A DNA stretch of 64,000 nucleotides from Candidatus Nomurabacteria bacterium (lineage in GTDB: Bacteria > Patescibacteriota > Minisyncoccia > Phycocordibacterales > UBA9973). Each line of letters begins with the position of its first letter. Positions within the stretch are counted from its first letter, which is position 1. Below, one piece after another: positions 1 through 64,000 of this stretch. The DNA lies in the NCBI GenBank assembly GCA_028286485.1, contig JAQBRM010000027.1, positions 10,632 to 74,631 of the forward strand. Direction: 5' to 3'. A program made the position numbers and the translations under genes. The notes beneath the pieces were generated by a model. The model was given only the letters and a program-made list of their open reading frames with translations. It did not search any database and was not told the origin of the DNA.

Positions 1-258
1 GGTTACTTGTGCAGGTACAGCCTTTGTTGGTGCTGGTGAAGACATTTGTGCATTCCACTGACCGCCGACTGCAATACAATCTTGCTGGGTCGTAATATCG
101 GGGACAACTTGCGTCTGAGGGAAATATGCGGCGTAGTCCGGCGCTTTGTATACCAATGAAGTGGCGTAGTTGAAAAATAAATTCATGACGATGACAATGC
201 CGATAATCAATGACCATTTCATGACGGAAGAGTGCTTGCGTGATGTGGGGTGTTCCAT
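1..258 (-). CDS. partial CDS (5' part only; runs off the window edge), small membrane-anchored protein of unknown function
   Basis: Minus-strand reading frame MEHPTSRKHSSVMKWSLIIGIVIVMNLFF... begins near 258 (alternative start MKW at about 222). One TM helix. No recognisable domain. Confidence 0.35.
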   Translation of the reverse strand, partial: MEHPTSRKHSSVMKWSLIIGIVIVMNLFFNYATSLVYKAPDYAAYFPQTQVVPDITTQQDCIAVGGQWNAQMSSPAPTKAVPAQVT

Positions 259-632
259 GCCTGAAGTATAGCAGACAATCAAATTGACAGGGTGCAAGAC
301 TAGGAGTAATCTGAAGAAAACCCTAAAAAATTTAAGCTATGTGGAATCTCATTATTTTTTTCCGTAGGAATTGCGGTTCAGCCGAATTACCGATTGGTTA
401 CCGTATTTGCAAAAATGCTACCGAACAAACTGTTTCTTCTCGCAGGAAGAAGCGGGTAAGTTTTAGGAGAATTGTAAATATCCCTGTTCCGACAAAAAAT
501 GTATCCGTTAAAGTGGAGGATACTGGTTTGATCTATGTTTTCAATAATGACAAACCGTGGGAGGAACCAAGGAATATTGGCAGCCTGATTAAAAATTTCT
601 TGTTGAGAACATCCCAAAAAGTGTATTGGTAA

Positions 633-676
633 AAAATGCCTTACTCATTCCTAATATGAGTAAGGCATTTTATTTT
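633..676. terminator. bidirectional rho-independent terminator hairpin
   Basis: Perfect inverted repeat aaaatgccttactcat / atgagtaaggcatttt with A-run and T-run flanks, directly after the ddl stop codon. Confidence 0.6.
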
Positions 677-1626
677 TCCTCCACTACCGACTTCACGAAC
701 TCTTGCAGCGTGGCGCCGACGGCATCGAGGGCCACGAGAAACGGTGCATTGTTCGTGAGATGCGGGTGCGTATCCAGCTCGATGAACCACGGCTTGCCGC
801 GCTTATCGACGATGAATTCACTTTGAGAATAATCTTTGGCACCGAAATGCTTGTGCAACCGTTTCGCCAATTCAGAAAGCGTGTCCCGTTCGTCCGCACT
901 GAAGCCGCCATGCAGGCGCGCATAGTCTTCTTCGCCATTGCGCATTTCATTACTAAGAATACCACGCGACGGTGACTGTACTTCTACGACCGGCAACGCG
1001 TAGGTCTCTTGATTACGAAAATGATCGATCACGCCAACGGCCGCTTCCCTGCCATAGATATATTGCTCGGCTAAAAACGGTTCGTGGTTGTGAATGCTTT
1101 CTTCCACGAACTGCGCCAGGTCCAGCGGAGTAAATGCGAAGTAGGTGCGCAATGATGCGCCACCGGATAATGGTTTCAAGACCCACGGTGGTGCCATGGT
1201 TTTATAAATGCGCTGTGATACTTCTGAGACCGACTCATTGCCTTCGGGAATAATCAAAATGGACTGAGGAGTATCAATACCCAAGGCTTTGGCATGATTC
1301 TTGGCGCGTTGTTTATCAAATGCCAATTCCGCGGTTTGAAACGGCGCGCCAGTATACGGAATGGCATTAATATCCAGCAAGGCTTGGATTTGTCCGTCCT
1401 CCCCAAAGCTGCCATGCAAGGCATTCCAGACCTTATCAACCGACTGCTTGGCATCCTCCATATCGGCGGGAATGCCTTTGATGTGCAGCACGCCTTCCTT
1501 GTCGAGCAGCATGTCCACGGCTTCCAAGCCCGCGTCATGCAGCGCGCGCTGCACGTTCGCTCCCGTCTTCAATGACAGGTCATATTCTTCACTGACGCCG
1601 CCGCGCAGTATCCCGATTCGTTGCAT
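670..1626 (-). CDS. ddl: D-alanine--D-alanine ligase
   Basis: N-terminus MQRIGILRGGVSEEYDLSLKTG is the classic Ddl start. ATP-grasp architecture. Length 318 aa is typical. Confidence 0.9.
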   Translation of the reverse strand: MQRIGILRGGVSEEYDLSLKTGANVQRALHDAGLEAVDMLLDKEGVLHIKGIPADMEDAKQSVDKVWNALHGSFGEDGQIQALLDINAIPYTGAPFQTAELAFDKQRAKNHAKALGIDTPQSILIIPEGNESVSEVSQRIYKTMAPPWVLKPLSGGASLRTYFAFTPLDLAQFVEESIHNHEPFLAEQYIYGREAAVGVIDHFRNQETYALPVVEVQSPSRGILSNEMRNGEEDYARLHGGFSADERDTLSELAKRLHKHFGAKDYSQSEFIVDKRGKPWFIELDTHPHLTNNAPFLVALDAVGATLQEFVKSVVEEK

Positions 1627-1646
1627 GGCTATAGTATAGCAAATTG

Positions 1647-2060
1647 CTATAAATATAGGTTAATTTCAGGATAGACAATAATTTTTCTTTCTTTAACATC
1701 TGCAATTGATACCCATTCCGCATATTCATTTTCCTTATCAAGAATTTTTATTTTTTCTTTTGTGTTTAGATTATCGTCTTTGATATCAGCTTTGTATAAA
1801 AAAGTAATTTCTTGGTTCGGTTCGCCATTGTATTCAAAAATATTTTCAATCACTGTTAGCAACTTCTCATTTGCTAGTTTTACTCCTAGCTCTTCCTGTA
1901 ATTCGCGCTCAAGCGCAACCAGTGATGTTTCGCCAAATTCAATTCCCCCACCTATCAGGCGTCCAAAATGCTTGCCCGTTTTTTTATCAACTGCGCTATG
2001 CACGAGCAAATTTCCATTTCGAACAATAATGGCAAGGGCGTTTGGGCGAATTTGTTTCAT
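1647..2060 (-). CDS. NUDIX hydrolase
   Basis: NUDIX box GGGIEFGETSLVALERELQEELGV (GX5EX7REUXEEXGU). 137 aa. Confidence 0.8.
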   Translation of the reverse strand: MKQIRPNALAIIVRNGNLLVHSAVDKKTGKHFGRLIGGGIEFGETSLVALERELQEELGVKLANEKLLTVIENIFEYNGEPNQEITFLYKADIKDDNLNTKEKIKILDKENEYAEWVSIADVKERKIIVYPEINLYL

Positions 2061-2100
2061 TAATTACTATAATATAGCAAATGAAAAACTATACAAAGCA

Positions 2101-2297
2101 ATTAAATGGGGACAGGCCCATTTTTATATTTTATTTATCTTAAAAAAAGACCTTAATTATAAAGATATACTAGATAATGTTGCATTAATAATGGGCGGTA
2201 AAATCATAAGATTGAAAATTATCGAGATAAAAAGCTTATATAGTTGAGTACAAATGTATTAAAGATTTTCTAAAAAGGGGCCTGTCCCTATTTATTT
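2101..2297. mobile_element. REPIN/MITE-like doublet: two inverted 28-bp REP-like termini flanking about 140 bp of AT-rich non-coding DNA
   Basis: Left arm attaaatggggacaggcccatttttata and right arm ctaaaaaggggcctgtccctatttattt are near-identical to the termini of the RAYT unit at 46415..47142. Each arm contains a GGGGaCAGGCCCC mini-hairpin. The right arm abuts the uvrC stop codon. Confidence 0.6.
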
Positions 2298-3545
2298 TTA
2301 GAGCATCGCTTTCTTTCGGCGGTCTTTGTGGAAGGTCAGGGCGAAGCGGTGGGCTTCGGAGTTGGCGAGCAGGATGGCGAATTTATGGGTTTCGATGATG
2401 GCTTGCGGACCGCTGATGAATTTGGGGCGGTGACGCTCGTCTTTGGTCACCGCAATAACGGGAATATCGAGCTGCAAATCCTTCAAGACCGTAGCCGCCG
2501 CATTGGTTTGAATGATATTGCCATCCACCACAATGACGGAAGGATACGGCCATTCGGTATGAGCCAGCCGGCGCACCAACACTTCGCGCAGCGCGCCGGC
2601 GTCATTGGCCGTATCAAATCCTCGAATGATGAATTTGCGATACTCGTTTTTATTGGAAGTGGAATTTTCTATGACCGTCATGACTCCAACCATTTGCTTG
2701 CCGGATAGGTGGGCAATATCATACGCTTCAATGCGAAATACCTGTTCCCCGCTGCTGCGCTCCAAGTCCCGCTTGATGAGCGAGATATCCTGGATGTGCT
2801 CCAACGCGAAAATTTTCTGCTTCAATTCATTGGCTTCTTCAAAGTGTTCCTGCTTGGCGGCCGCGGCCATTTCTTTTTTCAATCCTTGAATAAGCGAGCG
2901 CATTTTGCCCTGCAAGATGCATTTGATACGACCGACATTCTGGCGATACTTTTTCCCGGCTTCCGCATTTGAAACATCCGGCGCCAAGGCAATCTGCCGA
3001 TAGAAGGCCTCCTTGTCTTTCTGCGCCGAAGCACGATCCCGAAACGGAAAGATATGACGAATGATCTTCAACGCTTCGCGAATGCTCGGTCCGTTCGGAA
3101 ATGGCCCGAAGGCCGCATCGTATTTGCACTGATGCAAACCGAGTCGCGGCAATGTCACGGTCTTCGTCCTCCCATCAATATCCTTTTGTCGCACCAAAAT
3201 GATACGTGGGAAATCTTCTTTGGTGATAACCACGATATTAAAGCTCTTATCGTCTTTTTCCTTGGTGTTGTAGTAGGGCTTGTACTTCTTGATCAGGTTC
3301 GCTTCCAAGATCAACGCTTCCAACACAGTCAGTGTCGCTTCATAGGTAACCGTCGTTGCTTTGAATACCATATCGACGATATGCGCACCGCGCGTCTTTA
3401 TGACATCGGGCGCAAAATATGAGCGCACCCTGTCTCGCAGTGACGTGGCTTTGCCGATATAGAGGATCTTGCCGTCACTATCCTTCCAAAAATACACCCC
3501 CGGTTCCGCCGGTAATTCCAATTTATCCAACTCTTGACGAATCAT
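2298..3545 (-). CDS. uvrC: excinuclease ABC subunit C, short form lacking the C-terminal (HhH)2 domain
   Basis: GIY-YIG N-terminus PGVYFWKDSDGKILYIGKATSLRDRVRSYF, UVR motif (EEANELKQKIFALEHI) and a C-terminal RNaseH-like endonuclease region. 415 aa. Confidence 0.85.
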   Translation of the reverse strand: MIRQELDKLELPAEPGVYFWKDSDGKILYIGKATSLRDRVRSYFAPDVIKTRGAHIVDMVFKATTVTYEATLTVLEALILEANLIKKYKPYYNTKEKDDKSFNIVVITKEDFPRIILVRQKDIDGRTKTVTLPRLGLHQCKYDAAFGPFPNGPSIREALKIIRHIFPFRDRASAQKDKEAFYRQIALAPDVSNAEAGKKYRQNVGRIKCILQGKMRSLIQGLKKEMAAAAKQEHFEEANELKQKIFALEHIQDISLIKRDLERSSGEQVFRIEAYDIAHLSGKQMVGVMTVIENSTSNKNEYRKFIIRGFDTANDAGALREVLVRRLAHTEWPYPSVIVVDGNIIQTNAAATVLKDLQLDIPVIAVTKDERHRPKFISGPQAIIETHKFAILLANSEAHRFALTFHKDRRKKAML

Positions 3546-3925
3546 GATTTTGATTTAAGCAGTTCCAGAATTTTATCCAACTTGTCATTCTCAATCGAGT
3601 TTAAGCGACTGATGATATCTTCAATTTCTTTTTTCGATTCCACATTCGTTTCGTAGTCCGCGTCAGCGCGCAATTCGGAATGGCGGCTTTGCAGGTTTTG
3701 TCCGATCATGATGATGGATAGCAAGACCAGTTGTAGGAACGTTTGAGCAATCCACGAAATAATGGTCGCTGTGCCTCCTTGAAGGGCTTGCGGCAAACTG
3801 ATCAATGCCAGAATGGTAAAGGCGATGGCACACCACATGGTGCCGACTATTTTGGTAATAAACAGCGCGGCTTTGTCCAATGGATTAAGGTTTTCCTTGT
3901 GTTCTTTATTGACGTTTCGGGGCAT
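3542..3925 (-). CDS. small membrane protein (DUF1003-like), two TM helices plus a C-terminal coiled coil
   Basis: Hydrophobic segments IVGTMWCAIAFTILALISL and FLQLVLLSIIMIGQNL. Overlaps the uvrC start by 4 nt. Confidence 0.45.
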   Translation of the reverse strand: MPRNVNKEHKENLNPLDKAALFITKIVGTMWCAIAFTILALISLPQALQGGTATIISWIAQTFLQLVLLSIIMIGQNLQSRHSELRADADYETNVESKKEIEDIISRLNSIENDKLDKILELLKSKS

Positions 3926-3937
3926 GCCCGAATTGTA

Positions 3938-4843
3938 CTACATAAAGGCACGCTGCACCTCATCAATGATCTCTTCCCAAACCGGCTCATTGTTTTTGTT
4001 GTAGTTGAAGATAGCCTCATTGGCGGCGGTAATATATTCATCCGCCGTCTCCTCCGCAAATGACAGTGCGTCGGCGAAGTCCTTGGCGGGGTGATTATCC
4101 ATAAACCATGTGATCAGTGTCTGCTTCTTTTCTTTCATATCGGTCGGGCAGTCCGTGATGTCATCCAAAAGTTGGAATACCATACCGAGATTAGTGGCAT
4201 AGTTTTCCGCAAAATCCCTTGACTCCTCATCAATACCGGCCAGCAGCATGCCGATATGCAATGGTCGATAGAAAGAATAGTGCGCGCTTTTTAATTCCAT
4301 GGTCTTCTCGATCATGTCCCGAGATAGTACTTGTTCGCTGCTGTATAGCACATCCAGCATCTGCCCATGAATGACTTCCGCCAAGACCGTGGCGAACTCT
4401 TTGCGCACATCATCAATAGTATAGGGTTCGACCGCTTCCATTTCATCCAAGCATTCATACGCCCATGTTAGTAGTACGTCTCCGGCCAGAATGGCAATCG
4501 ATGAGCCGAATTTTTTATTCATCGTCATGACGCCTCGTCGCGTATGTTCGTCATCAATCACATCATCGTGCACCAGACAAAAGAAGTGCAGCAGTTCTAT
4601 AGCGGCCAGCAAGGGGAAAATATCCTGCTCACCACCTTCCGTCACATAGCCGCAGTACGTCATGTACGGCCGGAAGCGTTTGCCTTCTTGCGCCACGGCC
4701 TGCAAATGAAAAATAATTTCCCGTACGGCTTTGTTCTCGCTATAATTGCTAAATATCCTGCCTTTCTCTTCAATAAGCGCCATGAAGCGATCATCGAAGA
4801 AATTTTTAAACTCATTTAAATTCATCATTTCCCCATCATACAA
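3938..4843 (-). CDS. polyprenyl diphosphate synthase (trans-isoprenyl diphosphate synthase family)
   Basis: First DDxxD motif LVHDDVIDDEHTRRG and second motif FQLLDDITD. 301 aa. Confidence 0.85.
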   Translation of the reverse strand: MYDGEMMNLNEFKNFFDDRFMALIEEKGRIFSNYSENKAVREIIFHLQAVAQEGKRFRPYMTYCGYVTEGGEQDIFPLLAAIELLHFFCLVHDDVIDDEHTRRGVMTMNKKFGSSIAILAGDVLLTWAYECLDEMEAVEPYTIDDVRKEFATVLAEVIHGQMLDVLYSSEQVLSRDMIEKTMELKSAHYSFYRPLHIGMLLAGIDEESRDFAENYATNLGMVFQLLDDITDCPTDMKEKKQTLITWFMDNHPAKDFADALSFAEETADEYITAANEAIFNYNKNNEPVWEEIIDEVQRAFM

Positions 4844-4884
4844 AATGAGCGGTCAAGGGAATCCGAAGAAATAATAAAGAAGAA

Positions 4885-7548
4885 TTAAAGAATTTTTTTC
4901 AGGTAACCACCGGTGTAGGAATGCTTGTTGTTGGCGACTTCTTCCGGTGTGCCTTTAGCCACGATCTTACCGCCATGCACGCCGCCTTCCGGACCGAAGT
5001 CGATCAGCCAGTCAGCACATTTGATGAGGTCGAGATTGTGTTCAATCACTACCACGGTGTTGCCCTTGGCAACGAGACGATTCAATACACCGATCAAATT
5101 TTTCACATCATCGTAGTGCAAGCCCACCGTCGGTTCATCCAAGAGATAAATAGTTTTCTCCAAATACGGACGATAGAGTTCCGAGGCGATCTTCACGCGT
5201 TGCGCTTCGCCGCCGGACAATGTCGTGGCGCTCTGACCCAGCTTCACATATCCCAAACCAACGTCGGACAGTGTTTTCAATCGGTCATACAGGGCCGGAA
5301 TTTCTCCAAAGAATTCCAAGGCTTCTTCCACTGTCAGCTGCAACACATCATAAATATTCTTCTTCTTGTATTTCACCACCAATGTTTCCTTATCAAAACG
5401 TTTGCCATTGCAAACATCACAAGTCACATACACGGTCGGCAAGAAGTGCATCTCTACTGCGATCTCGCCATTACCTTCACACGCTTCACAACGGCCGCCT
5501 TTGACATTGAATGAGAAGCGGTTGATCTTCCAGCCGCGCAAACGGGCTTCATCCGTCGCTGCAAAGAGATCACGAATATGGGTAAAAGCACCGGTGTAGG
5601 TGGCAATGTTGGAGCGCGGAGTGCGACCGATAGCGGACTGATCAATCATAATGGCGCGTGCCAAATACTCGCTGCCGCTGAATGAAGCACAATTGAATGT
5701 CTTGGCGCTGCGCATCTTGCGTTCAAAACGCGCCTGCAAATTACTGTATAAAATATCATACAAAAAAGTACTTTTGCCAGAACCGGACACACCGGTAATA
5801 GCCACCATCTTGCCGAGCGGTACTTCAATGTTTTGATTATGGAGATTGTGCAAGTTGGCGCCGACTATTTTAATAGTGCCCTTGTCGGTATCACGTCGCT
5901 TGTCAGGAATTTCTATAGCTTCTTCTTTACGCAGATATGCCAACGTACGAGAACCGGAAGGATTTGTTTTAGCTGCTAACAATTTATCGAGATAGCCTGA
6001 TACCACGACTTGTCCACCATGAATGCCAGCTTTCGGACCGATATCGATAATGTAGTCTGACGCATAGATAGTATCTTCATCGTGCTCCACCACGATGATG
6101 GTATTGCCGATGTCACGCAGATCTTCCAAGGTACGGATCAGTCGTTCATTGTCACGTTGGTGTAAGCCAATTGTTGGTTCGTCCAACACATATAATGCAC
6201 CGACCAATCGAGAGCCGAGCTGTGAGGCGAGACGAATACGCTGTGCTTCCCCGCCGGACAACGTATTGGCGGTACGATTCAATGCCAAGTATTCCAACCC
6301 AACATTCAAAAGGAAATTCAAACGATCTTCAATTTCCTTGGTGACCGCATTGGCAACTTCGCGATCCTTGGCGGAAAGCTTGATGGTGACGAAGAAGTTA
6401 AATGCTTCTTCCACGGACATGGACGTCAGATCAACAATATTTATCCCTCTCACGGTGCCGTCTTCATTTGTCTTGGTCGTTCCAAGAAATACATTCAAGG
6501 CTTCGGGCCGCAGGCGCTTGCCGTGACATGATTCACATGGTTCCGTGCCGCCGAAAAACTTCGTGCCGATACCATTACAAGCCGGACAGGCGCCGTATGG
6601 ACTATTAAAAGAGAAGAGGCGCGGTTCTATTTCCGGAAATGAGAAGCCATCATTCGGACAAGCGAATTTGCTGGACAGGAGAAATTCCTGCAAGAGGTCG
6701 GTATCCATGGAGAAGTCCGGCGATGTGCCGAATGTCACTTGCACCAAACCGTCCGCTTCGAGTAATGCCCGCTCAACCGCTTCGGATAGTCGCAGCTCGG
6801 CGTCACGAGGCGTATCCTTGAATTCATGTACGGCGAGTTCATCCACCAGCACTTCGATATTGTGGGTGGTGGTCTTGTTCATTTCAATGCGTTCACGCAG
6901 GTTGTGCATTTTGCCATCGACGCGCACGGTTGAAAAACCGCGACCGAGCAAATCGTACAGCAGCTGGTAGTATTCGCCTTTTCGTCCGCGCACGACCGGC
7001 GCATAAATTTGAATGCGGGTATCGTTCCATGCCACTCCCATGACTTCCTTTTTTTGTTTGGCAGTACTGGCTTTGGAAATATCCTTGATTTTACTTAAAA
7101 CGAAACTGTTGATTTCTTCCATCGAAAGTTTTTGAATGAGCGTGCCACAGACCGGACAGTAGGCTTTGCCGACGCGCGCATAGAGCACGCGCAGGTAGTC
7201 GTAAATTTCCGTGATAGTTGCCACAGTTGAACGAGGGTTGTTGGAGCGGGACTTTTGATCGATTGAGATCGCCGGTGACAGTCCGGTAATCTCATCGACA
7301 TCGGGCTTGGGCATTTGATTCAAGAATTGCCGCGCATAGGAAGACAATGACTCAACGTATCGGCGTTGGCCCTCGGCAAAAATAGTATCGAAGGCCAACG
7401 AACTCTTCCCTGACCCTGACATGCCGGTAATGGCAATCATGGCGTTTCGCGGCATTTCGACACTGATATTCTTAAGGTTATGCGTCCGCGCGCCTTTGAC
7501 AATAATGCTTTCAGCGGCGGTCTCAGCTGTTCTTTTCCTTTTTTCCAC
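4885..7548 (-). CDS. uvrA: excinuclease ABC subunit A
   Basis: Walker A GMSGSGKSSLAFDTIFAEGQRRYVESLSSYARQF, duplicated ABC ATPase modules, zinc-finger cysteines. 887 aa. Confidence 0.95.
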   Translation of the reverse strand: MEKRKRTAETAAESIIVKGARTHNLKNISVEMPRNAMIAITGMSGSGKSSLAFDTIFAEGQRRYVESLSSYARQFLNQMPKPDVDEITGLSPAISIDQKSRSNNPRSTVATITEIYDYLRVLYARVGKAYCPVCGTLIQKLSMEEINSFVLSKIKDISKASTAKQKKEVMGVAWNDTRIQIYAPVVRGRKGEYYQLLYDLLGRGFSTVRVDGKMHNLRERIEMNKTTTHNIEVLVDELAVHEFKDTPRDAELRLSEAVERALLEADGLVQVTFGTSPDFSMDTDLLQEFLLSSKFACPNDGFSFPEIEPRLFSFNSPYGACPACNGIGTKFFGGTEPCESCHGKRLRPEALNVFLGTTKTNEDGTVRGINIVDLTSMSVEEAFNFFVTIKLSAKDREVANAVTKEIEDRLNFLLNVGLEYLALNRTANTLSGGEAQRIRLASQLGSRLVGALYVLDEPTIGLHQRDNERLIRTLEDLRDIGNTIIVVEHDEDTIYASDYIIDIGPKAGIHGGQVVVSGYLDKLLAAKTNPSGSRTLAYLRKEEAIEIPDKRRDTDKGTIKIVGANLHNLHNQNIEVPLGKMVAITGVSGSGKSTFLYDILYSNLQARFERKMRSAKTFNCASFSGSEYLARAIMIDQSAIGRTPRSNIATYTGAFTHIRDLFAATDEARLRGWKINRFSFNVKGGRCEACEGNGEIAVEMHFLPTVYVTCDVCNGKRFDKETLVVKYKKKNIYDVLQLTVEEALEFFGEIPALYDRLKTLSDVGLGYVKLGQSATTLSGGEAQRVKIASELYRPYLEKTIYLLDEPTVGLHYDDVKNLIGVLNRLVAKGNTVVVIEHNLDLIKCADWLIDFGPEGGVHGGKIVAKGTPEEVANNKHSYTGGYLKKIL

Positions 7549-7584
7549 GGCAGCAATTATACCATAAAAATGAGCTTTTTGCGA

Positions 7585-9642
7585 CTAGGGATTGATGTAT
7601 GTTTTCTCGCGGAGGACTTTGATTTCATCGCGCAGGATGGCGGCGGTTTCGAAGTCGAGCAGTTTGACGGATTCTTTCATTTCGGACTCTTTGATGGCGA
7701 TCAGTTTTTCAATCGGATTCTTTTTTCCTCGCTTGCCTTTGCCATCTTTTTCCAATTGCGCAAACAATGCAATATCAAGGGCCAGCTCGGCATTGACGGC
7801 TTTGCTGTGTGCACTCTCCATGCCCTGCGTGATGTCCAGAATTTTCTTTTGAATGGTCATCGGCGTAATGCCATGCTCTTTGTTATAGGCCAGCTGAATA
7901 TTGCGACGACGTGTGGTCTCGCCAATGGCGCGCTCCATGGAGCCGGTCATGTTGTCGGCATAGAGAATGACACGGCCGTTGGAATTACGAGCGGCACGAC
8001 CGATAGTCTGAATGAGTGACACTTCACTGCGCAGGAATCCTTCCTTGTCCGCATCCAAGATACCGATCAACGTGACCTCCGGCATATCCAATCCTTCACG
8101 AAGCAGGTTCACACCGATCAGAATATCGAACTCCCCTCTGCGAAAACTGGTAATGATCTTGATACGATCGATCGTTTTGATATCGCTGTGAATGTACGCC
8201 ACTTTGATTTTCTTTTCTTTGACGTAGTCGGTCAGATCTTCTGCCATGCGCTTCGTCAATGTCGTAACCAAGACACGTCCGCCTTTGGCAATTTCCTTTT
8301 CGGACTCGCTGATCAGATCGTGTATTTGCCCCAAGTACTCGCCATTTTCCAAAATAGGCTTCACTTCCACCATCGGGTCCACCAGACCGGTCGGTCGGAT
8401 AATTTGCTCCACCACTTTGGTGGAATGCTCATGCTCGTATTTTCCGGGTGTAGCAGAGACAAAAATAGTCTGGCCGATGCGGTCTTTGAATTCCTCAAAC
8501 TTCAGCGGTCTGTTATCCTTGGCACTCGGCAATCGAAAGCCGAATTCCACCAATGTCTGCTTGCGTGAGGCGTCCCCCGCATACATACCTTGCAGCTGCG
8601 GCAATGTCACATGCGACTCATCAACGAATAGCATGAAGTCCGGGCTGCCATCGGCTTTGTGCGGGAAATACGACAACAATGTTTCAGGTGGTTCGCCTGC
8701 CATTTTGCCTGACATGTGCCGAGAGTAATTCTCAATACCGGAACAGTAGCCAACCTCACGGATCATGGCGAGGTCATACGTCGTGCGACGCTTGATACGC
8801 TCCGCTTCCAAAAGCTTTCCTTCCAATTCAAAATGCTTCAGCTGCTCATTGAGCTCATGCTGAATATCGGCAATAGCGCGATTCTTCTCGTCTTCATTGG
8901 TGATGAAGTGTTTGGCCGGGAAAATAAAAACAGTTTCTTCTTCCGACAAAATACGCGCTGAGACCGGATCGATCTTCAAGATGCTTTTCACGGTCGTACC
9001 GGAAAATTCCACCATGTATTGAATAGTGTCTGAGACAGGCATGATCTCCACCTTGTTGCCCAACGCGCGAAATTGCCCTGATGACAGGTCAGCGTTGGTA
9101 CGAGAAAAGTGAATACTGACTAAACGCTCCATAGCTTCAGTGCGGGACAAGGTCATGCCTTTTTCTATTTTGAAATTTTTCTTCTCATATTCTACCGGAC
9201 TACCGAGACCGTAAATACATGACACTGATGCCACAATGATCACGTCCTTGCGCGTCAGCAATGACTGCGTGGTAGCGTGACGCAAACGATCAATCTCCTT
9301 GTTGATCTGCGCGTCTTTTTCAATGTACGTATCAGTGACGGGCATGTAGGCTTCTGGTTGGTAGTAGTCGTAGTATGAGACGAAGTAGTGCACGGCATTA
9401 TTGGGAAAAAATTCGGCAAACTCGCTGGCCAGCTGTGCCGCCAGTGTTTTGTTGTGGGCAATGACCAGCGTCGGTTTCTGGATATCGGCGATGATATTGG
9501 CCATGGTAAATGTCTTGCCGGTGCCCGTAGCACCCAGCAAGGTCTGCATCTGCTCGCCCTTTTTCAGCCCTGCCAATAAGCCTTTTATGGCTTTAGGCTG
9601 GTCTCCGGCCGGTTGATAGTGGTTGGAAAGCTCGAATTTCAT
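7585..9642 (-). CDS. uvrB: excinuclease ABC subunit B
   Basis: UvrB helicase motifs GATGTGKTFTMANIIA and DESHVTLPQ, with a C-terminal UVR motif. 685 aa. Confidence 0.95.
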   Translation of the reverse strand: MKFELSNHYQPAGDQPKAIKGLLAGLKKGEQMQTLLGATGTGKTFTMANIIADIQKPTLVIAHNKTLAAQLASEFAEFFPNNAVHYFVSYYDYYQPEAYMPVTDTYIEKDAQINKEIDRLRHATTQSLLTRKDVIIVASVSCIYGLGSPVEYEKKNFKIEKGMTLSRTEAMERLVSIHFSRTNADLSSGQFRALGNKVEIMPVSDTIQYMVEFSGTTVKSILKIDPVSARILSEEETVFIFPAKHFITNEDEKNRAIADIQHELNEQLKHFELEGKLLEAERIKRRTTYDLAMIREVGYCSGIENYSRHMSGKMAGEPPETLLSYFPHKADGSPDFMLFVDESHVTLPQLQGMYAGDASRKQTLVEFGFRLPSAKDNRPLKFEEFKDRIGQTIFVSATPGKYEHEHSTKVVEQIIRPTGLVDPMVEVKPILENGEYLGQIHDLISESEKEIAKGGRVLVTTLTKRMAEDLTDYVKEKKIKVAYIHSDIKTIDRIKIITSFRRGEFDILIGVNLLREGLDMPEVTLIGILDADKEGFLRSEVSLIQTIGRAARNSNGRVILYADNMTGSMERAIGETTRRRNIQLAYNKEHGITPMTIQKKILDITQGMESAHSKAVNAELALDIALFAQLEKDGKGKRGKKNPIEKLIAIKESEMKESVKLLDFETAAILRDEIKVLREKTYINP

Positions 9643-9678
9643 CCTTCTATTATATAGAAGTCATCAAGGCGTCACAAA

Positions 9679-9870
9679 TTAGTTGGTTGGAGTGGCATCA
9701 GCGGGTGGCTGAGGAGCGGAATGGTGGTGGTGAATAACAGGACCGGTATCACTGTTAATATCGGAGTAATCAAATGCGCTGTAGGCAGCGGAACAAATTT
9801 TCAGCGTGGCGAATGCTCCCACCATCGTAAAAACTAAAAAGAAAATATATGTTTTGCGAACTTGCATCAT
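9679..9870 (-). CDS. small secreted/membrane protein with an HHHH run (hypothetical)
   Basis: 63-aa ORF with a signal/TM segment, sitting between tgt and uvrB in the same orientation. No homolog recognised. Confidence 0.3.
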   Translation of the reverse strand: MMQVRKTYIFFLVFTMVGAFATLKICSAAYSAFDYSDINSDTGPVIHHHHSAPQPPADATPTN

Positions 9871-9884
9871 ATGCCTATAGTGTA

Positions 9885-11105
9885 CTACAGACTGACAGTC
9901 GGTGGGTAGTACTGTGCCAAGAAATCTTTCTTGTATTGATGAAATGTATCATTCAAAATGCTCTCGCGAATGTTTTCGACCAATCGCAAGATAAAATGCA
10001 GATTGTGAATGGAGGCCAACGTGGCAGCGGTCATTTCATCGGCTCGAAAAAGGTGTGCCAAATATGCGCGAGTGTGGTGCTGACAGGTATAGCACATGCA
10101 GCCTTCCTCAATCGGCAGGAACTGGTCGACAAACTGCGCATTGCGAATATTGAGACGTCCGCGCGACGTGTGCAAGGTGCCGTGACGACCCATGCGCGTC
10201 GGTGCAATGCAATCAAATAAATCACAGCCGGCTTCCACGGCATTGAAAAGATCAAGCGGTTCGCCGATACCGAGCAGGTGTCGCGGCTTGTCTTCCGGCA
10301 GCAAGGCATTGACCCATCCTACTGCAGTACCGATATCTTCCTTGGTAAAGGATCCGCCGATGCCGTATCCATCGAATCCTTCGCCATATTCGGAACTGGC
10401 GGCCAGCGCTCCTAATGTTCGTGCCGCTTCCTCACGCAGATCCTGAAACCGTCCCCCTTGAATCACGGCGAAAAGGCTTTGCCTTTTCGCCGTATCAAGT
10501 TCATTGTGTCGCGCGAGGCTGCGCTTGGCCCAGTCATACGTTCGTGCCAGTGATTTCTTTTGATATTCGTACGGCGCAGTCGGACTGGTGCATTCATCAA
10601 AGGCGAAGATCATATCGGCGCCGAGCTTCCATTGGATATCCATGGAAGACTCGGGAGTAAATAAATGCTTGCTGCCATCCAAGTGCGACTTGAATGTCAC
10701 GCCTTCATCGGTCACATGCGCCAATTGTCCGCTGTGCACTGATACATCCTCCACTTCATCACCGGTGGCAATCTTGCTGACCGCGGTACCAAAAGCCGCG
10801 CCCAATGAAAATGCTTGAAAGCCGCCCGAGTCCGTCATGGTCGGTCCGTGCCAATCCATAAAAGGACCGAATCCTCCAGCCTGCGCCACGATGTCCTCTC
10901 CGGGCTGCAAATACAAATGGTAGGTATTGGCCAATACCACCTGCGCGCCCAAGCTCCGTATCTGCTCCGCCGTCAATGCCTTCACCGTCGCCTTCGTACC
11001 CACCGCCACGAATGCCGGCGTCTTGATCTCACCATGTGCCGTTTCAATCACCCCGGCCCTACCCAACGTTCCCTCCAACTTCTTTTGTATCGTAAATTTC
11101 AACAT
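9885..11105 (-). CDS. tgt: queuine tRNA-ribosyltransferase
   Basis: TIM-barrel Tgt N-terminus (GVIETAHGEIKTPAFVAVGTKATVK) and zinc site CMCYTCQHHTRAYLAHL. Confidence 0.9.
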   Translation of the reverse strand: MLKFTIQKKLEGTLGRAGVIETAHGEIKTPAFVAVGTKATVKALTAEQIRSLGAQVVLANTYHLYLQPGEDIVAQAGGFGPFMDWHGPTMTDSGGFQAFSLGAAFGTAVSKIATGDEVEDVSVHSGQLAHVTDEGVTFKSHLDGSKHLFTPESSMDIQWKLGADMIFAFDECTSPTAPYEYQKKSLARTYDWAKRSLARHNELDTAKRQSLFAVIQGGRFQDLREEAARTLGALAASSEYGEGFDGYGIGGSFTKEDIGTAVGWVNALLPEDKPRHLLGIGEPLDLFNAVEAGCDLFDCIAPTRMGRHGTLHTSRGRLNIRNAQFVDQFLPIEEGCMCYTCQHHTRAYLAHLFRADEMTAATLASIHNLHFILRLVENIRESILNDTFHQYKKDFLAQYYPPTVSL

Positions 11106-11213
11106 GTATTTCGTACCTTGTTTATAACATACCTAAAAGAATTCTGGTACCATTTAATATAAGAACAAATGAAAAAAGCCAGCATTGCACTGGCTTTAAA
11201 TAAATACATTTAA

Positions 11214-11435
11214 TTAAACAATCCATCCGCTTCCTAAAGAAGTTTCTTTGCTGCATTTTAGGCAGATATGTTTGCGAACAAACAATAATCGTTCGCCCTC
11301 TTTTGGAAGCGGAAATTTTTCCAATTTATCAACCAGTTCGTAATCATGATTACAGAACAGCTGTGTCAGAAATTTATGAAGGGGATTCCGGTACTTGCGC
11401 GGTGAAGGCGCTAGCGACTCTAGTGTTGTACACAT
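11214..11435 (-). CDS. small Cys-rich hypothetical protein (possible zinc ribbon)
   Basis: 73 aa with C..C...C..C spacing. Driven by a sigma70-like promoter module that is duplicated at about 61641. Confidence 0.35.
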   Translation of the reverse strand: MCTTLESLAPSPRKYRNPLHKFLTQLFCNHDYELVDKLEKFPLPKEGERLLFVRKHICLKCSKETSLGSGWIV

Positions 11436-11454
11436 GGCTCAGTTTTTTTAATTT

Positions 11455-11490
11455 CCACCACTCTACCCCTCCCTCTTGCCAAAGTCAATC
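11455..11490 (-). promoter_or_regulatory. sigma70-type promoter (minus sense TTGACT-N17-TAGAGT) with a conserved spacer, copy 1
   Basis: Minus-sense TTGACTTTGGCAAGAGGGAGGGGTAGAGT lies about 20 nt upstream of the 11435 start codon. A near-identical module sits upstream of the 61622 start. Confidence 0.4.
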
Positions 11491-11495
11491 CAGAA

Positions 11496-12260
11496 TTATC
11501 TCACTATCACCCACTTCAGAGCCTGTAAGTTCACGGGGGCTTTGGCGAGGAGGCGTTGGAAGGGATCGCGGGGGTCGGTGACGATTTTTTCGATGGTAGC
11601 CAAAGTGGCGGGAGTGATGGATTGTGAGGAAATGGTCACGCCGACATCAATAGGGACGTCACGAGGCAGCTGCACTTCGTATTCCCCACCACCACGACCG
11701 ATCAAAGTCACGGCTACATTGCTGCCGGTAGCGGTACCGGAAGTCTGACGGCTCGGCGCACTGTAGAGTGAGACGGTGGCGGTATGCGTATCAACGGCGG
11801 AAATATTTCCCAAGGCCACACTGCCAAATGCATAGACGATCATGTTGGTGCGGATGCCATCAGCACTGCCGGCGTCGATCATCATCGTGTCATAAAAGCT
11901 GCGGTTCGGTAAGGTAATGACATCAGCCAAAATACCGGTCGGTGCCGGTGTGCGGCCAAGCTCGGCTTTCAACGTGTCATTTTCATTTTGCAGTTGCGAT
12001 AGCGTGGAGAGCTGTGCATCATATGAGTTGATGGTGTTTTGCAAGCCATTGACCTTGCTGATCAATGCGCGTTTTGATAGCAGTTCATTTTGTACAGTGC
12101 TGCCATAAATAAACGGCGCATGCACGATCATTTTTTTTGCCAATAGTGTCGCCAGTACAATAAAAAGAATAGTGCCTACCACCACACCAATGCGCAGCAA
12201 AGGATGCCACGTATTGAGCGGTCGCTTCTTTTTCAATTTTTGTGATTTATAGCGACGCAT
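11496..12260 (-). CDS. mreC: rod shape-determining protein MreC
   Basis: N-terminal TM helix, then a coiled coil (LQNENDTLKAEL), then a beta-rich domain. Directly downstream of mreB with a 14-nt overlap. Confidence 0.8.
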   Translation of the reverse strand: MRRYKSQKLKKKRPLNTWHPLLRIGVVVGTILFIVLATLLAKKMIVHAPFIYGSTVQNELLSKRALISKVNGLQNTINSYDAQLSTLSQLQNENDTLKAELGRTPAPTGILADVITLPNRSFYDTMMIDAGSADGIRTNMIVYAFGSVALGNISAVDTHTATVSLYSAPSRQTSGTATGSNVAVTLIGRGGGEYEVQLPRDVPIDVGVTISSQSITPATLATIEKIVTDPRDPFQRLLAKAPVNLQALKWVIVR

Positions 12261-13299
12261 GATCTTCTATGGAAAGTAGGGTTTGTTTATAATTATCAAA
12301 TTGTTCCAAGACAATGCCGGTACCGCGTGCCACGGCGGACAACGGATCTTCGGCAATGTGCACCGGCAGTTTCAATTCCTGTTGCAGCAGTATGGCCAAG
12401 CCGCGCAGGTTCGCGCCGCCGCCGGTCAAGACAATGCCTGTTTGTAAAATATCGGAGACCATTTCCGGCGGCGCGGTTTCCAAGACTTCGCGAATGCCGG
12501 CCACCAGCAATCCCACCGTACGCGCAAACGCCTCGCGCACGTCACCATCGGTGATCATCAACGCCTTCGGCAAGCCGCTGACCAAGTCTCGTCCGCGCAC
12601 TTCTATTTCCATGTATTCCGTTTCCATGGCGGAGCCCAGCTCTACCTTTACCGTTTCGGCTGTGCGTTCCCCGACCAATAGTTTGAATTCATCGCGCAGG
12701 TAGTCAATGACACGAGCATCGAAGTGGTCCCCGGCCACGCGCAGATTCAATGAGCGCACGATGCCGCCCAAAGCAATCAGCGCGATGTCAGTCGTACCGC
12801 CACCGATATCAACAATAAATGATGCGTCGGCGGACAATACCGGTAGACGTACACCAATGGCCGCTGCCATGGCTTCCTCGATCAAATGCACTTCACGTGC
12901 GCCGGCATCAATGCCGGCATCGTAGACTGCGCGCACTTCGACATTGGTAATGCCGGACGGCACGCCGATGAGCACTCTCGGTCGAAAAAATTTCTTTGAA
13001 ATTTTTTCGACCTTGCGAATGAAGTACGCCAGCATTTCCTCGGCCATTTCAAAATCCGACACCACGCCTTCCGACAACGGCCGAATGATCTTGATATGCT
13101 CCGGCGTCTTGCCCCACATTTCCTTGGCTTCCTTGCCGATGGCCACGATCTGGCCGGTCTTTTGATTGACCGCCACAATCGACGGTTCATCGATCACGAT
13201 GCCCTGCCCTTTCAAGTACACCAAGGTGTTGGCGGTACCCAAGTCGATGCCGATATCATTTGAAAAACGCTGGTAAAGATTCTTGAACATGTTAGGCAA
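12247..13299 (-). CDS. mreB: rod shape-determining protein MreB (actin homolog)
   Basis: IGIDLGTANTLVY phosphate-1 motif and full actin-fold length (350 aa). Confidence 0.95.
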   Translation of the reverse strand: MPNMFKNLYQRFSNDIGIDLGTANTLVYLKGQGIVIDEPSIVAVNQKTGQIVAIGKEAKEMWGKTPEHIKIIRPLSEGVVSDFEMAEEMLAYFIRKVEKISKKFFRPRVLIGVPSGITNVEVRAVYDAGIDAGAREVHLIEEAMAAAIGVRLPVLSADASFIVDIGGGTTDIALIALGGIVRSLNLRVAGDHFDARVIDYLRDEFKLLVGERTAETVKVELGSAMETEYMEIEVRGRDLVSGLPKALMITDGDVREAFARTVGLLVAGIREVLETAPPEMVSDILQTGIVLTGGGANLRGLAILLQQELKLPVHIAEDPLSAVARGTGIVLEQFDNYKQTLLSIEDHASL

Positions 13300-14560
13300 T
13301 CAATTGCTGGATCAGACTTTCAACAGACAGCACCGTTGATTCATCCGAATCCCGTTTCTTATATTCCACGCCGCCTTGCGCCAGACTGCGTTCGGATACC
13401 ACGACGCGATGCGGCATGCCGAGCAAGTCGCTGTCGGCAAATTTTTCCCCGGCACTCATTCCTATGCGATCATCAAATAGTACTTCGATATTATTTTCCA
13501 ACAGCTGATTGTAAATTTCCTGCGCATTGGTAATGACCTGATCGCCCAGTTGCAGCAAGTGCACCTTGAACGGCGCAATACTCTCCGGCCAGACAATGCC
13601 TTTTTCATCCGACAGCACTTCCACCACCGTACCCATCAAGCGCGTCACGCCAATACCGTATGAACCCATGAATACCGGCACGTCCCCTCCTTCGCTGTTT
13701 TTATACGTCAGATCAAAGGGGTCGGAAAACTTGGAGCCAAGGGAGAAAATATTTCCCACCTCAATCGCCTTCTTTTCCACAAGGGTTGCTCGATCGATAT
13801 TGAGCTCGGCCAGCACCTCATCCGTCAGCACTTCTTTATTTATAGCAATGCCTTTTGCAGTATCAATATAAATAAGATCTTCACCTGCCTCGGAAACAGT
13901 TTGGAATTCATGGGAGTATTTTGAAAATGTTCCTCCTGATGCAAATGTCATATAAGTGTACGCGCCTAATCCCACTCGGTTATAAACATTCCTGTACGCC
14001 TCTTTGGACTTTTCATAGAAAACATCATGCGACTCTTTATCTGCAGAAAATGAGTACAATGCTTTCCAATAGAATTCCCGCCCCCGCATGATGCCGGACT
14101 TGCTGCGTATTTCGTTTCGAAAAATTGTTTTGAAGTCGTAAGGATACAACGGCAGGTCTTTGTATGAACTGACGAAATTTTTCACGATGTTTGAATACGC
14201 TTCTTCATTGGTAAAAGAAAGCCCCACTTCAGTACCGTTCTTAAGCGTGGTCTTGAACCAGTTGTCGACAACCTCATCATCCCAGCGATTTGTTTTCTCC
14301 CAGACGTCTTTGCTTTGCAGTGCGGATGTTTTCATCTGGATACCACCAATAGCGTCCATTTCTTCCTTTATGATATGAACGATTTTTTCCATGACACGAT
14401 AGCCCAACGGTAACATTGAGTAGACTCCTGCCATTTCCTTATGGATAAAACCACCCCGAATAAGCAGCTGGGCGTTTTTGGCTTGCTCGTCCGCTGGGTT
14501 ATCCTTGCTGGTTTTGGTGAAAAGCTGTGATTGACGCATATAGTCCTTATATACTGGCAT
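13292..14560 (-). CDS. proS: prolyl-tRNA synthetase, minimal form without the editing insertion
   Basis: Class II aaRS motifs. N-terminus ...AQLLIRGGFIHKEMAGVYSMLPLGYRV matches ProS. The C-terminus looks like an anticodon-binding domain. 422 aa. Confidence 0.8.
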   Translation of the reverse strand: MPVYKDYMRQSQLFTKTSKDNPADEQAKNAQLLIRGGFIHKEMAGVYSMLPLGYRVMEKIVHIIKEEMDAIGGIQMKTSALQSKDVWEKTNRWDDEVVDNWFKTTLKNGTEVGLSFTNEEAYSNIVKNFVSSYKDLPLYPYDFKTIFRNEIRSKSGIMRGREFYWKALYSFSADKESHDVFYEKSKEAYRNVYNRVGLGAYTYMTFASGGTFSKYSHEFQTVSEAGEDLIYIDTAKGIAINKEVLTDEVLAELNIDRATLVEKKAIEVGNIFSLGSKFSDPFDLTYKNSEGGDVPVFMGSYGIGVTRLMGTVVEVLSDEKGIVWPESIAPFKVHLLQLGDQVITNAQEIYNQLLENNIEVLFDDRIGMSAGEKFADSDLLGMPHRVVVSERSLAQGGVEYKKRDSDESTVLSVESLIQQLIA

Positions 14561-14727
14561 AAAAAAGGAAATAAAAAAAGCCTAAAGATTTTGGTCAACA
14601 TCGAATGTTGACCGCTCGACAAAACACCTTTTGAGTGCTATATTTAGCGCTCGTCACATTGGACGAAATTATTCAGTTATTAAGGGTTGTGCGTCGAAAA
14701 CGCAATACAGCCCTGCTACAGATTGTT

Positions 14728-15399
14728 ATGAAAACTATAGATCCTAAAGACCTCATGGAGGCAGGTGTCCACTATGGATACTCTCGTACTCGTCGTCACC
14801 CTACCAACAGTCCCCTCATTTACGGAACCAAGGACGGTATCGACATTATCAACCTTGAAAAGACCGTTCCACAAATTGAAGCTGCGGCGACCTTTTTGAG
14901 CGGCTTGGGCGCGTCCGGCAAGACAGTGTTCTTCGTCGGCGTGAAGCCGGAGTCTCGCAATGCCACTCGTGACATTGCTGATGCATTGCACCAGCCGTAC
15001 GTTACCGAACGATGGATCGGTGGTATCTTGACCAACTTTCCTGAAATCAAGCGCCGTATCCAGAAACTGGAAGACATGACTGCCAAGCGTGCTTCCGGTG
15101 AATGGGACAAGTTCACCAAGAAAGAGCAGCTGCTGATGACGCGCGAGCTTGATCGTTTGAACAAATATTTCTCCGGTCTGGTTGGTGTTACCAAACTGCC
15201 TGACGCTATCCTTGTTATTGACTCCAAGAAAGAGCACATTGCCATCGCTGAGGCTCGCAAGAGTAACGTGCCGGTGATTGCTATCGGCAACACTGACTGT
15301 TCCATTCGCGGCATCGACTACCCTATCACTGCCAATGACAGTTCCGCTTCTTCAATTGCCGCAATCCTTGCTATACTGAAGGACGCTTTTCAGCAGTAA
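14728..15399 (+). CDS. rpsB: 30S ribosomal protein S2
   Basis: MKTIDPKDLMEAGVHYGYSRTRRHPT is the rpsB N-terminus. The track ORF starts at 14635, but the conserved start is the internal ATG near 14728. Confidence 0.9.
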   Translation: MKTIDPKDLMEAGVHYGYSRTRRHPTNSPLIYGTKDGIDIINLEKTVPQIEAAATFLSGLGASGKTVFFVGVKPESRNATRDIADALHQPYVTERWIGGILTNFPEIKRRIQKLEDMTAKRASGEWDKFTKKEQLLMTRELDRLNKYFSGLVGVTKLPDAILVIDSKKEHIAIAEARKSNVPVIAIGNTDCSIRGIDYPITANDSSASSIAAILAILKDAFQQ

Positions 15400-15570
15400 T
15401 AGCACTGAGCTGCAAAGAATTGCTCTTTCGAAAACCACACATAAATTTCTGCTGAAATTTTGCTATGCTCGGGCCAGTCGCCCTTGCGCAATGCTTTTCT
15501 AAAGACAATTCTTTTTCGCTCTAAGTACAAAGTACAAATCACCTCTTATAAAAATAACCACCATAAAAAT

Positions 15571-16350
15571 ATGATCACCACCGAACAAGTAAAAGAACTT
15601 CGCGATAAGACAGGTATTTCCGTTATGCAATGTCGTAAGGCATTGGAAGAAGCAAACGGCGATATGGAAAAAGCCATTGTTATCTTGCAAAAGAAAGGCG
15701 GTGAAGCTGCTCAGAAGAAAGCTGATCGTTCCGCCGCTGATGGCCTTGTGGTCATGCGTACTGATGGCAAGCGCGCGCTGACACTCGTATTGAACTGCGA
15801 GACTGACTTCGTGGCAAAGAACGAGGACTTCTTGAACTTGGCCAATACCCTTGCTGATATGGCGTGGAATGATGGCATTGCGAAAATGCAGGAAGCCGCT
15901 CCGGATCTGATCAATGCGCTCGTATTGAAAAGTGGTGAGAATATTCAGCTCGGTGCGGTGGAAGAACTCAGTGGTGAAGTAGTAAATGGCTACACACACT
16001 TCGATAATAAGAGCGCCGCAGTGGTAACGCTGGCTGGCGGTACACCGGCAGTGGCAAAGGACATTGCCATGCATGTGGCGGCAATGAAGCCATCATTCCT
16101 CACCAGCAACGATATCTCCGAGGAAAATCGCGCCACCGTTAAGGCAGTGATGGAAGCAGAAGTTGCCGCGCAGAGTGAAGGCAAGTCCCAAGAGATCAAA
16201 GACAAAATGTTGGAAGGCAAGATCAACGGATTCTTTGCAGAACAGACATTGCTCAACCAATCATTCTTCAAAGTACCGGAAAAGACCATTGAACAGTACG
16301 CCAAGGACAATGGTGCCACGGTACAGAAATTCGTGTTGTATACTGTCTAA
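15571..16350 (+). CDS. tsf: elongation factor Ts
   Basis: MITTEQVKELRDKTGISVMQCRKALEEANGDMEKAI is the EF-Ts UBA-like N-terminus. The real start is the internal ATG of the 15460 ORF. Confidence 0.9.
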   Translation: MITTEQVKELRDKTGISVMQCRKALEEANGDMEKAIVILQKKGGEAAQKKADRSAADGLVVMRTDGKRALTLVLNCETDFVAKNEDFLNLANTLADMAWNDGIAKMQEAAPDLINALVLKSGENIQLGAVEELSGEVVNGYTHFDNKSAAVVTLAGGTPAVAKDIAMHVAAMKPSFLTSNDISEENRATVKAVMEAEVAAQSEGKSQEIKDKMLEGKINGFFAEQTLLNQSFFKVPEKTIEQYAKDNGATVQKFVLYTV

Positions 16351-16728
16351 ATGATTATCGCCCTTGTTATCGTTATTGCCCTGCTGCTCATCGCGCTGTG
16401 GATCAGCGCCATGGCATTGTGGTGGCGTCATGAGCAAGGACGTATTGCTCCCCTGCAACCCCGCGCCGTCATTCGACATTTGAACAAAGCCGCTCGTTTG
16501 GGCCGCCGCAGCCTGTACAGCACCATGCGATACAGCAAGCGCGCCGGACGATGGGGCAACAGAAAAGTCAGCAATGCATTCGTGGCGGTCTTTCCCAAAG
16601 CCAAAGCCGCTTTCACAAAGAAAGATATGCTGACCGGCTTGCAGCATGGTCCCTCATCATACTTCTTGGCCAGCTTGTCCAAGCGCGCGAAGAAGAAAAC
16701 CAAACCCTCCGAAGATTTGTCAGTATAA
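16351..16728 (+). CDS. hypothetical small membrane protein
   Basis: The ATG overlaps the tsf stop (taaATG). One TM helix, then a basic tail. An antisense ORF at 16428..16820 competes with it, so the call is weak. Confidence 0.3.
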   Translation: MIIALVIVIALLLIALWISAMALWWRHEQGRIAPLQPRAVIRHLNKAARLGRRSLYSTMRYSKRAGRWGNRKVSNAFVAVFPKAKAAFTKKDMLTGLQHGPSSYFLASLSKRAKKKTKPSEDLSV

Positions 16729-16753
16729 GGAAAATCTGATATTCTAGGGGCAC

Positions 16754-16830
16754 GCCGGATTAGCTCAGTTGTAGCAGCCTTTTGTATAAAGCGAAGAGAG
16801 CCATCAATCCAATCTGACAACTCCGGCTCC
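16754..16830 (+). pseudogene. decayed tRNA paralog (tandem duplicate of the downstream tRNA; D-arm, anticodon arm and T-arm do not fold)
   Basis: Aligns along its whole length to the tRNA at 16852..16927 (GCCGGATTAGCTCAGTTG... versus GCCGGAATAGCTCAGTTGG...). Stem complementarity is broken and there is no CCA. Confidence 0.4.
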
Positions 16831-16851
16831 TTAAAATTTCATATCTATAAT

Positions 16852-16927
16852 GCCGGAATAGCTCAGTTGGTAGAGCAACGCTTTTGTAAAGCGAAGGTCG
16901 TCAGTTCAAGTCTGTCTTCCGGCTCCA
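16852..16927 (+). tRNA. tRNA-Thr (anticodon UGU), CCA encoded
   Basis: 7-bp acceptor stem GCCGGAA/TTCCGGC, D-arm GCTC-AGTTGGTA-GAGC, anticodon loop TT-TGT-AA, T-loop TTCAAGT, then TCCA. Confidence 0.75.
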
Positions 16928-16971
16928 AATAAAAAGATGCACCCATAGGGTGCATCTTTTTATTTGGAGCC
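16921..16971. terminator. 51-nt perfect palindrome (24-bp arms) acting as a bidirectional terminator
   Basis: ggctccaaataaaaagatgcaccc-ata-gggtgcatctttttatttggagcc. The left arm begins with the tRNA 3' end GGCTCCA. The right arm contains the stop codon of the convergent gene 16960..17661. Confidence 0.6.
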
Positions 16972-17661
16972 CTGAGTATTTATCAAAGGACTTTTGATAG
17001 TTGGTGGGGGCGTAGCCTTCAGCGGATTAGTTACACTGCTTGGCAATAGCTTTTCGAGATCATCCAAGCTCATAAAGCCACTCTGTGTCTTCCCGTTAAT
17101 CACTAACGATGGCAGACTGGCGGGTATCTTATAGATAGTCTGTAGAGCACGGATGGTGGAGCTATCAAGACCGGTATCAAATGAATAAATACGCACTTGC
17201 GGATACGCTTGACGTAGTGCATCCAAAACATATCCTTGACGGGTGCAGTCAGCGCAACTGTTAGAATTTTTGTAAAAGTACAATATGGTAGTAATAGGCT
17301 GCTTGCAGCGTATGCTGATTTGTTTGGTCAGCAAGAAATCTTTCACTTCCAAGACCGAATACTGTTGTTTCAATAACTGTATTTGATTCGGGTCATTGAG
17401 ATTTTGCTCAGCATATGAAATCTTATCGGCCAAGTCGGAAATTTCGCTCGCCAATGTAGTATTGCCGATATCCTGACATGACAATGATTGCAGCAGGTAA
17501 AACTGCGTTTCCGATGACATGATATCCACATTCACCTTATTTTGGGCATTCCTGATGTCGGTTATTTTTTTATTATTCAAATAAGTACTGATATACCAGG
17601 CTACGGCAAACAAGGCGATAGTGATCAAGAGTACGATAAAATATTTCTTAAATCCTTTCAT
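16960..17661 (-). CDS. membrane-anchored protein with a thioredoxin-like CxxC (CADC) C-terminal region; hypothetical
   Basis: N-terminal TM helix. The segment FYKNSNSCADCTRQGYVLDALRQAYPQVRIYSFD resembles a thioredoxin-fold active site. Translationally coupled to the upstream GT2. Confidence 0.45.
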   Translation of the reverse strand: MKGFKKYFIVLLITIALFAVAWYISTYLNNKKITDIRNAQNKVNVDIMSSETQFYLLQSLSCQDIGNTTLASEISDLADKISYAEQNLNDPNQIQLLKQQYSVLEVKDFLLTKQISIRCKQPITTILYFYKNSNSCADCTRQGYVLDALRQAYPQVRIYSFDTGLDSSTIRALQTIYKIPASLPSLVINGKTQSGFMSLDDLEKLLPSSVTNPLKATPPPTIKSPLINTQGSK

Positions 17662-17664
17662 ATA

Positions 17665-18912
17665 TTATCTCCATACGGGCTGACGACGAGTGACAATGCT
17701 ATTCCACACTGCTTTCAATAGCCAGACCGGTGCAATGACCGTATAAATGATGATGTACAGCAAGATATGCCAGTCCAATCCCCGCCCCTGTCGACTGAGC
17801 CGTGAGCCTGCCACGATTGAAAAGATCAATAATACATAGAGCAAAATGGTAACAAAAAAGATTGTTTGCGTATTGATGTAAAACCAATTGAAGTTGATAT
17901 GGGTGTGGATGTTAAAACCAACCGTACTGTACTGGCTAACCTTCTTCAAAATAAAGACAATCAAGTCATAGAAAAATGTCAGTGACAAAAAGACTACTGC
18001 AATGATGGAAATAACACCGGAGGGCAGCGTGAAGAATGAGAAGTTAAGATAGTCCCTGTTGAATATCAATCGCTTATAATCCGCGGTATTTTGGATGAAA
18101 CCGTAGATCCAACGCAGGCGCTGCACATACAATTTCTTGATAGTGTCAGGAGAAGAAGTGTAGACTAGTGCATTGGCACAGTGTTCGATCTTCATATGGT
18201 TTTCTTGCATGCGATATGCCAATTCTTGGTCTTCGGTATTATGCGCTTTCTGAAATTTTCCGATACGCTCAAAGACGGTTCGACGGAAAAGAGAGAACGG
18301 TCCGGGAGTAACATGAATGGCCCCAAGAAACGACAGCATTTTTTTATTATAGGTACTCATATTGTACTCTACGCGCTGGGCGTACTGCAGCATGTTCTTG
18401 GGATTATGCACGATCAATGAAGGAGTTACTGCCATGACTTCGGGGTTTTTTTGAAACAATGCCACCATGCGCTTCAAGGCATCGGGCGCCACGAAAGAGT
18501 CCGCATCCAAGCCACCGATAATATCCGCATCCGTTTGATCAATGCCGAAGTTCACCGCCGTGTGTTTGCCCCCATTTTCCTTGTGGAAAATATGCACGCG
18601 CGGATTGTCTTTGTATTCTAACAGCTCTTGCCATGTCGTATCAGTACTGCCATCATCCACCGCGATAACCTCCAGCCTGTCGGTCGGATAATCAAGTGCA
18701 AGGAGAGAATTAATGGTACCGTGAACGGTTTTTTCTTCATTCCAACATGGCACAATAATGGCCACTTTAGGGGGATTAGTAATATCGGGCACTGGCTCAA
18801 TATGCGAATATTTCATTTTTTTAAGGTGTTCAAAATAGGTCACCAGCAGGAACACCTGTACGTATACGGCCAGAAATACGACCGTATACGTGATAATTTC
18901 CGGAATTGTCAT
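17665..18912 (-). CDS. processive family-2 glycosyltransferase (PgaC/NodC/cellulose-synthase-like)
   Basis: VIAVDDGSTD, DADSF (DxD) and QRLRWIYG (QxxRW) motifs. N-terminal and C-terminal TM helices. Confidence 0.85.
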   Translation of the reverse strand: MTIPEIITYTVVFLAVYVQVFLLVTYFEHLKKMKYSHIEPVPDITNPPKVAIIVPCWNEEKTVHGTINSLLALDYPTDRLEVIAVDDGSTDTTWQELLEYKDNPRVHIFHKENGGKHTAVNFGIDQTDADIIGGLDADSFVAPDALKRMVALFQKNPEVMAVTPSLIVHNPKNMLQYAQRVEYNMSTYNKKMLSFLGAIHVTPGPFSLFRRTVFERIGKFQKAHNTEDQELAYRMQENHMKIEHCANALVYTSSPDTIKKLYVQRLRWIYGFIQNTADYKRLIFNRDYLNFSFFTLPSGVISIIAVVFLSLTFFYDLIVFILKKVSQYSTVGFNIHTHINFNWFYINTQTIFFVTILLYVLLIFSIVAGSRLSRQGRGLDWHILLYIIIYTVIAPVWLLKAVWNSIVTRRQPVWR

Positions 18913-18956
18913 AGACCCTATCCTAGCACAAAGAGCCTATTTTTTCTAGCTGAAAA

Positions 18957-19748
18957 GTGCGGTATACTTGCTCCATGGAACCACAAGAAAACCCACAAAA
19001 AGACCCTATTGAAAACAGTCCTATTAGTACCGTACCCCCAAAACCAGCCATCAGTATTGCGGCTGCCATCCTCACCGGCGCCGCCATGACCGCATTGGCA
19101 CTTATTATTGTATTGCACCCATCCAACACCGCACCAAGTCCGACCACCGGTGCCATCAGCCAACCGACTACTCCGACCACCGTTCCCGCTGCCATCGTGA
19201 CCGTGCGCCCCGGCGATGCCAATCATATTCGCGGCGATATCAATACTGCGCAAGTAGTGATATTTGAATACTCCGATAGTGACTGCCCGTTCTGCGAACA
19301 GTTTCATCCGACCCTTCAGCAAGTGGTAAGTGACTATCAAGGAAAAGTTGCGTGGGTCTATCGTTACTTCCCGCTCAGTATCCACCCCAACACTCATACC
19401 GAAGCGATTGCATTGCAATGTGCGGGCCAGCTCGGTGGGGCAAAAGGTTTCAATACCTATCTTGATACCATTATCAATATCACCCTCAATCCTGACACCA
19501 AGAGCAATGAGATGCTGACTACTATTGCGTCCCAACAGGGCTTAGACGCTACCAAGTTCAATGCTTGTCGGGCCGATCCGGCTACAGCCGCTATGGTTGA
19601 CGCAAGCAGCCAAGAAGCACAGAGCATTGGTGCACAAGGTACGCCATTCAGCATTGCCGTCAATATCAAAACCGGCAAGCAAATCATCATCCCCGGCGCA
19701 TACCCTCTCGCAGAGGTGAAAAAGGATATCGATTCCCTCCTCCAGTAA
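18957..19748 (+). CDS. DsbA-family thiol:disulfide oxidoreductase, membrane-anchored
   Basis: CPFC active site embedded in a thioredoxin fold (VVIFEYSDSDCPFCEQFHP...). N-terminal TM helix plus a Pro/Thr linker. The real start may be M7. Confidence 0.75.
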   Translation: MRYTCSMEPQENPQKDPIENSPISTVPPKPAISIAAAILTGAAMTALALIIVLHPSNTAPSPTTGAISQPTTPTTVPAAIVTVRPGDANHIRGDINTAQVVIFEYSDSDCPFCEQFHPTLQQVVSDYQGKVAWVYRYFPLSIHPNTHTEAIALQCAGQLGGAKGFNTYLDTIINITLNPDTKSNEMLTTIASQQGLDATKFNACRADPATAAMVDASSQEAQSIGAQGTPFSIAVNIKTGKQIIIPGAYPLAEVKKDIDSLLQ

Positions 19749-19756
19749 TTCATAAT

Positions 19757-19790
19757 AAAAAAAACGCTAGATCGGATCTAGCGGTTTTTT
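19757..19790. terminator. bidirectional terminator between the convergent dsbA-like and rpoD genes
   Basis: aaaaaaaacgctagatc-g-gatctagcggtttttt. Confidence 0.6.
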
Positions 19791-19795
19791 ATTAT

Positions 19796-21163
19796 TTAAT
19801 CGAAATAGTTTCGGAGGCGTTGGATGCGGTCGTTTTGCCGGAGCTTTTCGTGAACCTTGGCTTCGATTTGTCGAATACGTTCACGAGTCACGCCGAACTC
19901 CTTGCCGACTTCTTCAAGGGTGTGCTGTACCCCATCGACAAGTCCGTAGCGCATTTCCAAAATTCTTTTTTCCTTTGGAGAGAGTTCTTCCAAGACGGCC
20001 CGAATGGCATCTTGCAACATGCGACGAGAGGATTCTTGGTCGGGACGAAGGATCTTGTCATCGGCAATGAACTCACCGAAGGTAGACTTGTCTTCATCAT
20101 CACCGATCGGTGATTCAAGTGATCGCGTCTCTTGGTTGATCTGTTCGATGACGTGTACTTTCTCCACTTCAATGCCCATTTCCATGGCGATTTCTTCCGG
20201 CATCGGATCACGGCCGAGGTCTTGCCCCAAACGGCGCATGACTTGCTTGTATTTTGAAATAGTCTCAACCATGTGCACGGGAATACGGATGGTACGAGAC
20301 TGGTCGGCCAAGGCACGCGTAATGGACTGGCGAATCCACCAGGTGGCATAGGTGGAGAATTTAAAGCCCTTGGTGTAGTCGAACTTTTCCACCGCCTTGA
20401 AGAGACCGATGTTCCCTTCTTGAATCAAGTCCAAGAGCGTCAGGTCAGCGGTACGGTTGGCATACTTTTTCGCAATGGATACCACCAGACGCAGGTTGGA
20501 ACGAGCCAACAGGTTCTTGGCTTCCAAATCCCCCGCCGCAATACGCTTGGCGAATTCCTTTTCCTGTGCGGCATTGATCAACGGATACTGTCCGATATCC
20601 TTAAGGTACATCTGCACGGAGCTGAAGCTGTGGCTGTCTTTGACGTATTTTGAAAGGTCTTCATTACTATCGATATCCAGTAAGTTGCCGCCCTCCAGAA
20701 TATCAATACCGGCGATGCTGAATTTCTCATACAGCTCATCAAGAAACATGATATTGTTTTCAATATCGGGAAATGTCTTTAAAATCTCGTCATAGGTAAT
20801 GAAGCCGCGTTTCTTACCCTTGCCGATAAGTTCTTCAGACTTCACTTCCATTTCTTTCAATTTCTTTTCACTGTTGTTCTCGCGACGTGGCGGCATGCCG
20901 GCGTGACGAATAGTAATGGGTTTTGGCTTGACCTTTACTTTGGGTACCACTTTCTTGGGCGCTACTTTTTTAGCAGGAGTTTTTTTTGGAGCTTTTTTTA
21001 CTGCACGCTTTGGTGCCACTTTTTTTGCTGCCTTTTTCTTGGGCGCCGGAGCGCTCTTTTTTACTACTTTTTTTGATTGTGCTTTTTTAGCTGGTTTTTT
21101 GTTGGGCATATGTTCATTCGTATCATTATAGAAAATCACTTGAATGTCAAGCAATTGAGTCAC
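19796..21163 (-). CDS. rpoD: RNA polymerase sigma factor RpoD (primary sigma70) with a histone-H1-like K/A/P-rich N-terminal tail
   Basis: Region 2 is [27 protein letters not shown]...[35 protein letters not shown]. Region 4 is present. The N-terminus [29 protein letters not shown]... is low-complexity. An alternative start at M19 (about 21109) is possible. Confidence 0.95.
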
Positions 21164-21164
21164 G

Positions 21165-22865
21165 TCATTGCATATGACGTGACTGATTTATTTGTTGCAG
21201 GAGAGCCAGGTATTCGAGTTCTTTTACTTCATCGTTGTTTTGTTTCGCTTCGTTCATTTTCATGGCATAGCTGAAGCGCAGGTTTTCCAAGAATTGATTG
21301 ATGATGGCCGTGGAAATTTCGTGCAGTACCGCCAATCGTTGCTCGACCTCCAATGATTTATTCTCACGCTCCACGATGGCCAAGATACGTTCGCGATCGG
21401 CATCACTCAACGGCGCAAGCGGCAGTCGCTCACCATTGAATTCAAAATTTGTTACTTTTGAAATAACCGTCTCCGTTCCATCTTCCGGATACAATTCTAT
21501 GAAGGCTTGAAACCGTTCCGCGATGGAAATGCCTTCTGAGGATTTGGGAAGTGTAATCGGTGATGCCACATAAGGAATACTCACTGTTTCTTTCAGGTAG
21601 GCGATGAAATCTTCATTCACCTCTTTGGTACCCAAGCTGGATTCAGTGGCAATCGTATTGAGGTACATGTTCCGTTCAATGGATGATTGTACGCGCGCCA
21701 GAAAAGGAAATAATTTTTGACGGATACTTTGTTTCAGTTGATGGGCGGATAATGCGCTTTTTTGCAGGACATGAAGCGTGTGGAGAATGAAATGTTCACC
21801 ATGCTTCAATAATTCCTTCCAGCTGTCGGTGCCATTAGCAATGATAAAATCAGCCGGGTCCACCCCTTCCGGCAATGCCACCACCTTGGGATTCATACCC
21901 ATGGATAAGGTGACCAGTGCTGCACGTTCCATGGCTTTCTGCCCGGCACTATCGCCATCAAAGGCTAGGAAGAGGTTGGGCGTCAAGCGAGCGATGACTG
22001 ACAGCTGAGCGCTCGAATCACCGATCGTCGTTTCCGACACGGCCGTACCTGACGTTGCCACCGTATTTTTAAATCCCGCTTGATGGCTGAGCACGAGGTC
22101 CATCTGTCCTTCCACTAAAATGGCGAAGTTGTGTTTCTTGATGGCAATCTTGGCTTTATCAAAACCAAATAACACACGCGACTTTTGGAAGACTTCCGTT
22201 TCAGGACTATTAAGATACTTCGGACCTTCTTCCGTATCCGGAAACATGCGACCGGAAAACGCTACAATGCGTCCACTGCTGTCCGTTAATGGAAATATAA
22301 TGCGTCCGCGGAAGCGATCATAGTACCCTTTTTCAGTTTTTTTGATTAGTCCCGCACGTTCATAGTAGCCGTGGTTTTTCTCATCCAGTCCGCCCGCAAT
22401 AGTGCGCCACTCCATTGGGGCATACCCAATACGAAATTGCTCAATGGTTTCTTCCATCACTCCCCTTTTTTTCAAATACTCCACTGCTTCAGGATTTTTT
22501 TTCAACAGCGCCTGGTATTTCCGTGCGGCTTGTTCCAATGCATCGTAGACACTATCGGTCGGCTCGGCTGTATCATATTGAGCGGTCAGCGGTATGCCCG
22601 CTCTGTCGGCCAGCACTTTCAATGCGCCCTTGAAGTCCAATCCTTCAAACTCTTGTACGAAGTTCAGAATATCTCCCTTAGCACCGCAACCGAAGCAATA
22701 GTAAAGGCCGCGTTCCGGCGATACCGAAAACGACGCGGTCTTTTCATTATGAAACGGGCATCGGGCCTTAAACTGGGTTCCAGACGGCTCAAGCGTAATA
22801 TACGTTGAGAGGACTTCGGTAATAGGCAATCGATGTTTTATTTGTTCGATCAGCCTGTTGTCCAT
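21165..22865 (-). CDS. dnaG: DNA primase
   Basis: CHC2 zinc finger [30 protein letters not shown] and a TOPRIM domain. The track ORF extends to 22907, but the conserved start [10 protein letters not shown] is at about 22865, leaving a 4-nt gap after rpoC. Confidence 0.9.
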
Positions 22866-22869
22866 CGTT

Positions 22870-25800
22870 TTATTCGTCGTGCTTAATGTTGTTGATATCG
22901 AGCGCACTGCGTTCTCGGAAACCGGTGCCGGCAGGAATCAATCGTCCGACAGTCACATTTTCCTTCAAGCCACGGAGCGTGTCAGTACCGCCTTTTACGG
23001 CATTGGCAATGAGCACACGGTTGGTGTTCTGGAAGGAAGCGGCAGAGATCCAACTCTTGGCATTAAGCGCAGTTTGTGTAATACCGAAGATGACCAGTGC
23101 GCCTTTGGCTTCTTTCAAGCCACGTTCACGCATCTTGGCATTTTCTTCCATCAATTCCGTTGCTTCAATCACTTCTCCAGGAGAGAAGGTAGTATCACCG
23201 GTATCCTTGATTTTGCGACGAGAGAACATCTGACGAACAATGATTTCCAAGTGCTTGCGGGCGATTGAGGCGCCTTGCAATTCATACACTTTGATAATTT
23301 CACGAATGATGTAATCTTCGGCTGCTTCACGGCTGCCGTATTCGTAGACTTCCTCTACATTGGCTGATCCATCGGTCAACAATTCGCCGCCGACAATTTC
23401 TTGTCCGACTTTCACGATTGGCACGCGACGAGGACCGACAGGGTATGCAATGGACTCTTTCTTTGATTCTTCTTTCTCGGAAAGCACTATGATAGTTTTG
23501 TCGGCACCGTCTTCGGTAATTTCCAACACCGTACCGGCATATTTTGCCACTGCGGCAGGATTCTTCACCGTACGACATTCGAAGACTTCTTCCACACGAG
23601 GCAGACCTTGTGTAATGTCGACACCTGCTAGACCGCCGGCGTGGAACGTACGAAGGGTGAGCTGCGTACCCGGTTCACCGATCGCTTGCGCGGCGATGAT
23701 ACCCACGGACTCACCGCGTGCTACCAAATGGTTACGTCCCAAGTCGAGACCGTAACACTGTCGGCAAATACCGTAGATCGTCTTACACACCATTGGTGTA
23801 CGGACGAATACTTCCTTTACTCCTTTCTGGTCAATCAACATGATATCGTCTTTGGCGAGCAAGTGTCCGCGCTTGAGGATAGTAGTGCCATCCACCACGA
23901 TATCTTTTGCGAGCACACGTCCGCGAATGCTCTTGGCCAATGGAATTTCCAATCCGGAAATAACTTCTGCCACCATGCGCTTGGAGCCTTTGGTGCCACA
24001 GTCTTCTTCCGTAATGACCACATCCTGCGCCACATCAACGAGACGACGTGTCAGGTATCCGGCACGAGCGGTGTTCAACGCCGTGTCGGCCAAACCTTTA
24101 CGTGAACCGTGAGTGGTAATGAAGTATTCAATCGGTGATAGTCCTTCCTTGTATGAAGGAATAATCGGGAAATCAATCGTTCGTCCGGTAGTGTTTTGAA
24201 TCAAACCAGTCATACCCGCCATCTGCGATACCTGCGCCATAGAGCCACGGGCACCGGAGGTAACGAGGTTGTAAGTAGAACTTCCTTTCGTCATCATATC
24301 AGGCAGCAGTTTTTCAATTTCGGCCTTGGCTTTATTCCACAATGTAATTGTTTTTTCATACAATTCTTCCTTTGAAAGCAAACCATCTTCATATTGCTTT
24401 TTCATTTCCGTATCGAGTAAACGATACTTCTGCACGATCTCAGGTTTTTCTTTTGGTACGATCACGTTATCAATACCCCAAGTAGTACCGGACTGTGTCG
24501 CGTATTTGTAGCCGAATGATTTGATGCGGTCAAGAATCGGAGCGACTTCCGTCACGCCATACTTGGCAATCAAGTCATCCATGATGACGGCCATTTTCTT
24601 GGAAGTCATTTCATCTTCGATATACGGAAAGTCTGCAGGCAGAATGGCGTTGAAGAGCAATCGTCCGACGGTCGTAGGAAATGGCTTGCCGGCGAACTGC
24701 GCGTACTTTGTCTTATCGGTACCGAGCACGTGAATTTTTGCGCGGAGCGATACTTGTTCGAAGTCGTAGGTGGTGATGGCTTCGTTCGGATTGGCAAAAT
24801 ACATGCCCTCCCCTTTTTCACCATCAACATCCGCTGTCATCCAGTAACAACCTAGAATAATGTCGAGCTTGTTCACCGCCACAATAGGATCACCGTTCTG
24901 CGGTTTCAAGATATTCTTATCAGCAGCGATCAATGTCTTAGCTTCGCGCTGTGCTTCTTCAGACAATGGCAGATAGACACCCATTTGGTCACCATCGAAG
25001 TCGGCGTTGAAGGCCGGACAAACGAGTGGGTGCACCTTGATGGCATTGCCTTCTACCAGTACCGGCATGAAGGCCTGAATACCAAGTCGGTGCAAGGTCG
25101 GTGCACGGTTCAACATCACATACTTGCCCTTGATGGCTTCTTCAAGAATGGCCCAGACTTCCGGAATCCCTTCTTCAATAAGTTTGTTGGCACCACGAAT
25201 GTTGTATGCGAGCTCTTGTTCGATGATTTTTGAAATCACGAATGGACGGAAGAGTTCCAACGCCATATGTTTTGGCAGACCACATTGGTTGAGTTTCAAT
25301 GTCGGGCCGACGACGATGACAGAACGAGCGGAGTAGTCCACACGCTTACCGAGCAAGTTCTGACGGAAGAGTCCTTGCTTTGATTTCAAGTTATCAGACA
25401 ATGACTTCAGTGCACGACGCTGTGCTTGGCTCATGGCAGGACTGTCTTGTCCGGCAATGGAGTTATCAATCAATGCGTCCACTGCTTCTTGCAAGATACG
25501 CTTTTCATTACGAAGGATCACATCAGGTGCACCGATTTCTTTCAATTTTTTCAAACGATTGTTTCGGTTGATGACACGACGGTAGAGGTCGTTGATATCG
25601 GATGTAGCGTGACGGCCACCTTCCAATGCCACCATTGGGCGAATAGCTGGTGGGATCACAGGAATAACGGAAAGGAACATCCATTCTGGGCGAATGTTGG
25701 CATAGATCATGCCGCGTACGAGTGCCAAACGCTTGTTCAATTTCTCGCGTTCTGCCGCACCGGCTTTCTCAAGCATTTTTTCCGTGTGTGCTTTCACTTT

Positions 25801-26484
25801 AGCCAAATCCATATCTTTGAAGAGTTGGTAGATTGGCTCAGCACCAACACCGGCTTCAAACGCAGAACCGTATTTCAATGAGTAGTGGTGGTATGAAATT
25901 TCATTCAATACTTTTCCAACGCGAATTTCACCGATTTCTTTTTTGGTGTTGGTCAGCAAGGTGCGAAGCTTGTCGCGTGTTTCTTCATCCGCCGCGCCTT
26001 TCAATTTGTTTTTGAATTCCGCATCAAGATCGGTGATAATACGCTCACGTTCGTCTTCATGCACGATCGTAATAATGTAGCCGGCGAAGTAGACGACTTT
26101 TTCAAGATCGGTCAGAGAGACGTTGAGCAAGATACTCATACGAGATGGTACGCCGCGCAGGAACCAGATGTGTGCTACCGGAGAGGCCAGCTCGATGTGG
26201 CCCATACGATCACGGCGAACGATGGACTGGGTGACTTCCACGCCACATTTCTCACAGATAATACCGGCGTATCGAATACGCTTGTACTTGCCACAGTAAC
26301 ATTCATAGTCTTTCTCGGGACCGAAGATGCGTTCGTCGAAGAGACCGCCGCGTTCACTGCGTCCGGTACGGTAGTTGATGGTTTCCGGCTTGGTTACTTC
26401 ACCAAAACTCCATTCGCGAATGCGATCAGGGCTTGCGAGCTTCAGACTGATTGAGTTAAAATTTGTTGTGTCGAGTGTTTTCAT
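22870..26484 (-). CDS. rpoC: DNA-directed RNA polymerase subunit beta'
   Basis: Zinc-binding CYCGKYKRIRYAGIICEKCGVEV and the catalytic NADFDGD motif. 1204 aa. Confidence 0.97.
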   Translation of the reverse strand: MKTLDTTNFNSISLKLASPDRIREWSFGEVTKPETINYRTGRSERGGLFDERIFGPEKDYECYCGKYKRIRYAGIICEKCGVEVTQSIVRRDRMGHIELASPVAHIWFLRGVPSRMSILLNVSLTDLEKVVYFAGYIITIVHEDERERIITDLDAEFKNKLKGAADEETRDKLRTLLTNTKKEIGEIRVGKVLNEISYHHYSLKYGSAFEAGVGAEPIYQLFKDMDLAKVKAHTEKMLEKAGAAEREKLNKRLALVRGMIYANIRPEWMFLSVIPVIPPAIRPMVALEGGRHATSDINDLYRRVINRNNRLKKLKEIGAPDVILRNEKRILQEAVDALIDNSIAGQDSPAMSQAQRRALKSLSDNLKSKQGLFRQNLLGKRVDYSARSVIVVGPTLKLNQCGLPKHMALELFRPFVISKIIEQELAYNIRGANKLIEEGIPEVWAILEEAIKGKYVMLNRAPTLHRLGIQAFMPVLVEGNAIKVHPLVCPAFNADFDGDQMGVYLPLSEEAQREAKTLIAADKNILKPQNGDPIVAVNKLDIILGCYWMTADVDGEKGEGMYFANPNEAITTYDFEQVSLRAKIHVLGTDKTKYAQFAGKPFPTTVGRLLFNAILPADFPYIEDEMTSKKMAVIMDDLIAKYGVTEVAPILDRIKSFGYKYATQSGTTWGIDNVIVPKEKPEIVQKYRLLDTEMKKQYEDGLLSKEELYEKTITLWNKAKAEIEKLLPDMMTKGSSTYNLVTSGARGSMAQVSQMAGMTGLIQNTTGRTIDFPIIPSYKEGLSPIEYFITTHGSRKGLADTALNTARAGYLTRRLVDVAQDVVITEEDCGTKGSKRMVAEVISGLEIPLAKSIRGRVLAKDIVVDGTTILKRGHLLAKDDIMLIDQKGVKEVFVRTPMVCKTIYGICRQCYGLDLGRNHLVARGESVGIIAAQAIGEPGTQLTLRTFHAGGLAGVDITQGLPRVEEVFECRTVKNPAAVAKYAGTVLEITEDGADKTIIVLSEKEESKKESIAYPVGPRRVPIVKVGQEIVGGELLTDGSANVEEVYEYGSREAAEDYIIREIIKVYELQGASIARKHLEIIVRQMFSRRKIKDTGDTTFSPGEVIEATELMEENAKMRERGLKEAKGALVIFGITQTALNAKSWISAASFQNTNRVLIANAVKGGTDTLRGLKENVTVGRLIPAGTGFRERSALDINNIKHDE

Positions 26485-26512
26485 AATGGTTTTTATTTAA
26501 TGAGGCGTGGAG

Positions 26513-29500
26513 TTAATTTTCTACTTCTGTTGCTGATGCGTCGACCGGATTTGATTGCAACAGTTCTACGTCCAGTGATAATCCTCGCAAGTAGTTCAAC
26601 ATGACCGAGAATGAGGCCGGCACATTAGGCTCGCCTATTTTTTCATTCTTGATGATGGCGTCAAATGTTGCGGCACGTCCGCGAATATCATCGGATTTGA
26701 TCGTGAGCATTTCACGAAGGGTGTGCGCTGCACCGTATCCTTCCAATGCCCAGACCTCCATTTCTCCGAAACGCTGACCACCGCCTTGCGCCTTACCGCC
26801 CAATGGCTGCTGCGTAATGAGACTGTATGGCCCGATGGAACGCATGTGAATCTTGTCTTCCACCATGTGGTGCAGTTTCAAAATATACATATATCCCACG
26901 GCAATATCTTGTTCAAACTTATCACCGGTTCGTCCATCGAAGAGTGGTACACGACCGTTGGCAGGGAAACCCGCTTTGACCAATTCTTCTTTGATTTCTG
27001 CATCAGTAGCACCGGAGAATGGTGGCACGATGGCTTGGTAGCCCAACTCGTTTGCAGCCATACCCAAGTGTAGTTCCAGGATTTGTCCGAGGTTCATACG
27101 TGATGGCACACCGAGCGGTGTTAGTACAACGTCTACCGGGGTACCGTCTGCCATGTATGGCATATCTTCTTCAGGTAATACAACGGAGATAACTCCCTTG
27201 TTACCGTGACGTCCTGCCAGCTTGTCACCGACTGAAATATTTCGAAGCTGTGCCACTTCAATGACGATTTTCTTGATCACACCGGATTCAAGCGTGTGTC
27301 CTTGGTCGCGTGAGAATACTTTCACACGAATGATACGTCCGCGCTTGCCGTGATCCATTTTCAATGACGTGTCTTTCACATCACGCGCTTTCTCGGCGAA
27401 GATACTGCGGAGCAAACGTTCTTCCGGAGTGAGTTCTGTCTCGCCTTTTGGCGTGATTTTACCCACGAGGATGTCCCCTTCTTTCACTTCCGCACCGACA
27501 CGAATGATACCGTCTTCATCAAGATCTTTCAGACGAGCTTCACCGACGTTTGGAATATCACGTGTGGTTACTTCCGGTCCGAGCTTGGTATCACGCACCA
27601 CACAGATGAATTCCGCGATATAAATAGAGGTGAATTTTGAATTCTTAATCAATCGTTCTGACAGAATGATCGCGTCTTCGAAGTTTGCACCGTTCCAACT
27701 CATGAATGCCACCATCATGTTCTGGCCGAGCGCGATTTGACCGCGATCAGTAGTAGAGGTATCGGCAAGCAATTCCCCCTTCTTGACTTTCTGTCCCATG
27801 GACACAACCGGACGCTGGTGAAAGGCGTTGAAGTTGTTGTTACGCTGGAATGACACAAGGCTGTAGGAATGATCTTTGCCTTTCTCGTCCTTGACGGTAA
27901 TTTTTGATGCATCAACGAAGGTGATTTCTCCCGCTTCTTGTGCTTGCACGAGACGGCCGGAATATGGTGCGGCATCTTCTTCGACACCCGTCGCCACGAA
28001 TGGTGCTTCAGGGCAAATAAGCGGCACGGCTTGTCGTTGCATGTTACTGCCCATCAATGCACGGTTGGCATTGTTGTGTTCAATGAACGGAATCATGGAA
28101 GTACCGACTGAGAACGCCTGGTTCGGCGCTACGTCGATGTAGTCCACTTCATCCTTGCGCACGATGCCTGGGTTGGTACGGATACGCGCTTCCACTTCAT
28201 CAGGCAAGTTGCCTTTGTCATCATAGCGAGTACCGGCATGCGCAATAATGCACTTCTCTTCTTCTGCCGCATTGAGGTAGGCCACTTCGCCGGTGATTTT
28301 GCCATTCTTCACTTTCACATATGGGGTCTCAATAATACCGAATGCGTTCACGCGAGCGTAAATAGACAGACGCAAAATCAAACCGATGTTCGGACCTTCC
28401 GGTGTTTGGATCGGACAAACGCGACCGTAGTGAGATGGGTGCACGTCACGCACTTCAAGGGTAGCGCGTTCACGTGTCAGACCGCCGGGACCAAGGGCAG
28501 AAAGGGTACGTAGTTCTTCAAGCTCGGACAAGACGTTCTCTTGCTGCATGAACTGAGAGAGCTGGTTGGTGGTAAAAAATTCTTTGATGCGAGCTTGCAA
28601 TGGGCGCTGGTTAACCACCTGAATAGGCAATGCATTCGTTGCATCGATAGTAGACATACGGTCCTGCACGTTACGCTTGATCTGAGTCAGACCAACGTAG
28701 ACTTTTTGCTGGAGCATTTCACCAACGAAACGCACGCGACGTGAACTGAGGTTATCAATGTCATCAGGGCGAGAGCCGGGAGTGTTATTCAATGCAATGA
28801 TGTTGTTGACGATCAATGCCAAGTCAGCCGCGGAGAGGGTCTTGCGTTCCATTTCTTTATCAGACATGTCGAGCTCGAAACGCTTGTTGAAACGAAAACG
28901 TCCAACAGCTGAGAGGTCGTAACGCTCTTCTGAGAAGAGGTTGTTGACGAAGTCACGAGCGTTATCAGCAGTCGCGAGGTCGCCGTCACGGAGCTTACGG
29001 TAGATTTCCACGAAAGCTTCGCCAGGGGTTTTTGCTACGTCCTTTTCCAATGAGTGAGTGATGAGCGCGTTTGCTACCGGATTAGGAAAATGTTTTTTGA
29101 TTTCTTCATCAGTGGCCAAACCGAGGGCGCGCAAAAGAGACACAACAGGGAATTTGCGCTTTTTGTCGATACGCACGTAGACCGTGCCATCAGGATCGGA
29201 TTCGATTTCAATCCACACACCGCGGTTAGGAATGATTTTAGCACCGAAGAAACGCTTGCCTTTGACTTCCAGCTCGGTGAAAAAGACACCGGATGAACGA
29301 GAGAGTTGTGGAATGATGGAACGTTCAACACCGTTGATGATGAATGTGCCGTGTGGAGTCATGACCGGCAGGTCAGCCATGAAAATTTCCTGTTCTTTTT
29401 CGGAACCGGTTTGCTTGTTGGTGAGTTTTACGCGAGCCTTGATTTGCGCTTCGAGAGAGAGCTTGTTTTCCTTACAATGATGTTCATCATTTTTCGGTTC

Positions 29501-29719
29501 AACAACGTGGAATGAGACGAAGTCCAGCTGGAACTTCTTGCCGGAGTAGTCATTGATGGGAGTGAATTCCTTGAAGACTTCCTTCAGGCCTTTCTCAATG
29601 AGCCAGTTGAATGAATCAAGCTGGTGCTGAATAAGGTTTGGGAATGGTACGAGGGGTTTTTTATACTTCGAAAAGTACTTTTTTGGACGAACGTCGGTGC
29701 TTTTTATAATTTTACTCAT
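26513..29719 (-). CDS. rpoB: DNA-directed RNA polymerase subunit beta
   Basis: Conserved Rpb2-like domains and the C-terminal GGQRFGEMEVWALEGYGAAHTLREMLTIKSDD. 1068 aa. Confidence 0.97.
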   Translation of the reverse strand: MSKIIKSTDVRPKKYFSKYKKPLVPFPNLIQHQLDSFNWLIEKGLKEVFKEFTPINDYSGKKFQLDFVSFHVVEPKNDEHHCKENKLSLEAQIKARVKLTNKQTGSEKEQEIFMADLPVMTPHGTFIINGVERSIIPQLSRSSGVFFTELEVKGKRFFGAKIIPNRGVWIEIESDPDGTVYVRIDKKRKFPVVSLLRALGLATDEEIKKHFPNPVANALITHSLEKDVAKTPGEAFVEIYRKLRDGDLATADNARDFVNNLFSEERYDLSAVGRFRFNKRFELDMSDKEMERKTLSAADLALIVNNIIALNNTPGSRPDDIDNLSSRRVRFVGEMLQQKVYVGLTQIKRNVQDRMSTIDATNALPIQVVNQRPLQARIKEFFTTNQLSQFMQQENVLSELEELRTLSALGPGGLTRERATLEVRDVHPSHYGRVCPIQTPEGPNIGLILRLSIYARVNAFGIIETPYVKVKNGKITGEVAYLNAAEEEKCIIAHAGTRYDDKGNLPDEVEARIRTNPGIVRKDEVDYIDVAPNQAFSVGTSMIPFIEHNNANRALMGSNMQRQAVPLICPEAPFVATGVEEDAAPYSGRLVQAQEAGEITFVDASKITVKDEKGKDHSYSLVSFQRNNNFNAFHQRPVVSMGQKVKKGELLADTSTTDRGQIALGQNMMVAFMSWNGANFEDAIILSERLIKNSKFTSIYIAEFICVVRDTKLGPEVTTRDIPNVGEARLKDLDEDGIIRVGAEVKEGDILVGKITPKGETELTPEERLLRSIFAEKARDVKDTSLKMDHGKRGRIIRVKVFSRDQGHTLESGVIKKIVIEVAQLRNISVGDKLAGRHGNKGVISVVLPEEDMPYMADGTPVDVVLTPLGVPSRMNLGQILELHLGMAANELGYQAIVPPFSGATDAEIKEELVKAGFPANGRVPLFDGRTGDKFEQDIAVGYMYILKLHHMVEDKIHMRSIGPYSLITQQPLGGKAQGGGQRFGEMEVWALEGYGAAHTLREMLTIKSDDIRGRAATFDAIIKNEKIGEPNVPASFSVMLNYLRGLSLDVELLQSNPVDASATEVEN

Positions 29720-29930
29720 AGCTATCTAAACGCAAAAATGCCTCACGGGGCCTCCCGAGGGCGTTATCTATAAAAATCTCTCTAATCTACAGCGTTTTCT
29801 ACCGCAACCATTCCACAATCTGTAAGAGCACCAGTATAAGCAAAAGATGACTCTTTGTCAAACGATTTCACTCTTATCTCTCTTTGATCTTTAAATATTC
29901 TTGATCACTAAAATTATATGATGGAGCTGC

Positions 29931-30368
29931 ATGATTAAAGCTCAAAAAAGTGATTTTTTCAGAATCAAGAGATTGGTAAAGATTTACTACAATCTTAGAC
30001 AGGGAGAATTAATAGGACGACATACGGAATTACTGTTTTTATTTAAAATTAAGAACCCAAATCACCCCCATCATCACTTCGAGGTATACATCTCTCGGAT
30101 GTCCTTAAAACATTTTGTTGAGAGGAGAAAAGAGGAATTTAGTAAGAATAATTCTGAAGATACCGCCCTATCTCTTATTTATAAAATCCTTGATAAAACC
30201 CATGATGTTATGATCAATTTTGATTCTTATAAATTTGAATTATCAAATAAGCATTTTTATGATAAGGAATATTTCCTCAGTCCAACCCATGCGCGTATTC
30301 TGAGGATATTGCTGGAAATTAAAGAAAACAGGCTAGAAATAATATCAATGCATTTTAGAAGAAAATAA
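29931..30368 (+). CDS. hypothetical protein (AT-rich orphan)
   Basis: 145-aa ORF with no recognisable domain, followed by a hairpin at about 30367..30396. It sits where rplJ-rplL normally precede rpoB. Confidence 0.35.
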   Translation: MIKAQKSDFFRIKRLVKIYYNLRQGELIGRHTELLFLFKIKNPNHPHHHFEVYISRMSLKHFVERRKEEFSKNNSEDTALSLIYKILDKTHDVMINFDSYKFELSNKHFYDKEYFLSPTHARILRILLEIKENRLEIISMHFRRK

Positions 30369-30512
30369 AAATACCCCCTTTCGGTGGTATTTTTATTTAT
30401 AGCAAGGAGCGTTGGCGGTTCGCTCATGAGTACCCTCTTTCGAAGGTCCGCAGCAAGCCATTTCTGTCGTCAAGCTATATAAATATACTATCAAAACGAA
30501 AGAAAAACGCAA

Positions 30513-31199
30513 CTAGATTTTTTTACTTTTTTGCTGTGTTTTACGCCATTCCTCGATTTTCTTGTGGTCACCGGAGATAAGGACAGGAGGAACTTTGTGT
30601 TTTTTGCCTTTTATAGTTTTCGTTGTTTTTGGAAATTCCAGAATTTCAGGACGGGTGAAGACGCGAGGGCTGGCAGTGCGGTTTTCTTCCACAGAGGCAT
30701 GATCACCCAGCACGCCGGGGATTTGGCGGCAGATAGCGTCGGTCATGATCAATGCGGGCAGTTCCCCACCAGTCAGGACGAAATCTCCTACGGAGATTTC
30801 GTCCGCTTTCAAAATCTTGCGCACCCGGTCATCCACTCCTTCATACCGTCCGCAAATAAAGACAATATCGCTGTACTGCTTGGCCATTTTTGCCGCCATG
30901 GCATTGGTAAACAGTTTGCCTGACGGTGACAGCATCACCACTTTTACTTCCGACTTAGAAGCTGAGCTTCTAAGTTTCAGTTTGGAGTAGGTGCGCAGGA
31001 TCGGCTCGGGTGTCATGACCATGCCTGGACCGCCGCCGTAGGGTCGTTCATCCACTTTTTTGTGCTTGTCCAAGCTGTAGTCGCGAATATTCTTCACATC
31101 AAAAGAAATAGCTCCTTTTAAACTGGCTCTTTTCAGTATTGCTTCTCCCAGATAACTTTCGATCATGTCGGGGAATATTGTCAGGAAATGGAATTTCAT
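30513..31199 (-). CDS. trmD: tRNA (guanine37-N1)-methyltransferase
   Basis: MKFHFLTIFPDMIESYL...ERPYGGGPGMVM SPOUT trefoil-knot motifs. Confidence 0.9.
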   Translation of the reverse strand: MKFHFLTIFPDMIESYLGEAILKRASLKGAISFDVKNIRDYSLDKHKKVDERPYGGGPGMVMTPEPILRTYSKLKLRSSASKSEVKVVMLSPSGKLFTNAMAAKMAKQYSDIVFICGRYEGVDDRVRKILKADEISVGDFVLTGGELPALIMTDAICRQIPGVLGDHASVEENRTASPRVFTRPEILEFPKTTKTIKGKKHKVPPVLISGDHKKIEEWRKTQQKSKKI

Positions 31200-31504
31200 T
31201 ACAGGTCTTTCAAGTCGGCCATGGCGTCATCAAGGTTGGCGACATCGGGCTGTTTTTCGTAGCCAGCCGGTTCATTGATTTTAAGGTTGACGCGGGCATT
31301 GTTTTTCATGCCGACAACGCGGAGGAGGGTGCGGATGGCTTTGGCGGTATTACCGGAGCGGCCGATAATTTTGCCCATATCGGCTTGGTTTATGGAAAGG
31401 GTAAGAAGCACGCCCATTTCATCGACCGTGCGGTCGATGCGAACGTCATTTGGGTTATCAACAAGGGCTTTTATGAGCATTTCGAGAAATTCTTTGTCAG
31501 ACAT
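31199..31504 (-). CDS. KH-domain RNA-binding protein (YlqC/UPF0109 family)
   Basis: KH GxxG motif IIGRSGNTAKAIRTLL. Classic position between rpsP and trmD. Confidence 0.8.
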   Translation of the reverse strand: MSDKEFLEMLIKALVDNPNDVRIDRTVDEMGVLLTLSINQADMGKIIGRSGNTAKAIRTLLRVVGMKNNARVNLKINEPAGYEKQPDVANLDDAMADLKDL

Positions 31505-31585
31505 AGGTAGAGGCTTGTATTACTGCTAATCCGTCTCAGACGGCATATATATAGTATATGCGAAATAAAGAATTAGTAAATAAAC

Positions 31586-31609
31586 AAAAAACCTCTCGAG
31601 AGGTTTTTT
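31586..31609. terminator. hairpin terminator/attenuator between rpsP and the KH-protein gene
   Basis: aaaaaacctctc-gag-agaggtttttt, a perfect palindrome. Confidence 0.55.
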
Positions 31610-31623
31610 AAATTCAATAAGGT

Positions 31624-31929
31624 CTACTTCTTTTTCAGCTCTTTTCGTGCAACAGTCGGAGATTTACGGGAGAGGACGTTCTTGGCCCGTCCTTCAACCA
31701 ATCCTTCCTTTACCAGCATATTGTGCGCGGTATCGGAAACCTGTGCTCCATTGGAAATCCAGTGAGTAATGCGCTCGCGCTTCAGTACGACGGTATTGCT
31801 CTTCACGGTATAGGAACCGAGAATTTCCAAGAACTTGCCGCTTTGTGGGCCGTTTTTAGAGTCCGTCACTACGAGACGGAAGGCTGGTTCATTTTTGCGC
31901 CCGATGCGCTGTAATCGAATCTTTAACAT
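31624..31929 (-). CDS. rpsP: 30S ribosomal protein S16
   Basis: MLKIRLQRIGRKNEPAFRLVVTDSKNGPQSGKFLEILGSY. The real start is the internal M of the 31986 ORF. Confidence 0.9.
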   Translation of the reverse strand: MLKIRLQRIGRKNEPAFRLVVTDSKNGPQSGKFLEILGSYTVKSNTVVLKRERITHWISNGAQVSDTAHNMLVKEGLVEGRAKNVLSRKSPTVARKELKKK

Positions 31930-32015
31930 GTAGCGCTCATCGTAGCAGACAAAAGAAAAAGTGTCAAAACCTTGCGGTTTTGACACTTTAAATAAAACTA
32001 GCCTTTAGAGGACTT

Positions 32016-32357
32016 TTACTCCGATTCCACAACTAAATTTTCAGGCATGTAAATGCTGTTAATTTTTTCCGCATCCTCAGTATCAATTTGCATAAAGCCG
32101 TGCTCAATGAGCAGGTTACGGCATTTTTCAGCTCCATGTTTTTGAAGATACGCTTGATCAATTTCCCCCACTACCGGCTCATTCTCCATATTAAGGTATT
32201 TTTGTTTCTTGTTTTTACACACAAACAACATTCTTAATACAAAAAATGGTTTTTCAGCATCGGGTTTGTATTCAAGGAAATTACTCTTCGTAAACATCTC
32301 TTTTACAATGCAAAGGATGTACTGGACCTCTAAAGCAGGAATGTCTTTATTATTCAT
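32016..32357 (-). CDS. hypothetical protein
   Basis: 113-aa ORF with no recognised domain, AT-rich, divergent from rnr. Confidence 0.35.
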   Translation of the reverse strand: MNNKDIPALEVQYILCIVKEMFTKSNFLEYKPDAEKPFFVLRMLFVCKNKKQKYLNMENEPVVGEIDQAYLQKHGAEKCRNLLIEHGFMQIDTEDAEKINSIYMPENLVVESE

Positions 32358-32448
32358 CTTTTTTAATTTTCAAAACTATACCAAAAACACGAATAATGTC
32401 AATGTATTCCTTCACGGTTCGGGCCAGTCATGCTACAGTGTCTACTAC

Positions 32449-34386
32449 ATGGATACCCCTATTCCCGAGCTGAACATCGGCTCGACATTCGAAGGACAAA
32501 TCAATATTTCCACCAAAGGCATTGGTTATGTGAAAGTGCGGGACCTCAATATTTCCATTGAAATCCCGCGCGAGGCTTTAAACAAAGCCTTTCATGGCGA
32601 TACCGTGACCGCCGAAGTCACTGCCCTGCCACCGGCTGAAAACCCCCAAGGCAAGGTGACCGACATCATCCGACGGGCCAAAGTCGGGTACAGCGGCACG
32701 CTCGGCTTCGAACATGGTGCGCATTGCATCATGACCAATGACGGTCGCATGTACACCTCCATCGTCATTCCCGATGACAAACTGAATGGTGCCGTACAAG
32801 GTGACAAAGTCTTCTGTCGCATCCACGAATGGAACGATCCGATGGCGGAACCAAAGGGAGAAATCGTCCGTGTGCTCGGCAAGCCGTTGGAGAACAATGC
32901 CGAAATGCTTTCTTTGGCATTGGAAAAAGGCTTCGATGACAGCTACCCGCCAGCCGTGATCAAGGAAGCGGAGGACATCAGCGCGCACGGCATTACTGAT
33001 GAAGAAAAAGCCAATCGTCGCGACTTCCGACCGATCGTCACCTTCACCATCGACCCTGAAGATGCCAAGGATTTCGATGATGCCATCTCTGTGAACTTTT
33101 TGGAAAACGGCAACACCGAAGTCGGCATTCACATCGCCGATGTATCGCACTATGTACAGCCCGGCATGGCCATTGATACTGAAGCGTCGACTCGTGCGAC
33201 CTCCGTCTATCTGGTGGACCGCACCATTCCCATGCTGCCGGAAGTACTATCCAACGATCTGTGTAGTTTGAACCCCAACGTCGATCGCCTGACATTCTCT
33301 GCCGTATTCACCTTCACTCCAAGCATGGAAATTATCGACGAATGGTACGGCAAAACCGTTATCTATTCCCATCAGCGTTTCAGCTATGAAAGCGCGCAGG
33401 CCGTACTCGATACCAAACCCGGACCATATCTGAAAGAGCTGGAAGCGGCACTGGCTATTTCAAAAGTCTTGGAGAAAAAACGCTTTGAGGAAGGAGCTAT
33501 TTCCTTGGAAACGGAAGAAGTGAAATTCAAGCTTGATGACAAGGGCGTACCGATCAGTGTCTACAAGAAGCTGCGCGGACCGACGCATCACATGATTGAG
33601 GAGTTGATGCTTCTCGCCAATAGAAAAGTAGCTGAACATATTGCCACTAGCGACAAACACGCCGAGGAAGTCTTCGTCTTCCGCGTCCATGATCATCCTG
33701 ATCCGGAACGGGTGGAAAATCTGCAACTCTTTTTGAAACGCATTGGGCATGTGGTGACCGTGAATGAACACGGCGTCATTCCTTCCAAGGAACTGAATGA
33801 CTTGGTACTGTCGCTCGAAGGCAAGCCGGAAAGCGAAACCGTTCAGACGGCCATTGTACGCTCCATGGCCAAAGCCATTTATTCCACGAAAAATATCGGG
33901 CACTACGGTTTGGCATTTAAATATTACACGCACTTCACTTCCCCTATCCGTCGCTACCCTGACCTCGTCGTGCATCGCCTGCTGTTTGAATACTTGCAGC
34001 ACAAGACCATTCCCAAGGAAATGTGGCATTACTACGATGAGATTTCCGCCCATTCATCACAGCGCGAGAAAGAAGCGGCTGATGCAGAGCGCGCAAGTAT
34101 CAAATACAAACAGGTGGAGTACATGAGCACCCGTATCGGCCAGACATTTGATGGCATCGTGACCGGTATTTCCCGAAACGGCATGTTCGTTGAGGACAAA
34201 GAGACTCGTTGTGAAGGCATGGTACGCATGCGCGATATCGGCCATGACTACTATGAGTACAATGAGAAAACATTGACTATTGTCGGCAAAAGTACTAAAA
34301 AGGAGTTTCGTATTGGTGATCGCGTGCGCATGAAAGTAACTGCCACCGACATCAACAAGCGATTGATTGACTACGTATTGGTATGA
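32449..34386 (+). CDS. rnr: ribonuclease R (RNB family 3'-5' exoribonuclease)
   Basis: N-terminal cold-shock/OB domain, RNB catalytic motifs (DPEDAKDFDDAISV), C-terminal S1 domain. The start is at MDTPIPELN, and the upstream part of the track ORF overlaps a minus-strand gene. Confidence 0.9.
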   Translation: MDTPIPELNIGSTFEGQINISTKGIGYVKVRDLNISIEIPREALNKAFHGDTVTAEVTALPPAENPQGKVTDIIRRAKVGYSGTLGFEHGAHCIMTNDGRMYTSIVIPDDKLNGAVQGDKVFCRIHEWNDPMAEPKGEIVRVLGKPLENNAEMLSLALEKGFDDSYPPAVIKEAEDISAHGITDEEKANRRDFRPIVTFTIDPEDAKDFDDAISVNFLENGNTEVGIHIADVSHYVQPGMAIDTEASTRATSVYLVDRTIPMLPEVLSNDLCSLNPNVDRLTFSAVFTFTPSMEIIDEWYGKTVIYSHQRFSYESAQAVLDTKPGPYLKELEAALAISKVLEKKRFEEGAISLETEEVKFKLDDKGVPISVYKKLRGPTHHMIEELMLLANRKVAEHIATSDKHAEEVFVFRVHDHPDPERVENLQLFLKRIGHVVTVNEHGVIPSKELNDLVLSLEGKPESETVQTAIVRSMAKAIYSTKNIGHYGLAFKYYTHFTSPIRRYPDLVVHRLLFEYLQHKTIPKEMWHYYDEISAHSSQREKEAADAERASIKYKQVEYMSTRIGQTFDGIVTGISRNGMFVEDKETRCEGMVRMRDIGHDYYEYNEKTLTIVGKSTKKEFRIGDRVRMKVTATDINKRLIDYVLV

Positions 34387-35360
34387 TGAAAAAAATACTC
34401 TTAATAGTACTGTGTGTGATTGCGGCACTGATGGTGTGGCATTTTTCCCTGCTGTCTATTAACGACGCGGGCATTACAGCGGAGTCGCCTGCTACCCCGC
34501 CAGTCAAAACATTGACCGTCGGTTGGACCGGCAACATGGTGCCTTCAAGTGACATTGGCTATAACCTTACTGCCCTGAACAATGTCAGTCCGACACTTGA
34601 ACAACCTGATCTGATGATCGGAAATTTGGACGGCACATTGGGTCACAGCACTCGCCCCTTTCAAGGTGATCCATCATTTGCGGATACATTGAAAGCCGCC
34701 GGATTTGATTTCATTACACTCGTCAACAATCATTCGCTGGATTACGGTCCAACAGGATTGAAAAATACCGAAGCGGAACTTGATCGGATCGGTTTGCCCT
34801 ACATTGCTCCTGATAAACCCACAGCCAGTATCACTATCAATGGGATAAGGATCGGTATCATGGGTCTATCAAGCAATGCACCGGATCACACTATTAGCGA
34901 CTATCACTATATTGCGACGACTGTTGCACAATTAAAAAAAGAAAATGATATTGTTATTGTAGTATTCCAAGGTGCTGAAAACAGTACCACAGCGGTGCCC
35001 AATACGATCGAATATCAAAATGGTGATAACCGCGGCAATGTACAAGGAGTGGCCTATACTGCCATCAATGCCGGCGCTGACTTGGTCTTGGGTGACGGTC
35101 CGAAAGTATTACGCAAAGTGGAGTGGTATAACAGCAAGCCTATTGCATACTCGCTTGGCAACTTCGTCAGCGGCCCAGGCCACCTCGTTACGACCGGCAA
35201 CTTAGGTCTCGGCGGCATCTTCACCGCAACATTTGAAAACAATATTCCGCAATCCACCGGCTTCACTTCCATTACACTCGCCAAAGATGGCACACCTTCA
35301 CTAGACACTACCGACAAAGCAAAACAATTATTGGATTCCCTTTCAGGAACGAAAAAATAA
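34383..35360 (+). CDS. CapA/PgsA-family (metallophosphatase-like) poly-gamma-glutamate / capsule synthesis protein
   Basis: N-terminal TM helix and CapA-like motifs LTVGWTGNMV...DLMIGNLDGTLG...AGFDFITLVNNHSLDYG. The ATG overlaps the rnr stop. Confidence 0.75.
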   Translation: MMKKILLIVLCVIAALMVWHFSLLSINDAGITAESPATPPVKTLTVGWTGNMVPSSDIGYNLTALNNVSPTLEQPDLMIGNLDGTLGHSTRPFQGDPSFADTLKAAGFDFITLVNNHSLDYGPTGLKNTEAELDRIGLPYIAPDKPTASITINGIRIGIMGLSSNAPDHTISDYHYIATTVAQLKKENDIVIVVFQGAENSTTAVPNTIEYQNGDNRGNVQGVAYTAINAGADLVLGDGPKVLRKVEWYNSKPIAYSLGNFVSGPGHLVTTGNLGLGGIFTATFENNIPQSTGFTSITLAKDGTPSLDTTDKAKQLLDSLSGTKK

Positions 35361-35549
35361 TTTTGCAAAAAAAATAAGCCAATCGATATTCATCAATTGG
35401 CTCTATATGTGTGTGGTTTGTCCCGTAGGACTAGTTGATTTCGCGGGTTGGTTGGAACAATTTCCAGCCAACCCCAAGCGGTTTAAAGAATGATTAAACT
35501 AATCAATCTGTTCATATCATAACACCTATCACTCTTTTTGTCAACTATC

Positions 35550-35585
35550 AAAAAACCCGGATTGATTCATCAATCCGGGTTTTTA
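35550..35585. terminator. rho-independent terminator
   Basis: aaaaacccggattga-ttca-tcaatccgggttttt, a perfect 12-bp stem. Confidence 0.6.
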
Positions 35586-35807
35586 CTGCGCGTTGTCATC
35601 CTCCATAGGAGGGGCCTTGAGGTGTACCTTTTAGGTATTTATACAGAATTACCAAGCAAAAGGAAATTAGTACAGCCAGACAGCTAATCAATATTATTTT
35701 CATAAAACTAGGGTTTGTATATATGATGCCATACTGACAGTATTAGTCAATGAATGCGCGTGATTGCGGAAAATAGCTTTTTCTGCTATAGTAGACACGT
35801 TTCACCT

Positions 35808-36029
35808 ATGGCAGCAACGCTACACAGTCTTCAATTAGTCTCCGCAATCGTCCTGATCGTCCTTGTCTTGCTTCAACGCACAAGCGGCGATACGGCAAGT
35901 AATTTCGGTGACACCATGTCATTCTTTCAAACCCGACGAGGCGTCGAGCGCTTTTTGTTTGTTCTGACGATTATTGTGGCAATCGCATTTGCTGTGCTCT
36001 CTATCTGGGTTATTGCGGTAACGAAGTAG
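35808..36029 (+). CDS. secG: preprotein translocase subunit SecG
   Basis: MAATLHSLQLVSAIVLIVLVLLQRTSGD...FLFVLTIIVAIAFAVLSI is the two-TM SecG pattern. The start is the internal ATG of the 35754 ORF. Confidence 0.75.
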   Translation: MAATLHSLQLVSAIVLIVLVLLQRTSGDTASNFGDTMSFFQTRRGVERFLFVLTIIVAIAFAVLSIWVIAVTK

Positions 36030-36056
36030 TCCATATATACGGGTGAGGCTCATATT

Positions 36057-37517
36057 ATGGAGTCTTTCTTCTCTTTTCTCACCACAAAAAAATTTCCTTC
36101 TCTCAAAACAGTTCGTTCATTGTTGGGCGGACCAGTCACCCCTTTTGTAGCGATTGTCTACGGAATCTTTTTTGCCTTGTGTGCAACCGTCTTCGCATTG
36201 CTTATTACGCTCAATAATAAAATTTTAGTAACGGTGCCCGCTCGCGGCGGCAGCCTGACCGAGGGTGTCATCGGCGCTCCCCATTTTATCAATCCGATAT
36301 TGGCAACTACACCGACCGATCAAGGATTAGTGGCGCTCATCTATGGCAGCCTCATGAAAACGGATGAGAATGGCAATGTGAGCAATTCATTGGTCAAAGA
36401 CTATGCTGTTTCGCCGGATGGAAGAACGTATACAATCACCCTTCTTCCTAGCCTGATGTTTGATGATGGCAAACCACTGACCAGTGATGATGTGGCATTT
36501 ACCGTCACGAAATTACAGGACAATACTATCAGCACTGCCAGCGGCTATTGGCAAACCATTGCGGTGGAAACCCCCGACGCCAACACTGTTGTTTTTACCC
36601 TGCCTGCTGCCGATACTTCTTTCCTGTCCCATCTTACCTTCGGCATCTTGCCAAAACATATTTGGGGTACGGTGACTGACGAATCATTCCCTACTGCCGT
36701 ACAAAACCTTCAACCCGTCGGCGCTGGTGTAATGAAAGTATCGACAGTGCAATATCAAAATGACATTCCCGCTGCGGTAGTATTGGTACGCAACAAATAT
36801 TTTCCTCTCGGCAAAACATTACTGGATGGCCTGACCATTAAAAGTTTTGCCAATCAAATCGCATTACTCGATGCAGTGAATAACGGCGATGTGAATTTTT
36901 CATACGACCTGACACCGAGTACGGTCGCTGCTCAACCGTTGGCATCGGGCCTTACTGCCAGCATGGTGATGACTCCTCAAATGATTGCCATATATCGTTC
37001 CTCTGCGGATACGGCCCTATCAAGCCTGACGACCGTTGCAACAATCAACCGTTTTATTGACAAAAATGCTATAATTGCTACAGTACAAAACGGTTACGGC
37101 ATTCCGGCAGGAATACCATCGGATAGTCTTGCTCCCTCAACAGGAGCTCCCAAGGGATTTTCATTAGCGGTGGAAAATAATCCCGATATGCTACGCGCAG
37201 CGCAAACACTGGCGACACAACTGGCAGAGCACGGTGTCACGATTGCAGTGCATGCATTCGATCCCGGAACATTTCAAAAAAACATTACCGCGGGAAATTT
37301 TCCCCTGTTCCTTGCCCGCAGTAATGACGAAATCATTCCTCAGCAATATACGCCCGTCATTACACTCTATGATGAATGCATCCCGTACGTTTTTGATACC
37401 CGTACTCACCTTATTCCCCCCAGCACCTTCCAGTCTCCCGCCATTGAATACGAAGATGTACAGCATTGGTACACCAATACCGACAAGCTCTGGAAATGGT
37501 TTATAAAACAACAATAA
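36057..37517 (+). CDS. membrane-anchored family-5 solute-binding protein (oligopeptide/nickel SBP-like)
   Basis: N-terminal TM helix, then an SBP_bac_5-like region (LVALIYGSLMKTDENGNV...DGRTYTITL...DGKPLTSDDVAFT). No adjacent permease genes. Confidence 0.55.
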   Translation: MESFFSFLTTKKFPSLKTVRSLLGGPVTPFVAIVYGIFFALCATVFALLITLNNKILVTVPARGGSLTEGVIGAPHFINPILATTPTDQGLVALIYGSLMKTDENGNVSNSLVKDYAVSPDGRTYTITLLPSLMFDDGKPLTSDDVAFTVTKLQDNTISTASGYWQTIAVETPDANTVVFTLPAADTSFLSHLTFGILPKHIWGTVTDESFPTAVQNLQPVGAGVMKVSTVQYQNDIPAAVVLVRNKYFPLGKTLLDGLTIKSFANQIALLDAVNNGDVNFSYDLTPSTVAAQPLASGLTASMVMTPQMIAIYRSSADTALSSLTTVATINRFIDKNAIIATVQNGYGIPAGIPSDSLAPSTGAPKGFSLAVENNPDMLRAAQTLATQLAEHGVTIAVHAFDPGTFQKNITAGNFPLFLARSNDEIIPQQYTPVITLYDECIPYVFDTRTHLIPPSTFQSPAIEYEDVQHWYTNTDKLWKWFIKQQ

Positions 37518-37539
37518 AAATAATATTTAACTAACACAT

Positions 37540-39450
37540 ATGGAACAAACAAATTCACAAGAAAAAAGACAATTTAACAGACCGCGTCCGACTACCCCAT
37601 CAGGACAAGCCGGCGCTGCTACGACAGCGAAACCGAAGCGTTCCTTCGGTGGCAATCGCCGTCCGCATGATCGTCAGCGCCGTCCGGCGTGGCCCAAGGC
37701 TGATGCCAATGGCACCAGTACGACAGAAGTAGCGGAGCGAAAGACCGCCCATATTCCCAATCCGGAAGCGGGTATTATTCGCGTCATTCCGTTGGGTGGC
37801 GTGGAAGAAATCGGCAAGAACATGACCGCTATCGAAATCGGTGATGACATCATTGTCATCGATGCCGGCATGTCGTTTGCCAATGAGACGACGCCGGGTA
37901 TCGACTATGTCATCCCCAACACGCGTTATCTCGAGGAACGCAAGGACAAGATCCGCGCCATGATCATCACGCACGGTCACTTGGACCACATCGGCGGAGT
38001 ACCGTTGGTGCTTTCACGTATCGGCAACCCGCCGGTCTATTCCCGCAACCTGACAGTGCTGATGCTGAAAAAACGTCACAGTGAATTTCCTCACCTGCCA
38101 CCGATGAACACGATCATTGTTGAAAATAACGAGACCATTACCATGGGCGCTCTGCGTGTAAAATTCTGGGGTGTCACGCACACTATCCCCGACTCAATGG
38201 GTATTATCATTGAAACTCCTCACGGCAATATCGTGAACCCTGGCGACTACAAGCTGGATCAGGTTGACGGCGTGGTCAGCCAAGAAGAAGAAGATGCGTA
38301 CAAGATTTTCGATACCATGAAAACATTGTTACTCTTCACCGACTCCACCAACATTGAGAACGAGGGGTTTTCTCTGTCCGAATCAAAAGTACATATCGGT
38401 CTGGAAAACATCCTGCGACGTGAAAGCGGTCATCGTATCATCGTTGCCGCCTTCTCCTCCACCATTACCCGTCTGATCAAGATCATTGAGATCGCCGAAA
38501 TGCTCGGCAAGCACATCTTCATCAACGGCCGCTCCATGAGAAATAATATTGATATTGCCATGGAGGCAGGATTGCTGAAACCGCAGAAAGATACCATCCA
38601 ACCGATGGATAATATCGACAAGTACCCCCCGCACAAAGTCATCGTTCTCACGACAGGAGGACAGGGCGAGGAATTTTCAGGGTTGATGCGTGCTGCCAAC
38701 AAGACCGACAAGAAATTCGCGCTTAAAAAGGGCGATACGGTTATTCTTTCTTCCTCAATCGTGCCGGGCAATGAACGCCAAGTGGAGAAAATGAAAGACG
38801 GGCTTTCCCGCCAAGGCACCCGTGTCATCACCTACCGCACGCCGGGTGAAGAGTACGTGCACGCCACCGGTCACGGCAACAAGGAAGACATCAAGTGGCT
38901 GCACCGAAAAATTCGTGAGAAGTTCTTCATTCCTATTCACGGCAACCACTATCGCCTGCAACAGCACAAGGATCTTGCCATGGAGCTTGGCGTACCTGAA
39001 TCAAATATCATCGTTCCTGACAACGGTTCCATCATCGAAATTTCCGCCGATGGTGAAAAGATCACCATGCGCAGGGAAAAAGCTCCGGCTACACCAATGA
39101 TGGTGGACGGGTTCTCAGTCGGTGACGAGCAGAGCGTGGTCATTCGTGATCGCCAGATGCTGGCCGAGGATGGTATGTTCGTGGTGGTGGCATTGCTCGA
39201 TAGCAAGACCGGATTATTGAAAAAATCTCCGGATATCATTTCGCGCGGCTTCGTCTACTTGAAAGAAAATCAGGACTTGCTGCGTCATGCGCGCGTACTG
39301 ATCAAGCGTACGATCGAACAGGAAACCAAGGGTCAAAATCCCGTGAACTTTGATCAGGTTAAAAATACCGTGGCGGATATCGTATCGAAATACCTCTACC
39401 AGCACACCGCCAAGCGGCCATTGGTCATTCCTGTCATTCTCTCAATGTAG
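37540..39450 (+). CDS. rnj: ribonuclease J (metallo-beta-lactamase / beta-CASP) with a basic, disordered N-terminal extension of about 80 aa
   Basis: IIRVIPLGGVEEIGKNMTAIE...ITHGHLDHIGGVP zinc-ligand motif, beta-CASP and C-terminal domains. The N-terminus is rich in R/P/T. Confidence 0.9.
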   Translation: MEQTNSQEKRQFNRPRPTTPSGQAGAATTAKPKRSFGGNRRPHDRQRRPAWPKADANGTSTTEVAERKTAHIPNPEAGIIRVIPLGGVEEIGKNMTAIEIGDDIIVIDAGMSFANETTPGIDYVIPNTRYLEERKDKIRAMIITHGHLDHIGGVPLVLSRIGNPPVYSRNLTVLMLKKRHSEFPHLPPMNTIIVENNETITMGALRVKFWGVTHTIPDSMGIIIETPHGNIVNPGDYKLDQVDGVVSQEEEDAYKIFDTMKTLLLFTDSTNIENEGFSLSESKVHIGLENILRRESGHRIIVAAFSSTITRLIKIIEIAEMLGKHIFINGRSMRNNIDIAMEAGLLKPQKDTIQPMDNIDKYPPHKVIVLTTGGQGEEFSGLMRAANKTDKKFALKKGDTVILSSSIVPGNERQVEKMKDGLSRQGTRVITYRTPGEEYVHATGHGNKEDIKWLHRKIREKFFIPIHGNHYRLQQHKDLAMELGVPESNIIVPDNGSIIEISADGEKITMRREKAPATPMMVDGFSVGDEQSVVIRDRQMLAEDGMFVVVALLDSKTGLLKKSPDIISRGFVYLKENQDLLRHARVLIKRTIEQETKGQNPVNFDQVKNTVADIVSKYLYQHTAKRPLVIPVILSM

Positions 39451-39463
39451 TATCATGTAATGC

Positions 39464-40606
39464 ATGAGCGCATTACGCCCGATCTTCTTCACCTCATTTC
39501 TCTTCTTCGCACACCTGTCGATCGTGATGTATATCAACACGACCGTCTTGAGCGCGTTTATTGATGCCAAATACACCAGTATCGTGTTTGTACTGGGGGC
39601 AGCCGGATCAATCCTGCTGCTCTTCGTCTTGCCTCATATTGTACAGGGAATAGGATTGGTAAAAACAGCGGCCTCCATCTTCATACTCTTGGCTATTACA
39701 TTAGCCATCTTGGGTACTACGGTTATAGCTGCAACATTTATCGGGGTATTCATCTTATACCTCGCGCTCACCGGTACTGTCTGGTATTGCAATGACTTGT
39801 TCGTGGCGCACTATTCTCAGGCCGCTACGGTGGGTCATACGCGTGGCAGCTACCTCACCATCAATAATGGCGCCATTGCACTGATGCCGGTCATCGCCGG
39901 ATGGGTGGTGGAACGCAGCGGCTTCCATAGCGTGTACATCGTAGCCGCTTCCTTATTGTCGATAGCAGCCGCCTGCATTCTCTACAGTCAACGATCCTTC
40001 GTGGATCGCCCCTATGTTTCCGCGACTATTCCCGCGGCATGGAACGCTATGCGCCATAGCCCGTCATTGCGACGGGTGGCGGCTATCAATTTTCTTTTGC
40101 AATTTTTTTACGTCTGGATGACGCTCTTTACTCCCTTGTATTTATCAATGGTGCTGCATTTCAGTTGGGGGCAAATCGGCCTGATGTTTTCCATCATGCT
40201 CGTAGCATTCGTGCTGTTGCAATACCCTGTCGGCCGATGGGCTGACACCATCGGCGAAAAGAAATTACTCTTTGTCGGATTCACTATTGCGATGATCAGC
40301 ACGCTCGCATTTGCATTACTGCACACGCATTCATTCATCATCTACACCGCGGTCTTGTTTACCACTCGTGTGGGTATTTGCATGGTGGAAGTCCTCGCCG
40401 AAACGTATTTTTTCAAACAAATTACTGATCGCGATGAAGGGATTGTAAGTGTCTATCGTATGATGAACCCGCTGGCCTATATCATCGGCCCCCTTACCGG
40501 CTGGTATATTATCACTACCACTTCTTATACCACGCTCTTTATAATTTTGGCCACACTGTTGTGTTTTGGCGCCATATATAGTCTTCGATTGGTGGATATT
40601 CGTTGA
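39464..40606 (+). CDS. MFS transporter
   Basis: About 12 predicted TM helices in a two-times-six arrangement. 380 aa. Confidence 0.7.
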   Translation: MSALRPIFFTSFLFFAHLSIVMYINTTVLSAFIDAKYTSIVFVLGAAGSILLLFVLPHIVQGIGLVKTAASIFILLAITLAILGTTVIAATFIGVFILYLALTGTVWYCNDLFVAHYSQAATVGHTRGSYLTINNGAIALMPVIAGWVVERSGFHSVYIVAASLLSIAAACILYSQRSFVDRPYVSATIPAAWNAMRHSPSLRRVAAINFLLQFFYVWMTLFTPLYLSMVLHFSWGQIGLMFSIMLVAFVLLQYPVGRWADTIGEKKLLFVGFTIAMISTLAFALLHTHSFIIYTAVLFTTRVGICMVEVLAETYFFKQITDRDEGIVSVYRMMNPLAYIIGPLTGWYIITTTSYTTLFIILATLLCFGAIYSLRLVDIR

Positions 40607-40721
40607 CAACATAATTATGGATATGATACGATCAACTCGTGCTTGGGTCGAAAGACTTGGTCGGCCACAGGAGAAATCCTTAAAGCTGAAGACAAGTACA
40701 TATTCACCACGGAAAAGACCC

Positions 40722-41279
40722 TTATACAGTTTCGTCTGTATCGGGGGCTTTTTCATTAAAGGTCTCTATTGCGAGTTCTAATAATGATCGTTGATTGTTC
40801 AAATATGCAATGGGTGCATTTGTTCTTTTTAAAAGCACGGAGCAACGTTTTGCGGGAGCAGGAGAAAGTACCACTTCAATCTGGTTTCTTTCTTTTAGAA
40901 ACCTTACTAAAGGTGCATAGTCCCCATCACTAGCTACAAGTACTGCCCTATTAAGGTCTCCTTCATAAAAATCTTTCACTACATACATCAATAAATCGGA
41001 ATCGCAATTCCCTTTTGTTTTCCCTTTTTGATACAACACTTCTTTATATACAAGAAAAAAATTACTTTCTTCAAAATAGGCATATAAATTTTTGTATTTT
41101 TTAATCCGTCCTATGAAAATATATGCCCGTTCGACTTTATATTTTTCCTTAAGCCAAATTCGAAATCTTTTATAGTCAAGTTTCCATCCTAAACTTCTGA
41201 GAGCTTGATCGAGGTTCGCGGCATCTATGTACGCAATATTAACCTTTTTATCTTCTTTGTTCGCTGAAACGATTTCCAT
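40722..41279 (-). CDS. NYN-domain (LabA-like, PIN-fold) protein
   Basis: IAYIDAANL...LVASDGDYAPLV acidic motifs typical of the NYN/LabA family. Sits in an AT-rich islet. Confidence 0.65.
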   Translation of the reverse strand: MEIVSANKEDKKVNIAYIDAANLDQALRSLGWKLDYKRFRIWLKEKYKVERAYIFIGRIKKYKNLYAYFEESNFFLVYKEVLYQKGKTKGNCDSDLLMYVVKDFYEGDLNRAVLVASDGDYAPLVRFLKERNQIEVVLSPAPAKRCSVLLKRTNAPIAYLNNQRSLLELAIETFNEKAPDTDETV

Positions 41280-41337
41280 GTCCGCCTATTGTATAGGAGG
41301 ACCACTAAAGAATATCTGAAGTTATTATAAATTTTTC

Positions 41338-42225
41338 CTAATTATTGGCAGCGACAAAGGATTTTACTTCATTGATCGGCAATGCAAAGCCGATGCTTTG
41401 GGAGCCAGCGGCAGTCGCCACGTTTACTCCGACGACATTGCCGTCCAATGTCAGCAACGGACCGCCGGAATTCCCCGGATTAATCGCCGCATCGGTTTGA
41501 ATAAGTTTACTCAAATCTTCCGTGGATCCATTCAGGGCATCACCGGCAGTAATATTGCGAGAAAGCCCCGATACGATTCCGGCGGAAATCGAATTATTCA
41601 ATTGTCCCAAGGCGTAGCCGATCGCCACGACACTTTGCCCCAACTGCAGACTATCGGAATTACCCAACGTGACAGGAGGAAATGAAGTGCCGCTTGTTAC
41701 CTTCAGTAATGCAATATCAAGGGTAGAATCTTTCGCCACTATAGTAGCGGCGTAGCGTTTACCGCCGGCGGTAACAGCTGTAAAGGTTGCTCCATCAAAA
41801 TCCACCACATGCCGATTGGTTAAAATTAATCCGCTGCGAGAAACAAAGAATCCGGTTCCCCCGCCGATAGTTTGCATGCTGCCGCTTTGCGCGATACTGC
41901 CATCAGCTTGCACAATATAATTCAGTACCGGCTGAGCGACTTCTATGGAGACAACGCTTTTATTTACTTTTGCTACGGCTGAGGCAACCGTGGCTGGTGG
42001 AGCAATAACAGGAGTTGGGGCGATGGCGGCTGTCGGTAGTGGAGATAGTACCGGCGCCAGTGGTATGGTGGGAGTTTTCACTATCGGCACCGTGGCCAGT
42101 AATACGCGGGCAATACGGGCGCGGTAGTGCCATGCGGCGGCTGCAGCCACGCCTATCACCAGCAAGGCGGAAAGGACCCCTATCACTACCATGCGGATAA
42201 TGTAACGGGCTAAACGATATTTCAT
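41338..42225 (-). CDS. trypsin-like serine protease (S1C/HtrA family), protease domain only with no PDZ, membrane-anchored
   Basis: Catalytic triad contexts TNRHVV, DIALLKV and GNSGGPLL. N-terminal TM helix. Confidence 0.85.
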   Translation of the reverse strand: MKYRLARYIIRMVVIGVLSALLVIGVAAAAAWHYRARIARVLLATVPIVKTPTIPLAPVLSPLPTAAIAPTPVIAPPATVASAVAKVNKSVVSIEVAQPVLNYIVQADGSIAQSGSMQTIGGGTGFFVSRSGLILTNRHVVDFDGATFTAVTAGGKRYAATIVAKDSTLDIALLKVTSGTSFPPVTLGNSDSLQLGQSVVAIGYALGQLNNSISAGIVSGLSRNITAGDALNGSTEDLSKLIQTDAAINPGNSGGPLLTLDGNVVGVNVATAAGSQSIGFALPINEVKSFVAANN

Positions 42226-42246
42226 AGCACTATTGTACTTATTCTC

Positions 42247-43062
42247 CTAGGAAATTCCTAGCTGACTACCCTTTTTGATAATAAGCCCCTCTTTCAATAA
42301 AGTCCGGGCTGCCTCCAGAATCCGCTCTTTTTCAAAACCGGTTATTTTTTGCAATTGCCCAATCGTGGCGGATTGAGTAGTCAGTACTTTCACAATACTG
42401 CCCCGCACTTGGCGTAACGAGCCGGCAAATGTACTCTGTTTTTTATACTGCGCACTATTGCGATGAATACGTACACCGATACTTTTCAAATATGATCCGT
42501 AATCCATTAAGGCCCAGTACCATGCTCGGGGATTTTTTTGATCCAAGGTGGTTGCAATGAGTGCCAACAGCTCATTATCATGTACGGTCTCTTTTGCATC
42601 CGGAAAAAAGTGGTGCAGATACACCGTGCGGATATTTGTTTCAATTACCGCTACGGGGCTGTTATATGCAAATGCCATAACAGCACCGGCAGTATACGCA
42701 CCGATGCCGGGCAAGGTTATAAGTTCATTGAAGGTTTTTGGAAAGACTCCGTTGTATTCTTGCATGACCGTTTGGGCCATCTGTTGCAGAAATCGTGCTC
42801 GGCGATTGTAACCCAAGCCGCTCCAGTGCAAGAGCACCTGCTGCAAGGGCGCGCTCGCAAGCGAGCGCGCCGTTGGAAATGCTTTTAAAAATTCCTTGTA
42901 TTTCCCGACTACTCTGCCGGCCTGTGTTTGCTGGAGCATCACTTCCGACACGATGATCTTATACGGGTCGATAGTCAAACGCCACGGCAAGTCATGACGG
43001 CCATGAGTACGGTAATACTGTCGTACGGTTTCAATAAAACGCTTTTGTTGCGCATTGGTCAT
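42247..43062 (-). CDS. mutY: A/G-specific adenine DNA glycosylase (MutY-like HhH-GPD core without the C-terminal NUDIX-like domain)
   Basis: DLPWRLTIDPYKIIVSEVMLQQTQ...LLHWSGLGYNRRARFL HhH-GPD motifs. 271 aa. Confidence 0.75.
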   Translation of the reverse strand: MTNAQQKRFIETVRQYYRTHGRHDLPWRLTIDPYKIIVSEVMLQQTQAGRVVGKYKEFLKAFPTARSLASAPLQQVLLHWSGLGYNRRARFLQQMAQTVMQEYNGVFPKTFNELITLPGIGAYTAGAVMAFAYNSPVAVIETNIRTVYLHHFFPDAKETVHDNELLALIATTLDQKNPRAWYWALMDYGSYLKSIGVRIHRNSAQYKKQSTFAGSLRQVRGSIVKVLTTQSATIGQLQKITGFEKERILEAARTLLKEGLIIKKGSQLGIS

Positions 43063-43065
43063 TTT

Positions 43066-43215
43066 CTAGAGCGGATTGTCTCCTCGAATAGCGCGAATGA
43101 TGATAAGGATTATCGCCACAATAAGGAGAATATGAATGTAGTAGCCCAGCGCGTACACGCCAATAAGGCCAAGAAACCAAAGGATAACAAGTAGGATTGC
43201 AATATCGATCAACAT
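43066..43215 (-). CDS. lmo0937-family small membrane protein (49-aa micro-ORF, absent from the ORF track)
   Basis: Manual translation gives MLIDIAILLVILWFLGLIGVYALGYYIHILLIVAIILIIIRAIRGDNPL. It lies 3 nt upstream of the mutY-like start. Confidence 0.5.
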   Translation of the reverse strand: MLIDIAILLVILWFLGLIGVYALGYYIHILLIVAIILIIIRAIRGDNPL

Positions 43216-43229
43216 AGGGTAACTCGTGA

Positions 43230-43703
43230 TTATTTAGCTGATTTTTTGGCTGCCTTTTTCGTTGCGGGCTTTTTTTTCTGGGCAGCCGGCTTTGCAACTT
43301 TCTTCACTTCTTTTTTGACGGTCTTTGCTACTTTTTTGCTCGCGGTTTTCACTGCGGCCATCTTGTGATGGGATTTCACGATCCCTTTCCATTGTTGTTT
43401 CAATAGATTGGCGAAGAGTTTGATTTCCGCCTCACTGATCTTACCGGCTTTGGCGTATTTTACCGCGACTGCATCAACGATTTTTTCATAGGCAGCTTCT
43501 GTCATATCTTTCGCATCTTCCATTTTTTCAATGACTTCTCCCTTCATTTTCACCATCCAGCCCTTCATGGCGTGACGATTTTTCTTCCCTTCCGGTCCGA
43601 AGAAGAAATATGAGGCTGCCGCTACGGCGATGACTCCTGCTCCCACAGCCGCTATTGTTCCCGCTGACATTCCGTCATCTTTCTTTGTTTGTTTTTTCAT
43701 CAT
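43230..43703 (-). CDS. YtxH-domain membrane protein with a Lys/Ala-rich C-terminal tail
   Basis: The N-terminal TM segment GTIAAVGAGVIAVAAASYFFFGPEGKKNR fits the YtxH pattern. The C-terminus is KKVAKTVKKEVKKVAKPAAQKKKPATKKAAKKSAK. Confidence 0.55.
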   Translation of the reverse strand: MMKKQTKKDDGMSAGTIAAVGAGVIAVAAASYFFFGPEGKKNRHAMKGWMVKMKGEVIEKMEDAKDMTEAAYEKIVDAVAVKYAKAGKISEAEIKLFANLLKQQWKGIVKSHHKMAAVKTASKKVAKTVKKEVKKVAKPAAQKKKPATKKAAKKSAK

Positions 43704-43748
43704 GATTGTATTTCTTACGTTACTGCTATTAATTCAGTATACCACAGG

Positions 43749-44006
43749 CTAATGATCCAGCTTTTTCCGTTTTTTGGCTATACCGAACATCCATGAAAAT
43801 ACCTTGCTGTTCACCAGCTTGAGAATAAACCCCTTGGTGGTGTCGCTGATATTGTCAACATCTTGCTCGATTTTCTTGGTAATGTGCAAGACGCTATGAA
43901 AAAATCCGATGATGTACATCAAGGCAACCGCCAAGAGAATAAACACGATACCAAAACCGATGGTGGCAACAACGAAAAACGTGTCTGCGTGGGATACCAT
44001 ATTCAT
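43749..44006 (-). CDS. small membrane protein (DUF948-like: TM helix plus coiled coil)
   Basis: 85 aa. TM helix ATIGFGIVFILLAVALMYII followed by a charged helix. Adjacent to the YtxH-like gene, as in the ytxG-ytxH arrangement. Confidence 0.4.
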   Translation of the reverse strand: MNMVSHADTFFVVATIGFGIVFILLAVALMYIIGFFHSVLHITKKIEQDVDNISDTTKGFILKLVNSKVFSWMFGIAKKRKKLDH

Positions 44007-44021
44007 ATTTTCAGTATAGCA

Positions 44022-44453
44022 TTATTGGGACGCTTGTGGAGCAGTGGAAACAGAAGGTGGGGGCAATTCCCGAATGAATCGTGCGGCAATTTGCGACTGC
44101 GCATTAGGATCACCGATGGCCACGATATAATCCCCTGCTTGTATGTCAGTAGATGCCAAGGTATCCCGCATCCGTCGAATGATGGTTTGTGGACCAATCA
44201 AGATGGTTTTTTCCGTACCATCACGATCAGCAATGGTAACGGCGGGTAATGTTACCGTCAACACCTTGCCGACCGTTCCATGTGCATCCGAGAAATTTTC
44301 CGCCTGCATGACTCCTCCGTGAAATGCAAATGAGGCCTTGCGAAAGCCGATGTGTTCACCAATTGAAAAACCAGCCAAGAGTAACACGAGTCCGACAATA
44401 CTGATCAGTACTATTTTAAACGTATGCGATTGAAAAAAATCAGAGGTTTTCAT
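44022..44453 (-). CDS. hypothetical membrane-anchored protein
   Basis: 143 aa with an N-terminal TM helix. Downstream of the ECF sigma / anti-sigma pair. Confidence 0.4.
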   Translation of the reverse strand: MKTSDFFQSHTFKIVLISIVGLVLLLAGFSIGEHIGFRKASFAFHGGVMQAENFSDAHGTVGKVLTVTLPAVTIADRDGTEKTILIGPQTIIRRMRDTLASTDIQAGDYIVAIGDPNAQSQIAARFIRELPPPSVSTAPQASQ

Positions 44454-44461
44454 ATAAGGTA

Positions 44462-44872
44462 TTATACCGCTCTACTAAATACTACGATACGGGTAGCGGA
44501 AAATCGTACCATACTGCGAAGCGACCACAGAAAGGCGGCAATCAACACCAATGCGGCCGCTAACGTGAGCGCCGGCAATGATTCGGCTAAAGATGCCGTA
44601 ATTTCCTTCCATGAAGATATGATAACGCTCCTATCGCTGAATACGAGGGACATATACGCGTCAAAATTGGAAGCGGCAAATGCCTTCATTAAGCTGATCG
44701 CGACCGGTATCAATGCGGCTACCGACACGAATGCCGACATCGCAAAAAGCCGTACGCGCCATAATCGCTCAGCCTGCTTTCTCTTATTCAACGCCGCAAA
44801 AAGACGCTCGAGTATCCGCGGATCAGGAGTGATGGGAATGATGGCAAGAACAGGTTTTTTATCCATATACAT
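44462..44872 (-). CDS. putative anti-sigma factor (membrane protein co-transcribed with ECF sigma)
   Basis: Immediately follows the ECF sigma gene, with the start overlapping or abutting its stop (MYMDKK start near 44866–44872). Two TM helices. The call rests on position only. Confidence 0.35.
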   Translation of the reverse strand: MYMDKKPVLAIIPITPDPRILERLFAALNKRKQAERLWRVRLFAMSAFVSVAALIPVAISLMKAFAASNFDAYMSLVFSDRSVIISSWKEITASLAESLPALTLAAALVLIAAFLWSLRSMVRFSATRIVVFSRAV

Positions 44873-44873
44873 A

Positions 44874-45458
44874 CTACGAAAGGCGGGGGTTTTTTGGTGC
44901 ATTACTGCCGGTCGTGGCAATAGCCTTTTGTAATAAGGCAATACCTCGCCGATAGAGGCTTTTCACTGTATTGAGGGGCTTGCCTGTGACGCCGGAAATT
45001 TCTTCAAATGTCAGATCATCTTCGGCACGCAATATCAAAATTTCACGGTACACAACCGGTAACTGTTCAATGGCCGTATTGAGATTTTCCTTCCGCTCTC
45101 GGGCAATAGCTATTTCTATAATATCAATACTCTCATCCTCAAAAACCGCATCGGCTTCTCCTTCTTCACTGAAATAAGAGAAGGGAATATTTTTCTTTTT
45201 ACGAAGGTGGTCAATGGCGGTATTGCGCGCAATTCGAAAGAGCCACGGGCGAAGACCGGAGCCTCCTTTGAAACGACCCAACTGACGCCAAACCTTAATG
45301 AAGGTTTCTTGAACAATATCTTCAGCTGCGCTGGTATTGTGTACAAACCGATAGACATAGCTATAAATGCCGGCAAAATGCCGCTCGATCAATATGACGA
45401 GTGCGGCTTCATTCCCTTTTCGGTAGGCATCGATAAGCTGCTCGTCTGATTGTTCCAT
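44874..45458 (-). CDS. ECF-type RNA polymerase sigma factor (sigma70 regions 2 and 4)
   Basis: Region 2 AEDIVQETFIKVWRQL...RPWLFRIARNTAIDHLRK. Region 4 LPVVYREILILRAEDDLTFEEISGVTGKPLNTVKSLYRRG. Confidence 0.85.
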   Translation of the reverse strand: MEQSDEQLIDAYRKGNEAALVILIERHFAGIYSYVYRFVHNTSAAEDIVQETFIKVWRQLGRFKGGSGLRPWLFRIARNTAIDHLRKKKNIPFSYFSEEGEADAVFEDESIDIIEIAIARERKENLNTAIEQLPVVYREILILRAEDDLTFEEISGVTGKPLNTVKSLYRRGIALLQKAIATTGSNAPKNPRLS

Positions 45459-45487
45459 TCACTCAGTATAATCCATTATGTCGGAAA

Positions 45488-46381
45488 TTACTGAGGGAGA
45501 AATTTGAAACCCTGCATGATACTGTTGAGATCATTATGAACCTGTACCGAATTATAAGCACTGACCCCCATGCTTGGGTCAAAATTTGCCAATACGACAT
45601 AGTGAATAGTGTATTCAATGGCATAACACTGACCGTTACGCACCGTACGATAACTGGTGGTTTCATATCGATTGCCCGCACCCGCATCAGTGGAGACAAA
45701 GGTGGTATACGGTACGCCATTAATGGTAGTAGCGGATTTAGTTACGCCGTTACCGCTGATATCGTTCAAACAATTTGTAACGGCCTTGGGATCACTGGAA
45801 GTACCGACGGTGAACTTGGCATCACCGAAATTTGTTTTCGGCTGATAACTTTGCGGTACATTCACGGTGGCTAAAACAAGTCCCAATGTGCCATCACTAT
45901 TGGCTTTCCAATCTTGTGTGTAGCCAATGCCGCCGCCCGCCAAGCTGAAAGCTTGAGGGTACGTAAAGGTAAATGTCTTGCCCTGATCGGTGAAGGATTT
46001 CAAACCGTTAGTAGCAGTACCGGCGGTGCCGGTCAGACAATTATTATAGGTGGTGGCAGTACCCTCTTTCAAAAATGCTTGGTCGCCTTTATTAATAAAT
46101 AATATGGTCCCTTGCTGGTACTGTGCGCCATCCGCGGCAATAATTTGAGGCAATGTAAGGTGACGCCCGTCAGAAAGAGTCAGATTTACACTACCATCAG
46201 AAAAGCTTGCGGTGATAGTACTGCCGCTATCACAGGTAAACAATGCGGTGGCAGTCACGGGCTGAGTAACCGGTGGAATCGCTGCCGGAATCGGAGTCGA
46301 CCCTTTATGCACAAAGCTGTACCCTACGATGAGCACCAATACCAATAATACGATATAAAATACCATTCTTTTAAATGTCAT
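45488..46381 (-). CDS. secreted/membrane-anchored protein with an N-terminal MliC-like (lysozyme-inhibitor fold) domain and an unknown C-terminal domain
   Basis: N-terminal TM helix. ALFTCDSGSTITASFSDGSVNLTLSDGRHLTLPQIIAADGAQYQ resembles the MliC family. The remainder is G/T-rich with no match. Confidence 0.45.
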   Translation of the reverse strand: MTFKRMVFYIVLLVLVLIVGYSFVHKGSTPIPAAIPPVTQPVTATALFTCDSGSTITASFSDGSVNLTLSDGRHLTLPQIIAADGAQYQQGTILFINKGDQAFLKEGTATTYNNCLTGTAGTATNGLKSFTDQGKTFTFTYPQAFSLAGGGIGYTQDWKANSDGTLGLVLATVNVPQSYQPKTNFGDAKFTVGTSSDPKAVTNCLNDISGNGVTKSATTINGVPYTTFVSTDAGAGNRYETTSYRTVRNGQCYAIEYTIHYVVLANFDPSMGVSAYNSVQVHNDLNSIMQGFKFLPQ

Positions 46382-46414
46382 ACATTCAGTATACGCCCCT
46401 CTTTACAGATAGCA

Positions 46415-47142
46415 AAATAAATGGGGACAGGCCCCTTTTTAGTTTTTCTTTAACGGTCATATGTAATGATAGAGAAATGCCAAGACAACCAAGAAATGAT
46501 ACTGGTAATCGAATCTATCATGTAATTAATCGAGCAAATGCGCGGCTTAAAATATTTGAAAGTGACTCAGATTATGAGCTTTTTGAGAATTTATTAATGA
46601 AAGCCCTGAGTCGTTTTTCCATAAAACTATATGCATATACCAATATGCCCAATCATTTCCATTTAGTGCTTTATTCTGAAAAACCTGCTGAGGTTTCAAA
46701 ATTCATGCACTGGTTAAGCGGTGCTTTTACCCAACATTGGCATACTCGACATGCCACCATGGGAAGCGGTCATCTATTTCAAGGCCGGTACAAATCATTT
46801 CCTATTCAAAATGGAAACCACTTACTGCAAGTATTGTTATATGTTGAACGAAATGCAGTTCGTGCAAAATTAGTTAAAAGAGCGGAAGAATGGAGATGGT
46901 GTAGTGCGTGGATAAGAAAATACGGAAATGAAAAGCAAAAGAAAATGCTTTCAGAATGGCCTATTGATGTGCCCAAAGATTATTTGAATGTTTTAAATAA
47001 AACCGATGATGAAAATATTTTAAAAGACATTAGATTCTCTATTACAAAAAGTGTTTCTATTGGGTCAGAGGGAAAAAGACCGCGAGGGCGACCTAGAAAG
47101 AAATAAAGATATTCTAAAAAGGGGCCTGTCCCCATTTATTTA
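46415..47142. mobile_element. REP–RAYT–REP unit: IS200-like Y1 (HuH) transposase gene flanked by perfect 28-bp inverted REP-like termini
   Basis: Left end aaataaatggggacaggcccctttttag. Right end ctaaaaaggggcctgtccccatttattt is its exact reverse complement. Each end contains a GGGGaCAGGCCCC hairpin. The interior is AT-rich. Confidence 0.7.
46477..47106 (+). CDS. REP-associated tyrosine transposase (RAYT; IS200/IS605 TnpA-like Y1 HuH transposase)
   Basis: HuH motif MPNHFHLVLY and a catalytic Tyr context LLYVERNAVRAKL (Y1_Tnp family pattern). The start MPRQPRND lies internal to the 46375 track ORF, which reads through the left REP. Confidence 0.8.
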   Translation: MPRQPRNDTGNRIYHVINRANARLKIFESDSDYELFENLLMKALSRFSIKLYAYTNMPNHFHLVLYSEKPAEVSKFMHWLSGAFTQHWHTRHATMGSGHLFQGRYKSFPIQNGNHLLQVLLYVERNAVRAKLVKRAEEWRWCSAWIRKYGNEKQKKMLSEWPIDVPKDYLNVLNKTDDENILKDIRFSITKSVSIGSEGKRPRGRPRKK

Positions 47143-47374
47143 CCAATGATTCTTTTTGGGGGCGAGTTAGGCGTTTCAATTCCCCTTCACGGCGACGAAC
47201 TTCGGCGTAAGTAGGAAATGATTCGCTGTAGACGAGGGTTACGGGGCGGCGGATTTTGGTGTAGTGCGCGCCGGCTTTCGAATTATTATGCTGATAAAGC
47301 CGGCGCTCCATATTGTTGGTGGAACCAACATAGTACGTGCCATCATTGCACTGCAAGATGTACGCGTGGAACAT
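47114..47374 (-). CDS. GIY-YIG nuclease-family protein (YhbQ/UPF0213-like)
   Basis: YILQCNDGTYYVGSTNNMERRLYQHN is the GIY-YIG motif. The last 7 codons and the stop (KWGQAPF*) are supplied by the right REP of the RAYT unit. Confidence 0.75.
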   Translation of the reverse strand: MFHAYILQCNDGTYYVGSTNNMERRLYQHNNSKAGAHYTKIRRPVTLVYSESFPTYAEVRRREGELKRLTRPQKESLVNKWGQAPF

Positions 47375-47893
47375 TTAAATTTTTCGTGCCCGCCATATGC
47401 GAGCAGCAATTGTTACAAGGATAGTAACCAGAATAACCGCTATGAAGGCAATAAAAGGATTGGGCACGATAGAGGTGATACCGAGCACGAGTAACCAGCT
47501 GGTAATATAGAAAATCATGTTGCCGACAAACAGGTAGAAAAAACTTTCCGCAAATGAGATGTCGAGCCAGGCGGTGATGAAGGCATTGAGGTACGGAAAG
47601 CTGAAATAGCCCAATAGCACCAGATAAATCTTCCGTTGGTGCTTGCCCATGTAGGCGGTAAGCCGCAGCGACCATTTCACCGCAAATGCTTTTACCTTGC
47701 CATTATTGAACCTTTTTTTGGCATAACGTCCGATTGCATAGCCGATAATAATATCAACCGTAGTGGCGATGATGAATAACAGGGTGATGATCCATATCGA
47801 ATAATCCCATTGATGGGTTTTTACCAGCAGTCCGTTCAATGTAACGGTTTCTTGAACGAACAGTATTAGTATCACCCACGGCCATTGCTTCAT
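47375..47893 (-). CDS. hypothetical integral membrane protein (4–5 TM helices)
   Basis: 172-aa hydrophobic ORF, translationally coupled to flanking genes in the glycan operon. Confidence 0.4.
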   Translation of the reverse strand: MKQWPWVILILFVQETVTLNGLLVKTHQWDYSIWIITLLFIIATTVDIIIGYAIGRYAKKRFNNGKVKAFAVKWSLRLTAYMGKHQRKIYLVLLGYFSFPYLNAFITAWLDISFAESFFYLFVGNMIFYITSWLLVLGITSIVPNPFIAFIAVILVTILVTIAARIWRARKI

Positions 47894-47896
47894 AGT

Positions 47897-48649
47897 TTAA
47901 AATACATCAAATTGCAGATACAGCGGCGCGTGATCAGAGACCACATCCGGCATAACCTTGAAATCCTCCACTAATACTTCCGGTGATACGAACACATAGT
48001 CGGAATGCTGATCATCGCCGGTATAGAGCGGCGTGCGCGTGGAGGTGACGCCGTACTTGCTGATGAGGTTGGTGAAATTCTTTTCCAGCAGTTTGATGCT
48101 TTCGGTCTGCGCATTGAGATTGAAATCCCCCACCATTATTTTCGGTGTCAGCCCGACGGATTCGATGAAGTCGTTGAGGATTTTCGATTGCTGCAAACGG
48201 TTCGGCGTGTCATCTCTGCCGCGGGCATCCCAGTGGCCGTGCACATTCATGATCATGACATCCTTGCGTCCGTGCTGGATGTGCATCCATTGCATCTTGC
48301 GGGTATGATCGCTGGTTTTGTCATGGGGATCAAAGTCCGGATTTTCATACATGACCAGCTCACCACTGGCAATCAGTCCGATGCCTTTTTTCAAAAAGAT
48401 GGCAATGCCAAAAACATTCTCGGCAATGGGACAGAAGTACTGATCGAAGTCAGCCAGAATATCAGTGATTTCCTGCAGGATATTGCCATTGCCTTCATCG
48501 TGATTGATGTAGTCGCCGGTCGCCCCGTCGTAATTATTGAAAATTTCCTGGAAACAAAAAATATCCGTTTCCACCATGTGCTCCTTCAAAAAAGCGTCAA
48601 ACGCCGCTTTTTCCCGTCCAGCCCATGTGTTAAGCGTGATTAATTTCAT
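47897..48649 (-). CDS. endonuclease/exonuclease/phosphatase (EEP) family protein
   Basis: MKLITLNTW...DIFCFQEI N-terminal EEP signature, conserved D/H residues toward the C-terminus. 250 aa. Confidence 0.75.
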   Translation of the reverse strand: MKLITLNTWAGREKAAFDAFLKEHMVETDIFCFQEIFNNYDGATGDYINHDEGNGNILQEITDILADFDQYFCPIAENVFGIAIFLKKGIGLIASGELVMYENPDFDPHDKTSDHTRKMQWMHIQHGRKDVMIMNVHGHWDARGRDDTPNRLQQSKILNDFIESVGLTPKIMVGDFNLNAQTESIKLLEKNFTNLISKYGVTSTRTPLYTGDDQHSDYVFVSPEVLVEDFKVMPDVVSDHAPLYLQFDVF

Positions 48650-48669
48650 ATTGTACCCCTACTATACCA

Positions 48670-50214
48670 TCAATTAGCTTGTGCATACACATCTTTGACA
48701 TTGCGAACCAGCGTATTCCCTTTCACGGTGATATCAATGGCCTTATGTAAAAAGACTCCCGCATTCGGCATACCGGTCACCGTGTTGCCGATAATCGATA
48801 CGTGATCAGTATTATCATCCATATAAATACCATTGACCGGCACATAGCCGGCATCATTCGTACCGGCGGTAGCGCCCTTCCCTCCACTAATGATATTCCC
48901 CGTAATTTGTCGGTTGGAATGCACCAACGGCGGCGTGAAGCCATTCCACGTATAAATACCCGCCCCATCATCAGTCACCGAACAAAAATTCGCCACGGTG
49001 TTATTTTTCACTACCGCGCCATTGCCGGAAAAATAAATACCGGTATAGCCGCTGTGACGGATACTATTTTGTGAAATAATTTCATTATCATTTCCAACAG
49101 CCTCGGCCACATAGATACCGATCAATGAGGCGGGGCCATTACCGCCCATTCCCGCTTTCATGCCGATAGTGGTAATACTGTTATTGCTAATGGAAGCATT
49201 GCCCGATCCACCCGCAAATGAGAAAAAGATACCATTATTATTGGCAGTATCAATGGTGGAATGCTGCAAGGTGAAATAATTCGCTTGATCAAGATCAATA
49301 CCGTCGGTGCCGGAAAAACCGATGGCAATATTTTGTAAGGAAACATTGGTGCTGTTTGATACCGCAACACCGCTCGTGGTCGATCCTTGAAATGACAACC
49401 CGTTCAATACGATGTAGTTTTTTGCAATAGTGGCCAGCACTGGTACGGTGCTTACTTTCGCTGCATAAGAAGAAGGGTCGGCTGAGCCAAAATACATTTC
49501 CAGATTTTTTGTCACCGGATTGAAATACCACTCGCCGAGCTGATCAAGTGTTTGCGGACTGTTTTGAATGAAAAAACCGAATCCGTCCGTCGGCTGGCTG
49601 GTGGAGACAGCGTGGGCAACGGTAGTGCCTGATTGTGCGGTGATGGCATATTTATCCAACTGCCAGCGATAGTCGCGTATCACGACGTCAGCACCGGTCC
49701 AAGAACCGGCCAGCGCGGGACTGGTAATGGAATTCACACTATGTGAAGCAATGGTAAGATAGCCGCCATTGACCGCATCAGCATTGGGATACCGCCCGAT
49801 TTGTTGCTCAATATTGTTCAGCGTCACCATATTCACGGTTGATCCGCAATACGCACAAGGAGCTTGCCAAATTCCCCCACCGACCGAGGTCCACCCTGAC
49901 AACGCGGTGAAGCCGCTGATAACAGGTTTTGCTCCACTGCCGTACGCGCCGAAGAAAATCGGCTTGCGAGCAGTGCCGGAAACATTTGGCATTAAGGCGC
50001 CGTACCATGTGCCGCCTTTTTTAAAAAGGATACGATCTCCCGGCTGAAATGCGGTGGCATTCACCTTGTCCACTGTTTGCCATGGGGCATGAACACTGAT
50101 ACCCGTATTACCATCATTTCCTTTAGGATCAATATAATAAGTAGCCGCTGATACTGCCGCTATGCGGGCGCACAGCAAAAAGGCCGTTATGAGCAGTACC
50201 TTCCACTTATTCAT
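48670..50214 (-). CDS. secreted right-handed parallel beta-helix repeat protein (pectate-lyase/NosD-like fold)
   Basis: Signal peptide. The start YYIDPKGNDGNTG...PWQT is typical of beta-helix proteins. Repeated short G/N/T-rich beta-strand turns. Confidence 0.65.
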   Translation of the reverse strand: MNKWKVLLITAFLLCARIAAVSAATYYIDPKGNDGNTGISVHAPWQTVDKVNATAFQPGDRILFKKGGTWYGALMPNVSGTARKPIFFGAYGSGAKPVISGFTALSGWTSVGGGIWQAPCAYCGSTVNMVTLNNIEQQIGRYPNADAVNGGYLTIASHSVNSITSPALAGSWTGADVVIRDYRWQLDKYAITAQSGTTVAHAVSTSQPTDGFGFFIQNSPQTLDQLGEWYFNPVTKNLEMYFGSADPSSYAAKVSTVPVLATIAKNYIVLNGLSFQGSTTSGVAVSNSTNVSLQNIAIGFSGTDGIDLDQANYFTLQHSTIDTANNNGIFFSFAGGSGNASISNNSITTIGMKAGMGGNGPASLIGIYVAEAVGNDNEIISQNSIRHSGYTGIYFSGNGAVVKNNTVANFCSVTDDGAGIYTWNGFTPPLVHSNRQITGNIISGGKGATAGTNDAGYVPVNGIYMDDNTDHVSIIGNTVTGMPNAGVFLHKAIDITVKGNTLVRNVKDVYAQAN

Positions 50215-50218
50215 ATAT

Positions 50219-51706
50219 TTAATAGCGCAATTTATATTCGTATAAATTCAAGTCGAGAGAGAAATTCTTCACCAACAATCGCTGATAATGAGTGTCGAAA
50301 TACAGACGCAGCGGTTCTTCATACCCTTGGTTGTAACTGAGCAGCAGCCACAGATTCTGATGGTTTTGGGTGATGGTTGCCACTTGAGCCGGCAGTGTCG
50401 CCGCATCAAAGGGTGGTATCGGACCATAGTGGGAGCGATCCCAGATCGGTAAAGTGGTCAGCGTAGAGGAACCATGGTAGTAATATTCCACCGGATAAAT
50501 AGTGAACGGCGCAGACACCACAATAGTATCATCGGCAGTCGCGTGGGCAGTCAAATAGTCCGTGGCTTGCTGGTAATTTTCCTTCACCGGTGTAAATGCA
50601 CTGAACGCTTCAATGAACAGCATGCCCACCATGACCACTACCAGCACGATTTCAAAGAATCGCTTGAAATTCGGCGGCAGATTATTGAGAAAGGCGATGA
50701 TGCAGAGATAGAGCGGCGGCAAGCTCAGGATGAGGTACCGGCTGAGGTAGAGCGGGCGGAAAATACTGCTGACAATAAACGCCAGCGCCATCGGCACGAT
50801 CAGCGCCGTGATGAAATACATGGTCTCGCTGGACGGTCTTTTTTTGCTTTTCTGCAACCCAAAGAAGCCGAACAGCACCAGCAGCGGCCACATCGAGACT
50901 AGAATGGTATTAACGTAATCTATCTGAAAGCCGAATAAGAATTGGGAAAAAGTATTGAAGATGTCAACAGTGGTGGGTGCTTCGAGCTGGGGCGAGCTGT
51001 TGCTGATGGTGCCCAAGTGAAGCACATAGTACAGCCACGGACTGATGGCAAGCAATAAAATCATAATGACGGCGAGAAATTTTTTGAAATCCCCCTTCTG
51101 GAACAAATCCTTGTTAAAAAGATAGAACAACGCTTGACTGACAAGGGAGAACCAGAAAAAATAGTGCGTGAAGATACCGACTAATGACACGAGACCGTAC
51201 AGGAACCAATATCCGCCACGACGCTCCGCATCGGCCGTCTTGTACAATTTGAGGAAAAAGTACTGATGCAAAATGACGACGAAAGTGAAGAGACTGTACA
51301 TGCGGATCTCATTGCCGTACCAATTCATGAACGGGGAAATGGAAAGCAACAATGCCGCATACAGTCCGGCATTTTTATTGTAAGCCAGTTTGCCAAGAAA
51401 ATAGATGGCCGGAATGGATAATACAAAAAATACCATGGACAATGCCCGGCCGGTCGCCACGCCATTGCCGAGAAAGACCTGCCAAAAATGCAGCATCAGG
51501 TGATAGAGCGGCACGTGCACGTCTTGGGCGATGATGTTGAATATCTTCAGGGGCGAGCGGCTGGTTTGCCACAAGCTTTGCGCTTCATCGAGCCGCAAGC
51601 TCTGTCGTGAAAAAATAAACACGGACAAGGAGATAATAAAGAGGATCATCGCGCTCAGCGCCAACGTCACTTTGTATTTGTAGAAAAATGCCGGTGGTTT
51701 TTTCAT
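50219..51706 (-). CDS. GT-C fold glycosyltransferase of the PMT/ArnT (GT39/GT83-like) family
   Basis: Multi-TM N-terminal region with a DE-containing first loop (LRLDEAQSLW) and a periplasmic C-terminal domain. 495 aa. Confidence 0.7.
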   Translation of the reverse strand: MKKPPAFFYKYKVTLALSAMILFIISLSVFIFSRQSLRLDEAQSLWQTSRSPLKIFNIIAQDVHVPLYHLMLHFWQVFLGNGVATGRALSMVFFVLSIPAIYFLGKLAYNKNAGLYAALLLSISPFMNWYGNEIRMYSLFTFVVILHQYFFLKLYKTADAERRGGYWFLYGLVSLVGIFTHYFFWFSLVSQALFYLFNKDLFQKGDFKKFLAVIMILLLAISPWLYYVLHLGTISNSSPQLEAPTTVDIFNTFSQFLFGFQIDYVNTILVSMWPLLVLFGFFGLQKSKKRPSSETMYFITALIVPMALAFIVSSIFRPLYLSRYLILSLPPLYLCIIAFLNNLPPNFKRFFEIVLVVVMVGMLFIEAFSAFTPVKENYQQATDYLTAHATADDTIVVSAPFTIYPVEYYYHGSSTLTTLPIWDRSHYGPIPPFDAATLPAQVATITQNHQNLWLLLSYNQGYEEPLRLYFDTHYQRLLVKNFSLDLNLYEYKLRY

Positions 51707-53238
51707 ACGGCAACTTCAATTGTTTCCTTCGGCTGAGGGGTTTGTTCCGGTAATGCGAGATAAATGAACTGGGTGAATATGACAGTATTCAACAAGGCCC
51801 ACGCCATATTAGCCATGACGGAGGCACTGACACCCTCGCGATGAACGGCCACGATCAGACCGGCGGCGATCAGCACGATGTAAACGATGTGTATTTTGAC
51901 CAAGTACAGGAAGTTGCCGGTCAATTTCTTTTTTGATGTTATTTCAAACTTTGGCTTATGTCCGGTAATCACTGACCATAATGCTTCCAAATGAATACTG
52001 AAGGAGCTCATGGAAAATGCCAAGGAACGGAAGGTGTAGGAGAAGTTGGTGGATCCCTGCAGCGTGTACAGCGTCACGAAAATGTACGGTAGGAAGATCA
52101 ATGCCAAGAGCATGGTAGCCACCACGACCGGTACCAAGCCGGTGAAGAAAAATACCACCGGAATCAGCGCGTTCATGATAATGATCAATCCCGACACGTA
52201 GAATGAGGCGGAAGCCAAGTATTGGATGCGCTGTGTCAGTGTCAATCCCTTGCGAAACAGCACGTTGTACTTGAAGATCAGATCGAGACCGCCGCGGGCC
52301 CAGCGAAACTGCTGCTTGTAGTACGATAGGAAGTCTTCCGGGGCCAATCCCTCGGCCAAGACTTCCCCGACATAGGCGGATTTGAAGCCGTGCTCATGGA
52401 GAAACATGCCGGTAGCAAAATCTTCCGCAATGCTTTCCTCGCACATGCCGCCGACTTCCAACAGCATCTCCTTGCGAATGGCCATATTGGTGCCGCACAT
52501 GGTGACGGCATTCAATCGATTCTTGCCCCGGCAGATCGGCCCGAAAAACAGCTCCTGTTGCTCCCATGCCCCGCGGGTGACTTCATTGAGGTAGTAATTT
52601 TTATAGTACTGGGGCGATTGCACGAATGCCATTTTCGGATCGCTGAAATGCGGCATCATTTTCAAAAGAAAATCCGGATGCGGCACATGGTCGGCATCAA
52701 ATATGACAATGAAAGGGTTGTCAGTTTGCCGCAGCGCGTTGTTGATATTGCCGGCTTTGGCTCCCCCGCCGACTTTGCGGGTAATGACTTCCACACCGTG
52801 GGTTTGAGCTACCATTTCGGCCTCTTGCCAATTGTCTCGGTGCGCCACGTAGCCATCATTCAATATATACACTTTGAATTCGGGATACTCCATGGCTTTG
52901 ATAGCCACGATTGTTTCTTCAATGATTTCTTTGGGCTCGCCCGCTACGGTCACGTATATATCAACCGGCGGATGAAAGTTCGGGTCGGGCGGCGTAATGC
53001 CTTTGGTATTCCAGATGGTGTAGAGGAAGGTCAACAGCTGCCACAAGTGGAACACCTCTCCGGCAATCAGCAGGCCGAACAGCACTTTGTTGCCGATCGG
53101 GAAAAAGAACGCCAATAGAATGAAGTATGTCAACAGCAGCACGACGTTCAATATCACCAATCCTTTCGGGGTGGTGGTGTTCAAGAATCTTTTTTGATCT
53201 TTCGGTGTTTTTTTTGAATTGAATAATCGTATGCGCAT
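51703..53238 (-). CDS. processive GT2 glycosyltransferase, cellulose-synthase (BcsA/CESA)-like catalytic subunit without a PilZ domain
   Basis: YILNDGY, DADHVP (DxD), a TED-like EDFATG and QQFRWARG (QxxRW). TM helices on both sides of the catalytic domain. Confidence 0.85.
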   Translation of the reverse strand: MRIRLFNSKKTPKDQKRFLNTTTPKGLVILNVVLLLTYFILLAFFFPIGNKVLFGLLIAGEVFHLWQLLTFLYTIWNTKGITPPDPNFHPPVDIYVTVAGEPKEIIEETIVAIKAMEYPEFKVYILNDGYVAHRDNWQEAEMVAQTHGVEVITRKVGGGAKAGNINNALRQTDNPFIVIFDADHVPHPDFLLKMMPHFSDPKMAFVQSPQYYKNYYLNEVTRGAWEQQELFFGPICRGKNRLNAVTMCGTNMAIRKEMLLEVGGMCEESIAEDFATGMFLHEHGFKSAYVGEVLAEGLAPEDFLSYYKQQFRWARGGLDLIFKYNVLFRKGLTLTQRIQYLASASFYVSGLIIIMNALIPVVFFFTGLVPVVVATMLLALIFLPYIFVTLYTLQGSTNFSYTFRSLAFSMSSFSIHLEALWSVITGHKPKFEITSKKKLTGNFLYLVKIHIVYIVLIAAGLIVAVHREGVSASVMANMAWALLNTVIFTQFIYLALPEQTPQPKETIEVAV

Positions 53239-53250
53239 AATGGTATGTAT

Positions 53251-54513
53251 CTAATTTGTAAGAGGGGTCGATGAAGCGGGGGCGACCAGATTCGGCAGGA
53301 GATTCTGATACAAACCGATGCCGAACCATGTCCAGTTGTCATCGTAATATCCCAAGGGTGTGCGCCATGCATTGGTATCGGGATTATAGAGAATGGCCAG
53401 TTTTTGATTATAGACTTCTGCGGCATTTTTGGGATCGCTCACTATGAAATAACCGATCACCCCGCCATATAGTGCGGGAACTTCCGTTTCGTCCCCTGCC
53501 AATGTGCCGTCATGGGCGTAGTTCACTGACAGGGATTTTGCCGCAGTCCATTGTTTTGAGAAAAAATTCAAGGAATCAAGCAGTTGTTTGTCACGGGGAT
53601 CGCCGTACCATTGCCAGTCCAATGCCAAGCGCCACGGCACGCGCAAGGCATCGTAACCATAGTTGGTCGTGAGACCGGCAGCGGTAGCGGCTGTTACCGC
53701 ACCGGTCTGCCTATTCACTTGGACCCAGTCGGGAGGAATGTTGGCACTGGTATTCTTATCAAGCGGGGAGGCAATACTTTGGGTGAGAATATCATATGAG
53801 CTATCGATCACTCCTTGCCAATCATGCTTGCTGTCCACTGCGGCGAACATACGATACTCGTACGGCGCAAAGTAGGAAGGGTCTACCAACACCTTATCGG
53901 GTGAGAGGTGCTCCACATCATTGGCCACCAGCACCGGCTTGCCATTGATGACGACGACTTCGTTTTTCCAGATGTCGGCAATCAGGGCTTGCGCTTGATC
54001 CATATAAGACTGATCACCCCAACGGCCGTAGGCGAACAACAAACTCATCGCCATGTCAGTTTCAGCGTCGGTAGCGGAGTTTTGTCCGCCCTTGCTCGTC
54101 AGGATGGTATAGTTGCCGGGAGATTGTTCGCCGAAGACCCACGCGTGGAGATTGTCATTTTTGTGTTTCAAGATATCCTGCGTCCATTTCAAGCTGGCAT
54201 CAAACGTGGCTTTGTCATCCATCCAGACGGCACGCAGCATGGTGTAGCTCTGCCCTTCCGACGTGGTGAGGTTGTTCTGCTGCTTATCCAGTGTGCGATT
54301 GCTGCCGGCTTCCAAATAATCTACTTTGTAAGTATTCCATGTATTTTCCAATACTTCTTTCGGAGAAAAAATAACCGGTACTTGCCGCTTCCGACTGTTG
54401 ATGAATTTCACCACGATAAAAAGCAGCGCGGCGAAGCAAATCAGGCTGATGCCGATATAAAATGAATTGGTTGGTTTTTTTATAGGTGGGATATTCATAC
54501 GCCGAAAAATCAT
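53251..54513 (-). CDS. glycoside hydrolase family 8 (BcsZ/endoglucanase-like), membrane-anchored
   Basis: SEGQSYTML and ATDAETDMAMSLLFAYGRW match the GH8 catalytic-region signatures. N-terminal TM helix. Confidence 0.8.
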   Translation of the reverse strand: MIFRRMNIPPIKKPTNSFYIGISLICFAALLFIVVKFINSRKRQVPVIFSPKEVLENTWNTYKVDYLEAGSNRTLDKQQNNLTTSEGQSYTMLRAVWMDDKATFDASLKWTQDILKHKNDNLHAWVFGEQSPGNYTILTSKGGQNSATDAETDMAMSLLFAYGRWGDQSYMDQAQALIADIWKNEVVVINGKPVLVANDVEHLSPDKVLVDPSYFAPYEYRMFAAVDSKHDWQGVIDSSYDILTQSIASPLDKNTSANIPPDWVQVNRQTGAVTAATAAGLTTNYGYDALRVPWRLALDWQWYGDPRDKQLLDSLNFFSKQWTAAKSLSVNYAHDGTLAGDETEVPALYGGVIGYFIVSDPKNAAEVYNQKLAILYNPDTNAWRTPLGYYDDNWTWFGIGLYQNLLPNLVAPASSTPLTN

Positions 54514-55055
54514 GAGAAGGTAAAGAGCGCTGCCAAACGCCGCGCGATGAATCTCGGCCGACCGATGACCAGGATCAGTCCGGATAATGCCGTGATGCCG
54601 CTGATGGCATATAAAATCTTTGTTGTCAGCGGTCGGAAGCCTTTTTCAATGTAAGGATCAGTGGGAATGAAACTCTGCATGATATCGTAGACGACACTTT
54701 TATAAGGAGTTGGTGCGGCGACAACTGCCGGTGCTGGCGGCGCAGGGGTCGGGGTTTTTTTAACAGGGTTAGCAGGCTTAACGGTAGTGATCACCGGCGT
54801 AACGACCGGGGATTGCGTAGCCGGTTCCGGTGATACGGGAGTAATGACAGGCAACGGTTGGTCTTGCGTCTGTTGATCCGGCAGGGATTGATCGGGTTGC
54901 TGCTGAATAATGTCGTAGACACTCCGAGTGTGACGTGCGCCGTGCGTATCGGAATTATCTTGAGCCTGCACTGCCGAACAATGCAATAATATAAACAATA
55001 ACAAAAATGCCCCTGAGAATGTAAAATATATATTTTTATTGCTATATTTTTTCAT
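54510..55055 (-). CDS. secreted Pro/Thr/Val-rich protein with a C-terminal TM anchor (hypothetical)
   Basis: Signal peptide, PVITPVSPEPATQSPVVTPVITTVKPANP... low-complexity region, C-terminal hydrophobic helix. First gene of the operon. Confidence 0.4.
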   Translation of the reverse strand: MKKYSNKNIYFTFSGAFLLLFILLHCSAVQAQDNSDTHGARHTRSVYDIIQQQPDQSLPDQQTQDQPLPVITPVSPEPATQSPVVTPVITTVKPANPVKKTPTPAPPAPAVVAAPTPYKSVVYDIMQSFIPTDPYIEKGFRPLTTKILYAISGITALSGLILVIGRPRFIARRLAALFTFS

Positions 55056-55115
55056 ACTATTTATATACTCTACCCCATTCTTTTCGAGAATGGAAGTATC
55101 TGATATATTGAATAT

Positions 55116-56258
55116 ATGGACACAGAAAAACCCGTTTCTCTATCAGTTTTTTTTCCAGCCTACAATGAAGAGGCCAATATTGAAAACAGCGTAGCGGAAG
55201 CGGAAATGATTTTAAAAAAGCTGGGCATTGTCTATGAGATCATCATCGTCAATGACGGCAGCCGCGACAAGACCGCCGTCATTGCCGATCGTCTGGCCGC
55301 CGAAAATGATTGCATCAAGGTCGTGCACCACCATCCCAACCGCGGCTACGGCGCCGCCTTGTGGAGCGGCATCCAAGCGGCGCGTTATCAGTACGTCTTC
55401 TTCACCGATGCGGACTTGCAGTTCGATCTGTCGGAGCTGGCCATCCTCATGCACTTCGTACCGGAGTACAAGGTGGTGCTGGGATATCGCGCACCGCGAC
55501 GCGATCCTTTCTTGCGATTACTCAATGCCAAGGCATGGAATTTCCTGAATCGCTTCTTGTTCGGCTTGAAAGTGAAGGACATCGACTGCGCGTTCAAGCT
55601 GATGGATCGCGAGCTGGTCGCCTCGCTGCCGATCAAGACACGTGGTGCCATGATGACAGCCGAGATGCTCATTCGCTTGCAGCGGCGGAAAGTCGTCTTC
55701 AAGGAAATTCCGGTCTCGCATTTTCCTCGTGTTGAGGGTGAAGCGACCGGTGCCAAACCGGAGGTGATCCTCCGCGCCTTCAAAGAACTGTGGGTGCTAT
55801 TCAAGGGCCGTTTGGGCGCGATCGGCCGCCGCCAGCTGGTGCGTTTTGCCGCCGTGGGAGTGGCCAATACCTTGATTGATCTGGGCTTGTACTATGTGCT
55901 GACGCGCACGGTGCCATTCTTCAGTGTGCATATGTTTGTGGCCAAGGCCCTTTCCTTCCTGACCGGTACGGTCTTCAGCTTCTTCGTCAACCGCATCTGG
56001 ACCTTCAAGAAACAGACTCCCCTTAAAACCGCCGAGCTCATCCGTTTCTACCTCAGTGTCGGCGTGGCATTGCTTATCAATCTGCTCTCCCTGTCCTTCT
56101 TCACCAAGGTCCTTCATCTGTATGATCTCATCGGTGTCATCGGCGCCACTGTTGTGACATTCGTCTGGAACTTCATCGCCTCCAAACTCTGGGTCTACGC
56201 CGAATCCGTTCCTATCAAACGTCCCCGTTTCTTCAAACGCCGCCGTAATCTTAATTAG
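55116..56258 (+). CDS. polyprenyl-phosphate glycosyltransferase (DPM1/GtrB/ArnC-like GT2) fused to a C-terminal GtrA-family membrane domain
   Basis: VFFPAYNEE...IIIVNDGSRD...TDADLQFD DxD. C-terminal four TM helices with GtrA-like FAAVGVANTLIDLGLYYVL...FFVNRIWTFK. Confidence 0.85.
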   Translation: MDTEKPVSLSVFFPAYNEEANIENSVAEAEMILKKLGIVYEIIIVNDGSRDKTAVIADRLAAENDCIKVVHHHPNRGYGAALWSGIQAARYQYVFFTDADLQFDLSELAILMHFVPEYKVVLGYRAPRRDPFLRLLNAKAWNFLNRFLFGLKVKDIDCAFKLMDRELVASLPIKTRGAMMTAEMLIRLQRRKVVFKEIPVSHFPRVEGEATGAKPEVILRAFKELWVLFKGRLGAIGRRQLVRFAAVGVANTLIDLGLYYVLTRTVPFFSVHMFVAKALSFLTGTVFSFFVNRIWTFKKQTPLKTAELIRFYLSVGVALLINLLSLSFFTKVLHLYDLIGVIGATVVTFVWNFIASKLWVYAESVPIKRPRFFKRRRNLN

Positions 56259-56263
56259 GACAA

Positions 56264-56467
56264 TTATTTCTTCTTTGTTGTTTTCTTTTTCGCTGCCTTC
56301 TTTGGCACCTTATCTCCTTCTTTTCTGGCCTCTGAAATTCCAATCGCTATGGCCTGCTTCCCGCTCGTCACTTTCTTGCCCGACCTGCCGCTCTTCAACT
56401 TGCCTTCGCCATACTCATGCATGACCTTGCTTACTTTCTTCTGTGCTTTTGTTCCATACTTTGCCAT
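56264..56467 (-). CDS. small basic protein (DUF6496-like), Lys-rich tail
   Basis: MAKYGTKAQKKVSKVMHEYGEGKLKSGRSGKKVTSGKQAIAIGISEARKEG, then KKAAKKKTTKKK. Confidence 0.5.
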   Translation of the reverse strand: MAKYGTKAQKKVSKVMHEYGEGKLKSGRSGKKVTSGKQAIAIGISEARKEGDKVPKKAAKKKTTKKK

Positions 56468-56614
56468 AAAAAATACTATTAGCTAGTATTTTTATTAATA
56501 CTAATGTGACAAGCAAAAACTTTCATTTAAATCCACTACCGTTGATTTTTTGCCCAAAAAACGCTATTCTACATCCGCACTACATTGTGTCTTTTGCCCA
56601 CTGGGTAAAACGAT

Positions 56615-56688
56615 TGTGGAATCGTCTAATGGTAGGACAACGGTTTCTGGTACCGTTTATCTTGGTTCGAGTCCAGGTTCCACAGCCA
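56615..56688 (+). tRNA. tRNA-Gln (anticodon CUG), CCA encoded
   Basis: Acceptor stem TGTGGAA/TTCCACA, D-arm GTCT-AATGGTA-GGAC, anticodon stem ACGGT/ACCGT with loop TT-CTG-GT, T-arm CTTGG-TTCGAGT-CCAGG, discriminator G and CCA. A hairpin at about 56692..56710 follows. Confidence 0.85.
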
Positions 56689-56826
56689 AATTTCGCTTTT
56701 TGCAAGCGAAGCGTTCCATACCAAAAAGGCAAGAAATTTGCTTAGCGGATGTTTCGCTAGAAACACAAGAAGATTTCCGAGATAGGTCATCCTGCACGAG
56801 TTGCGTCGCTGTAACGAGAAATCTTT

Positions 56827-57612
56827 TTACTGCTGTACTGTAACAACAGGATACATGGTTCCTGTATCAGGCGAATCGTAGTACTGATAACTAAGCAATT
56901 TAGCTTCTGTAATTTTTTCAGTAAAAACTATACCCTCCAAAGGTTGGTTGTTGCTGCTTGGCTTGAAAATGGCGATTTCATTGTTGTAATTGGAAGCGAC
57001 GTATGAAGGTTGGTCGTCACAGGTAGTGATGTCTCGACTGGCTGAGCAAAGATCTTCTTGATATTTTTGATGTCCCACAGTGCCGTTCTGTGTATATTTA
57101 ATTGTGTAGATCACATGGTCACCAATATTGTGCGGGGTTGGGAAAGCAGAAACCTGCTTATTATTTGAATAGAATACAGCACTCACTATCTTTCCAATAG
57201 CAGGGTTATCGGTACTATTGAATACAGCTAGTATCCCACTAGTATAGGAAGGTTCATCTGTAAAATAAATTGTTTTACAGTGCAAGGTAATGCAATCGTT
57301 CACGGCATTTTGATTGTAGTCTTGAATGCCAACATTGGAAATTTTTCGCTCGGTGTATTGAAACGTTTGTCTTGTCGAGAGATTTTTAAGGATTGCTTTC
57401 ACATACTGATCAACCTCTTCGCCTCGGGCATTGACCATATTTTTTTGATCCACTATTGGACTTGGGGCTTGGTTATTTTCTTGTTGAGGATTGCTTTGTA
57501 CAGGAGTGGTTGGAGTAGTTCTTAAAGGATGATTATTCTGTGTGACGATGTAGCCAAGAATGCCAACTATTATAACGAGTAGACAAATGATGACCGTTCG
57601 GTTTTTGTTCAT
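56827..57612 (-). CDS. hypothetical membrane-anchored/secreted protein (AT-rich orphan)
   Basis: 261 aa. N-terminal TM helix, Pro/Gln-rich linker, Cys pairs. No recognised domain. Confidence 0.4.
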   Translation of the reverse strand: MNKNRTVIICLLVIIVGILGYIVTQNNHPLRTTPTTPVQSNPQQENNQAPSPIVDQKNMVNARGEEVDQYVKAILKNLSTRQTFQYTERKISNVGIQDYNQNAVNDCITLHCKTIYFTDEPSYTSGILAVFNSTDNPAIGKIVSAVFYSNNKQVSAFPTPHNIGDHVIYTIKYTQNGTVGHQKYQEDLCSASRDITTCDDQPSYVASNYNNEIAIFKPSSNNQPLEGIVFTEKITEAKLLSYQYYDSPDTGTMYPVVTVQQ

Positions 57613-57665
57613 AGATCATTTATACCTTGAAAGAACGGCTTTGTAAATGCGCTGAAGTTGCGTCA

Positions 57666-57721
57666 GTGCAATATCTGAAGGTTTTGCATAGAACGCGATT
57701 TCTAGGAAAACTGCTATAATT
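57666..57721 (+). promoter_or_regulatory. conserved 5' leader/promoter module, copy A (extended -10 TGcTATAAT plus upstream conserved box)
   Basis: GCAaTATCTGAaGGtTTTgCATAGAaCG...TTCTAG..CTGcTATAATT. A copy differing at only a few positions lies at about 58011..58067, upstream of the next gene. Confidence 0.45.
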
Positions 57722-57729
57722 AAACTTAT

Positions 57730-57984
57730 ATGGAAAAAGAACAGTCAGGACAAAAAAGATGGAGTCGTCAAAAATTTTATCGTGTTGTCTTTACGGTCGC
57801 GGTTATTATTGTTATTGTCTCCGCATTTCTCCCTTGCTCTCTCTCAAAATATGGCTGTGCTTACGGCGGGGGTGGGGACGTCCTGCTCGATGGTGCGCTA
57901 GGGGCAATAGCTGCTTCTCTTTGTCTTATCATTGTCGCCGTTATTTACGAGATTAACACGCGCCGCGTTTCAAAGAATAAATAA
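57730..57984 (+). CDS. small membrane protein (two TM helices, Gly-rich loop), hypothetical
   Basis: 84 aa. VVFTVAVIIVIVSAF and ALGAIAASLCLIIVAVIY helices. Confidence 0.4.
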   Translation: MEKEQSGQKRWSRQKFYRVVFTVAVIIVIVSAFLPCSLSKYGCAYGGGGDVLLDGALGAIAASLCLIIVAVIYEINTRRVSKNK

Positions 57985-58010
57985 TTTTTTGACCTACTCG
58001 AGTCGCCTCG

Positions 58011-58067
58011 TTGCACTATCTGAGGATTTTACATAGAGCGACTAATATTCTAGAACTGATATAATTC
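58011..58067 (+). promoter_or_regulatory. conserved 5' leader/promoter module, copy B
   Basis: GCAcTATCTGAgGAtTTTaCATAGAgCG...ATTCTAG..CTGaTATAATT, immediately upstream of the nucleotidyltransferase gene. Confidence 0.45.
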
Positions 58068-58074
58068 AAAGCAC

Positions 58075-58872
58075 ATGGAAACCCCTCACCCCATCAAAAA
58101 CATAGGGTCATATCTCCCTGTCGATGACCAAGGCTTCATTGTAAACTCAACTTCAATTGAGAAGATCCAGCCTGAATGGCTGCCTGCGGTTGAGGAAGTA
58201 AGGGAAGCATACGTGCAGCATTTTGGAGACAATTTGCACAGTGTCTATATCAGAGGATCAGTTGCTAAGGGTTGGGCGATAGAACATATTTCAGACATAG
58301 ACTCTTTCGCGGTTATCTCTCTTGCTTATGAAAAGATAGACATGTTATGGTCAGATCTCTTTAAACAAGAACTTATCTCTGAGTACCCATTTGTCACAGG
58401 GGTTGAAATTGGCGCTATCCCGCTAGATGAACTCAAAGATCACAAAGGTGATCAGATAATGATCAAGACTCAAGCTATCTGTATTTACGGCAAGAATCTT
58501 GCGGATGAAATTCCCGCAATGAAGCCCGGCATGGAAACCGCTCAACATATACACTTCATCAAGGGTGAGATTATCCGAACCCGGGAATGGCTTAACGGTG
58601 AGCACTCTGCGGAAGAAATCATGAGAAAATGCACTTGGATAATGAAGCGTATCCTACGCTCTGGTTTTGAACTGGTGATGGAGCGATCGCAGAAATACAC
58701 CCGTGACCTCTATCCTTGCTATGAGGGATTCTCGGAATACTATCCTGAGCAGAAAGACAATATGTATAAAGTATTACAACTGGCGATAAATCCCACTGAA
58801 GACACGGCTGAAATAGAAAAAGTTTTAAGTGATATTGGGGCTTGGATTATTAAGGAAATTGAGAATAACTAA
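58075..58872 (+). CDS. nucleotidyltransferase-domain protein, AadA/ANT(3'')-like architecture (N-terminal pol-beta NTase plus C-terminal helical domain)
   Basis: The NTase motif IRGSVAKGWAIEHISDIDSFAV parallels the AadA motif GS..G......SDID. 265 aa. AT-rich. Confidence 0.65.
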   Translation: METPHPIKNIGSYLPVDDQGFIVNSTSIEKIQPEWLPAVEEVREAYVQHFGDNLHSVYIRGSVAKGWAIEHISDIDSFAVISLAYEKIDMLWSDLFKQELISEYPFVTGVEIGAIPLDELKDHKGDQIMIKTQAICIYGKNLADEIPAMKPGMETAQHIHFIKGEIIRTREWLNGEHSAEEIMRKCTWIMKRILRSGFELVMERSQKYTRDLYPCYEGFSEYYPEQKDNMYKVLQLAINPTEDTAEIEKVLSDIGAWIIKEIENN

Positions 58873-58895
58873 GCGCTCGAGCTACGTCGTTCAAA

Positions 58896-58935
58896 TAAAA
58901 AAGATCACACACGTTTTATAGTATGTGATCTTTGC
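58896..58935. terminator. bidirectional terminator between convergent genes
   Basis: aagatcaca-cacgttttatagta-tgtgatctt, a 9-bp stem. Confidence 0.5.
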
Positions 58936-58941
58936 TAAAGA

Positions 58942-59742
58942 TTAGTCGAATATCGCATGAATTTCCCATTGCTTGCCGATATGATCGATGATGTTCGAGG
59001 GGAAGATGAGGTTGTTGGTTTTCTCATCCCTATCAGCACACCACGATCTTTCTTGGATCGTTTCAATCTGCGGTGATGCAAGAATCTCTTTCAATGAATC
59101 CCCGCCGCGATAGTGATGGTTAACGTATAATCCCTGGACGATTGGCGGCTCATCTTTTATTTGCTCAAAAAAGACAAGCACGCACACGGCCTTTCCCGGG
59201 TTAGAGAAAACCAAGCTTCGCTCAGATGTTCTCATTCCGATAGCTACATGTGCATGATCGGCGGCCCAACATTTTAAATGGTCGATGTCTTTCCCAAACG
59301 CAATAAGCACTCGCCGGGACTCATCGCGGACTTCCATCCATAGTTTGCCAAGTTGGTTACGTCCGTCTTTATTTTTTCCCCAACCCCAGAATGAGTCTTG
59401 CCACGAATTTTCAATCAACGGCCGGTTTCCGGAATCAATAAGCTTTTTCCTGACGTATGGATGCTGGGTGGCTTTCTCCCGCAAAATTTCTTTCATTATT
59501 GCAACTTTTACCTCGTGCCAATCAGCACGCTGGCTAAGCTCGTATTGACGGGCGATTTTTTTCGCATCATGCGCGGAGCGGGCATTCTTGATCTTCTCCT
59601 GAATTTCCGGATAATCGGGAAATTTTTCGTAGTGATATGCATGCTCAGAAGTCATAAAATCATATCCCTTCCAATTCAACATAAATGCAGAAAAGTTGGA
59701 AAATGGGTAATATTCGTGTTCGTAAAAGAATATAGGTTCCAT
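58942..59742 (-). CDS. NADAR-domain (YbiA/DUF1768-like) protein fused to an uncharacterised C-terminal domain of about 120 aa
   Basis: The N-terminus FFYEHEYYPFSNFSAF...SEHAYHYEKF...DSFWGWGKNKDGRNQLGKLWMEVR matches NADAR family motifs. The C-terminal half has no recognisable motif. Confidence 0.65.
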   Translation of the reverse strand: MEPIFFYEHEYYPFSNFSAFMLNWKGYDFMTSEHAYHYEKFPDYPEIQEKIKNARSAHDAKKIARQYELSQRADWHEVKVAIMKEILREKATQHPYVRKKLIDSGNRPLIENSWQDSFWGWGKNKDGRNQLGKLWMEVRDESRRVLIAFGKDIDHLKCWAADHAHVAIGMRTSERSLVFSNPGKAVCVLVFFEQIKDEPPIVQGLYVNHHYRGGDSLKEILASPQIETIQERSWCADRDEKTNNLIFPSNIIDHIGKQWEIHAIFD

Positions 59743-59912
59743 AGTGTTAAGTTTTCCTCATACTACGTTTTAAGAGGGATTTGTCAACAAATAGTTAAGT
59801 CACGCGCATTCCGAACACGGATGTTGTTTCTAATAATCTGATAAAGAAAAAATAAAGAATTATGAAGGTTTTTCACTTTGGATAAACCGGGAAACGCTTT
59901 ATACTATAGGTC

Positions 59913-60788
59913 ATGGAACAAGAAACTTTGACTGTTAAGTTTGATGGGCAAGAACATCAGGTGGATGTTCAAACTTTTGCGTATTCTGTTTTAAATTTTG
60001 CCACTGTTATCAAGGAAGCGAATAAAAAAGTAACGGGAAGCCCTATTGAAATAAATATTAAGGCGCCGGAAAAGGGCAGCGTGCTCGTTGATTTGGTTAC
60101 TAAAGTGACGCAAAGCCCCACCCTCTTACATGGATTACATACGGGAGCAGATCTTGTTACTGTCGTTGCGGGACTATATGGTTTCCATAAATTTATTAGC
60201 GGGAGGAAAATAAAAGAAACAAAAAAAGAAGATGGCGGCATCACGATTCATTTGGAGGACGGTTCGACAATGACGGTAGCGGAAAATGTTTACAACATTT
60301 ACGTGACTACGCCCGCGATATCAAATGGCATTTCTCAACATTTTTCTGCGCTTAGTGATGATCCGGCTGTTTCAAAGTTTGAAGTCATAAGAAAAGAAAA
60401 AAGGATTATTGAAGTTGATAAGGAAGATTATGATCGTCTTTCTATCAAGCAGCAAATTGAGACTGAGAACGCGAGAAGGATTGTTGAATCCGCCGAACTT
60501 CATGTTTATAAGATTGTTTTTGACAAGACAGATAGAAAATGGGAATTCTATTATAAGGGCAATAGAATATCAGCCAATATAACAGATGAAGACTTCTTCA
60601 AGATGATCGACGGAGGAGAATCATTTGCCAAAGGAGACCTATTGCGTGTTGATTTGCAAATTAATCAGAGCATGGATGAGTCAGTCGGCATTTACGTAAA
60701 CCAATCATATCAAGTATTAAAAGTCCACGAACACATAAAACGTTTAGAACAGGCACAACTACCTTTTAACAAAACTCTGGACGACTGA
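59913..60788 (+). CDS. hypothetical protein (291 aa, no recognisable domain)
   Basis: Long ORF with a plausible promoter (TATACTATA) and an RBS. Charged, beta-rich. AT-rich. Confidence 0.4.
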   Translation: MEQETLTVKFDGQEHQVDVQTFAYSVLNFATVIKEANKKVTGSPIEINIKAPEKGSVLVDLVTKVTQSPTLLHGLHTGADLVTVVAGLYGFHKFISGRKIKETKKEDGGITIHLEDGSTMTVAENVYNIYVTTPAISNGISQHFSALSDDPAVSKFEVIRKEKRIIEVDKEDYDRLSIKQQIETENARRIVESAELHVYKIVFDKTDRKWEFYYKGNRISANITDEDFFKMIDGGESFAKGDLLRVDLQINQSMDESVGIYVNQSYQVLKVHEHIKRLEQAQLPFNKTLDD

Positions 60789-60795
60789 CAACCCG

Positions 60796-61200
60796 TTATT
60801 GCACTTTCCGTAACGGCAGCAATGCCCGGATACGCGGATCGAGAATATAGAGCGTTCCCCACAGCAGAATGCCCACATAGACGGGAAAGAGGACGTTGCC
60901 AAAGAGCGGCAGACCGGCACGCAGGTTGGTCAGCACCGCTCCTCCGAGATCTCCCGTAAGCAGCAGGGCGCCGAGCACTGCGGTGCGCGGCAGGCAATAC
61001 AGCACCAGGCAAACCAATTCGATAATGCCAATCGGCACTGACAAGCCAAGCGGAAAGCCGAGCTGTATGAATGCCGCGGCAACAGGCGGAATAACCAGCA
61101 CATGGATAATGCCGTCAAATGCCAGAAACAGCACTAACAGCATCATGATGATTCTCCACACCCATAAACACCCTTTCGAAATTCCCAAATCTTGATTCAT
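60796..61200 (-). CDS. DoxX-like (DoxX_2) family membrane protein
   Basis: Four TM helices. GALLLTGDLGGAVLTNLRAGLPLFGNVLFPVYVGILLWGTLYIL resembles DoxX-like family 2. Confidence 0.5.
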   Translation of the reverse strand: MNQDLGISKGCLWVWRIIMMLLVLFLAFDGIIHVLVIPPVAAAFIQLGFPLGLSVPIGIIELVCLVLYCLPRTAVLGALLLTGDLGGAVLTNLRAGLPLFGNVLFPVYVGILLWGTLYILDPRIRALLPLRKVQ

Positions 61201-61300
61201 AAAAAATATTTAAGTTTGTATGATTATATTGTACCTTATACCCAGCCATGGTTCCAGGTACCTTTTCCTTATTTTATCCAAAAAAGACTAGTGGGCATTC

Positions 61301-61338
61301 AAAACAAAATAAAAAGCCCCGCTGAAAAGCAGCGTGGC
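61301..61338. terminator. terminator for the minus-strand gene 61362..61622
   Basis: gccccgctg-aaaa-gcagcgtggc hairpin, followed in the minus sense by a U-run. Confidence 0.45.
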
Positions 61339-61361
61339 TTCATCCGCAGTACGTCTTAGAA

Positions 61362-61622
61362 TTACTGCAAAAAATAGTTAGTGATTAAAAGAGCCCCTAT
61401 CCAGGTCACACTGAGATACAACACCTTCCGGCCCAATCCCACTGATGTCGAAAAGCAGCAGAGTATCGCTCCTACCGTGAGGAAAAAATAGTCGAGGTTA
61501 CTATAGAGCGAGGTAAGGCCTGCGTGGTTGAATTTAAATTCAAAGCCGGCGGAAATACCTGACATGCCCAAAAATACCATTGCAAGGATCAACAATCCGT
61601 TTTTTTCAATCAATTTTTTCAT
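61362..61622 (-). CDS. small membrane protein (three TM helices), hypothetical
   Basis: 86 aa. Driven by duplicated promoter module copy 2. Confidence 0.4.
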   Translation of the reverse strand: MKKLIEKNGLLILAMVFLGMSGISAGFEFKFNHAGLTSLYSNLDYFFLTVGAILCCFSTSVGLGRKVLYLSVTWIGALLITNYFLQ

Positions 61623-61640
61623 TGTCTGTGATTTTTCAGC

Positions 61641-61669
61641 ACTTTACTCTCCCCTCTTGCTAAAGTCAA
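61641..61669 (-). promoter_or_regulatory. sigma70-type promoter (minus sense TTGACT-N17-TAAAGT) with a conserved spacer, copy 2
   Basis: Minus-sense TTGACTTTAGCAAGAGGGGAGAGTAAAGT. The spacer is near-identical to the copy at 11455..11490. Confidence 0.4.
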
Positions 61670-61928
61670 TCAAGGAGGGTAGTATTCGAACAGTTCTTTA
61701 TCCAAGGGTGGCATTACTAGACGAGACTGGCCAATCCAATAGTGGTGAGCATCCTTGGGCACCATATACTGAACGAGACTCCTGAAAAAACAGGTGATCG
61801 AGATCCTGCACTACTACGGTTTGCAGGATTTTTTATTTACCCAGACTATAGTTCTGATTTCAGACTCAATACATAACTCTAATATTATTTTTGAAACCTT
61901 TCCCCTCAATCTTTGCTATAATTACCGC

Positions 61929-62153
61929 ATGGTTAAATTCAACGAGGTTACGTGGTATTCGAAATTAGCGGCAATCATCTTTTTCATCGGTGTTATACCA
62001 GTGCTGGCATTTTATATCGGCACACAGTACCAACAATCAAAAGATGCCCTGGCGAATGACGCGATTATACCCGTGTATCCCAAACTGACTCCCCATGCTC
62101 GCGCGATAGATGGTACAAAAGTTGAGACAACAATGTATATACCGAAGAACTAG
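61929..62153 (+). CDS. small membrane-anchored protein, hypothetical
   Basis: Internal start MVKFNEVTWYSKLAAIIFFIGVIPVLAFYIG of the 61794 track ORF. One TM helix. Confidence 0.3.
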   Translation: MVKFNEVTWYSKLAAIIFFIGVIPVLAFYIGTQYQQSKDALANDAIIPVYPKLTPHARAIDGTKVETTMYIPKN

Positions 62154-62159
62154 TGTACC

Positions 62160-62774
62160 TTATGCCTTTGCAGCCGATTCTATTTTCGCAATGGCTGCGT
62201 TGAATCCTATACTCGTTAGTGATGATCCCGATACCCTACCCACATGCACGCTGGCAATGTCCTTGCCGACAACGTATTGCTTATATCCTGAAACGAACAT
62301 GGTTTGATAGCGCGCGGAAGTACGATCACCGGGCTTTGGTACCACCGATACGGCAGTGACTACATCACTGCTCAGTGTGACCGTCACCGCAATCTGATCT
62401 TGGCCACCGGGAGAATTGTATGAACCGGTCGCTGAATAAGTGCCGTCATTGTAGACATTGGTTGCTACCGCTGTAGGTGTTGGAGTGGAGATTACGGTCT
62501 TTTTAGGAGTGACAGTAATAGGCTGAGAAGTGGTCGTGGTTGAGGTAGTAGTCGTTGTATCAGGTGCGGGAAAAATACTGCCAAAGGCTGCGGGGCTGGG
62601 CGCGGGAATGATGGGAGTTGGCGTGGGAATTGGCACAGTAGTCGTAGTATCAGAACCCACTGGCTGAGCCGGCGGGTTGAATGTTGAGGCAAACACGCCA
62701 ACTGCGGCGGCAATCACCACTCCCAGTGCTGCCAATCCCGCTCCTATGGCGTTTTGGGATTTTTTCGGTTCCAT
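62160..62774 (-). CDS. membrane-anchored FMN-binding domain protein
   Basis: N-terminal TM helix, Thr/Pro-rich linker, C-terminal FMN_bind-like YNDGTYSATGSYNSPGGQDQIAVTVTL...VSGSSLTSIGFNAAIAKI. Confidence 0.7.
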   Translation of the reverse strand: MEPKKSQNAIGAGLAALGVVIAAAVGVFASTFNPPAQPVGSDTTTTVPIPTPTPIIPAPSPAAFGSIFPAPDTTTTTSTTTTSQPITVTPKKTVISTPTPTAVATNVYNDGTYSATGSYNSPGGQDQIAVTVTLSSDVVTAVSVVPKPGDRTSARYQTMFVSGYKQYVVGKDIASVHVGRVSGSSLTSIGFNAAIAKIESAAKA

Positions 62775-62852
62775 GTGTTTATTATGCCATGTATTTATGA
62801 AGATGGCGTGAATTCACCCCCTCTTCATGTAAATTAGGTATACTTGAGGCAT

Positions 62853-63320
62853 ATGAAAAACTTTTCATCAATCCTCCTCCGTATTGCCATTGCAGCCGTA
62901 TTCATCTGGTTCGGCATTCAGCAACTCATTGATCCGACTTCATGGGTCGGCTTTCTGCCAACGTGGGTCAATACTCTTCCTATCAGTCAGACCGTATTCA
63001 TTTATTTGAATGGCGTGTTTGAACTGATATTCGGCACCGCCTTGCTGCTCGGATTTTATTCCAGAATCGCCGCCTTATTGCTCGGGCTTCATTTATTGGG
63101 TATCACTCAGACGGTCGGCTACAGTGCCATCGGCGTGCGGGACTTCGGACTGGCATTGTCAGCTCTTTCGATTGCGGCATCGGGCCCCAGTCCATTTTCA
63201 TTGGATATGGCATTCCGGAAAGACGAACCGGTAGTGACAACTACTTATACGCCTACAAGTTATACGCCTACAAGACCAATACAATCCCCCGAGCCCGTTG
63301 TCGAACACAAGGTTATCTAA
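62853..63320 (+). CDS. DoxX family membrane protein
   Basis: MKNFSSILLRIAIAAVFIWFGIQQLIDPTSW is the DoxX N-terminal pattern. Four TM helices, then a Thr/Pro-rich tail. Confidence 0.7.
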   Translation: MKNFSSILLRIAIAAVFIWFGIQQLIDPTSWVGFLPTWVNTLPISQTVFIYLNGVFELIFGTALLLGFYSRIAALLLGLHLLGITQTVGYSAIGVRDFGLALSALSIAASGPSPFSLDMAFRKDEPVVTTTYTPTSYTPTRPIQSPEPVVEHKVI

Positions 63321-63321
63321 T

Positions 63322-63798
63322 ATGAAAAACCGCTTCATCATAATTTTTCTTGCCACTTTCATACTCACTATTTTTGCAGTCCCTCATCCGCCACAACTCT
63401 TCGCCAAAATTATCCATACAAAGAGTGCTGTTCATAGCAAAACCGCCACTACCAAGAAAAAAATTGCTTCGACAAAGAAAGTTTCTAAAGCCAATGCGAA
63501 GAAAAAAATATCATCACCAAAAGTTGCCGCTGTTGCTGTCCCAGTAGCCGCTCCAACCTCCACCGCTTCCTATACACTGACAACGGTCGGCCTACACCAT
63601 TCGGCCGCAAGCTGCTGGACCACCATCAGCGGGAACATCTATGATCTCACACCATGGATTAAGCAACATTCCGGCAGCCGACAACCCGTGCTTTCATTAT
63701 GTGGTACGGATAGTACCGCTGCGTTCAACACCGAATATGCCGGCAGGGCAAAGCCCACGGAACAGCTTAAAGCGTTTTTGATCGGGAAACTGCAGTAA
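63322..63798 (+). CDS. membrane-anchored cytochrome b5-like heme-binding domain protein
   Basis: The C-terminal YTLTTVGLHHSAASCWTTISGNIYDLTPWIKQHSGS...LCGTDSTAAF matches the cyt-b5 HPGG-region pattern (variant HSGS). N-terminal TM helix and a Lys-rich linker. Confidence 0.65.
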   Translation: MKNRFIIIFLATFILTIFAVPHPPQLFAKIIHTKSAVHSKTATTKKKIASTKKVSKANAKKKISSPKVAAVAVPVAAPTSTASYTLTTVGLHHSAASCWTTISGNIYDLTPWIKQHSGSRQPVLSLCGTDSTAAFNTEYAGRAKPTEQLKAFLIGKLQ

Positions 63799-63917
63799 CA
63801 ATCCGATAATCTTCCGCAGCCGAGATAGTCGACTTTCATCAATATTCAAAATTAAGAAAAACCACCTGCTCCGATTATATGGGGGTGGTTTTTAGATGAA
63901 CCAATATTGGTTCTGAT

Positions 63918-64000
63918 CAGTTTTCTAAAAAGGCTTTGATTTTTTCAGCAAGCGCTTTTTCAAACTTTGCTTGTTCGCGCTCAGAACCTTCTTTATCAGT
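63918..64000 (-). CDS. partial CDS (3' end only), hypothetical
   Basis: Minus-strand frame ...TDKEGSEREQAKFEKALAEKIKAFLEN* ends at about 63918. The gene continues beyond the window. Confidence 0.3.

Follow-up and report, generated by a model that had tools for sequence, protein, structure and literature searches.

We have found, in the window analysed here (a stretch of 64,000 nucleotides from a Candidatus Nomurabacteria contig), a unit of 198 bp which we read with moderate confidence as a non-autonomous derivative, similar to a MITE or a REPIN, of a RAYT-like transposase element resident in the same window. The unit occupies 2100–2297; the stop codon of uvrC borders it on one side, and on the other lie the promoter and start of a NUDIX gene. 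It shares its ends with the transposase element, such ends accompany the transposase throughout its family, the hairpin found in them is structurally constrained, and the unit is absent from sister species. By analogy with related enzymes, the transposase would have moved the unit in trans; its hairpins might also play a terminator or insulator role. The features of the two regions are as follows.

670..1626, minus strand: ddl (D-Ala-D-Ala ligase), found directly after uvrC in sister genomes
1647..2060, minus strand: NUDIX hydrolase gene, GC 0.35, GC3 0.29, with its own promoter
2100..2137, plus strand: left terminal inverted repeat of the 198-bp unit, AATTAAATGGGGACAGGCCCATTTTTATATTTTATTTA, with a 7-bp hairpin AAATGGG/CCCATTT inside
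2138..2259, no strand: unit interior, 122 nt, 24% GC, no ORF of note
2260..2297, minus strand: right terminal inverted repeat of the 198-bp unit, adjoining the uvrC stop codon at 2298–2300
2298..3545, minus strand: uvrC, 415 aa, full length compared with all sisters; its stop TAA (2298–2300) abuts the repeat
46415..47141: transposase element, 727 bp, a Y1/HUH gene with 38-nt terminal inverted repeats
46415..46452, plus strand: left terminal inverted repeat of the element; its outer end adjoins the -35 hexamer TTGCTA of a divergent MliC-family gene
46477..47106, plus strand: Y1/HUH tyrosine transposase, RAYT-like, 209 aa, Y1_Tnp
47104..47141, minus strand: right terminal inverted repeat of the element, overlapping the transposase stop and the GIY-YIG 3' end
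47114..47374, minus strand: GIY-YIG gene, convergent, with the tail NKWGQAPF before its stop

The repeat which forms these ends has about 38 nt, with the core AAATAAATGGGGACAGGCCCCTTTTTAG, and is present in exactly four copies in the window, arranged as two inverted pairs. The initial annotation had described a unit of about 197 bp bounded by inverted copies of the transposase ends 44 kb away, and this arrangement is confirmed. The 20-mer AAATGGGGACAGGCCCATTT, with up to three mismatches, is found at 2104–2123 (+), 2274–2293 (−), 46419–46438 (+) and 47118–47137 (−); shuffled sequences give 0.01 matches. A search with a 28-mer and up to eight mismatches gives the same four copies only (0 in 20 shuffles), with no decayed copy of the repeat end anywhere in the 64 kb. 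Using a repeat finder, the left ends (2100–2137 and 46415–46452, 38 nt) are 87% identical and the right ends (2253–2297 and 47097–47141, 45 nt) are 89% identical, so that in the right repeat of the unit the likeness reaches position 2253. The divergence of only 1–2 nt which had been claimed is true for the 20-mer core; it does not hold over 38 nt. The two 28-mers beside the transposase are the same; relative to them the copies in the unit have 3 changes and 1 change. The two arms of the transposase element, 651 nt apart, are 92% complementary over 38 nt; those of the unit (2100–2137 and 2260–2297), 122 nt apart, are 79% complementary over the same length. The likeness to the transposase ends continues past the hairpin into non-palindromic positions (TTTTTAGnnnnTCTTTA): a likeness of 38–45 nt which includes such positions is not explained by convergent terminators.

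The foot of the hairpin lacks GTAG and GTGG in all four copies, as it does in the flanking ends of the transposase homologues. The conserved feature is (T)GGGG(A/T)C...CCCC with A/T tracts. A more fitting name for these sequences is 38-nt terminal inverted repeats, each with a short hairpin inside. The single hairpins of the four copies have folding energies from -6.2 to -8.4 kcal/mol, three of them no better than shuffles; in the window variant the innermost stem pair is broken (A opposite G) and a 4-bp G/C stem is left. The whole unit, taken as single-stranded DNA, gives a single long hairpin with its ends as the closing stem (-29.8 kcal/mol, z = -4.7). T-runs accompany the hairpins, and a simple consensus scan flags 2104–2123 and 2276–2289 as terminator-like. 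The weak folding of the single hairpins makes a terminator role doubtful, and the proposal that they are post-stop terminators or stabilisers is not sustained by energies of about -6 to -8 kcal/mol. That both elements sit flush against stop codons is correct, and for the GIY-YIG gene an understatement. The TAA of uvrC adjoins the repeat and the right arm begins with the 3 nt of the transposase stop; the GIY-YIG gene reads its last 8 codons and its stop from inside the repeat, and its sister orthologue ends differently, in SLIMLGTGHLTI before the stop.

Between its ends the unit is AT-rich and non-coding, as had been noted: GC is 24% in the interior and 0.26 in the whole unit, compared with 47% in the window. 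Nothing in Rfam matched the 198-bp unit or its interior; scans at the gathering threshold over the whole window and 23 fetched loci gave just two tRNAs and two riboswitches, none of them at the repeats. Nor was any similarity found between the interior and the transposase element or any of the fetched loci. We rejected a phage or viral origin: the unit and the NUDIX gene are unmatched in phage genomes and the 22-mer core of the repeat is missing from viral contigs. No target-site duplication marks an insertion at the unit.

The window contains one transposase gene of this type. Its product matches PF01797 (Y1_Tnp) in Pfam with E 3.5e-16 over residues 13–125 and has no other Pfam domain, in particular no Bac_DnaA_C, HTH_23 or HTH_28. 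The HUH motif is H60-F-H62 and the catalytic tyrosine is Tyr122, in YVERN; at the C-terminus we find RPRGRPRKK, of which GRP is conserved in the profile of the family and which we take to be AT-hook-like. With the NCBIfam model REP_Tyr_transpos (NF047646) the score is 61.3 bits, below the cut-off of 80, and the match covers positions 3–146 of the 146 in the profile; the IS200 model NF033573 gives 22.6 bits for a cut-off of 55. When solved structures are searched with the single sequence only noise is found. A profile of 25 homologues has E. coli TnpAREP (PDB 4ER8) as its best solved relative, with E 1.4e-7, and ISDra2 TnpA behind it. H60, H62, Y122 and N126 are invariant in the 25 homologues and align with EHMHC and YIYINPV of 4ER8. 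From these profile comparisons the transposase appears to belong to a clade related to RAYTs, nearer to RAYT/TnpAREP than to IS200, and not to be an equivalog. A search for homologues gave 1156 at E <= 0.001; among the 120 listed, all those with a named source are from Patescibacteria.

The association of transposase and ends is not limited to the window. We fetched the loci of seven homologues with 50–68% identity and of one distant Y1 gene: in all of them (7/7 homologues plus the distant gene) inverted hairpin ends, related in their core, stand on both sides of the transposase. The cores found at the ends of the homologues in L041, L044, L126, L127, L137 and L141 are GGGGACTGTCCCC, GGGGTCAGACCCC, GGGGGTCAGGTACCC and AATGGGGACAGCCACCATT; the flanking ends are given below.

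L041: flanking end GGGGACTGTCCCC
L044: flanking ends GGGGACAGTCCCT and CAGGGACTGTCCCTG
L126 and L127: flanking end AAATGGGGTC(A/T)GACCCCATTT
L137: flanking end AAAGGGGGTCAGGTACCCTTTTT
L141: flanking end AGGGAATGGGGACAGCCACCATT
L053, the distant Y1 gene: flanking end AGGGGTTAAACCCCT

In an alignment of 17 ends the hairpin centred on the core can pair in 84% of the cells, and in 7 of the 11 stem pairs both sides have changed. Covariation scores 0.286; shuffles give 0.14 (0 of 500) and slid partners no more than 0.14. Such compensatory changes and covariation indicate that the hairpin is structurally constrained throughout the family.

The genomic position of these elements is also informative. 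In L041 and L044 the gene and its ends have RuvB on one side and a T2SSE ATPase gene on the other. In L126 and L127 they are at the same T2SSE–RuvB site with reversed orientation, and a conserved non-coding stretch beside RuvB has remained unmoved in L041, L044 and L126. In four related genomes orthologues of the transposase keep to the T2SSE–RuvB site. The window has the element elsewhere, between the MliC-family and GIY-YIG genes, where the close sister L130 has two other genes. In L138 and L139 the ends of the element are tandemly duplicated on both sides with respect to L137. In these comparisons the ends and what they enclose act together as a discrete unit, which would fit an element able to move or invert. 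Dispersed copies of the ends are rare in the relatives, 0–1 per 20 kb (within 10 kb of the gene). L126 has one, 8.9 kb from the transposase and between convergent genes; L052 has two hairpins of a related subtype. As the relatives carry the ends mostly beside the gene only, the family may rarely spawn dispersed copies. The genome-wide family that had been expected from two copies in the window is not borne out, given the four ends in 64 kb and the few dispersed ones in relatives. An exact-pattern scan of 185,579 species genomes for the repeat gave no match, and an attempt at a genome-wide count turned up just short contigs from other samples, 100% identical.

A model of how the unit may have arisen can be drawn from the IS200/IS605 and TnpAREP enzymes (PMC6006769, PMC3479197). 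The unit would have retained both ends of the element, inverted, around 122 nt of unrelated AT-rich filler. In single-stranded DNA each end could form its short GGGG...CCCC hairpin, and both ends could pair into a long one. By analogy with the IS200/IS605 and RAYT/TnpAREP enzymes, the transposase would recognise the hairpins, cut through its tyrosine and rejoin the DNA; the C-terminal tail might hold the A/T tracts beside the hairpin. With both ends present, the unit could be excised and re-inserted with no gene of its own. As by-products, uvrC would gain a hairpin close to its stop, with a T-run after it, and the GIY-YIG gene a new tail and stop.

How the unit came to its present place can be approached from the sister genomes. 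We fetched 80 loci of UvrC relatives with their flanks. The insertion has not truncated uvrC, a case which we considered and rejected: all relatives have about 415 aa and an end of the KAML-stop type. In 16 close relatives ddl comes after uvrC, and the unit is absent from all 16. In eight of them ddl starts 11–37 nt past the uvrC stop, which is often found inside the -10 box of ddl (TGCTATAAT). The sisters thus put uvrC directly against the ddl promoter, and the 671 nt found there in the window, the unit plus the NUDIX gene with its promoter, are an insertion. The ancestral junction is uvrC–ddl, not NUDIX–uvrC as the initial annotation had it. Its suggestion to look for empty sites in sister genomes has been productive, since sites lacking the unit do exist, and the outcome which it named as refuting its reading does not occur; however the NUDIX gene is inside the same 671-bp indel, and the empty site is no proof that the 198-bp unit moved alone. 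Among the loci compared we saw no genome with the NUDIX gene and without the unit, or the reverse, which counts against the MITE/REPIN reading.

The uvrC–ddl junction is an insertion hot spot: unrelated insertions of 171–1826 nt are found there in 7 of the 16 sisters. The one in L046 ends in a single hairpin of the transposase type (AAATAAATGGGGTCTGACCTCATTTATTT). The insertion in L054, with 171 nt, has inside it a highly structured unit with 15-nt inverted ends that close it.

Three contigs of the same species, obtained from other samples, have an identical NUDIX protein and an unchanged unit, with no presence/absence polymorphism among them. In two of the three the flanks differ from the window at about 4–12 positions per 100 bases, and 1604–2407 is 100% identical, which comprises the whole insertion and short arms; a second identical stretch is found at about 4400–5800. 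An identical tract amid diverged flanks points to homologous recombination between strains, not to transposition, and suggests that the 1604–2407 block has spread between strains in this way.

Possible routes for the arrival of the unit are transposition in trans, import together with the NUDIX gene and decay of a second full copy of the element. In the case of import, the unit and the NUDIX gene would be a single foreign fragment recombined into the uvrC–ddl hot spot; the unit would never have transposed in this genome and its ends would resemble those of the element through a common AT-rich donor lineage. The base composition agrees with this possibility: a much higher AT content than in uvrC and ddl (GC 0.50–0.53, GC3 about 0.6) is found in the NUDIX gene, in the unit and in the transposase gene, the last of these with GC 0.36 and GC3 0.27. 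The NUDIX gene is found in none of the 80 uvrC loci of relatives, and its nearest homologues (60–63% identity) are in other contexts in a genome with 33% GC. Both parts lie within the identical stretch common to strains with diverged flanks, and the junction has received unrelated cargo in 8 of the 17 genomes compared, the window included. Nevertheless the homologues of the transposase elsewhere are also 6–10 GC points under their host loci: a low GC is a trait of the transposase family in other hosts too, and recent import is not proven by it. The ends of the unit, 87–89% identical to those of the resident element, indicate one family in one genome, and a donor with the block of unit and NUDIX gene was not found. 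We consider import rather unlikely; it bears in any case on the arrival of the unit and not on its nature.

A second alternative, which we find unlikely, takes the unit for what is left of another full transposase element, now dead, whose gene was lost in situ by internal deletion or replacement; what remained would never have moved in miniature form. We see a single unit of this kind, its ends are more diverged than the identical pair beside the gene, and past the 38-nt repeat the likeness of the right ends continues for 7 nt, across the final codons and stop of the transposase ORF. These extra 7 nt are weak evidence, as they sit in AT-rich sequence. We looked for a decayed transposase gene in the 122-nt interior and rejected it, as neither DNA nor protein comparison detected any similarity. 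Furthermore, miniature elements arise as deletion derivatives, so that a remnant overlaps with the non-autonomous derivative which we favour.

The 22-mer core of the repeat is also found beyond this genome. A scan of metagenomes gave 40 contigs with about 28 distinct contexts and GC from 0.34 to 0.72; they have single intergenic hairpin copies in unrelated organisms, with no transposase homologue, and do not match the 38-nt repeat past the core. They say nothing about the repeat family of the window genome. It could be argued from these intergenic hairpins (34%–72% GC, no transposase near), and from the four repeats being all at gene ends or intergenic with a G/C hairpin and then a T-run, two of them flagged by the consensus scan, that the repeats are bidirectional terminators of independent origin, alike by chance, with no mobile element involved, but this is very unlikely to judge from the repeats themselves: their identity includes non-stem positions, they come strictly in inverted pairs, all the fetched transposase homologues are flanked by such ends, three of the four hairpins are not stabler than shuffled sequence, and the left copy of each pair aims its T-run into the element with no upstream gene to terminate.

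For the non-autonomous derivative, then, count the two inverted pairs, one of them around a transposase gene, with a chance expectation of 0.01. Against it count the presence of one doublet only in 64 kb, the weak hairpins and the missing GTAG tag.

The system may be compared with those already described. In the REPIN-RAYT systems, doublets of REP sequences form hairpins and are associated with a REP-associated tyrosine transposase (Bertels & Rainey 2011, PMC3116915, PMC3337134; Bertels et al. 2017, PMC5581495). The window resembles them in having a single Y1/HUH gene flanked by inverted short hairpin repeats, an inverted doublet of the same repeat elsewhere which can fold into one long hairpin, and a protein nearer to TnpAREP than to IS200 transposases, with a Y-x-x-x-N motif. 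The differences are also clear. The repeats lack the 5' GTAG/GTGG tag; they are 38-nt terminal inverted repeats with a stem of only 4–7 bp, and the spacer of 122 nt, unrelated and AT-rich, is long for a REPIN. REPINs have tens to hundreds of copies genome-wide, whereas the number here looks low, with four ends in 64 kb. REPtrons are described as immobile, whereas genes and ends of the window type appear to change place and orientation between relatives. Finally the host belongs to the Patescibacteria (CPR) and is not a proteobacterium. The description of the unit as a REP doublet was therefore right in that it is a doublet of the ends of a resident Y1 element with a family-wide link; the GTAG tag of canonical REPs is absent.

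A closer case are the TIRYTs or TIRtrons, tyrosine transposases with long terminal inverted repeats and moderately abundant families of dispersed repeats (Di Nocera et al. 2013, PMC3733652). TIRYTs form subclass 2.1 of Quentin et al. (2018, PMC6006769) and have a C-terminal HTH, either Bac_DnaA_C, HTH_23 or HTH_28. As in a TIRtron, we find a RAYT homologue between long terminal inverted repeats which are not of the GTAG type (also in L137 and L141), with copies of the repeat elsewhere in the genome in low to moderate number. Unlike the TIRYTs, the window transposase has no C-terminal HTH in Pfam and ends in an AT-hook-like RGRP motif, and its repeats hold a conserved, covarying hairpin. The TIRtron is nevertheless the closest published concept, nearer than REPIN-RAYT. 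With IS200/IS605 and the PATEs the system has in common a Y1 HUH enzyme, an element of about 700 bp, no visible target-site duplication and a gene-less derivative which keeps the ends. The ends of IS200/IS605 are non-inverted subterminal hairpins on one strand, whereas those in the window are true inverted repeats; the low score with the IS200 model and the motif Y-x-x-x-N, not Y-x-x-x-Q, also separate them. We would file the window system with the known kind that works like RAYT/TIRYT, with a REPIN-like partner, as a separate clade.

RAYT/REPIN and TIRtron systems are known chiefly from Proteobacteria and from a few other phyla with ordinary genomes. Patescibacteria have streamlined genomes of roughly 1 Mb, from which repeats are expected to be purged. 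A search of the full-text literature gave no paper linking RAYTs or REPINs with Patescibacteria or CPR, which is not a proof of novelty. A new kind of system is not revealed: what is found is the RAYT/TIRtron type of architecture, now in Candidatus Nomurabacteria, in a defined clade with covarying end hairpins and an AT-hook-like tail, with at least one miniature derivative and signs of element inversion and relocation. It offers a tractable case in which to ask if elements of this type can still move in CPR bacteria, and it bears on whether they supply stop codons, gene tails and terminator-like hairpins in very compact intergenic regions. A wider proposal can be made, which is speculative and in our opinion quite improbable: the transposase with its inverted ends would be an active minimal element in CPR, and doublets or singlets of the ends would be landing pads or insulators at intergenic hot spots. 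The doublet between uvrC and ddl would then have a functional part in acquiring foreign cargo such as the NUDIX gene and in insulating it transcriptionally, and the hairpin of the TGGGGACAG type, which is also intergenic in metagenome contigs of 34–72% GC, would serve as the signal recognised by a very widespread, as yet undescribed clade of tyrosine transposases.

The transposase is 100% identical to a GenBank protein from a Candidatus Nomurabacteria MAG (JWM92_507); the start at 46375 in the public annotation is probably too far upstream.

In Nomurabacteria/Paceibacterota the junction between uvrC and ddl is a hot spot for insertions. Counting the window, 8 of the 17 genomes compared carry unrelated cargo at this position; in the remaining nine the gap from uvrC to ddl is only 11-68 nt. 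A pilin-like gene, a secreted protein and a large membrane protein are found among the cargo, and most of its genes appear to have their own promoter of the TATAAT/TATACT type. The occupied junctions, in the window and in the uvrC loci of sister genomes, are:

window 1627-2297, cargo
L046:7245-7949, cargo
L047:7242-7817, cargo
L048:7245-7583, cargo
L052:7269-9095, cargo
L053:7266-8307, cargo
L054:7245-7416, cargo
L061:7236-7672, cargo

The junction in L054 contains a unit of about 120 nt (7252-7375) with 15-nt inverted ends (ATAAAATGGGTATAG / CTATACCCATTTTAT). It has a very stable fold (z = -6.3) and no match in Rfam; it may be a further miniature element or a small RNA.

A promoter pattern, TTTGCTATA(C/T)TAT, is present throughout the lineage only 5-8 nt upstream of the ATG, which implies that the mRNAs are leaderless or near-leaderless. 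In several sister genomes the uvrC stop codon falls within the -10 box of ddl. Promoter sites of this type are found at:

window 1627-1646
window 2061-2085
window 46388-46415
sister loci, upstream of ddl

In the window each left repeat is bordered directly on its outer side by a TTGCT -35-like hexamer that belongs to the outward-facing gene. The public annotation of the transposase ORF (JWM92_507, 243 aa) places its start at 46375. This position is further left than the left inverted repeat and overlaps the beginning of the divergent MliC-family gene. The transposase homologues all begin at the MPR... start (window 46477).

At the site between T2SSE and RuvB the Y1_Tnp gene and its inverted ends are found in opposite orientations in related genomes (L041 and L044 as against L126 and L127), which fits either an inversion across the ends or a renewed insertion there. 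In three of these loci about 190 nt of conserved non-coding sequence adjoin RuvB:

L041:9690-9900, RuvB-adjacent non-coding stretch
L044:9640-9860, RuvB-adjacent non-coding stretch
L126:10640-10850, reverse strand, RuvB-adjacent non-coding stretch

This stretch keeps its position while the adjoining transposase element is inverted. It has complementary ends (AATCTCTAAGCAGTC ... GACTGTTTGGAGATT) with a trailing T-run, matches no Rfam family at threshold and may be an unannotated small RNA.

The ends of such elements also vary between strains: in L138, compared with L137, the inverted end (AAAGGGGGTCAGGTACCCTTTTT) is tandemly duplicated on both sides of a homologous transposase gene (9905-9976 and 10661-10736). 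Other families of hairpin repeats are present in sister genomes. AGGGGTTAAACCCCT flanks a distant Y1_Tnp homologue (L053:3128-3142 and 3857-3871), and AATTTGGGAGCT(T/A)AGCTCCCAAATT occurs twice in L049, 5 kb apart (3506-3530 and 8784-8808).

The exact 22-mer AAATGGGGACAGGCCC(C/A)TTTTT has about 28 distinct contexts among the metagenome contigs L001-L040, mostly as an intergenic hairpin, in hosts with a GC content of 34-72%. Several contexts have complementary flanks which lengthen the stem, and several have partial copies of TGGGGACA close by. No Y1 transposase was found on these contigs, which are mostly short. The 22-mer may be a recognition hairpin of very wide distribution, or a terminator that arose by convergence.

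When the window is compared with L131 and L132, contigs of the same species from other samples, stretches of 100% identity are found at 1604-2407 and about 4400-5800, surrounded by DNA with about 4-12 differences per 100 bases. This mosaic suggests frequent homologous recombination in the population.

A perfect 24-nt palindrome (GGCTCCAAATAAAAAGATGCACCC / GGGTGCATCTTTTTATTTGGAGCC) is present at window 16921-16971. The tRNA gene at 16852-16924 holds the beginning of this palindrome in its 3' end. The palindrome may act as a terminator or belong to an integration site.

Follow-up and report, generated by a model that had tools for sequence, protein, structure and literature searches.

A degenerate tRNA-Thr(UGU) copy and a terminator hairpin that reaches into the tRNA 3′ end at one locus of a Candidatus Nomurabacteria bacterium

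Organization and transcription of the tRNA-Thr locus

The window, by which is meant the whole 64,000-nucleotide stretch of Candidatus Nomurabacteria DNA that was analysed, carries a tRNA-Thr(UGU) gene in a noncoding stretch that follows mreB (− strand), proS (−), rpsB (+), tsf (+) and an ORF for a 125-aa membrane protein (+). On the right side of the gene are a thioredoxin-like (Trx-like) membrane protein (−), a GT2 glycosyltransferase (−), a DsbA-like protein (+) and rpoD (−). The features of the locus, which include a degenerate second copy of the tRNA (PSI) and a long inverted repeat, are listed in Table 1. The order tsf, small ORF, tRNA-Thr(UGU) and convergent Trx-like gene is found clade-wide; more than 60 related loci have an orthologous tRNA-Thr(UGU) in this position, and homologues of the small ORF (124–142 aa) occupy the same position in L085 and L165–L169 (L-numbers denote the related loci or lineages that were compared with the window). 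The flanking proteins matched MAG proteins assigned to Candidatus Nomurabacteria/Paceibacterota, and the best EF-Ts loci belonged to Patescibacteria/Nomurabacteria MAGs. The closest relatives in the databases searched reached about 71–74% for the Trx-like protein and 88% for EF-Ts, and none was nearer. Loci L171 and L172 stop short of the tRNA. An assembly artefact is unlikely, as PSI, the tRNA and the inverted repeat are base-for-base the same in separate assemblies (a JGI contig spanning the whole locus and two Logan contigs spanning the inverted repeat), with unique flanks on both sides.

Table 1. Positions of the features of the tRNA-Thr(UGU) locus in the window
Feature	Position	Strand	Basis
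Conserved ORF for a small membrane protein, 125 aa; next after tsf and overlapping the −35 box at its 3′ end	16351–16728	+	ORF list
Sigma-70-type promoter, TTGTCA-17 nt-TATTCT, TG before the −10	16717–16745	+	promoter scan
PSI, degenerate full-length tRNA-Thr(UGU) copy, ends CCT	16754–16831	+	alignment to intact tRNA
Spacer, 20 nt; last six nt (TATAAT, 16846–16851) abut the tRNA 5′ end	16832–16851	+	sequence
Functional tRNA-Thr(UGU), encoded CCA	16852–16927	+	ARAGORN, Rfam
Perfect inverted repeat; arms 16921–16944 and 16948–16971, loop ATA 16945–16947	16921–16971	.	sequence
Bidirectional intrinsic terminator core (predicted)	16927–16965	.	sequence, position between convergent genes, likeness to other hairpins
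Outer extension GGAGCC, reverse complement of tRNA nt 70–75 (GGCTCC, 16921–16926)	16966–16971	.	
Convergent Trx-like membrane-protein gene, 233 aa, stop 16960–16962	16960–17661	−	ORF list

The slot between the Trx-like gene and tRNA-Thr is variable in content. It holds a ∼480-aa PMT_2 glycosyltransferase in L165–L170 and GtrA with another ORF in L171 and L172, and it is empty in the window and in L006. In L085 the whole block of Trx-like, GT2 and DsbA genes has changed sides relative to the small ORF and is inverted. By comparison across these lineages, the flank of tRNA-Thr is a rearrangement hotspot.

ARAGORN called a tRNA-Thr(tgt) at 16852–16927, with no call upstream of it, and the Rfam tRNA model (RF00005) scored 65.7 bits over 16852–16924 against a gathering score of 29. 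The fold of this intact gene has a z-score of −2.88 against shuffles. It differs from most close relatives by a compensatory pair of changes, T7A/A66T, and by A64T, which gives U50.U64. All three changes, that is the U50.U64 mismatch in the T-stem and the swapped 7-66 pair, are also present in L165, which has an identical tRNA; L170, the sister of L165 at the protein level, is without them.

A promoter of the form TTGTCA-N17-TATYCT precedes the first tRNA copy at the corresponding position in L005, L006, L085, L166, L168 and L169, and L165 has the version TTGCAA-N17-TATTGT. The promoter has thus been kept in eight lineages, always directly before the first copy, irrespective of whether that copy is the intact gene or PSI. 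The −10 box in the window ends 8 nt before PSI, and its spacing would place the transcription start at about 16751–16754, approximately at the first base of PSI, so that PSI would be transcribed as a 5′ leader of the tRNA. Two nearer candidates were rejected. The TATAAT at 16846–16851 lies too close, abutting the +1 position of the tRNA, and an internal combination of CTGACA (16814–16819) and TTTCAT has a −10 without A at position 2 and is not listed by the promoter scan.

The leaders of the relatives are diverse. In L169 (reverse complement of ∼4730–4760) and L166 (reverse complement of ∼4800–4830) the −10 box ends 8–9 nt before the first base of the tRNA, and because it is so near, transcripts of this type may begin within 1–2 nt of the mature 5′ end as a nearly leaderless pre-tRNA. 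L005, L006, L085 and L168 have a 23–28-nt leader, the end of which pairs back onto the −10 region (ATCCTAGG...CCTAGGAT). Perfect copies of the first 12–23 nt of the tRNA are found 38–330 nt upstream in L009 (5210–5224), L011 (4297–4319 and 4368–4390), L094, L110, L118 and L146. These are distant lineages, and the copies match the acceptor sequence of their own lineage and overlap promoter-like boxes; the two in L011 are in tandem with a period of ∼70 nt, the preceding spacer having been duplicated too.

The degenerate copy and its homologues in related lineages

PSI aligned to the intact tRNA over its full length with 62 of 83 columns identical and 12 gap columns. The alignment score was 77.5, compared with −1.1 ± 7.1 and a maximum of 18 for 500 shuffles. 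Nucleotides 1–18 of PSI (16754–16771) are the ancestral intact 5′ end, with T7. Beyond this point nt 26–27 are lost, T54 is changed to C, G57 is lost, the D-loop carries a deletion and TA is inserted in the anticodon loop. The D, anticodon and T stems have lost their complementarity, the T loop reads TCCAATC, and the 3′ end is CCT, not CCA, followed by the 20 nt that separate PSI from the tRNA. The Rfam tRNA model gave no match to PSI (E ≤ 10, lax filters) and ARAGORN found no tRNA at 16754–16831. PSI was also considered as a non-canonical tRNA or another known RNA and this was rejected; the only Rfam matches of the region at E ≤ 10 were spurious ones of miRNA type, to the hairpin, and the homologues of PSI described below were likewise negative in the tRNA search. 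The sequence-only reading had taken the upstream copy to be a broken, non-functional, full-length copy of the tRNA, and the silence of both tools, the unpaired stems and the CCT end bear this out, ARAGORN having accepted the downstream copy alone.

That reading had further supposed a local duplication. A simple, lineage-specific one is not supported by comparison with the orthologous loci, where homologues of PSI accompany the same tRNA. A degenerate second copy is present in four of the nearest lineages, namely the window, L165, L166/L167 and L085. Three changes (the loss of nt 26–27, T54>C and the loss of G57) are common to all four PSI copies and occur in no intact copy. Subgroups are marked by indels: the window and L165 have the D-loop deletion and the TA insertion of the anticodon loop in common and are identical at 27 of 30 positions across this stretch, while L166 and L085 have in common a 9-nt insertion, GCCACGCAA, in the variable region. 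Because the PSI-specific changes are common to all four and are accompanied by these subgroup indels, the PSI copies are, on sequence grounds, homologous.

The distribution of PSI is patchy. It is present in L166 and absent from L168 and L169, which, like L006, have the intact tRNA only; it is present in L165, whereas L170, with a GT2 protein 91% identical to that of L165, has none after the tRNA, the 5′ side there being cut off by the contig end. Its placement also varies, being upstream of the tRNA in the window only and downstream of the intact gene in the other three lineages, with a spacer of 0–20 nt. A separate second copy of tRNA-Thr was seen in L019 (about 5323–5445), 74 nt after the intact one. 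It is decayed in its 5′ half, perfect over the 49 nt of its 3′ half, and carries a 9-bp hairpin insertion (GGAATGCTA-CGGA-TAGCATTCC).

PSI and its neighbouring tRNA appear to evolve in concert. The PSI of L165 carries the derived A7, T64 and T66 of its neighbouring tRNA, and in both L165 and L166 PSI agrees at its 3′ end with the tRNA of the same lineage, a pattern which suggests gene conversion. The 5′ ends of PSI are decayed outside the window and intact within it. Since the first 18 nt in the window are in the ancestral intact state and the remainder has the PSI-specific states, the window PSI looks like a chimera, presumably a recombination product in which a PSI body follows an intact 5′ end. 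With PSI first here and the tRNA first elsewhere, two or more additional rearrangements have to be assumed; reasoning through unequal crossover, double crossover and array intermediates gave no single-step route to an upstream PSI.

The degree of conservation is less easily explained. Identity at four-fold degenerate sites between the PSI lineages is 0.25–0.47, which is saturation, and yet the PSI copies are 59–74% identical to each other and 69–75% identical to their own neighbouring tRNA. The conservation of PSI is similar to that of the DNA of the small ORF next to it. Neutral decay of a relic does not fully account for PSI, because conversion from the intact tRNA cannot preserve states that are specific to PSI. 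Something further is required, whether constraint acting on PSI or lateral movement of the tRNA/PSI cassette between lineages. Exchange of a short cassette has some support, because the tRNA/PSI subtype that unites the window with L165 is incongruent with the proteins, by which L165 pairs with L170. A recent lateral transfer of the whole flank was not seen, there being no high-identity tract upstream; a short exchanged patch between the window and L165 lineages is possible.

The constraint, if there is one, could reflect selection of PSI as a functional cis element, either a tRNA-derived leader or trailer RNA or a DNA signal, for the processing, promoter context or expression of tRNA-Thr. The survival of PSI-specific states in four lineages with saturated synonymous sites, at a level of conservation like that of the small-ORF DNA, is what such selection would predict. 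PSI also always lies within the transcription unit of the tRNA, and self-copies of the tRNA 5′ end recur upstream in other lineages, over promoter-like boxes. Against this, PSI keeps neither its structure nor its place. The fold z-scores of the four copies (−1.18 for the window, then −0.74, −1.79 and +1.13) are no better than shuffles, and the surviving stems differ by lineage, the PSI of L166 retaining the D, anticodon and T arms and that of the window only the acceptor pairing. Neither the side nor the spacer is conserved, and the element is missing from the sister lineages L168, L169 and L170 (with the truncation noted above) and from L006. We therefore consider a functional PSI to be improbable.

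The inverted repeat at the end of the tRNA

The inverted repeat that joins the tRNA to the convergent gene was exact on recount (24 of 24 pairs around a 3-nt loop), with a minimum free energy of −41 kcal mol−1 and a z-score of −11.4. The sequence-only reading had described it as a 51-nt perfect palindrome beginning with the tRNA 3′ end. The arms are indeed perfect and the first 7 nt are the last 7 nt of the tRNA, but the central ATA is not self-complementary, so that the structure is properly an inverted repeat of 24 bp per arm around a 3-nt spacer. As had also been read, it contains the stop codon of the convergent gene: the right arm holds TTA on the + strand (TAA, 16960–16962) together with the last three codons of the gene, GGC TCC AAA, which encode G, S and K.

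The centre of the repeat consists of an A-tract, AAATAAAAA (16927–16935), a stem, GATGCACCC (16936–16944), the loop ATA, the opposite stem, GGGTGCATC (16948–16956), and a T-tract, TTTTTATTT (16957–16965). The 9-bp stem is GC-rich and the stem-loop has an A-tract before it and a T-tract after it on both strands. The two units are convergent, the tRNA on the + strand ending at 16927 and the Trx-like gene on the − strand reaching its stop within the T-tract. By these features the inner 18 bp are predicted to be an ordinary bidirectional intrinsic terminator. Five other perfect hairpins of 12–16 bp with the same A-tract and T-tract design are present in the window, and perfect hairpins of 12–24 bp, no two with the same core, start within 3 nt of the tRNA end in 15 related loci, or in 16 if L017 is counted. 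A simple terminator scan of the window did not list the repeat, because it requires a T run that follows the complete stem, and here the T run sits inside the maximal stem. A MITE or other repeated palindromic element was rejected, the sequence being single-copy in the window and its core differing at every related locus.

The mreB coding region also contains an inverted repeat, with perfect arms of 15 bp around a 3-nt loop (GGTCGAAAAAATTTC / GAAATTTTTTCGACC, 12980–13012). Short-read contigs of these loci tend to break at or inside the long perfect hairpins, as at the contig ends of L001, L003 and L017. The L003 contig begins 2 nt inside the left arm of the palindrome and the L017 contig stops 1 nt past its palindrome. 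Fragmented assemblies may consequently contain too few terminators of this type.

The outer 6 bp (GGCTCC/GGAGCC) form no part of the terminator core. On the − strand GGAGCC supplies the codons GGC TCC of the convergent gene. As the T-tract, where intrinsic termination occurs, is inside the right arm, terminated RNAs of either direction would lack GGAGCC, and the outer pairing would exist only in DNA and in read-through RNA. Among the seven CCA-encoding loci with a hairpin that includes the terminal A, the pairing runs at least 4 nt deeper into the tRNA in three (6 nt in the window, 4 in L017 and 4 in L094), each on a different stem core. The binomial probability of this recurrence, at 1/4 per step, is about 2 × 10−6, or about 2 × 10−4 if L017 and L094 represent one event.

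The outer pairing is thus not chance. It might have been produced by coincidence from a convergent tail that happens to end Gly-Ser-Lys (GGC TCC AAA), and the C-terminal tails of the Trx-like family, which are unconstrained, variable and rich in S, T, P and K, often do end in K-stop from the T-tract; L006, ending TCG AAA TAA, is one base short of pairing 3 nt further. Six extra pairs would nevertheless arise in this way with a probability of only about 2 × 10−4, and the extension is found again in two distant lineages, L017 and L094. The mirrored arm of L094 is non-coding, and for this reason the extension is not a codon coincidence. We regard this explanation as extremely unlikely. The sequence-only reading had held that the palindrome is not incidental, and the exact arms and the recurrence of the outer extension agree with it. 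It had offered a recombination or duplication scar and, as the alternative, a bidirectional terminator. Each is partly right, for different parts of the structure: the inner 18 bp fit the terminator, and only the outer 6 bp look like a mutational scar.

The arms are perfect and end abruptly. A single template switch has been documented both to form hairpin stems and to make them perfect (Monttinen and Loytynoja 2022, PMC8794818), and the outer 6 bp probably arose in this manner, by copying of the tRNA end into the flank. The closest relatives, L165, L166, L168 and L006, have different terminators, and a before-and-after pair is not visible among them.

Selection at the RNA level could instead have favoured pairing between the CCA end and the distal part of the terminator, for instance because it builds, in precursors that are read through or not terminated, a stem of at least 20 bp for an endonuclease such as RNase III to cut, or because it blocks antisense read-through into the tRNA. 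The non-random recurrence of the pairing in three lineages on different stem cores is consistent with this, and the terminator of L165 also pairs with CCAC if one bulge is allowed. A more extensive arrangement occurs in L095, L096, L116 and L117, where the terminator is followed, in the region 30–260 nt downstream of tRNA-Thr, by an inverted copy of tRNA nt ∼46–70, and the region is predicted to fold as one long hairpin of −66 to −81 kcal mol−1. Against selection on RNA stands the position of the T-tract, which by the mechanics of termination should leave GGAGCC out of terminated transcripts, and 12 of the 15 tRNA-abutting hairpins of the relatives have no such pairing. RNA-level selection seems to us unlikely.

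The same four loci go on, after the inverted copy, to the tRNA 3′ end repeated once or twice in direct orientation (GTGACGAWTCCTCGTSTGCCGGCTC), each repeat following a conserved block of ∼40 nt. No Rfam family matched these downstream repeats, which look like stacked att-type remnants or structured RNA. With direct 3′ and inverted fragments downstream at many loci of the clade, some stacked with a conserved flanking block, with a clade-wide recombination hotspot, and with PMT_2, GtrA or nothing between the tRNA and the Trx-like gene, the window itself might be read as the scar of a mobile element that integrated site-specifically at tRNA-Thr and was excised. The remnants that such an event should leave are not those found. 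With as many as 3 mismatches allowed, neither the tRNA 3′ end nor that of PSI was found a second time in the 64 kb. PSI spans the full tRNA length at a distance of only 20 nt, and the mirrored segment is in inverted and not in direct orientation. No integrase adjoins the tRNA, the neighbours being tsf, the small ORF and the Trx-like, GT2, DsbA and rpoD genes, and the PSI motif was absent from the viral contigs searched. An integration scar is accordingly very unlikely.

A proposed history of the locus and comparison with known systems

The reading that we favour, and think somewhat probable as a whole, is of a single tRNA-Thr unit with a PSI relic as its leader, a shared terminator, and an outer 6 bp added to the latter by template switching. 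The conserved promoter would fire at approximately the first base of PSI, giving a 5′ leader of roughly 100 nt with the functional tRNA next, and transcription from both directions would stop at one shared intrinsic terminator, in the T-tract of which the convergent stop codon is embedded. PSI would be the non-functional relic of an old tandem tRNA duplication. Recombination and gene conversion with the intact gene beside it would be the main reason that it is still recognizable, and deletions across the duplicated 3′ ends would have removed it repeatedly; in the window lineage reshuffling would have brought it upstream in chimeric form, with an intact 5′ end joined to a PSI body. At the terminator hairpin, a template switch in replication may have copied the tRNA 3′ end, as its reverse complement, onto the far flank. 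Such a copy would persist in one direction only, the tRNA end being immutable and the other flank free, because the far flank consists of variable tail codons here and is non-coding in L094.

A more integrated account is that tRNA-Thr is wrapped in self-derived sequence (PSI or 5′ and 3′ fragments, with the CCA-pairing terminator) as a selected cis system for the maturation or dosage of the only tRNA-Thr(UGU), and that the cassette moves between lineages by recombination. If so, the locus might provide a long duplex for RNase III-type cleavage of read-through precursors, or decoy acceptor strands, in Patescibacteria that are poor in RNases and have single-copy tRNAs. We consider this distinctly improbable.

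Taken alone the locus is one more tRNA pseudogene and one more terminator, and its value lies in the comparative picture. The single-copy tRNA-Thr of Paceibacteria/Nomurabacteria is a hotspot of tandem and inverted self-duplication; a dead tRNA copy can outlast neutral sites and still be recognized, and a terminator hairpin appears to grow one-way into a neighbouring immutable gene. If the template-switch ratchet of the favoured reading is true, the locus is a clean natural example of long perfect hairpins arising without selection. Selection of the CCA-end pairing, if that is what occurred, would instead suggest that organisms with very small sets of RNases have a route of tRNA 3′ maturation that has yet to be studied.

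PSI resembles known tRNA pseudogenes and tandem tRNA duplicates that evolve in concert, in being a full-length copy beside its parent with broken stems, no CCA, a negative result from tRNA finders and signs of exchange. It is unlike them in that its diagnostic changes are common to lineages saturated at synonymous sites, in that its side relative to the parent varies, and in the chimeric form with an intact 5′ end. The integrative elements that occupy tRNA 3′ ends, with their attL and attR sites, offer a likeness in the tRNA-derived fragments that flank tRNA-Thr at many related loci; they differ from the window, which has no direct 3′-end repeat, element or integrase and in which the mirrored piece is inverted.

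In E. coli, tRNA transcripts such as leuX (PMC2811032) and the proline tRNAs (PMC5291269) have Rho-independent terminators close to the CCA. These are the nearest functional analogue, with an encoded CCA followed almost at once by a terminator hairpin that nucleases must remove. In leuX the terminator is a stem-loop of 7 bp that lies past the CCA, in the 3′ trailer (PMC2811032), whereas the DNA repeat of the window overlaps 7 nt of the tRNA. With bidirectional intrinsic terminators the window has in common the GC-rich stem-loop, the A- and T-tracts, the convergent genes and the single stop codon in the T-tract, and the same design is used elsewhere in the genome; it departs from them in that the perfect stem runs 6 bp past the A- and T-tracts, into the tRNA acceptor end and CC, to make 24 pairs. 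Hairpins generated by template switching (PMC8794818), and those of bacterial quasipalindrome correction, resemble the outer extension in the perfect reverse-complement copy, its abrupt end and the lengthening of an existing hairpin, which makes a one-step origin plausible; both the event and its polarity, which an immutable tRNA end would impose, are proposed here from the present-day sequences. The components of the locus are all of known kinds, namely a tRNA pseudogene, a bidirectional intrinsic terminator and what is likely to be a template-switch extension of its stem.

Follow-up and report, generated by a model that had tools for sequence, protein, structure and literature searches.

A contiguous rpoB–rpoC–dnaG–rpoD block in a deep Parcubacteria-group clade: a likely lineage-specific operon fusion

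Gene organization at the locus

The window analysed here is a 64,000-nt stretch of a Candidatus Nomurabacteria metagenome-assembled genome (MAG). On its minus strand rpoB, rpoC, dnaG, and rpoD are arranged head-to-tail in this order (Table 1). A sequence-only reading of this DNA had described them as one contiguous co-directional block, which is borne out by the Pfam identities of the products, by direct reads of the junctions, and by the recurrence of the order in other assemblies. The DnaG protein is 100% identical to a public entry named dnaG [Candidatus Nomurabacteria bacterium]; its longest ORF spans 21165-22907 (minus strand), with an ATG at 22865. The CHC2 zinc ribbon, catalytic core, and Toprim acidic motifs of DnaG were all found by Pfam and alignments, in which C36/H39/C57/C60, E252-G253, and D303/D305 are invariant or nearly so. 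RpoD is a group-1 sigma factor, its longest ORF (19796-21163) matching Sigma70_r1_1, r1_2, r2, r3, and r4.

Table 1. Coordinates of genes and of observed or predicted elements in and around the block (window positions)
Feature	Position	Strand	Remarks
bidirectional intrinsic terminator	19765..19783	.	8-bp stem, T8 on minus strand, T-run on plus strand
rpoD (primary sigma factor, 437 aa)	19796..21109	-	Pfam regions 1.1-4; start by comparison with 28 relatives
promoter-like site before rpoD, TTGACA-17-AATGAT	21122..21150	-	10/12 matches, second best in region
hairpin 2	21134..21156	-	10 bp including two G-U pairs
hairpin 1	21158..21184	-	11-bp perfect inverted repeat over dnaG stop codon
dnaG (DNA primase, 566 aa)	21165..22865	-	Pfam: Zn_ribbon_DnaG, DNAG_N, Toprim
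rpoC (RNA polymerase beta', 1204 aa)	22870..26484	-	Pfam: Rpb1 domains 1-5
rpoB (RNA polymerase beta, 1068 aa)	26513..29719	-	Pfam: Rpb2 domains 1, 2, 3, 45, 6, 7
leader hairpin, attenuator-like intrinsic terminator	29728..29762	-	ends 9 nt before rpoB ATG
GATTGTG, the window's form of the GATTGAG motif	29814..29820	-	downstream of rpoB promoter
rpoB promoter-like site, TTGACA-17-TATACT	29833..29861	-	11/12 consensus matches, best in region
AT-rich orphan ORF, 145 aa	29931..30368	+	30.6% GC vs 46.8% for window
trmD (tRNA m1G37 methyltransferase)	30513..31199	-	Pfam tRNA_m1G_MT, E 1.4e-46
khpA-like KH-domain gene	31199..31504	-	Pfam KH_KhpA-B, E 6.8e-21
rpsP (ribosomal protein S16)	31624..31986	-	Pfam Ribosomal_S16; likewise placed in relatives

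Upstream of rpoB is a co-directional neighbourhood of rpsP, khpA, and trmD, with rpsP first and trmD last before rpoB. A Pfam scan of ORFs from 1 to 57.6 kb found no L10, L7/L12, L11, L1, or NusG domain, in agreement with the earlier statement that no L10/L7-L12 genes precede rpoB. The orphan ORF that had been placed there instead is indeed AT-rich, but it is encoded on the plus strand and diverges from rpoB. Public gene callers shorten it to 30099-30368 (89 aa), and no Pfam or PADLOC family matched it. Different relatives carry different genes in the slot between trmD and the rpoB promoter; the ORF is outside the operon, in a variable insertion slot, and is no stand-in for rplJL.

At the other end, just past rpoD, a terminator consisting of CGCTAGATCCGATCTAGCG plus T8 is shared with a convergent DsbA-like gene (18957-19748, plus strand), and is the sole canonical minus-strand terminator called by the terminator scan in 19000-31500. 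The earlier claim that no terminator occurs until after rpoD thus stands for canonical terminators, but it overlooked a terminator-like hairpin in the rpoB leader and tandem hairpins between dnaG and rpoD.

Junctions between the genes

The rpoB TAA is followed by 28 nt and then the rpoC ATG (26484), exactly the gap given before; among 28 related loci this gap ranges from -8 to 67 nt. Similarly, the gap of about 4 nt between rpoC and dnaG was read directly as 4 nt, with AACG between the rpoC TAA (22872-22870) and the dnaG ATG. Of 37 loci, 22 have an rpoC–dnaG gap of no more than 30 nt, and in each of the seven close relatives it measures 0-6 nt. On the block strand, the terminator scan found no terminator between rpoC and dnaG. 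The rpoC 3' end has no conserved promoter box, its conservation being of the codon type only, and promoter-like 9/12 matches inside the block genes occur at about the chance rate. Because dnaG has no Shine-Dalgarno sequence and, in the close relatives, starts 0-6 nt past the rpoC stop, it is probably translated by termination-reinitiation, and appears to be translationally coupled to rpoC. Elsewhere in the clade, rpoC and dnaG are parted at seven loci by an insertion large enough for a gene (668-2477 nt), which in six of the seven is encoded on the strand of the block. Operon continuity is not universal in the clade, since the Kaiserbacteria-like members have rpoC–dnaG gaps of 78-420 nt and one locus (L109) has an opposite-strand ORF between the two genes.

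The dnaG TGA (21167-21165) is separated by 1 nt from GTG 21163, the start of the longest rpoD ORF. In all 28 relatives compared, however, RpoD begins with M and a Lys-rich tail (M-x-KKK). As this shared start points to ATG 21109 in the window (MPNKKPAKK...), which is also chosen by one public gene call (L002), it is most likely the true rpoD start rather than the GTG, leaving a dnaG–rpoD spacer of 55 nt; the 1-nt gap reported earlier holds for the longest ORF only. Many clade members have a spacer of only 1-13 nt.

Two predicted hairpins occupy this junction. Hairpin 1 is formed by the arms AGTCACGTCAT/ATGACGTGACT, and at its position L165, L166, and L167 have a 9-11-bp hairpin and L083 an 8-bp one, with changed sequence. 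Hairpin 2, with counterparts in L165, L166, and L168, is followed by UUUUCUAUAAU; it contains only two G-C pairs, its U-rich tail is weak, and the terminator scan makes no call there. Together they fold at -23.3 kcal/mol (z -3.2), and in the relatives the place is kept while the sequence is altered, with folding z of -2 to -4 in six of seven (-0.9 in L083).

Besides the hairpins, the spacer holds a promoter-like site that is conserved at fixed spacing in seven relatives (TTGAC(A/T)-17-RATGAT). Across the window there is about one site of this quality per 9 kb, and a particular 55-nt spacer would carry a 10/12 match on the correct strand by chance with a probability of about 0.006. Its TTGACA box lies within the 5' arm and loop of hairpin 2, and this overlap means that conservation could stem from the RNA stem and not from a -35 element. 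Since the spacer of about 55 nt holds both conserved hairpins and a conserved -35/-10-like box, rpoD probably has an additional internal promoter of its own.

Promoter and leader of rpoB

In the promoter-like site ahead of rpoB, TTGACA and TA-A-T are invariant in seven close relatives, and the pattern TTGAC-N16-19-TAnnnT was found ahead of rpoB at 22 loci. A GATTGAG motif starts 10-18 nt past the -10 box in 17 of the 21 loci where an rpoB promoter was detected; the remaining four have a divergent variant at the equivalent place. This distance is fixed while the leader length ranges from 66 to 284 nt. In the rpoB leaders of the clade AUUGA is often present in tandem repeats, with an inverted UCAAU downstream.

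The leader hairpin of the window consists of GCCCTCGGGAGGCCCCGTGAGGC and then ATTTTTGCGTTT. The stretch GGCATTTTT-CGTT is invariant across seven relatives except at position 10 (G in six, T in L083), and five stem pairs show compensatory changes. Hairpin-plus-T-run elements are also present in the majority of the rpoB leaders of distant relatives, and where a leader terminator was detected in the clade it lies 19-148 nt upstream of the start codon. The window's leader folds no better than shuffled sequence (z +0.77). No Rfam family matched at gathering thresholds in the window or seven related loci, and Rfam covariance models searched against the window's rpoB leader gave nothing below E = 4.

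Distribution of the block

We surveyed synteny in a DnaG-anchored sample of public loci, among the matches listed. A same-strand rpoC upstream of dnaG was found at no fewer than 40 loci, the window's own contig included. None of 108 listed loci outside the clade, each with at least 1.5 kb of upstream sequence and including Saccharibacteria, WWE3, Uhrbacteria, and many other phyla, has rpoC ahead of dnaG. By comparison, dnaG–rpoD adjacency is the general pattern among at least 160 sampled loci. On a neighbour-joining tree of DnaG+RpoD, one split groups all 33 positives that were placed, with zero negatives on their side. Their labels are Nomura-, Zambryski-, and Kaiserbacteria and Paceibacterota/Minisyncoccia, and their DnaG identity goes down to 38%. 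In this sample, then, the block is what a deep Parcubacteria-group clade normally has, and it is absent from the other bacteria sampled. The sequence-only reading had called the arrangement unusual and a possible lineage marker, and the survey upholds both among the matches listed. Its own proviso, that the arrangement might be common in the host phylum, proved right for the host Parcubacteria clade and wrong for the other Patescibacteria lineages sampled.

The only point in favor of an assembly or binning artefact, or of a rearrangement private to this genome, is that the window comes from a MAG. The order was found in at least 39 further loci from JGI, ENA, NCBI, and Logan assemblies, some of them on contigs 150-720 kb long, and a second assembly (L001) has an identical locus. 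This recurrence refutes such an explanation, to which we give practically no weight: the four-gene layout is real and common to the surrounding clade, and is not peculiar to the Nomurabacteria genome of the window.

Comparison with known operons

In most bacteria, the RNA polymerase core on the one hand and the primary sigma factor and primase on the other are encoded by two separately regulated operons. The rplKAJL-rpoBC operon of E. coli (the beta operon) has an internal attenuator between rplL and rpoB. The rplKAJL-rpoBC arrangement is widely conserved (PMC12993453). The window resembles the E. coli operon in that rpoC directly follows rpoB on the same strand and that ribosome-related genes are upstream (here rpsP-khpA-trmD); the predicted terminator-like element just upstream of rpoB may be a further parallel. 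Unlike that operon, the window lacks rplK, rplA, rplJ, and rplL for at least 28 kb on either side, its rpoB has its own conserved promoter-like site and leader, and the unit runs past rpoC into dnaG and rpoD.

The macromolecular synthesis operon consists of rpsU-dnaG-rpoD in E. coli and of yqxD/serp1129-dnaG-sigA in Bacillus and Staphylococcus; the stretch upstream of dnaG varies, internal sigA promoters are present in Gram-positive bacteria, and dnaG-rpoD co-transcription is the norm (PMC2824700). As in that operon, the primary sigma gene of the window directly follows dnaG on the same strand, the variable part is upstream of dnaG, as in other phyla too, and RNA structure is predicted at the dnaG-rpoD junction; the candidate extra sigma-gene promoter at or near the dnaG end may be a further parallel. 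Instead of rpsU or a small ORF, however, it is rpoC that precedes dnaG, with neither terminator nor promoter found in the 4 nt between them, and the block unites the catalytic subunits of RNA polymerase with sigma and primase. The other Patescibacteria compared (Saccharibacteria L024 and L016, WWE3 L021, and Uhrbacteria L014) share the dnaG-rpoD adjacency and, in some, the Lys-rich sigma N-terminus. They differ in having recA-recX, a PEP-utilising enzyme, or a methyltransferase before dnaG, and no rpoB or rpoC was found within 4-10 kb upstream. Our full-text literature search found no description of an rpoB-rpoC-dnaG-rpoD block, which apparently is an undescribed lineage-specific operon fusion, modest in kind.

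Proposed model and alternatives

Based on gene order, spacing, and conserved elements, we consider it likely that a clade-wide operon fusion joined rpoB-rpoC directly to dnaG-rpoD, behind rpsP-khpA-trmD. The two halves are best read as rpoBC of the ribosomal-protein/RNAP operon and dnaG–rpoD, the distal part of the macromolecular-synthesis operon. Calling rpoB-rpoC-dnaG-rpoD one transcription unit is probably too simple, because of the hairpin-bearing, promoter-like dnaG-rpoD spacer and the attenuator-like rpoB leader.

We propose that transcription would initiate at the conserved sigma-70-type promoter ahead of rpoB and cross a conserved leader of about 110 nt, where the GC hairpin and U-run before the rpoB ATG would act as a partial terminator or attenuator setting output, and may also damp upstream read-through in relatives without a separate trmD terminator. 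Then rpoB, rpoC, and dnaG would be transcribed without interruption, and termination-reinitiation at dnaG would keep primase at a constant proportion of beta'. In Nomurabacteria-type lineages, the two dnaG/rpoD hairpins may punctuate the transcript via processing, stabilisation, or partial termination, and the conserved TTGACA-17-RATGAT promoter would give rise to further rpoD transcripts, whose leader would be just some 6 nt long; in clade members with the 1-13-nt spacer, plain co-transcription is implied. The strong bidirectional terminator past rpoD would close the unit. Sequence is the basis on which we infer co-transcription, attenuation, translational coupling, and an internal promoter.

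The dnaG–rpoD junction also admits a reading with two or more transcription units, in which the tandem hairpins end the rpoB-rpoC-dnaG transcript and rpoD depends almost wholly on its own promoter. The stability of the two hairpins, their kept position in close relatives, the UUUUCUAUAAU that follows, and the conserved -35/-10-like box immediately downstream would all suit it. Yet the features that a terminator needs are poor in hairpin 2 (its weak U-tract, its two G-C pairs, and the silent terminator scan), the spacer of 1-13 nt in many clade members is too short to accommodate a terminator or promoter, and dnaG-rpoD co-transcription is the rule elsewhere in bacteria (PMC2824700). We regard these separate units as a minority possibility, and it is similarly improbable that, in the window's lineage at least, the four genes are mere neighbours and not one operon.

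More doubtful still is a neutral frozen synteny, i.e., a single rearrangement kept in small, rarely recombining genomes, with no functional coupling and with unrecognised promoters for each gene or pair. The tolerated 0.7-2.5 kb insertions and the wide Kaiserbacteria-like gaps between rpoC and dnaG fit this explanation, as does the chance-level frequency of 9/12 promoter-like matches within genes. Against it, the 0-6-nt gaps leave no promoter room in the window's lineage, the rpoC 3' end shows only codon-type conservation with no promoter box, six of seven insertions keep the strand of the block, and order and strand persist even where DnaG identity has fallen to 38%, whereas the content of the adjacent trmD-rpoB slot changes readily.

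A further and speculative step, which we think rather unlikely, is that the clade-wide rpoB leader, combining the GAUUGAG element with an intrinsic terminator, is a new class of autoregulatory attenuator controlling the fused operon. In that case, RNA polymerase, sigma, or a partner protein might control how much beta, beta', primase, and sigma are made together, a suggestion that we hold just as tentatively. If true, these minimal genomes would have a novel class of cis-regulatory leader that Rfam lacks.

Implications

The functions of the four proteins would be unchanged by the operon fusion. Judged on our sample, the synteny of the block works as a binary marker of a deep Parcubacteria-group clade, and could help to place or quality-check fragmentary MAGs. 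It would mean that in very small genomes with few regulators, the genes of the RNA polymerase core, sigma, and primase are hard-wired into one unit. Should the conserved leader and the elements at the junction function as we suggest, the amounts of transcription and priming machinery would be under the control of one attenuator, and this attenuator, if true, would be a concrete case of ultra-small bacteria balancing these machines without the usual regulators.

Organization of the gene block

Four large genes, rpoB, rpoC, dnaG and rpoD, all read from the minus strand, were identified by six-frame ORF listing and Pfam scans of the window; the table collects their coordinates. The encoded DnaG is 100% identical to a public MAG protein annotated 'dnaG [Candidatus Nomurabacteria bacterium]', and NCBI places the organism in the Parcubacteria group of the Patescibacteria group. 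As read from the junction sequences, the rpoB TAA is followed after 28 nt by the rpoC ATG, and the rpoC TAA is followed after AACG, a 4-nt gap, by the dnaG ATG (junction TAAAACGATG). The longest dnaG ORF starts at GTG 22907 and overlaps rpoC, a start that is not needed for the gene. The longest rpoD ORF starts at GTG 21163, 1 nt past the dnaG stop. In 28 of 28 related loci, RpoD begins with Met and a lysine-rich tail (MKKK..., MAKK..., MPNKKP...). Because this start matches ATG 21109 in the window, which one public gene call (L002) also uses, the dnaG-rpoD spacer is most likely 55 nt. The sequence-only reading thus had the contiguous, co-directional order right, and its 1-nt gap between dnaG and rpoD is corrected here.

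Table. Features of the window and of related loci (L-numbers, from other public assemblies); window coordinates are those of the forward strand
Feature	Location	Strand	Description
rpoB	29719..26513	-	1068 aa; Pfam: all six Rpb2 domains
rpoC	26484..22870	-	1204 aa; Pfam: five Rpb1 domains
dnaG	ATG 22865, TGA 21167-21165	-	Pfam: zinc ribbon, DNAG_N core, Toprim
rpoD	start most likely ATG 21109	-	group-1 sigma factor; Pfam: regions 1.1 to 4
RpoD N-terminal tail	20840-21109	-	residues 1-90
Terminator past rpoD	19783..19765	-	CGCTAGATCCGATCTAGCG + T8
Hairpin 1	21184..21158	-	11-bp perfect, across dnaG stop
Hairpin 2	21156..21134	-	10-bp, then UUUUCUAUAAU
rpoD promoter-like box	21150..21122	-	TTGACA-17-AATGAT, 10/12
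rpoB promoter-like box	29861..29833	-	TTGACA-17-TATACT, 11/12
rpoB leader hairpin	29762..29728	-	GCCCTCGGGAGGCCCCGTGAGGC + ATTTTTGCGTTT
GATTGAG element	29820..29814	-	GATTGTG in the window
GATTGAG element, examples in other loci	L096 1163-1200; L104 2858-2895; L003 943-980		GATTGAG/GATTGTG motif
Orphan ORF	29931-30368	+	divergent from rpoB; 30.6% GC (window 46.8%)
Hairpin + T-run 3' of trmD	about 30396-30370		read from sequence
Stretch from trmD stop to orphan ORF	30368-30480	-	
trmD-rpoB promoter slot	L170 1611-2747		AIPR abortive-infection gene
trmD-rpoB promoter slot	L168 1-889		pilin-like gene
trmD-rpoB promoter slot	L165 666-944; L083 2637-2918		
rpoC-dnaG insertion	L088 9358-9774	co-directional	lone PemK/MazF-like toxin gene (Pfam)
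rpoC-dnaG insertion	L094 7697-8083	co-directional	PemK/MazF-like toxin gene; similar to L088 by eye
rpoC-dnaG insertion	L087, L090, L106		PsbP_2-like secreted protein
rpoC-dnaG insertion	L090, L094, L096		585-aa Cys-rich protein; no Pfam match

The RpoD tail ahead of region 1.1 spans 60-100 aa in the window and 32 related loci and is lysine-rich and acid-poor (K+R 42% and D+E 2% in the first 60 residues). A lysine-rich sigma tail is also present in neighbouring CPR-like lineages without the gene block, and therefore it is a broader trait than the block. A second sigma gene, of the ECF type, is located about 25 kb away from rpoD, and an IS200-like Y1 transposase gene is close to it (44874-45458 (-); 46375-47106 (+)).

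Distribution of the gene order

The neighbourhood is the same in all relatives that we looked up (79 to 52% DnaG identity): rpsP, khpA, trmD, a variable ORF, rpoB, rpoC, dnaG and rpoD, followed 3' of rpoD by a reversed DsbA gene and then a GT2 gene. Where a contig ended short of rpsP-khpA-trmD, the portion present agreed.

We then surveyed a sample of at least 160 loci from many phyla by two DnaG-anchored scans with 10-kb flanks (one of one genome per GTDB species, one of JGI/ENA metagenomes), using near-universal peptide patterns as anchors. The presence of rpoC was scored by tblastn with the window's four proteins, and a locus was called negative only when its upstream sequence reached 1.5 kb. 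Among the matches listed, 33 loci carry rpoC upstream of dnaG in the same orientation and 108 with enough upstream sequence lack it there, while the upstream sequence of 23 is too short to judge. Including the window's own contig, there are at least 40 positives (those 33, six loci looked up, and one contig listed without DNA). The negatives among the matches listed include Saccharibacteria (L016, L024), WWE3 (L021), Uhrbacteria (L014), and roughly 100 loci belonging to other phyla; further Patescibacteria classes were sampled as unlabelled metagenome contigs only. Among the Patescibacteria scored as negative, dnaG follows recA-recX, a gene for a PEP-utilising enzyme or one for a methyltransferase.

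In a neighbour-joining tree of 121 loci (676 aligned DnaG+RpoD columns), all 33 scorable positives fall on one side of a single split; this side has 36 tips and no negatives, the remaining three tips having less than 1.5 kb of upstream sequence. The most divergent positives among the matches listed, L009 and L004, share 38-41% DnaG identity with the window, and their close relatives are labelled Kaiserbacteria, Parcubacteria group, Paceibacterota or Minisyncoccia. The order rpsP-khpA-trmD-(variable)-rpoB-rpoC-dnaG-rpoD is found again in two genomes of this type, whose contigs measure 152 and 723 kb. In this sample the order is thus a derived character shared across a deep Parcubacteria-group clade; it is neither private to the window nor general among Patescibacteria. 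The suggestion that the arrangement may mark a lineage is accordingly supported at the level of this clade.

Two loci stand apart. L005, with a Kaiserbacteria label, has 1,025 nt without rpoC upstream of its DnaG match, and the tree places it within the positive clade. In L120 (1-3090), 3 kb of upstream sequence contain no rpoC; the partial RpoD of this locus is 73% identical to that of the window, and the locus was left off the tree. Either may represent secondary loss or a larger insertion.

Spacing within the block varies across the clade. Between rpoB and rpoC it ranges from -8 to 67 nt across related loci. The seven closest relatives have an rpoC-dnaG gap of 0-6 nt; in 22 of 37 loci it does not exceed 30 nt, and in Kaiserbacteria-like genomes it is 78-420 nt. 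Gene-sized insertions of 0.7-2.5 kb occupy this junction in seven loci, co-directional in all except L109, which carries an opposite-strand ORF. The dnaG-rpoD spacing is -1 to 13 nt in 15 of 31 measurable loci and 15-115 nt in the others.

Putative promoter and leader of rpoB

The top sigma-70-type match in the region lies ahead of rpoB. Its key positions are invariant in the seven close relatives used for alignment despite diverged flanks, and 22 loci have a TTGAC-N16-19-TAnnnT box ahead of rpoB. The leader, about 110 nt long, ends in a hairpin with a T-run, 9 nt before the ATG, resembling the attenuator that lies between rplL and rpoB in E. coli. Within it, all seven relatives keep GGCATTTTT-CGTT unchanged apart from position 10 (G in six, T in L083), and compensatory changes occur at five stem pairs. 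Hairpin-plus-T-run elements are also found in the leaders of most of the distant clade members. The rpoB promoter directly adjoins the trmD stop in several relatives, and therefore the leader hairpin would also be the first terminator for upstream read-through. Taken by itself, the leader of the window shows no unusual folding stability. At gathering thresholds, Rfam matched only two tRNAs in the window and nothing in the rpoB leaders of the seven relatives, and at E up to 10 it returned only noise in the window's leader.

In 17 of 21 loci examined, a GATTGAG element begins 10-18 nt past the -10 box, and the other four, all close relatives of the window, carry a divergent variant at this position. 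Its distance from the -10 box is fixed, whereas leader length ranges from 66 to 284 nt. The element often consists of ATTGA repeats in tandem, and a TCAAT in inverted orientation then lies 12-20 nt downstream. A stem around it is visible in many sequences (mean best stem 6 bp), its sequence varying by subgroup; tested per sequence, these stems are no better than those of shuffled flanks (median p 0.41), and RNAalifold on a MAFFT alignment of the region gave zero consensus pairs. The element may be an RNA loop or a DNA operator, the RNA-structure reading being unproven.

Junctions downstream of rpoC

The window's 4-nt rpoC-dnaG gap contains no Shine-Dalgarno sequence, and the final 150 nt of rpoC show codon-type conservation only. 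The simplest reading is that dnaG would be translationally coupled to rpoC, without an independent promoter. A candidate internal dnaG promoter inside rpoC (a 9/12 site at 22985) was ruled out, as the surrounding conservation is of the codon type only.

At the dnaG/rpoD junction, two hairpins jointly fold at -23.3 kcal/mol (z -3.2). Hairpin 1 also occurs in L165, L166, L167 and L083 with altered sequence, and hairpin 2 in L165, L166 and L168 with G-U pairs. A promoter-like box overlaps hairpin 2, and in seven of seven close relatives both a TTGAC + RATGAT box at fixed spacing and a ATACGAAT block before the rpoD ATG are kept. The window has about one match of 10/12 quality per 9 kb, giving a chance of about 0.006 for one on the right strand of the dnaG-rpoD spacer. 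A transcript starting about 7 nt past the RATGAT box would have an rpoD leader of roughly 6 nt. We read this junction as a putative extra rpoD promoter combined with a transcript punctuation signal, with an analogue in the internal sigA/rpoD promoters known in the macromolecular-synthesis (MMS) operon (PMC2824700).

The hairpins could instead terminate most upstream transcripts, dividing the block into two units. We consider this two-unit explanation unlikely. Like the rpoB leader hairpin, these hairpins were passed over by the sequence-only reading, which saw no terminator before the end of rpoD; the sole canonical minus-strand intrinsic terminator in 19000-31500 does lie directly past rpoD, where it is common to rpoD and the convergent DsbA-like gene. 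With an extra promoter and punctuation signal as the preferred reading, the proposed single transcription unit is plausible for rpoB-rpoC-dnaG and probably incomplete for rpoD, given the junction hairpins and promoter-like box.

Upstream surroundings of rpoB

Upstream of rpoB lie the co-directional genes rpsP (S16), a KhpA-type KH gene and trmD, and between trmD and the rpoB promoter an orphan ORF. This ORF is AT-rich, as had been proposed, and it lies on the plus strand; searches of Pfam and PADLOC assigned it to no family, also with the threshold relaxed to E = 1. No L10, L7/L12, L11, L1 or NusG domains were found among the ORFs scanned (1-57.6 kb of the window). In relatives, the slot holds an AIPR abortive-infection gene, a pilin-like gene, a response-regulator gene or small unknown ORFs. 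Since its contents differ between relatives, the slot is a variable insertion site and no stand-in for rplJL.

In the window, a stretch of about 85 nt that lies between the stop of trmD and the orphan ORF folds well (z -3.0) and is followed by a hairpin and T-run. A skipping-rope RNA match in Rfam is sub-threshold (18.9 bits; gathering score 36.7). The candidate small RNA is unconserved, blastn finding no copy in related loci; the stretch may be a small RNA or merely a long 3' UTR with a terminator.

Relation to known operons

The rplKAJL-rpoBC locus is broadly conserved (PMC12993453), and the region upstream of dnaG in the MMS operon differs between phyla (PMC2824700). The block shares rpoB-rpoC adjacency with the former but lacks rplJL upstream, and shares dnaG-sigma adjacency with the latter but lacks rpsU upstream. 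With the adjacency of both operons present and the upstream genes of both absent, it is therefore best filed as a fusion of the rpoBC part of rplKAJL-rpoBC with the dnaG-sigA part of the MMS operon. We found no description of rpoC-dnaG adjacency, or of MMS operons from the candidate phyla radiation, in the searchable full-text literature, which is not proof of novelty. Nothing in the block is a mechanistic surprise; the conserved rpoB leader, with its putative attenuator role, and the GATTGAG element at its fixed position are both undescribed, and both can be tested.

Follow-up and report, generated by a model that had tools for sequence, protein, structure and literature searches.

A cassette of 727 bp, in which a transposase gene lies between two terminal inverted repeats (TIRs) of 28–38 nt, is present in the window, the whole 64,000-nt stretch of Candidatus Nomurabacteria DNA analyzed here. 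The cassette is probably a TIRtron, that is, a TIRYT-type Y1/HuH gene with GGGGWSAS-type TIRs, which belongs to a sister class of the RAYTs. TIRYTs (TIRtrons) were described as RAYT-like tyrosine transposases flanked by TIRs unrelated to the GTAG REPs (Di Nocera, De Gregorio & Rocco 2013, PMC3733652). Their main TIR type, GGGGWSAS, is situated at an about constant distance from the coding sequence, and its copies are seen elsewhere as singles, dimers or groups (PMC3733652). The class is known but little studied. Cassettes of this kind are already described in other phyla; the present one is thus a tidy fresh example, and the locus adds no new kind of system. It is compact and unusually clean: the arms are perfect over 28 nt, the gene is intact, a doublet without a gene is present, and comparison with relatives points to insertion with gene loss. 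The features are listed in Table 1.

Table 1. Features of the cassette, its flanks and the gene-less doublet (positions in the window).
Feature	Position	Strand	Description
Doublet left arm	2100–2137	+	Diverged copy of the 38-nt TIR
Doublet spacer	2138–2259		AT-rich, without ORF
Doublet right arm	2260–2297	−	94.7% identical to TIR-R over 38 nt
MliC-domain lipoprotein gene	45488–46381	−	Other host flank of the cassette
TIR-L	46415–46452	+	28 nt exact plus 10-nt imperfect inner extension; outer AT box AAATAAAT, core GGGGACAGGCCCC, inner part TTTTTAG-TTTTT-CTTTA
GGGGACAG in TIR-L core	46423–46430	+	Instance of GGGGWSAS
Leader	46453–46476	+	Short; from TIR-L to the start codon
TIRYT-type Y1/HuH tyrosine transposase gene	46477–47106	+	209 aa, intact
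TIR-R	47104–47141	−	Inner end contains the transposase stop codon (47104–47106); outer 28 nt lie in the coding region of the opposite-strand GIY-YIG gene
Host GIY-YIG nuclease gene	47114–47374	−	86 aa; Pfam GIY-YIG 1.4e-18

The 28-mer AAATAAATGGGGACAGGCCCCTTTTTAG is found in two exact inverted copies flanking the gene, at 46415–46442 (+) and 47114–47141 (−), as a preliminary description of this DNA had noted; 100 shuffled controls contain no match. The end of the unit was placed there at 47142, which is one nucleotide too far. Ungapped extension of the arms gives 38 nt with 92% complementarity. Each arm consists of an A-tract, a GC core and a T-tract, and arms are located at the 3' ends of the GIY-YIG gene, a UvrC gene and the transposase gene itself. 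The GTAG/CGTC tag is absent from the 38-nt arm, and neither a target-site duplication nor a shared flanking tetranucleotide is seen at the four arm ends in the window.

The preliminary description had assigned a mini-hairpin to the core. Such a hairpin exists, with a 4-bp G-C stem and a 5-nt loop only, but the arms fold as single strands no better than shuffled sequences (−3.6 to −5.8 kcal/mol, z of −0.8 to −1.5). In 88 arms, which are related sequences aligned with the motif columns as anchor, 74% of the hairpin is paired versus 67.9% in shuffles, and the covariation score is 0.214 versus 0.137, with none of 500 shuffles as high; this symmetry is common to a hairpin and to a palindromic duplex site. 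The covariation lends modest support to a symmetric or hairpin core. Considering the weakness of the hairpin, duplex DNA may be what is recognized.

TIR-L, measured from its exact 28-nt part, ends 35 nt before the ATG, in the same orientation as in relatives, where the median is 38.5 nt. Based on this constant TIR-to-ATG spacing across phyla, the promoter and ribosome-binding site of the cassette are presumed to lie within the leader or to overlap TIR-L. No sigma-70-like site is called on the + strand of the cassette region. The deposited ORF of 243 aa runs through the left repeat, and its annotation is corrected here to 209 aa; the start M1-P-R is shared by 26 homologues.

The protein is a Y1/HuH enzyme, as was proposed. 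Pfam Y1_Tnp (PF01797) matches residues 13–125 with 59.8 bits (cut-off 23; 3.5e-16). The motifs NHFHLVL, which includes the HuH residues H60 and H62, and YVERNA, which includes Y122, are both present, and the three residues occupy invariant columns in the alignment of 26 homologues. The other motifs are GHLFQGRYKS and WRWCS (WRWSS in the family consensus). The C-terminal tail KRPRGRPRKK is AT-hook-like, and helical in the AF2 model (pLDDT 87.6, pTM 0.84).

NCBIfam, profile search and fold all place the protein nearer to TnpA-REP of E. coli (4ER8) than to IS200, and its earlier assignment to the IS200 family lacks precision. NF033573, the IS200 equivalog, gives 22.6 bits against a cut-off of 55. 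The RAYT equivalog REP_Tyr_transpos (NF047646) gives 61.3 bits, also under its cut-off of 80. A profile of 26 sequences finds 4ER8 as the best match in PDB (E = 1.9e-7) and ISDra2 TnpA behind it (6.8e-5); a single-sequence phmmer search of PDB returns nothing relevant, and 4ER8 is reached only by the profile. In the profile alignment, H60/H62 fall on HMH of 4ER8, and Y122 on the Y of its YIYINP motif. Foldseek with the AF2 model also ranks 4ER8 at the top (E = 5e-8, TM 0.69), followed by the TnpA proteins of ISDra2 and IS608.

The TIRYT family is large, with 9,768 clusters of 50% identity at E ≤ 1e-10. In the preliminary description, REP/RAYT systems were considered to be essentially undocumented in CPR bacteria. 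This holds for the searchable literature but not for databases, in which there are more than 1,100 homologues, many of them from Patescibacteria MAGs and labelled "transposase". Flanking inverted repeats of the same kind, at the same distances from the gene, are found in 64 of 80 relatives drawn from Patescibacteria, Planctomycetota, Nitrospira and other phyla, and 48 of these 64 carry GGKGWSRS. In these relatives, the median distance from the end of the left arm to the ATG is 38.5 nt, and that from the ORF end to the start of the right arm is −5 nt. By these sequence comparisons, relatives in at least six phyla share the type of repeat, its orientation and how far it lies from the gene. Phage carriage found little ground, as only three weak relatives are present in IMG/VR.

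The right TIR donates the end of the GIY-YIG gene. It contributes 8 full codons (NKWGQAPF), earlier counted as 7, with the TAG stop after them and the third base of a Val codon before them. The conserved GIY-YIG domain ends in ...QKESLV immediately ahead of the TIR, and DNA homology with relatives ends at about 47153–47163. In the alignment, the tails of 25 orthologues are variable and none ends in KWGQAPF. The MliC-domain gene and the GIY-YIG gene are separated in relatives by 2–5 other genes, and the position of the cassette is occupied by flavodoxin-like and PG-binding/TIG genes, with or without an ABC transporter gene. Compared with two of these relatives (L087 and L089), synteny is broken and genes are lost at the cassette site. 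The presence of flavodoxin-like and peptidoglycan-binding genes at this site in relatives indicates that the cassette came by insertion or replacement. Together with the absence of KWGQAPF from all orthologues, it indicates that the GIY-YIG gene was re-terminated by this event, as had been suggested. The variable C-terminal tail of the gene has been overwritten by the cassette in this Nomurabacteria lineage.

It was also suggested that the insertion is recent, which cannot be inferred from either arm identity or GC content. Perfect arms of 14–28 nt are seen in 34 of the 64 repeat-flanked relatives. The transposase gene is low in GC (35.8% versus 46.8%), and in the closest relatives, the syntenic ones included, it is also 7–12 points below its surroundings.

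The repeat is not unique to the cassette site, in agreement with what the preliminary description expected. A second, diverged pair of arms, which had been overlooked, is located at 2100–2127 (+, 3 mismatches) and 2270–2297 (−, 1 mismatch). This doublet is 198 bp long with 25.8% GC, has no gene between its arms, and lies 44 kb from the cassette inside a lineage-specific low-GC insertion. Its right arm directly adjoins the UvrC stop codon (gene at 2298–3545, −). At the orthologous UvrC-Ddl junction of relatives the doublet is absent. The doublet may be an internal-deletion derivative of the cassette; its 122-nt spacer has no detectable similarity to the transposase gene or its leader. Tight gene-less doublets are also seen in three relatives (L014, L027 and L073). 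The pattern TAAATRGGGACAGGCCCMTTTTTA has no match in collections of genome and metagenome contigs, among which the source genome is not included.

Comparison with known systems supports the assignment to the TIRYT class. The protein is RAYT-like, of the Y1 type, and extended at its C-terminus. The TIRs keep a fixed distance from the gene, the right one reaching over its 3' end, the core GGGGACAG fits GGGGWSAS, and TIR dimers occur elsewhere. A tentative equivalence was drawn between TIRYTs and TnpA-REP subclass 2.1 (Bertels Group 1), whose motifs are NH[YF]H or NHVH, FQ or W[EQ], Y[IV]HLNP or YIELNP, and SS after the Y helix, and which is defined partly by a C-terminal HTH-like domain (Quentin et al. 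2018, PMC6006769). The present protein shares NHFH, FQ and a Ser after WxW, but its Y motif is YVERNA, not Y[IV]HLNP. No HTH (Bac_DnaA_C, HTH_23 or HTH_28) is detected with Pfam at E ≤ 1, either in its C-terminal 70 aa or in two CPR homologues of full length; instead, the tail ends in the AT-hook-like motif GRPKK. The protein is also shorter (209 aa versus a median of 238), and the host belongs to CPR/Patescibacteria, a group mentioned in neither Di Nocera 2013 nor Quentin 2018.

The IS200/IS605 elements (IS608 and ISDra2 TnpA) have the same catalytic domain with HuH and Tyr, and presumably share action on single-stranded, hairpin-containing ends. Their ends, however, have subterminal hairpins read on one strand and no TIRs, whereas the ends here are inverted repeats. 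Their Y motif is Y---Q rather than YVERN, and they are usually multicopy, often with tnpB. The 198-bp doublet resembles a MITE in having the ends of the cassette without its gene, like a non-autonomous derivative. It differs from MITEs in that no target-site duplication is visible, the interior retains no trace of the parent gene, and the enzyme of its parent belongs to the Y1 HuH nucleases rather than the DDE transposases.

The preliminary description interpreted the locus as a REP–RAYT arrangement. The part that stands is a protein near RAYTs with flanking inverted repeats; the repeats themselves have neither a REP tag nor a stable stem and fit GGGGWSAS TIRs. A classical REP–RAYT system (REPtron/REPIN) would consist of a domesticated, immobile, single-copy RAYT that multiplies a large REP or REPIN population, as in E. 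coli TnpA-REP with REP/BIME (4ER8) and the Group 3 RAYTs of Pseudomonas with REPINs. The best structural and profile match is of this HuH/Y1 fold, nearer TnpA-REP than IS200, and the gene lies between two copies, in inverted orientation, of a short repeat that is partly palindromic; one gene-less inverted doublet of this repeat is seen in 64 kb. The break of a Logan contig exactly at the TIR is what a repeat would produce. The three closest lineages have the cassette between ruvB and a T2SSE ATPase gene; this one conserved place resembles that of a stably inherited gene, as are RAYTs, and not that of an active element. The single copy in the window, however, lies outside this interval at a non-orthologous site. 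Besides, a REP population comprises tens to hundreds of copies in a genome, mostly arranged as REPIN doublets, whereas there are only four arms in the 64-kb window, two of them in the doublet, and 0–1 extra copies in the 6–20-kb loci of CPR relatives. With the protein under the NCBIfam RAYT cut-off, no GTAG/CGTC "foot", a 4-bp stem that is no stabler than shuffled sequence in place of longer REP stem-loops, and GGGGWSAS TIRs set apart from REPs in the literature (Di Nocera 2013, PMC3733652), a classical REP–RAYT system is distinctly unlikely.

It could also be supposed that the repeats are host regulatory elements, such as bidirectional terminators or operators that insulate or autoregulate the gene, rather than recombination substrates, and that the cassette came by ordinary recombination or horizontal transfer. 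The tract composition of the arms, their positions at gene 3' ends, the fixed 35–45 nt between the left arm and the ATG, which is a position for an operator or promoter, and the synteny of the closest homologues would all suit this explanation. But the arms are not called in the terminator scan, because the stem is shorter than 5 bp, and their folding energy is at background. The asymmetric GGKGWCAGG is conserved across phyla of very different GC, only beside this gene, and about 450 kb of CPR DNA without the gene contains no copy of the motif. Gene-less doublets, here and in relatives, and the inverted orientation of the cassette in one relative (L006) compared with two others (L001 and L004) are against it as well, and a purely regulatory role is very unlikely. 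Still less probable, to the point of being hardly credible, is a decaying relic, in which the gene is inactive and the perfect arms are kept by chance or gene conversion. A 14-residue segment present in most CPR homologues is missing (209 versus about 224 aa), the C-terminal tail is lost in L001 and L004, and few repeat copies are seen. Against this, the same segment is missing from the closest relatives (P0002, P0005, P0010 and P0021), the ORF is full-length with all invariant residues, the AF2 model is confident, and the arms are identical over 28 nt. The gene is under purifying selection (dN/dS of 0.11–0.20 versus relatives).

As a TIRtron, the cassette might work as follows. The enzyme would recognize the imperfect palindrome containing GGGGWSAS, probably on single-stranded DNA like E. 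coli TnpA-REP and IS608 TnpA, and would cut and rejoin DNA beside it via a 5'-phosphotyrosine intermediate. TIR-bounded DNA, either the cassette itself or, in trans, internally deleted doublets, may occasionally be relocated. The enzyme is probably not very active, and its AT-hook-like tail probably assists in holding the AT-rich flanks of the TIRs. To our knowledge, no TIRYT member has been studied biochemically, so this chemistry is borrowed from TnpA-REP and IS608. The locus offers a possible template for in vitro studies of a Y1 enzyme that handles inverted rather than direct ends.

In a streamlined CPR host, each retained gene raises the question of why it is kept. It can be speculated that the Patescibacteria clade of the family, with proteins of about 224 aa and a conserved C-terminal GRPKK AT-hook-like tail, is a vertically inherited, domesticated TIRYT that serves the host, for example by processing DNA, or giving it structure, at GGGGWSAS palindromes. 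Its cassette would flip in place, as between L006 and L001/L004, occasionally relocate with deletion of neighbors, and seed gene-less doublets. This scenario is unlikely, though tenable; if true, it would be the first REPIN-RAYT-like intragenomic replicator documented in CPR bacteria. The same organism is also present in JGI 3300044691 and SRR13312996.

The Y1 transposase gene of the window stands between two arms of a terminal inverted repeat (TIR). The 28-mer AAATAAATGGGGACAGGCCCCTTTTTAG is present as exact inverted copies, as the preliminary description had reported, and is matched in none of 100 dinucleotide-preserving shuffles; the end coordinate reported with it, 47142, lies one base beyond the true arm end. 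By ungapped extension the arms lengthen to 38 nt with 92% complementarity, and a single ORF lies between them. A GIY-YIG ORF ends within the right arm, from which it takes a single base of a Val codon, the NKWGQAPF codons and its TAG stop. Besides the arms of this cassette and those of a gene-less doublet, no further TIR copies are found in the 64 kb by small-word BLAST and a 13-mer core search. The deposited gene, JWM92_507 ("MAG: Candidatus Nomurabacteria bacterium"), uses an upstream ATG and translates the left arm. In each of 25 aligned homologues, the protein begins at an M-P-R equivalent to position 46477, and the true product is most likely the 209-aa protein.

Positions of the cassette, the doublet and related features in the window and in loci of relatives
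Feature	Sequence	Position	Strand	Remark
Left arm, exact 28-mer	window	46415-46442	+	
Left arm, extended	window	46415-46452		
Right arm, exact 28-mer	window	47114-47141	-	
Right arm, extended	window	47104-47141		
Transposase ORF	window	46477-47106	+	209 aa
JWM92_507	window	46375-47106		243 aa; start lies 102 nt before the conserved MPR; overlaps the start of the opposite-strand MliC gene
GIY-YIG ORF	window	47114-47374	-	86 aa; 3' end inside right arm
Low-GC segment	window	1627-2297		31.6% GC
Nudix gene	window	1647-2060	-	in low-GC segment
Doublet left arm	window	2100-2127	+	3 mismatches
Doublet right arm	window	2270-2297	-	1 mismatch
Short UvrC gene	window	2298-3545		415 aa; doublet right arm abuts its stop
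Cassette	L001	9941-10554		gene 10001-10540, 179 aa
Cassette	L004	9940-10565		gene 10001-10534, 177 aa
Cassette	L006	3687-4397		inverted relative to L001 and L004
Palindromic arms	L015	9962-9985 / 10662-10685		AAAACTACCTTTAGGGTAGTTTTT
Palindromic arms	L035	9941-9965 / 10736-10760		AAAAAGACACTTAGTGTCTTTTTCT
92-nt inverted repeats	L043	172-263 / 1012-1103		flank gene

Based on profile scores, motifs, fold and dN/dS, the gene encodes an intact, selected, RAYT-like Y1 enzyme. The protein scores 59.8 bits with Pfam Y1_Tnp (cut-off 23). Across 26 aligned homologues, H60 and H62 (NHFH, the HuH motif), Y122 (YVERN), and G98, H99, Q102, R104 and Y105 are invariant, which confirms the HuH motif and catalytic Tyr proposed earlier, and a GRPKK-type AT-hook-like C-terminal tail is conserved. 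A PDB search with the single sequence gives no match. With the family profile, the best match is E. coli TnpA-REP (4ER8; E=1.9e-7), whose HuH and Tyr motifs align, followed by ISDra2 TnpA (6.8e-5). Foldseek with the AlphaFold2 model (pLDDT 87.6, pTM 0.84) also places 4ER8 at the top (E=5e-8, TM 0.69), then ISDra2 and IS608 TnpA. The last 70 residues are helical in the model and match no Pfam HTH domain. dN/dS is 0.11-0.20 against the three closest relatives, with dS saturated. The NCBIfam equivalogs are both ruled out as the identity of the protein: the RAYT equivalog REP_Tyr_transpos gives 61.3 bits, below its cut-off of 80, and the IS200 equivalog only 22.6 bits (cut-off 55). With this score and with 4ER8 ahead of ISDra2, the initial assignment to the IS200 family is too loose. 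The closest syntenic homologues, in the Nomurabacteria-type lineages L001 and L004, are C-terminally shortened and carry no GRPKK tail, and their right TIR sits directly at the new stop codon. The tail is therefore dispensable, or being lost, in that lineage.

Homologues number more than 1,100 in a word-indexed search; those at the top are ~224 aa long, and many are from Paceibacterota/Patescibacteria MAGs and labelled only "transposase". By exhaustive search there are 27,042 clusters (50% identity) at E<=1e-3, 9,768 at 1e-10 and 236 at 1e-30. Flanking repeats were surveyed in 80 loci from named genomes (36-63% identity, mostly over the full length), including Patescibacteria, many Planctomycetota, Nitrospira, NC10, Acidobacteriota and others; three close CPR relatives were fetched in addition. 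A motif-free script sought an inverted repeat with one arm on each side of the gene, and such a pair is present in 64 of the 80 loci. The arms match perfectly over 14-28 nt in 34 of these 64, while GGKGWSRS is seen in 48 repeat-flanked loci and strict GGGGWSAS in 15. In relatives the median distance from the end of the left arm to the downstream ATG is 38.5 nt (35 nt in the window), and the start of the right arm precedes the ORF end by a median of 5 nt. AAAAGGTGTCAGGAACCTTTT, AAAAGGGGACGGGAGTCTTTT and AAATGGGGTCAGACCCCATT are typical examples; the window arm, AAATGGGGACAGGCCCCTTTT, is one of this series and is oriented to the gene as they are. Other CPR DNA, ~450 kb in all, is essentially free of the motif. 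Some relatives have extra TIR copies, including tight gene-less doublets (L014, L027 and L073), and some Planctomycete loci have two transposase gene copies. In the Planctomycete locus L043, each 92-nt repeat holds an internal inverted TIR pair, a REPIN-like hairpin at both gene ends.

RAYT-like genes flanked by terminal inverted repeats, not GTAG REPs, were reported by Di Nocera et al. 2013 (PMC3733652), who coined TIRYTs for the proteins and TIRtrons for the units. Many of their TIRs contain GGGGWSAS, some overlap the gene 3' end, and some constitute moderately abundant families as singles, dimers or groups. Twenty of 26 TIRYTs fall in TnpA-REP subclass 2.1, Bertels' Group 1, with the motifs NH[YF]H, FQ, Y[IV]HLNP and SS, a C-terminal HTH-like tail, a median length of 238 aa, ~1.9 copies per genome and no REP association (Quentin et al. 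2018, PMC6006769). Group 1 was rated among the more IS-like RAYT groups (Bertels et al. 2017). The window core GGGGACAG fits GGGGWSAS exactly. NHFH and FQ of the window protein fit subclass 2.1, whereas YVERNA and WRWCS (family consensus WRWSS) fit loosely and the HTH tail is not detected. The unit is of the TIRYT/TIRtron class, a known but barely studied kind. Of the preliminary interpretation, the protein superfamily, the geometry and a real insertion stand; the flanking repeats are TIRs, not REPs, and a relatively recent arrival is not upheld. In the literature searched, TIRYTs are named only in Di Nocera et al. 2013 and Quentin et al. 2018, and no description of RAYT or TIRYT systems in CPR bacteria was found. 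The nearest match is an automated KEGG K07491 annotation in a Pacearchaeales (archaeal) genome, from a study also covering Patescibacteriota. The earlier statement that such systems are essentially undocumented in CPR is correct for this literature but not for databases, given the many Patescibacteria MAG homologues. The host phylum is one for which the literature describes no TIRYT cassette.

Conservation among GIY-YIG orthologues (70-81% identical) extends to ...QKxxL[IV]. The tails beyond it vary and are 0-15 residues long, and no orthologue has KWGQAPF at its end. The relatives L087/L088 and L089 carry, in this order, EEP nuclease, a 172/232-aa membrane protein, GIY-YIG, Flavodoxin_2, ABC transporter (L087/L088 only), PG_binding/TIG, MliC and sigma-70. 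The window has the same flanks, with the cassette in place of the flavodoxin-to-PG_binding block. DNA homology to these relatives has its two limits at ~47153-47163 and at the ATG of MliC, and no homologues of the missing genes are found anywhere in the window. The cassette therefore arrived by insertion or replacement, overwriting only the dispensable GIY-YIG tail, which agrees with the re-terminated gene first proposed. A recent date is not supported because perfect arms are common in the family and the low GC of the gene is shared with the closest relatives. In all three closest TIRYT lineages (56-68% identical), the Nomurabacteria-type L001, L004 and L006, ruvB and a T2SSE ATPase gene flank the cassette. 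The inverted cassette of L006 is consistent with a flip between inverted repeats, or with an independent insertion into the same interval. The source organism is also present in JGI 3300044691 (99.9% identical) and SRR13312996 (100% identical). The former assembly (L090) ends at window 46714, inside the transposase gene, and the latter (L091, a Logan contig) at 47112, 2 nt past the TIR. Because assemblers break at repeated sequence, these ends of independent assemblies hint at more TIR copies in the genome than are seen in the window.

As single-stranded DNA, the arm has a 4-bp G-C stem, a 5-nt loop and a few flanking A-T pairs. Its folding (-3.6 to -5.8 kcal/mol, z -0.8 to -1.5) is no better than that of shuffled sequence, and no terminator is called in a scan of the arms. 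In a symmetric 8-pair helix, pairing reaches 74% over 88 distinct arms versus 67.9% in shuffles. Covariation is 0.214 versus 0.137, a value reached in 0 of 500 shuffles, although the 88 arms are related, the alignment is anchored on motif columns, and the symmetry fits a hairpin or a palindromic duplex site alike. Compensated changes occur at two helix positions (AU/UA/CG/GC at one, UA/GC at the other). There is modest support for a conserved imperfect palindrome as the arm core. A few relatives, such as L015 and L035, are flanked by quite different perfect palindromes that keep the A-tract and T-tract frame without GGGGWSAS; this frame seems more conserved than the TIR core.

From TnpA-REP and IS608 biochemistry, it is inferred that the GGGGWSAS palindrome is the recognition site of the enzyme, which would probably bind it in single-stranded form at the replication fork, nick next to it through a 5'-phosphotyrosine and rejoin the strands, by which TIR-bounded DNA would occasionally be moved or rearranged. 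The AT-hook-like tail may hold on to the AT-rich flanks of the TIR, and the enzyme may control its own gene by binding the left arm, which lies 35 nt from the ATG. The sequences themselves show an intact HuH/Tyr enzyme, a conserved gene-linked repeat with fixed geometry, gene-less doublets, one relocation with gene loss and, in L006, an inverted cassette that may have flipped in place. The motif lies on opposite strands at the two cassette ends, whereas the IS608 mechanism is one-strand. The cassette pathway therefore cannot be a simple copy of it, and this is the main mechanistic question.

The doublet of diverged arms near UvrC was overlooked in the preliminary description. Its right arm is 94.7% identical to the cassette right arm over 38 nt, and the 142 nt between its 28-mers are AT-rich without an ORF. 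The low-GC segment lies between UvrC (50.2% GC) and Ddl (52.6% GC). In the relatives L093, L095/L096 and L101, the Ddl ATG comes within ~10 nt after the UvrC stop, and the segment with the doublet and the Nudix gene is therefore lineage-specific. Both right-hand arms touch 3' ends of GIY-YIG-domain genes, overlapping that of the 86-aa GIY-YIG protein and abutting the stop of the short UvrC; with n=2, this may be chance. Intragenic REPs are often in replication and repair genes (Di Nocera 2013, PMC3733652). The junction motif AGCAATGCTATAAT seems to flank the insert on both sides, as AAAGCGATGCTCTAA on the UvrC side and TAGCAATTTGCTATACTAT ahead of Ddl, a hint of target duplication or of a recombination joint.
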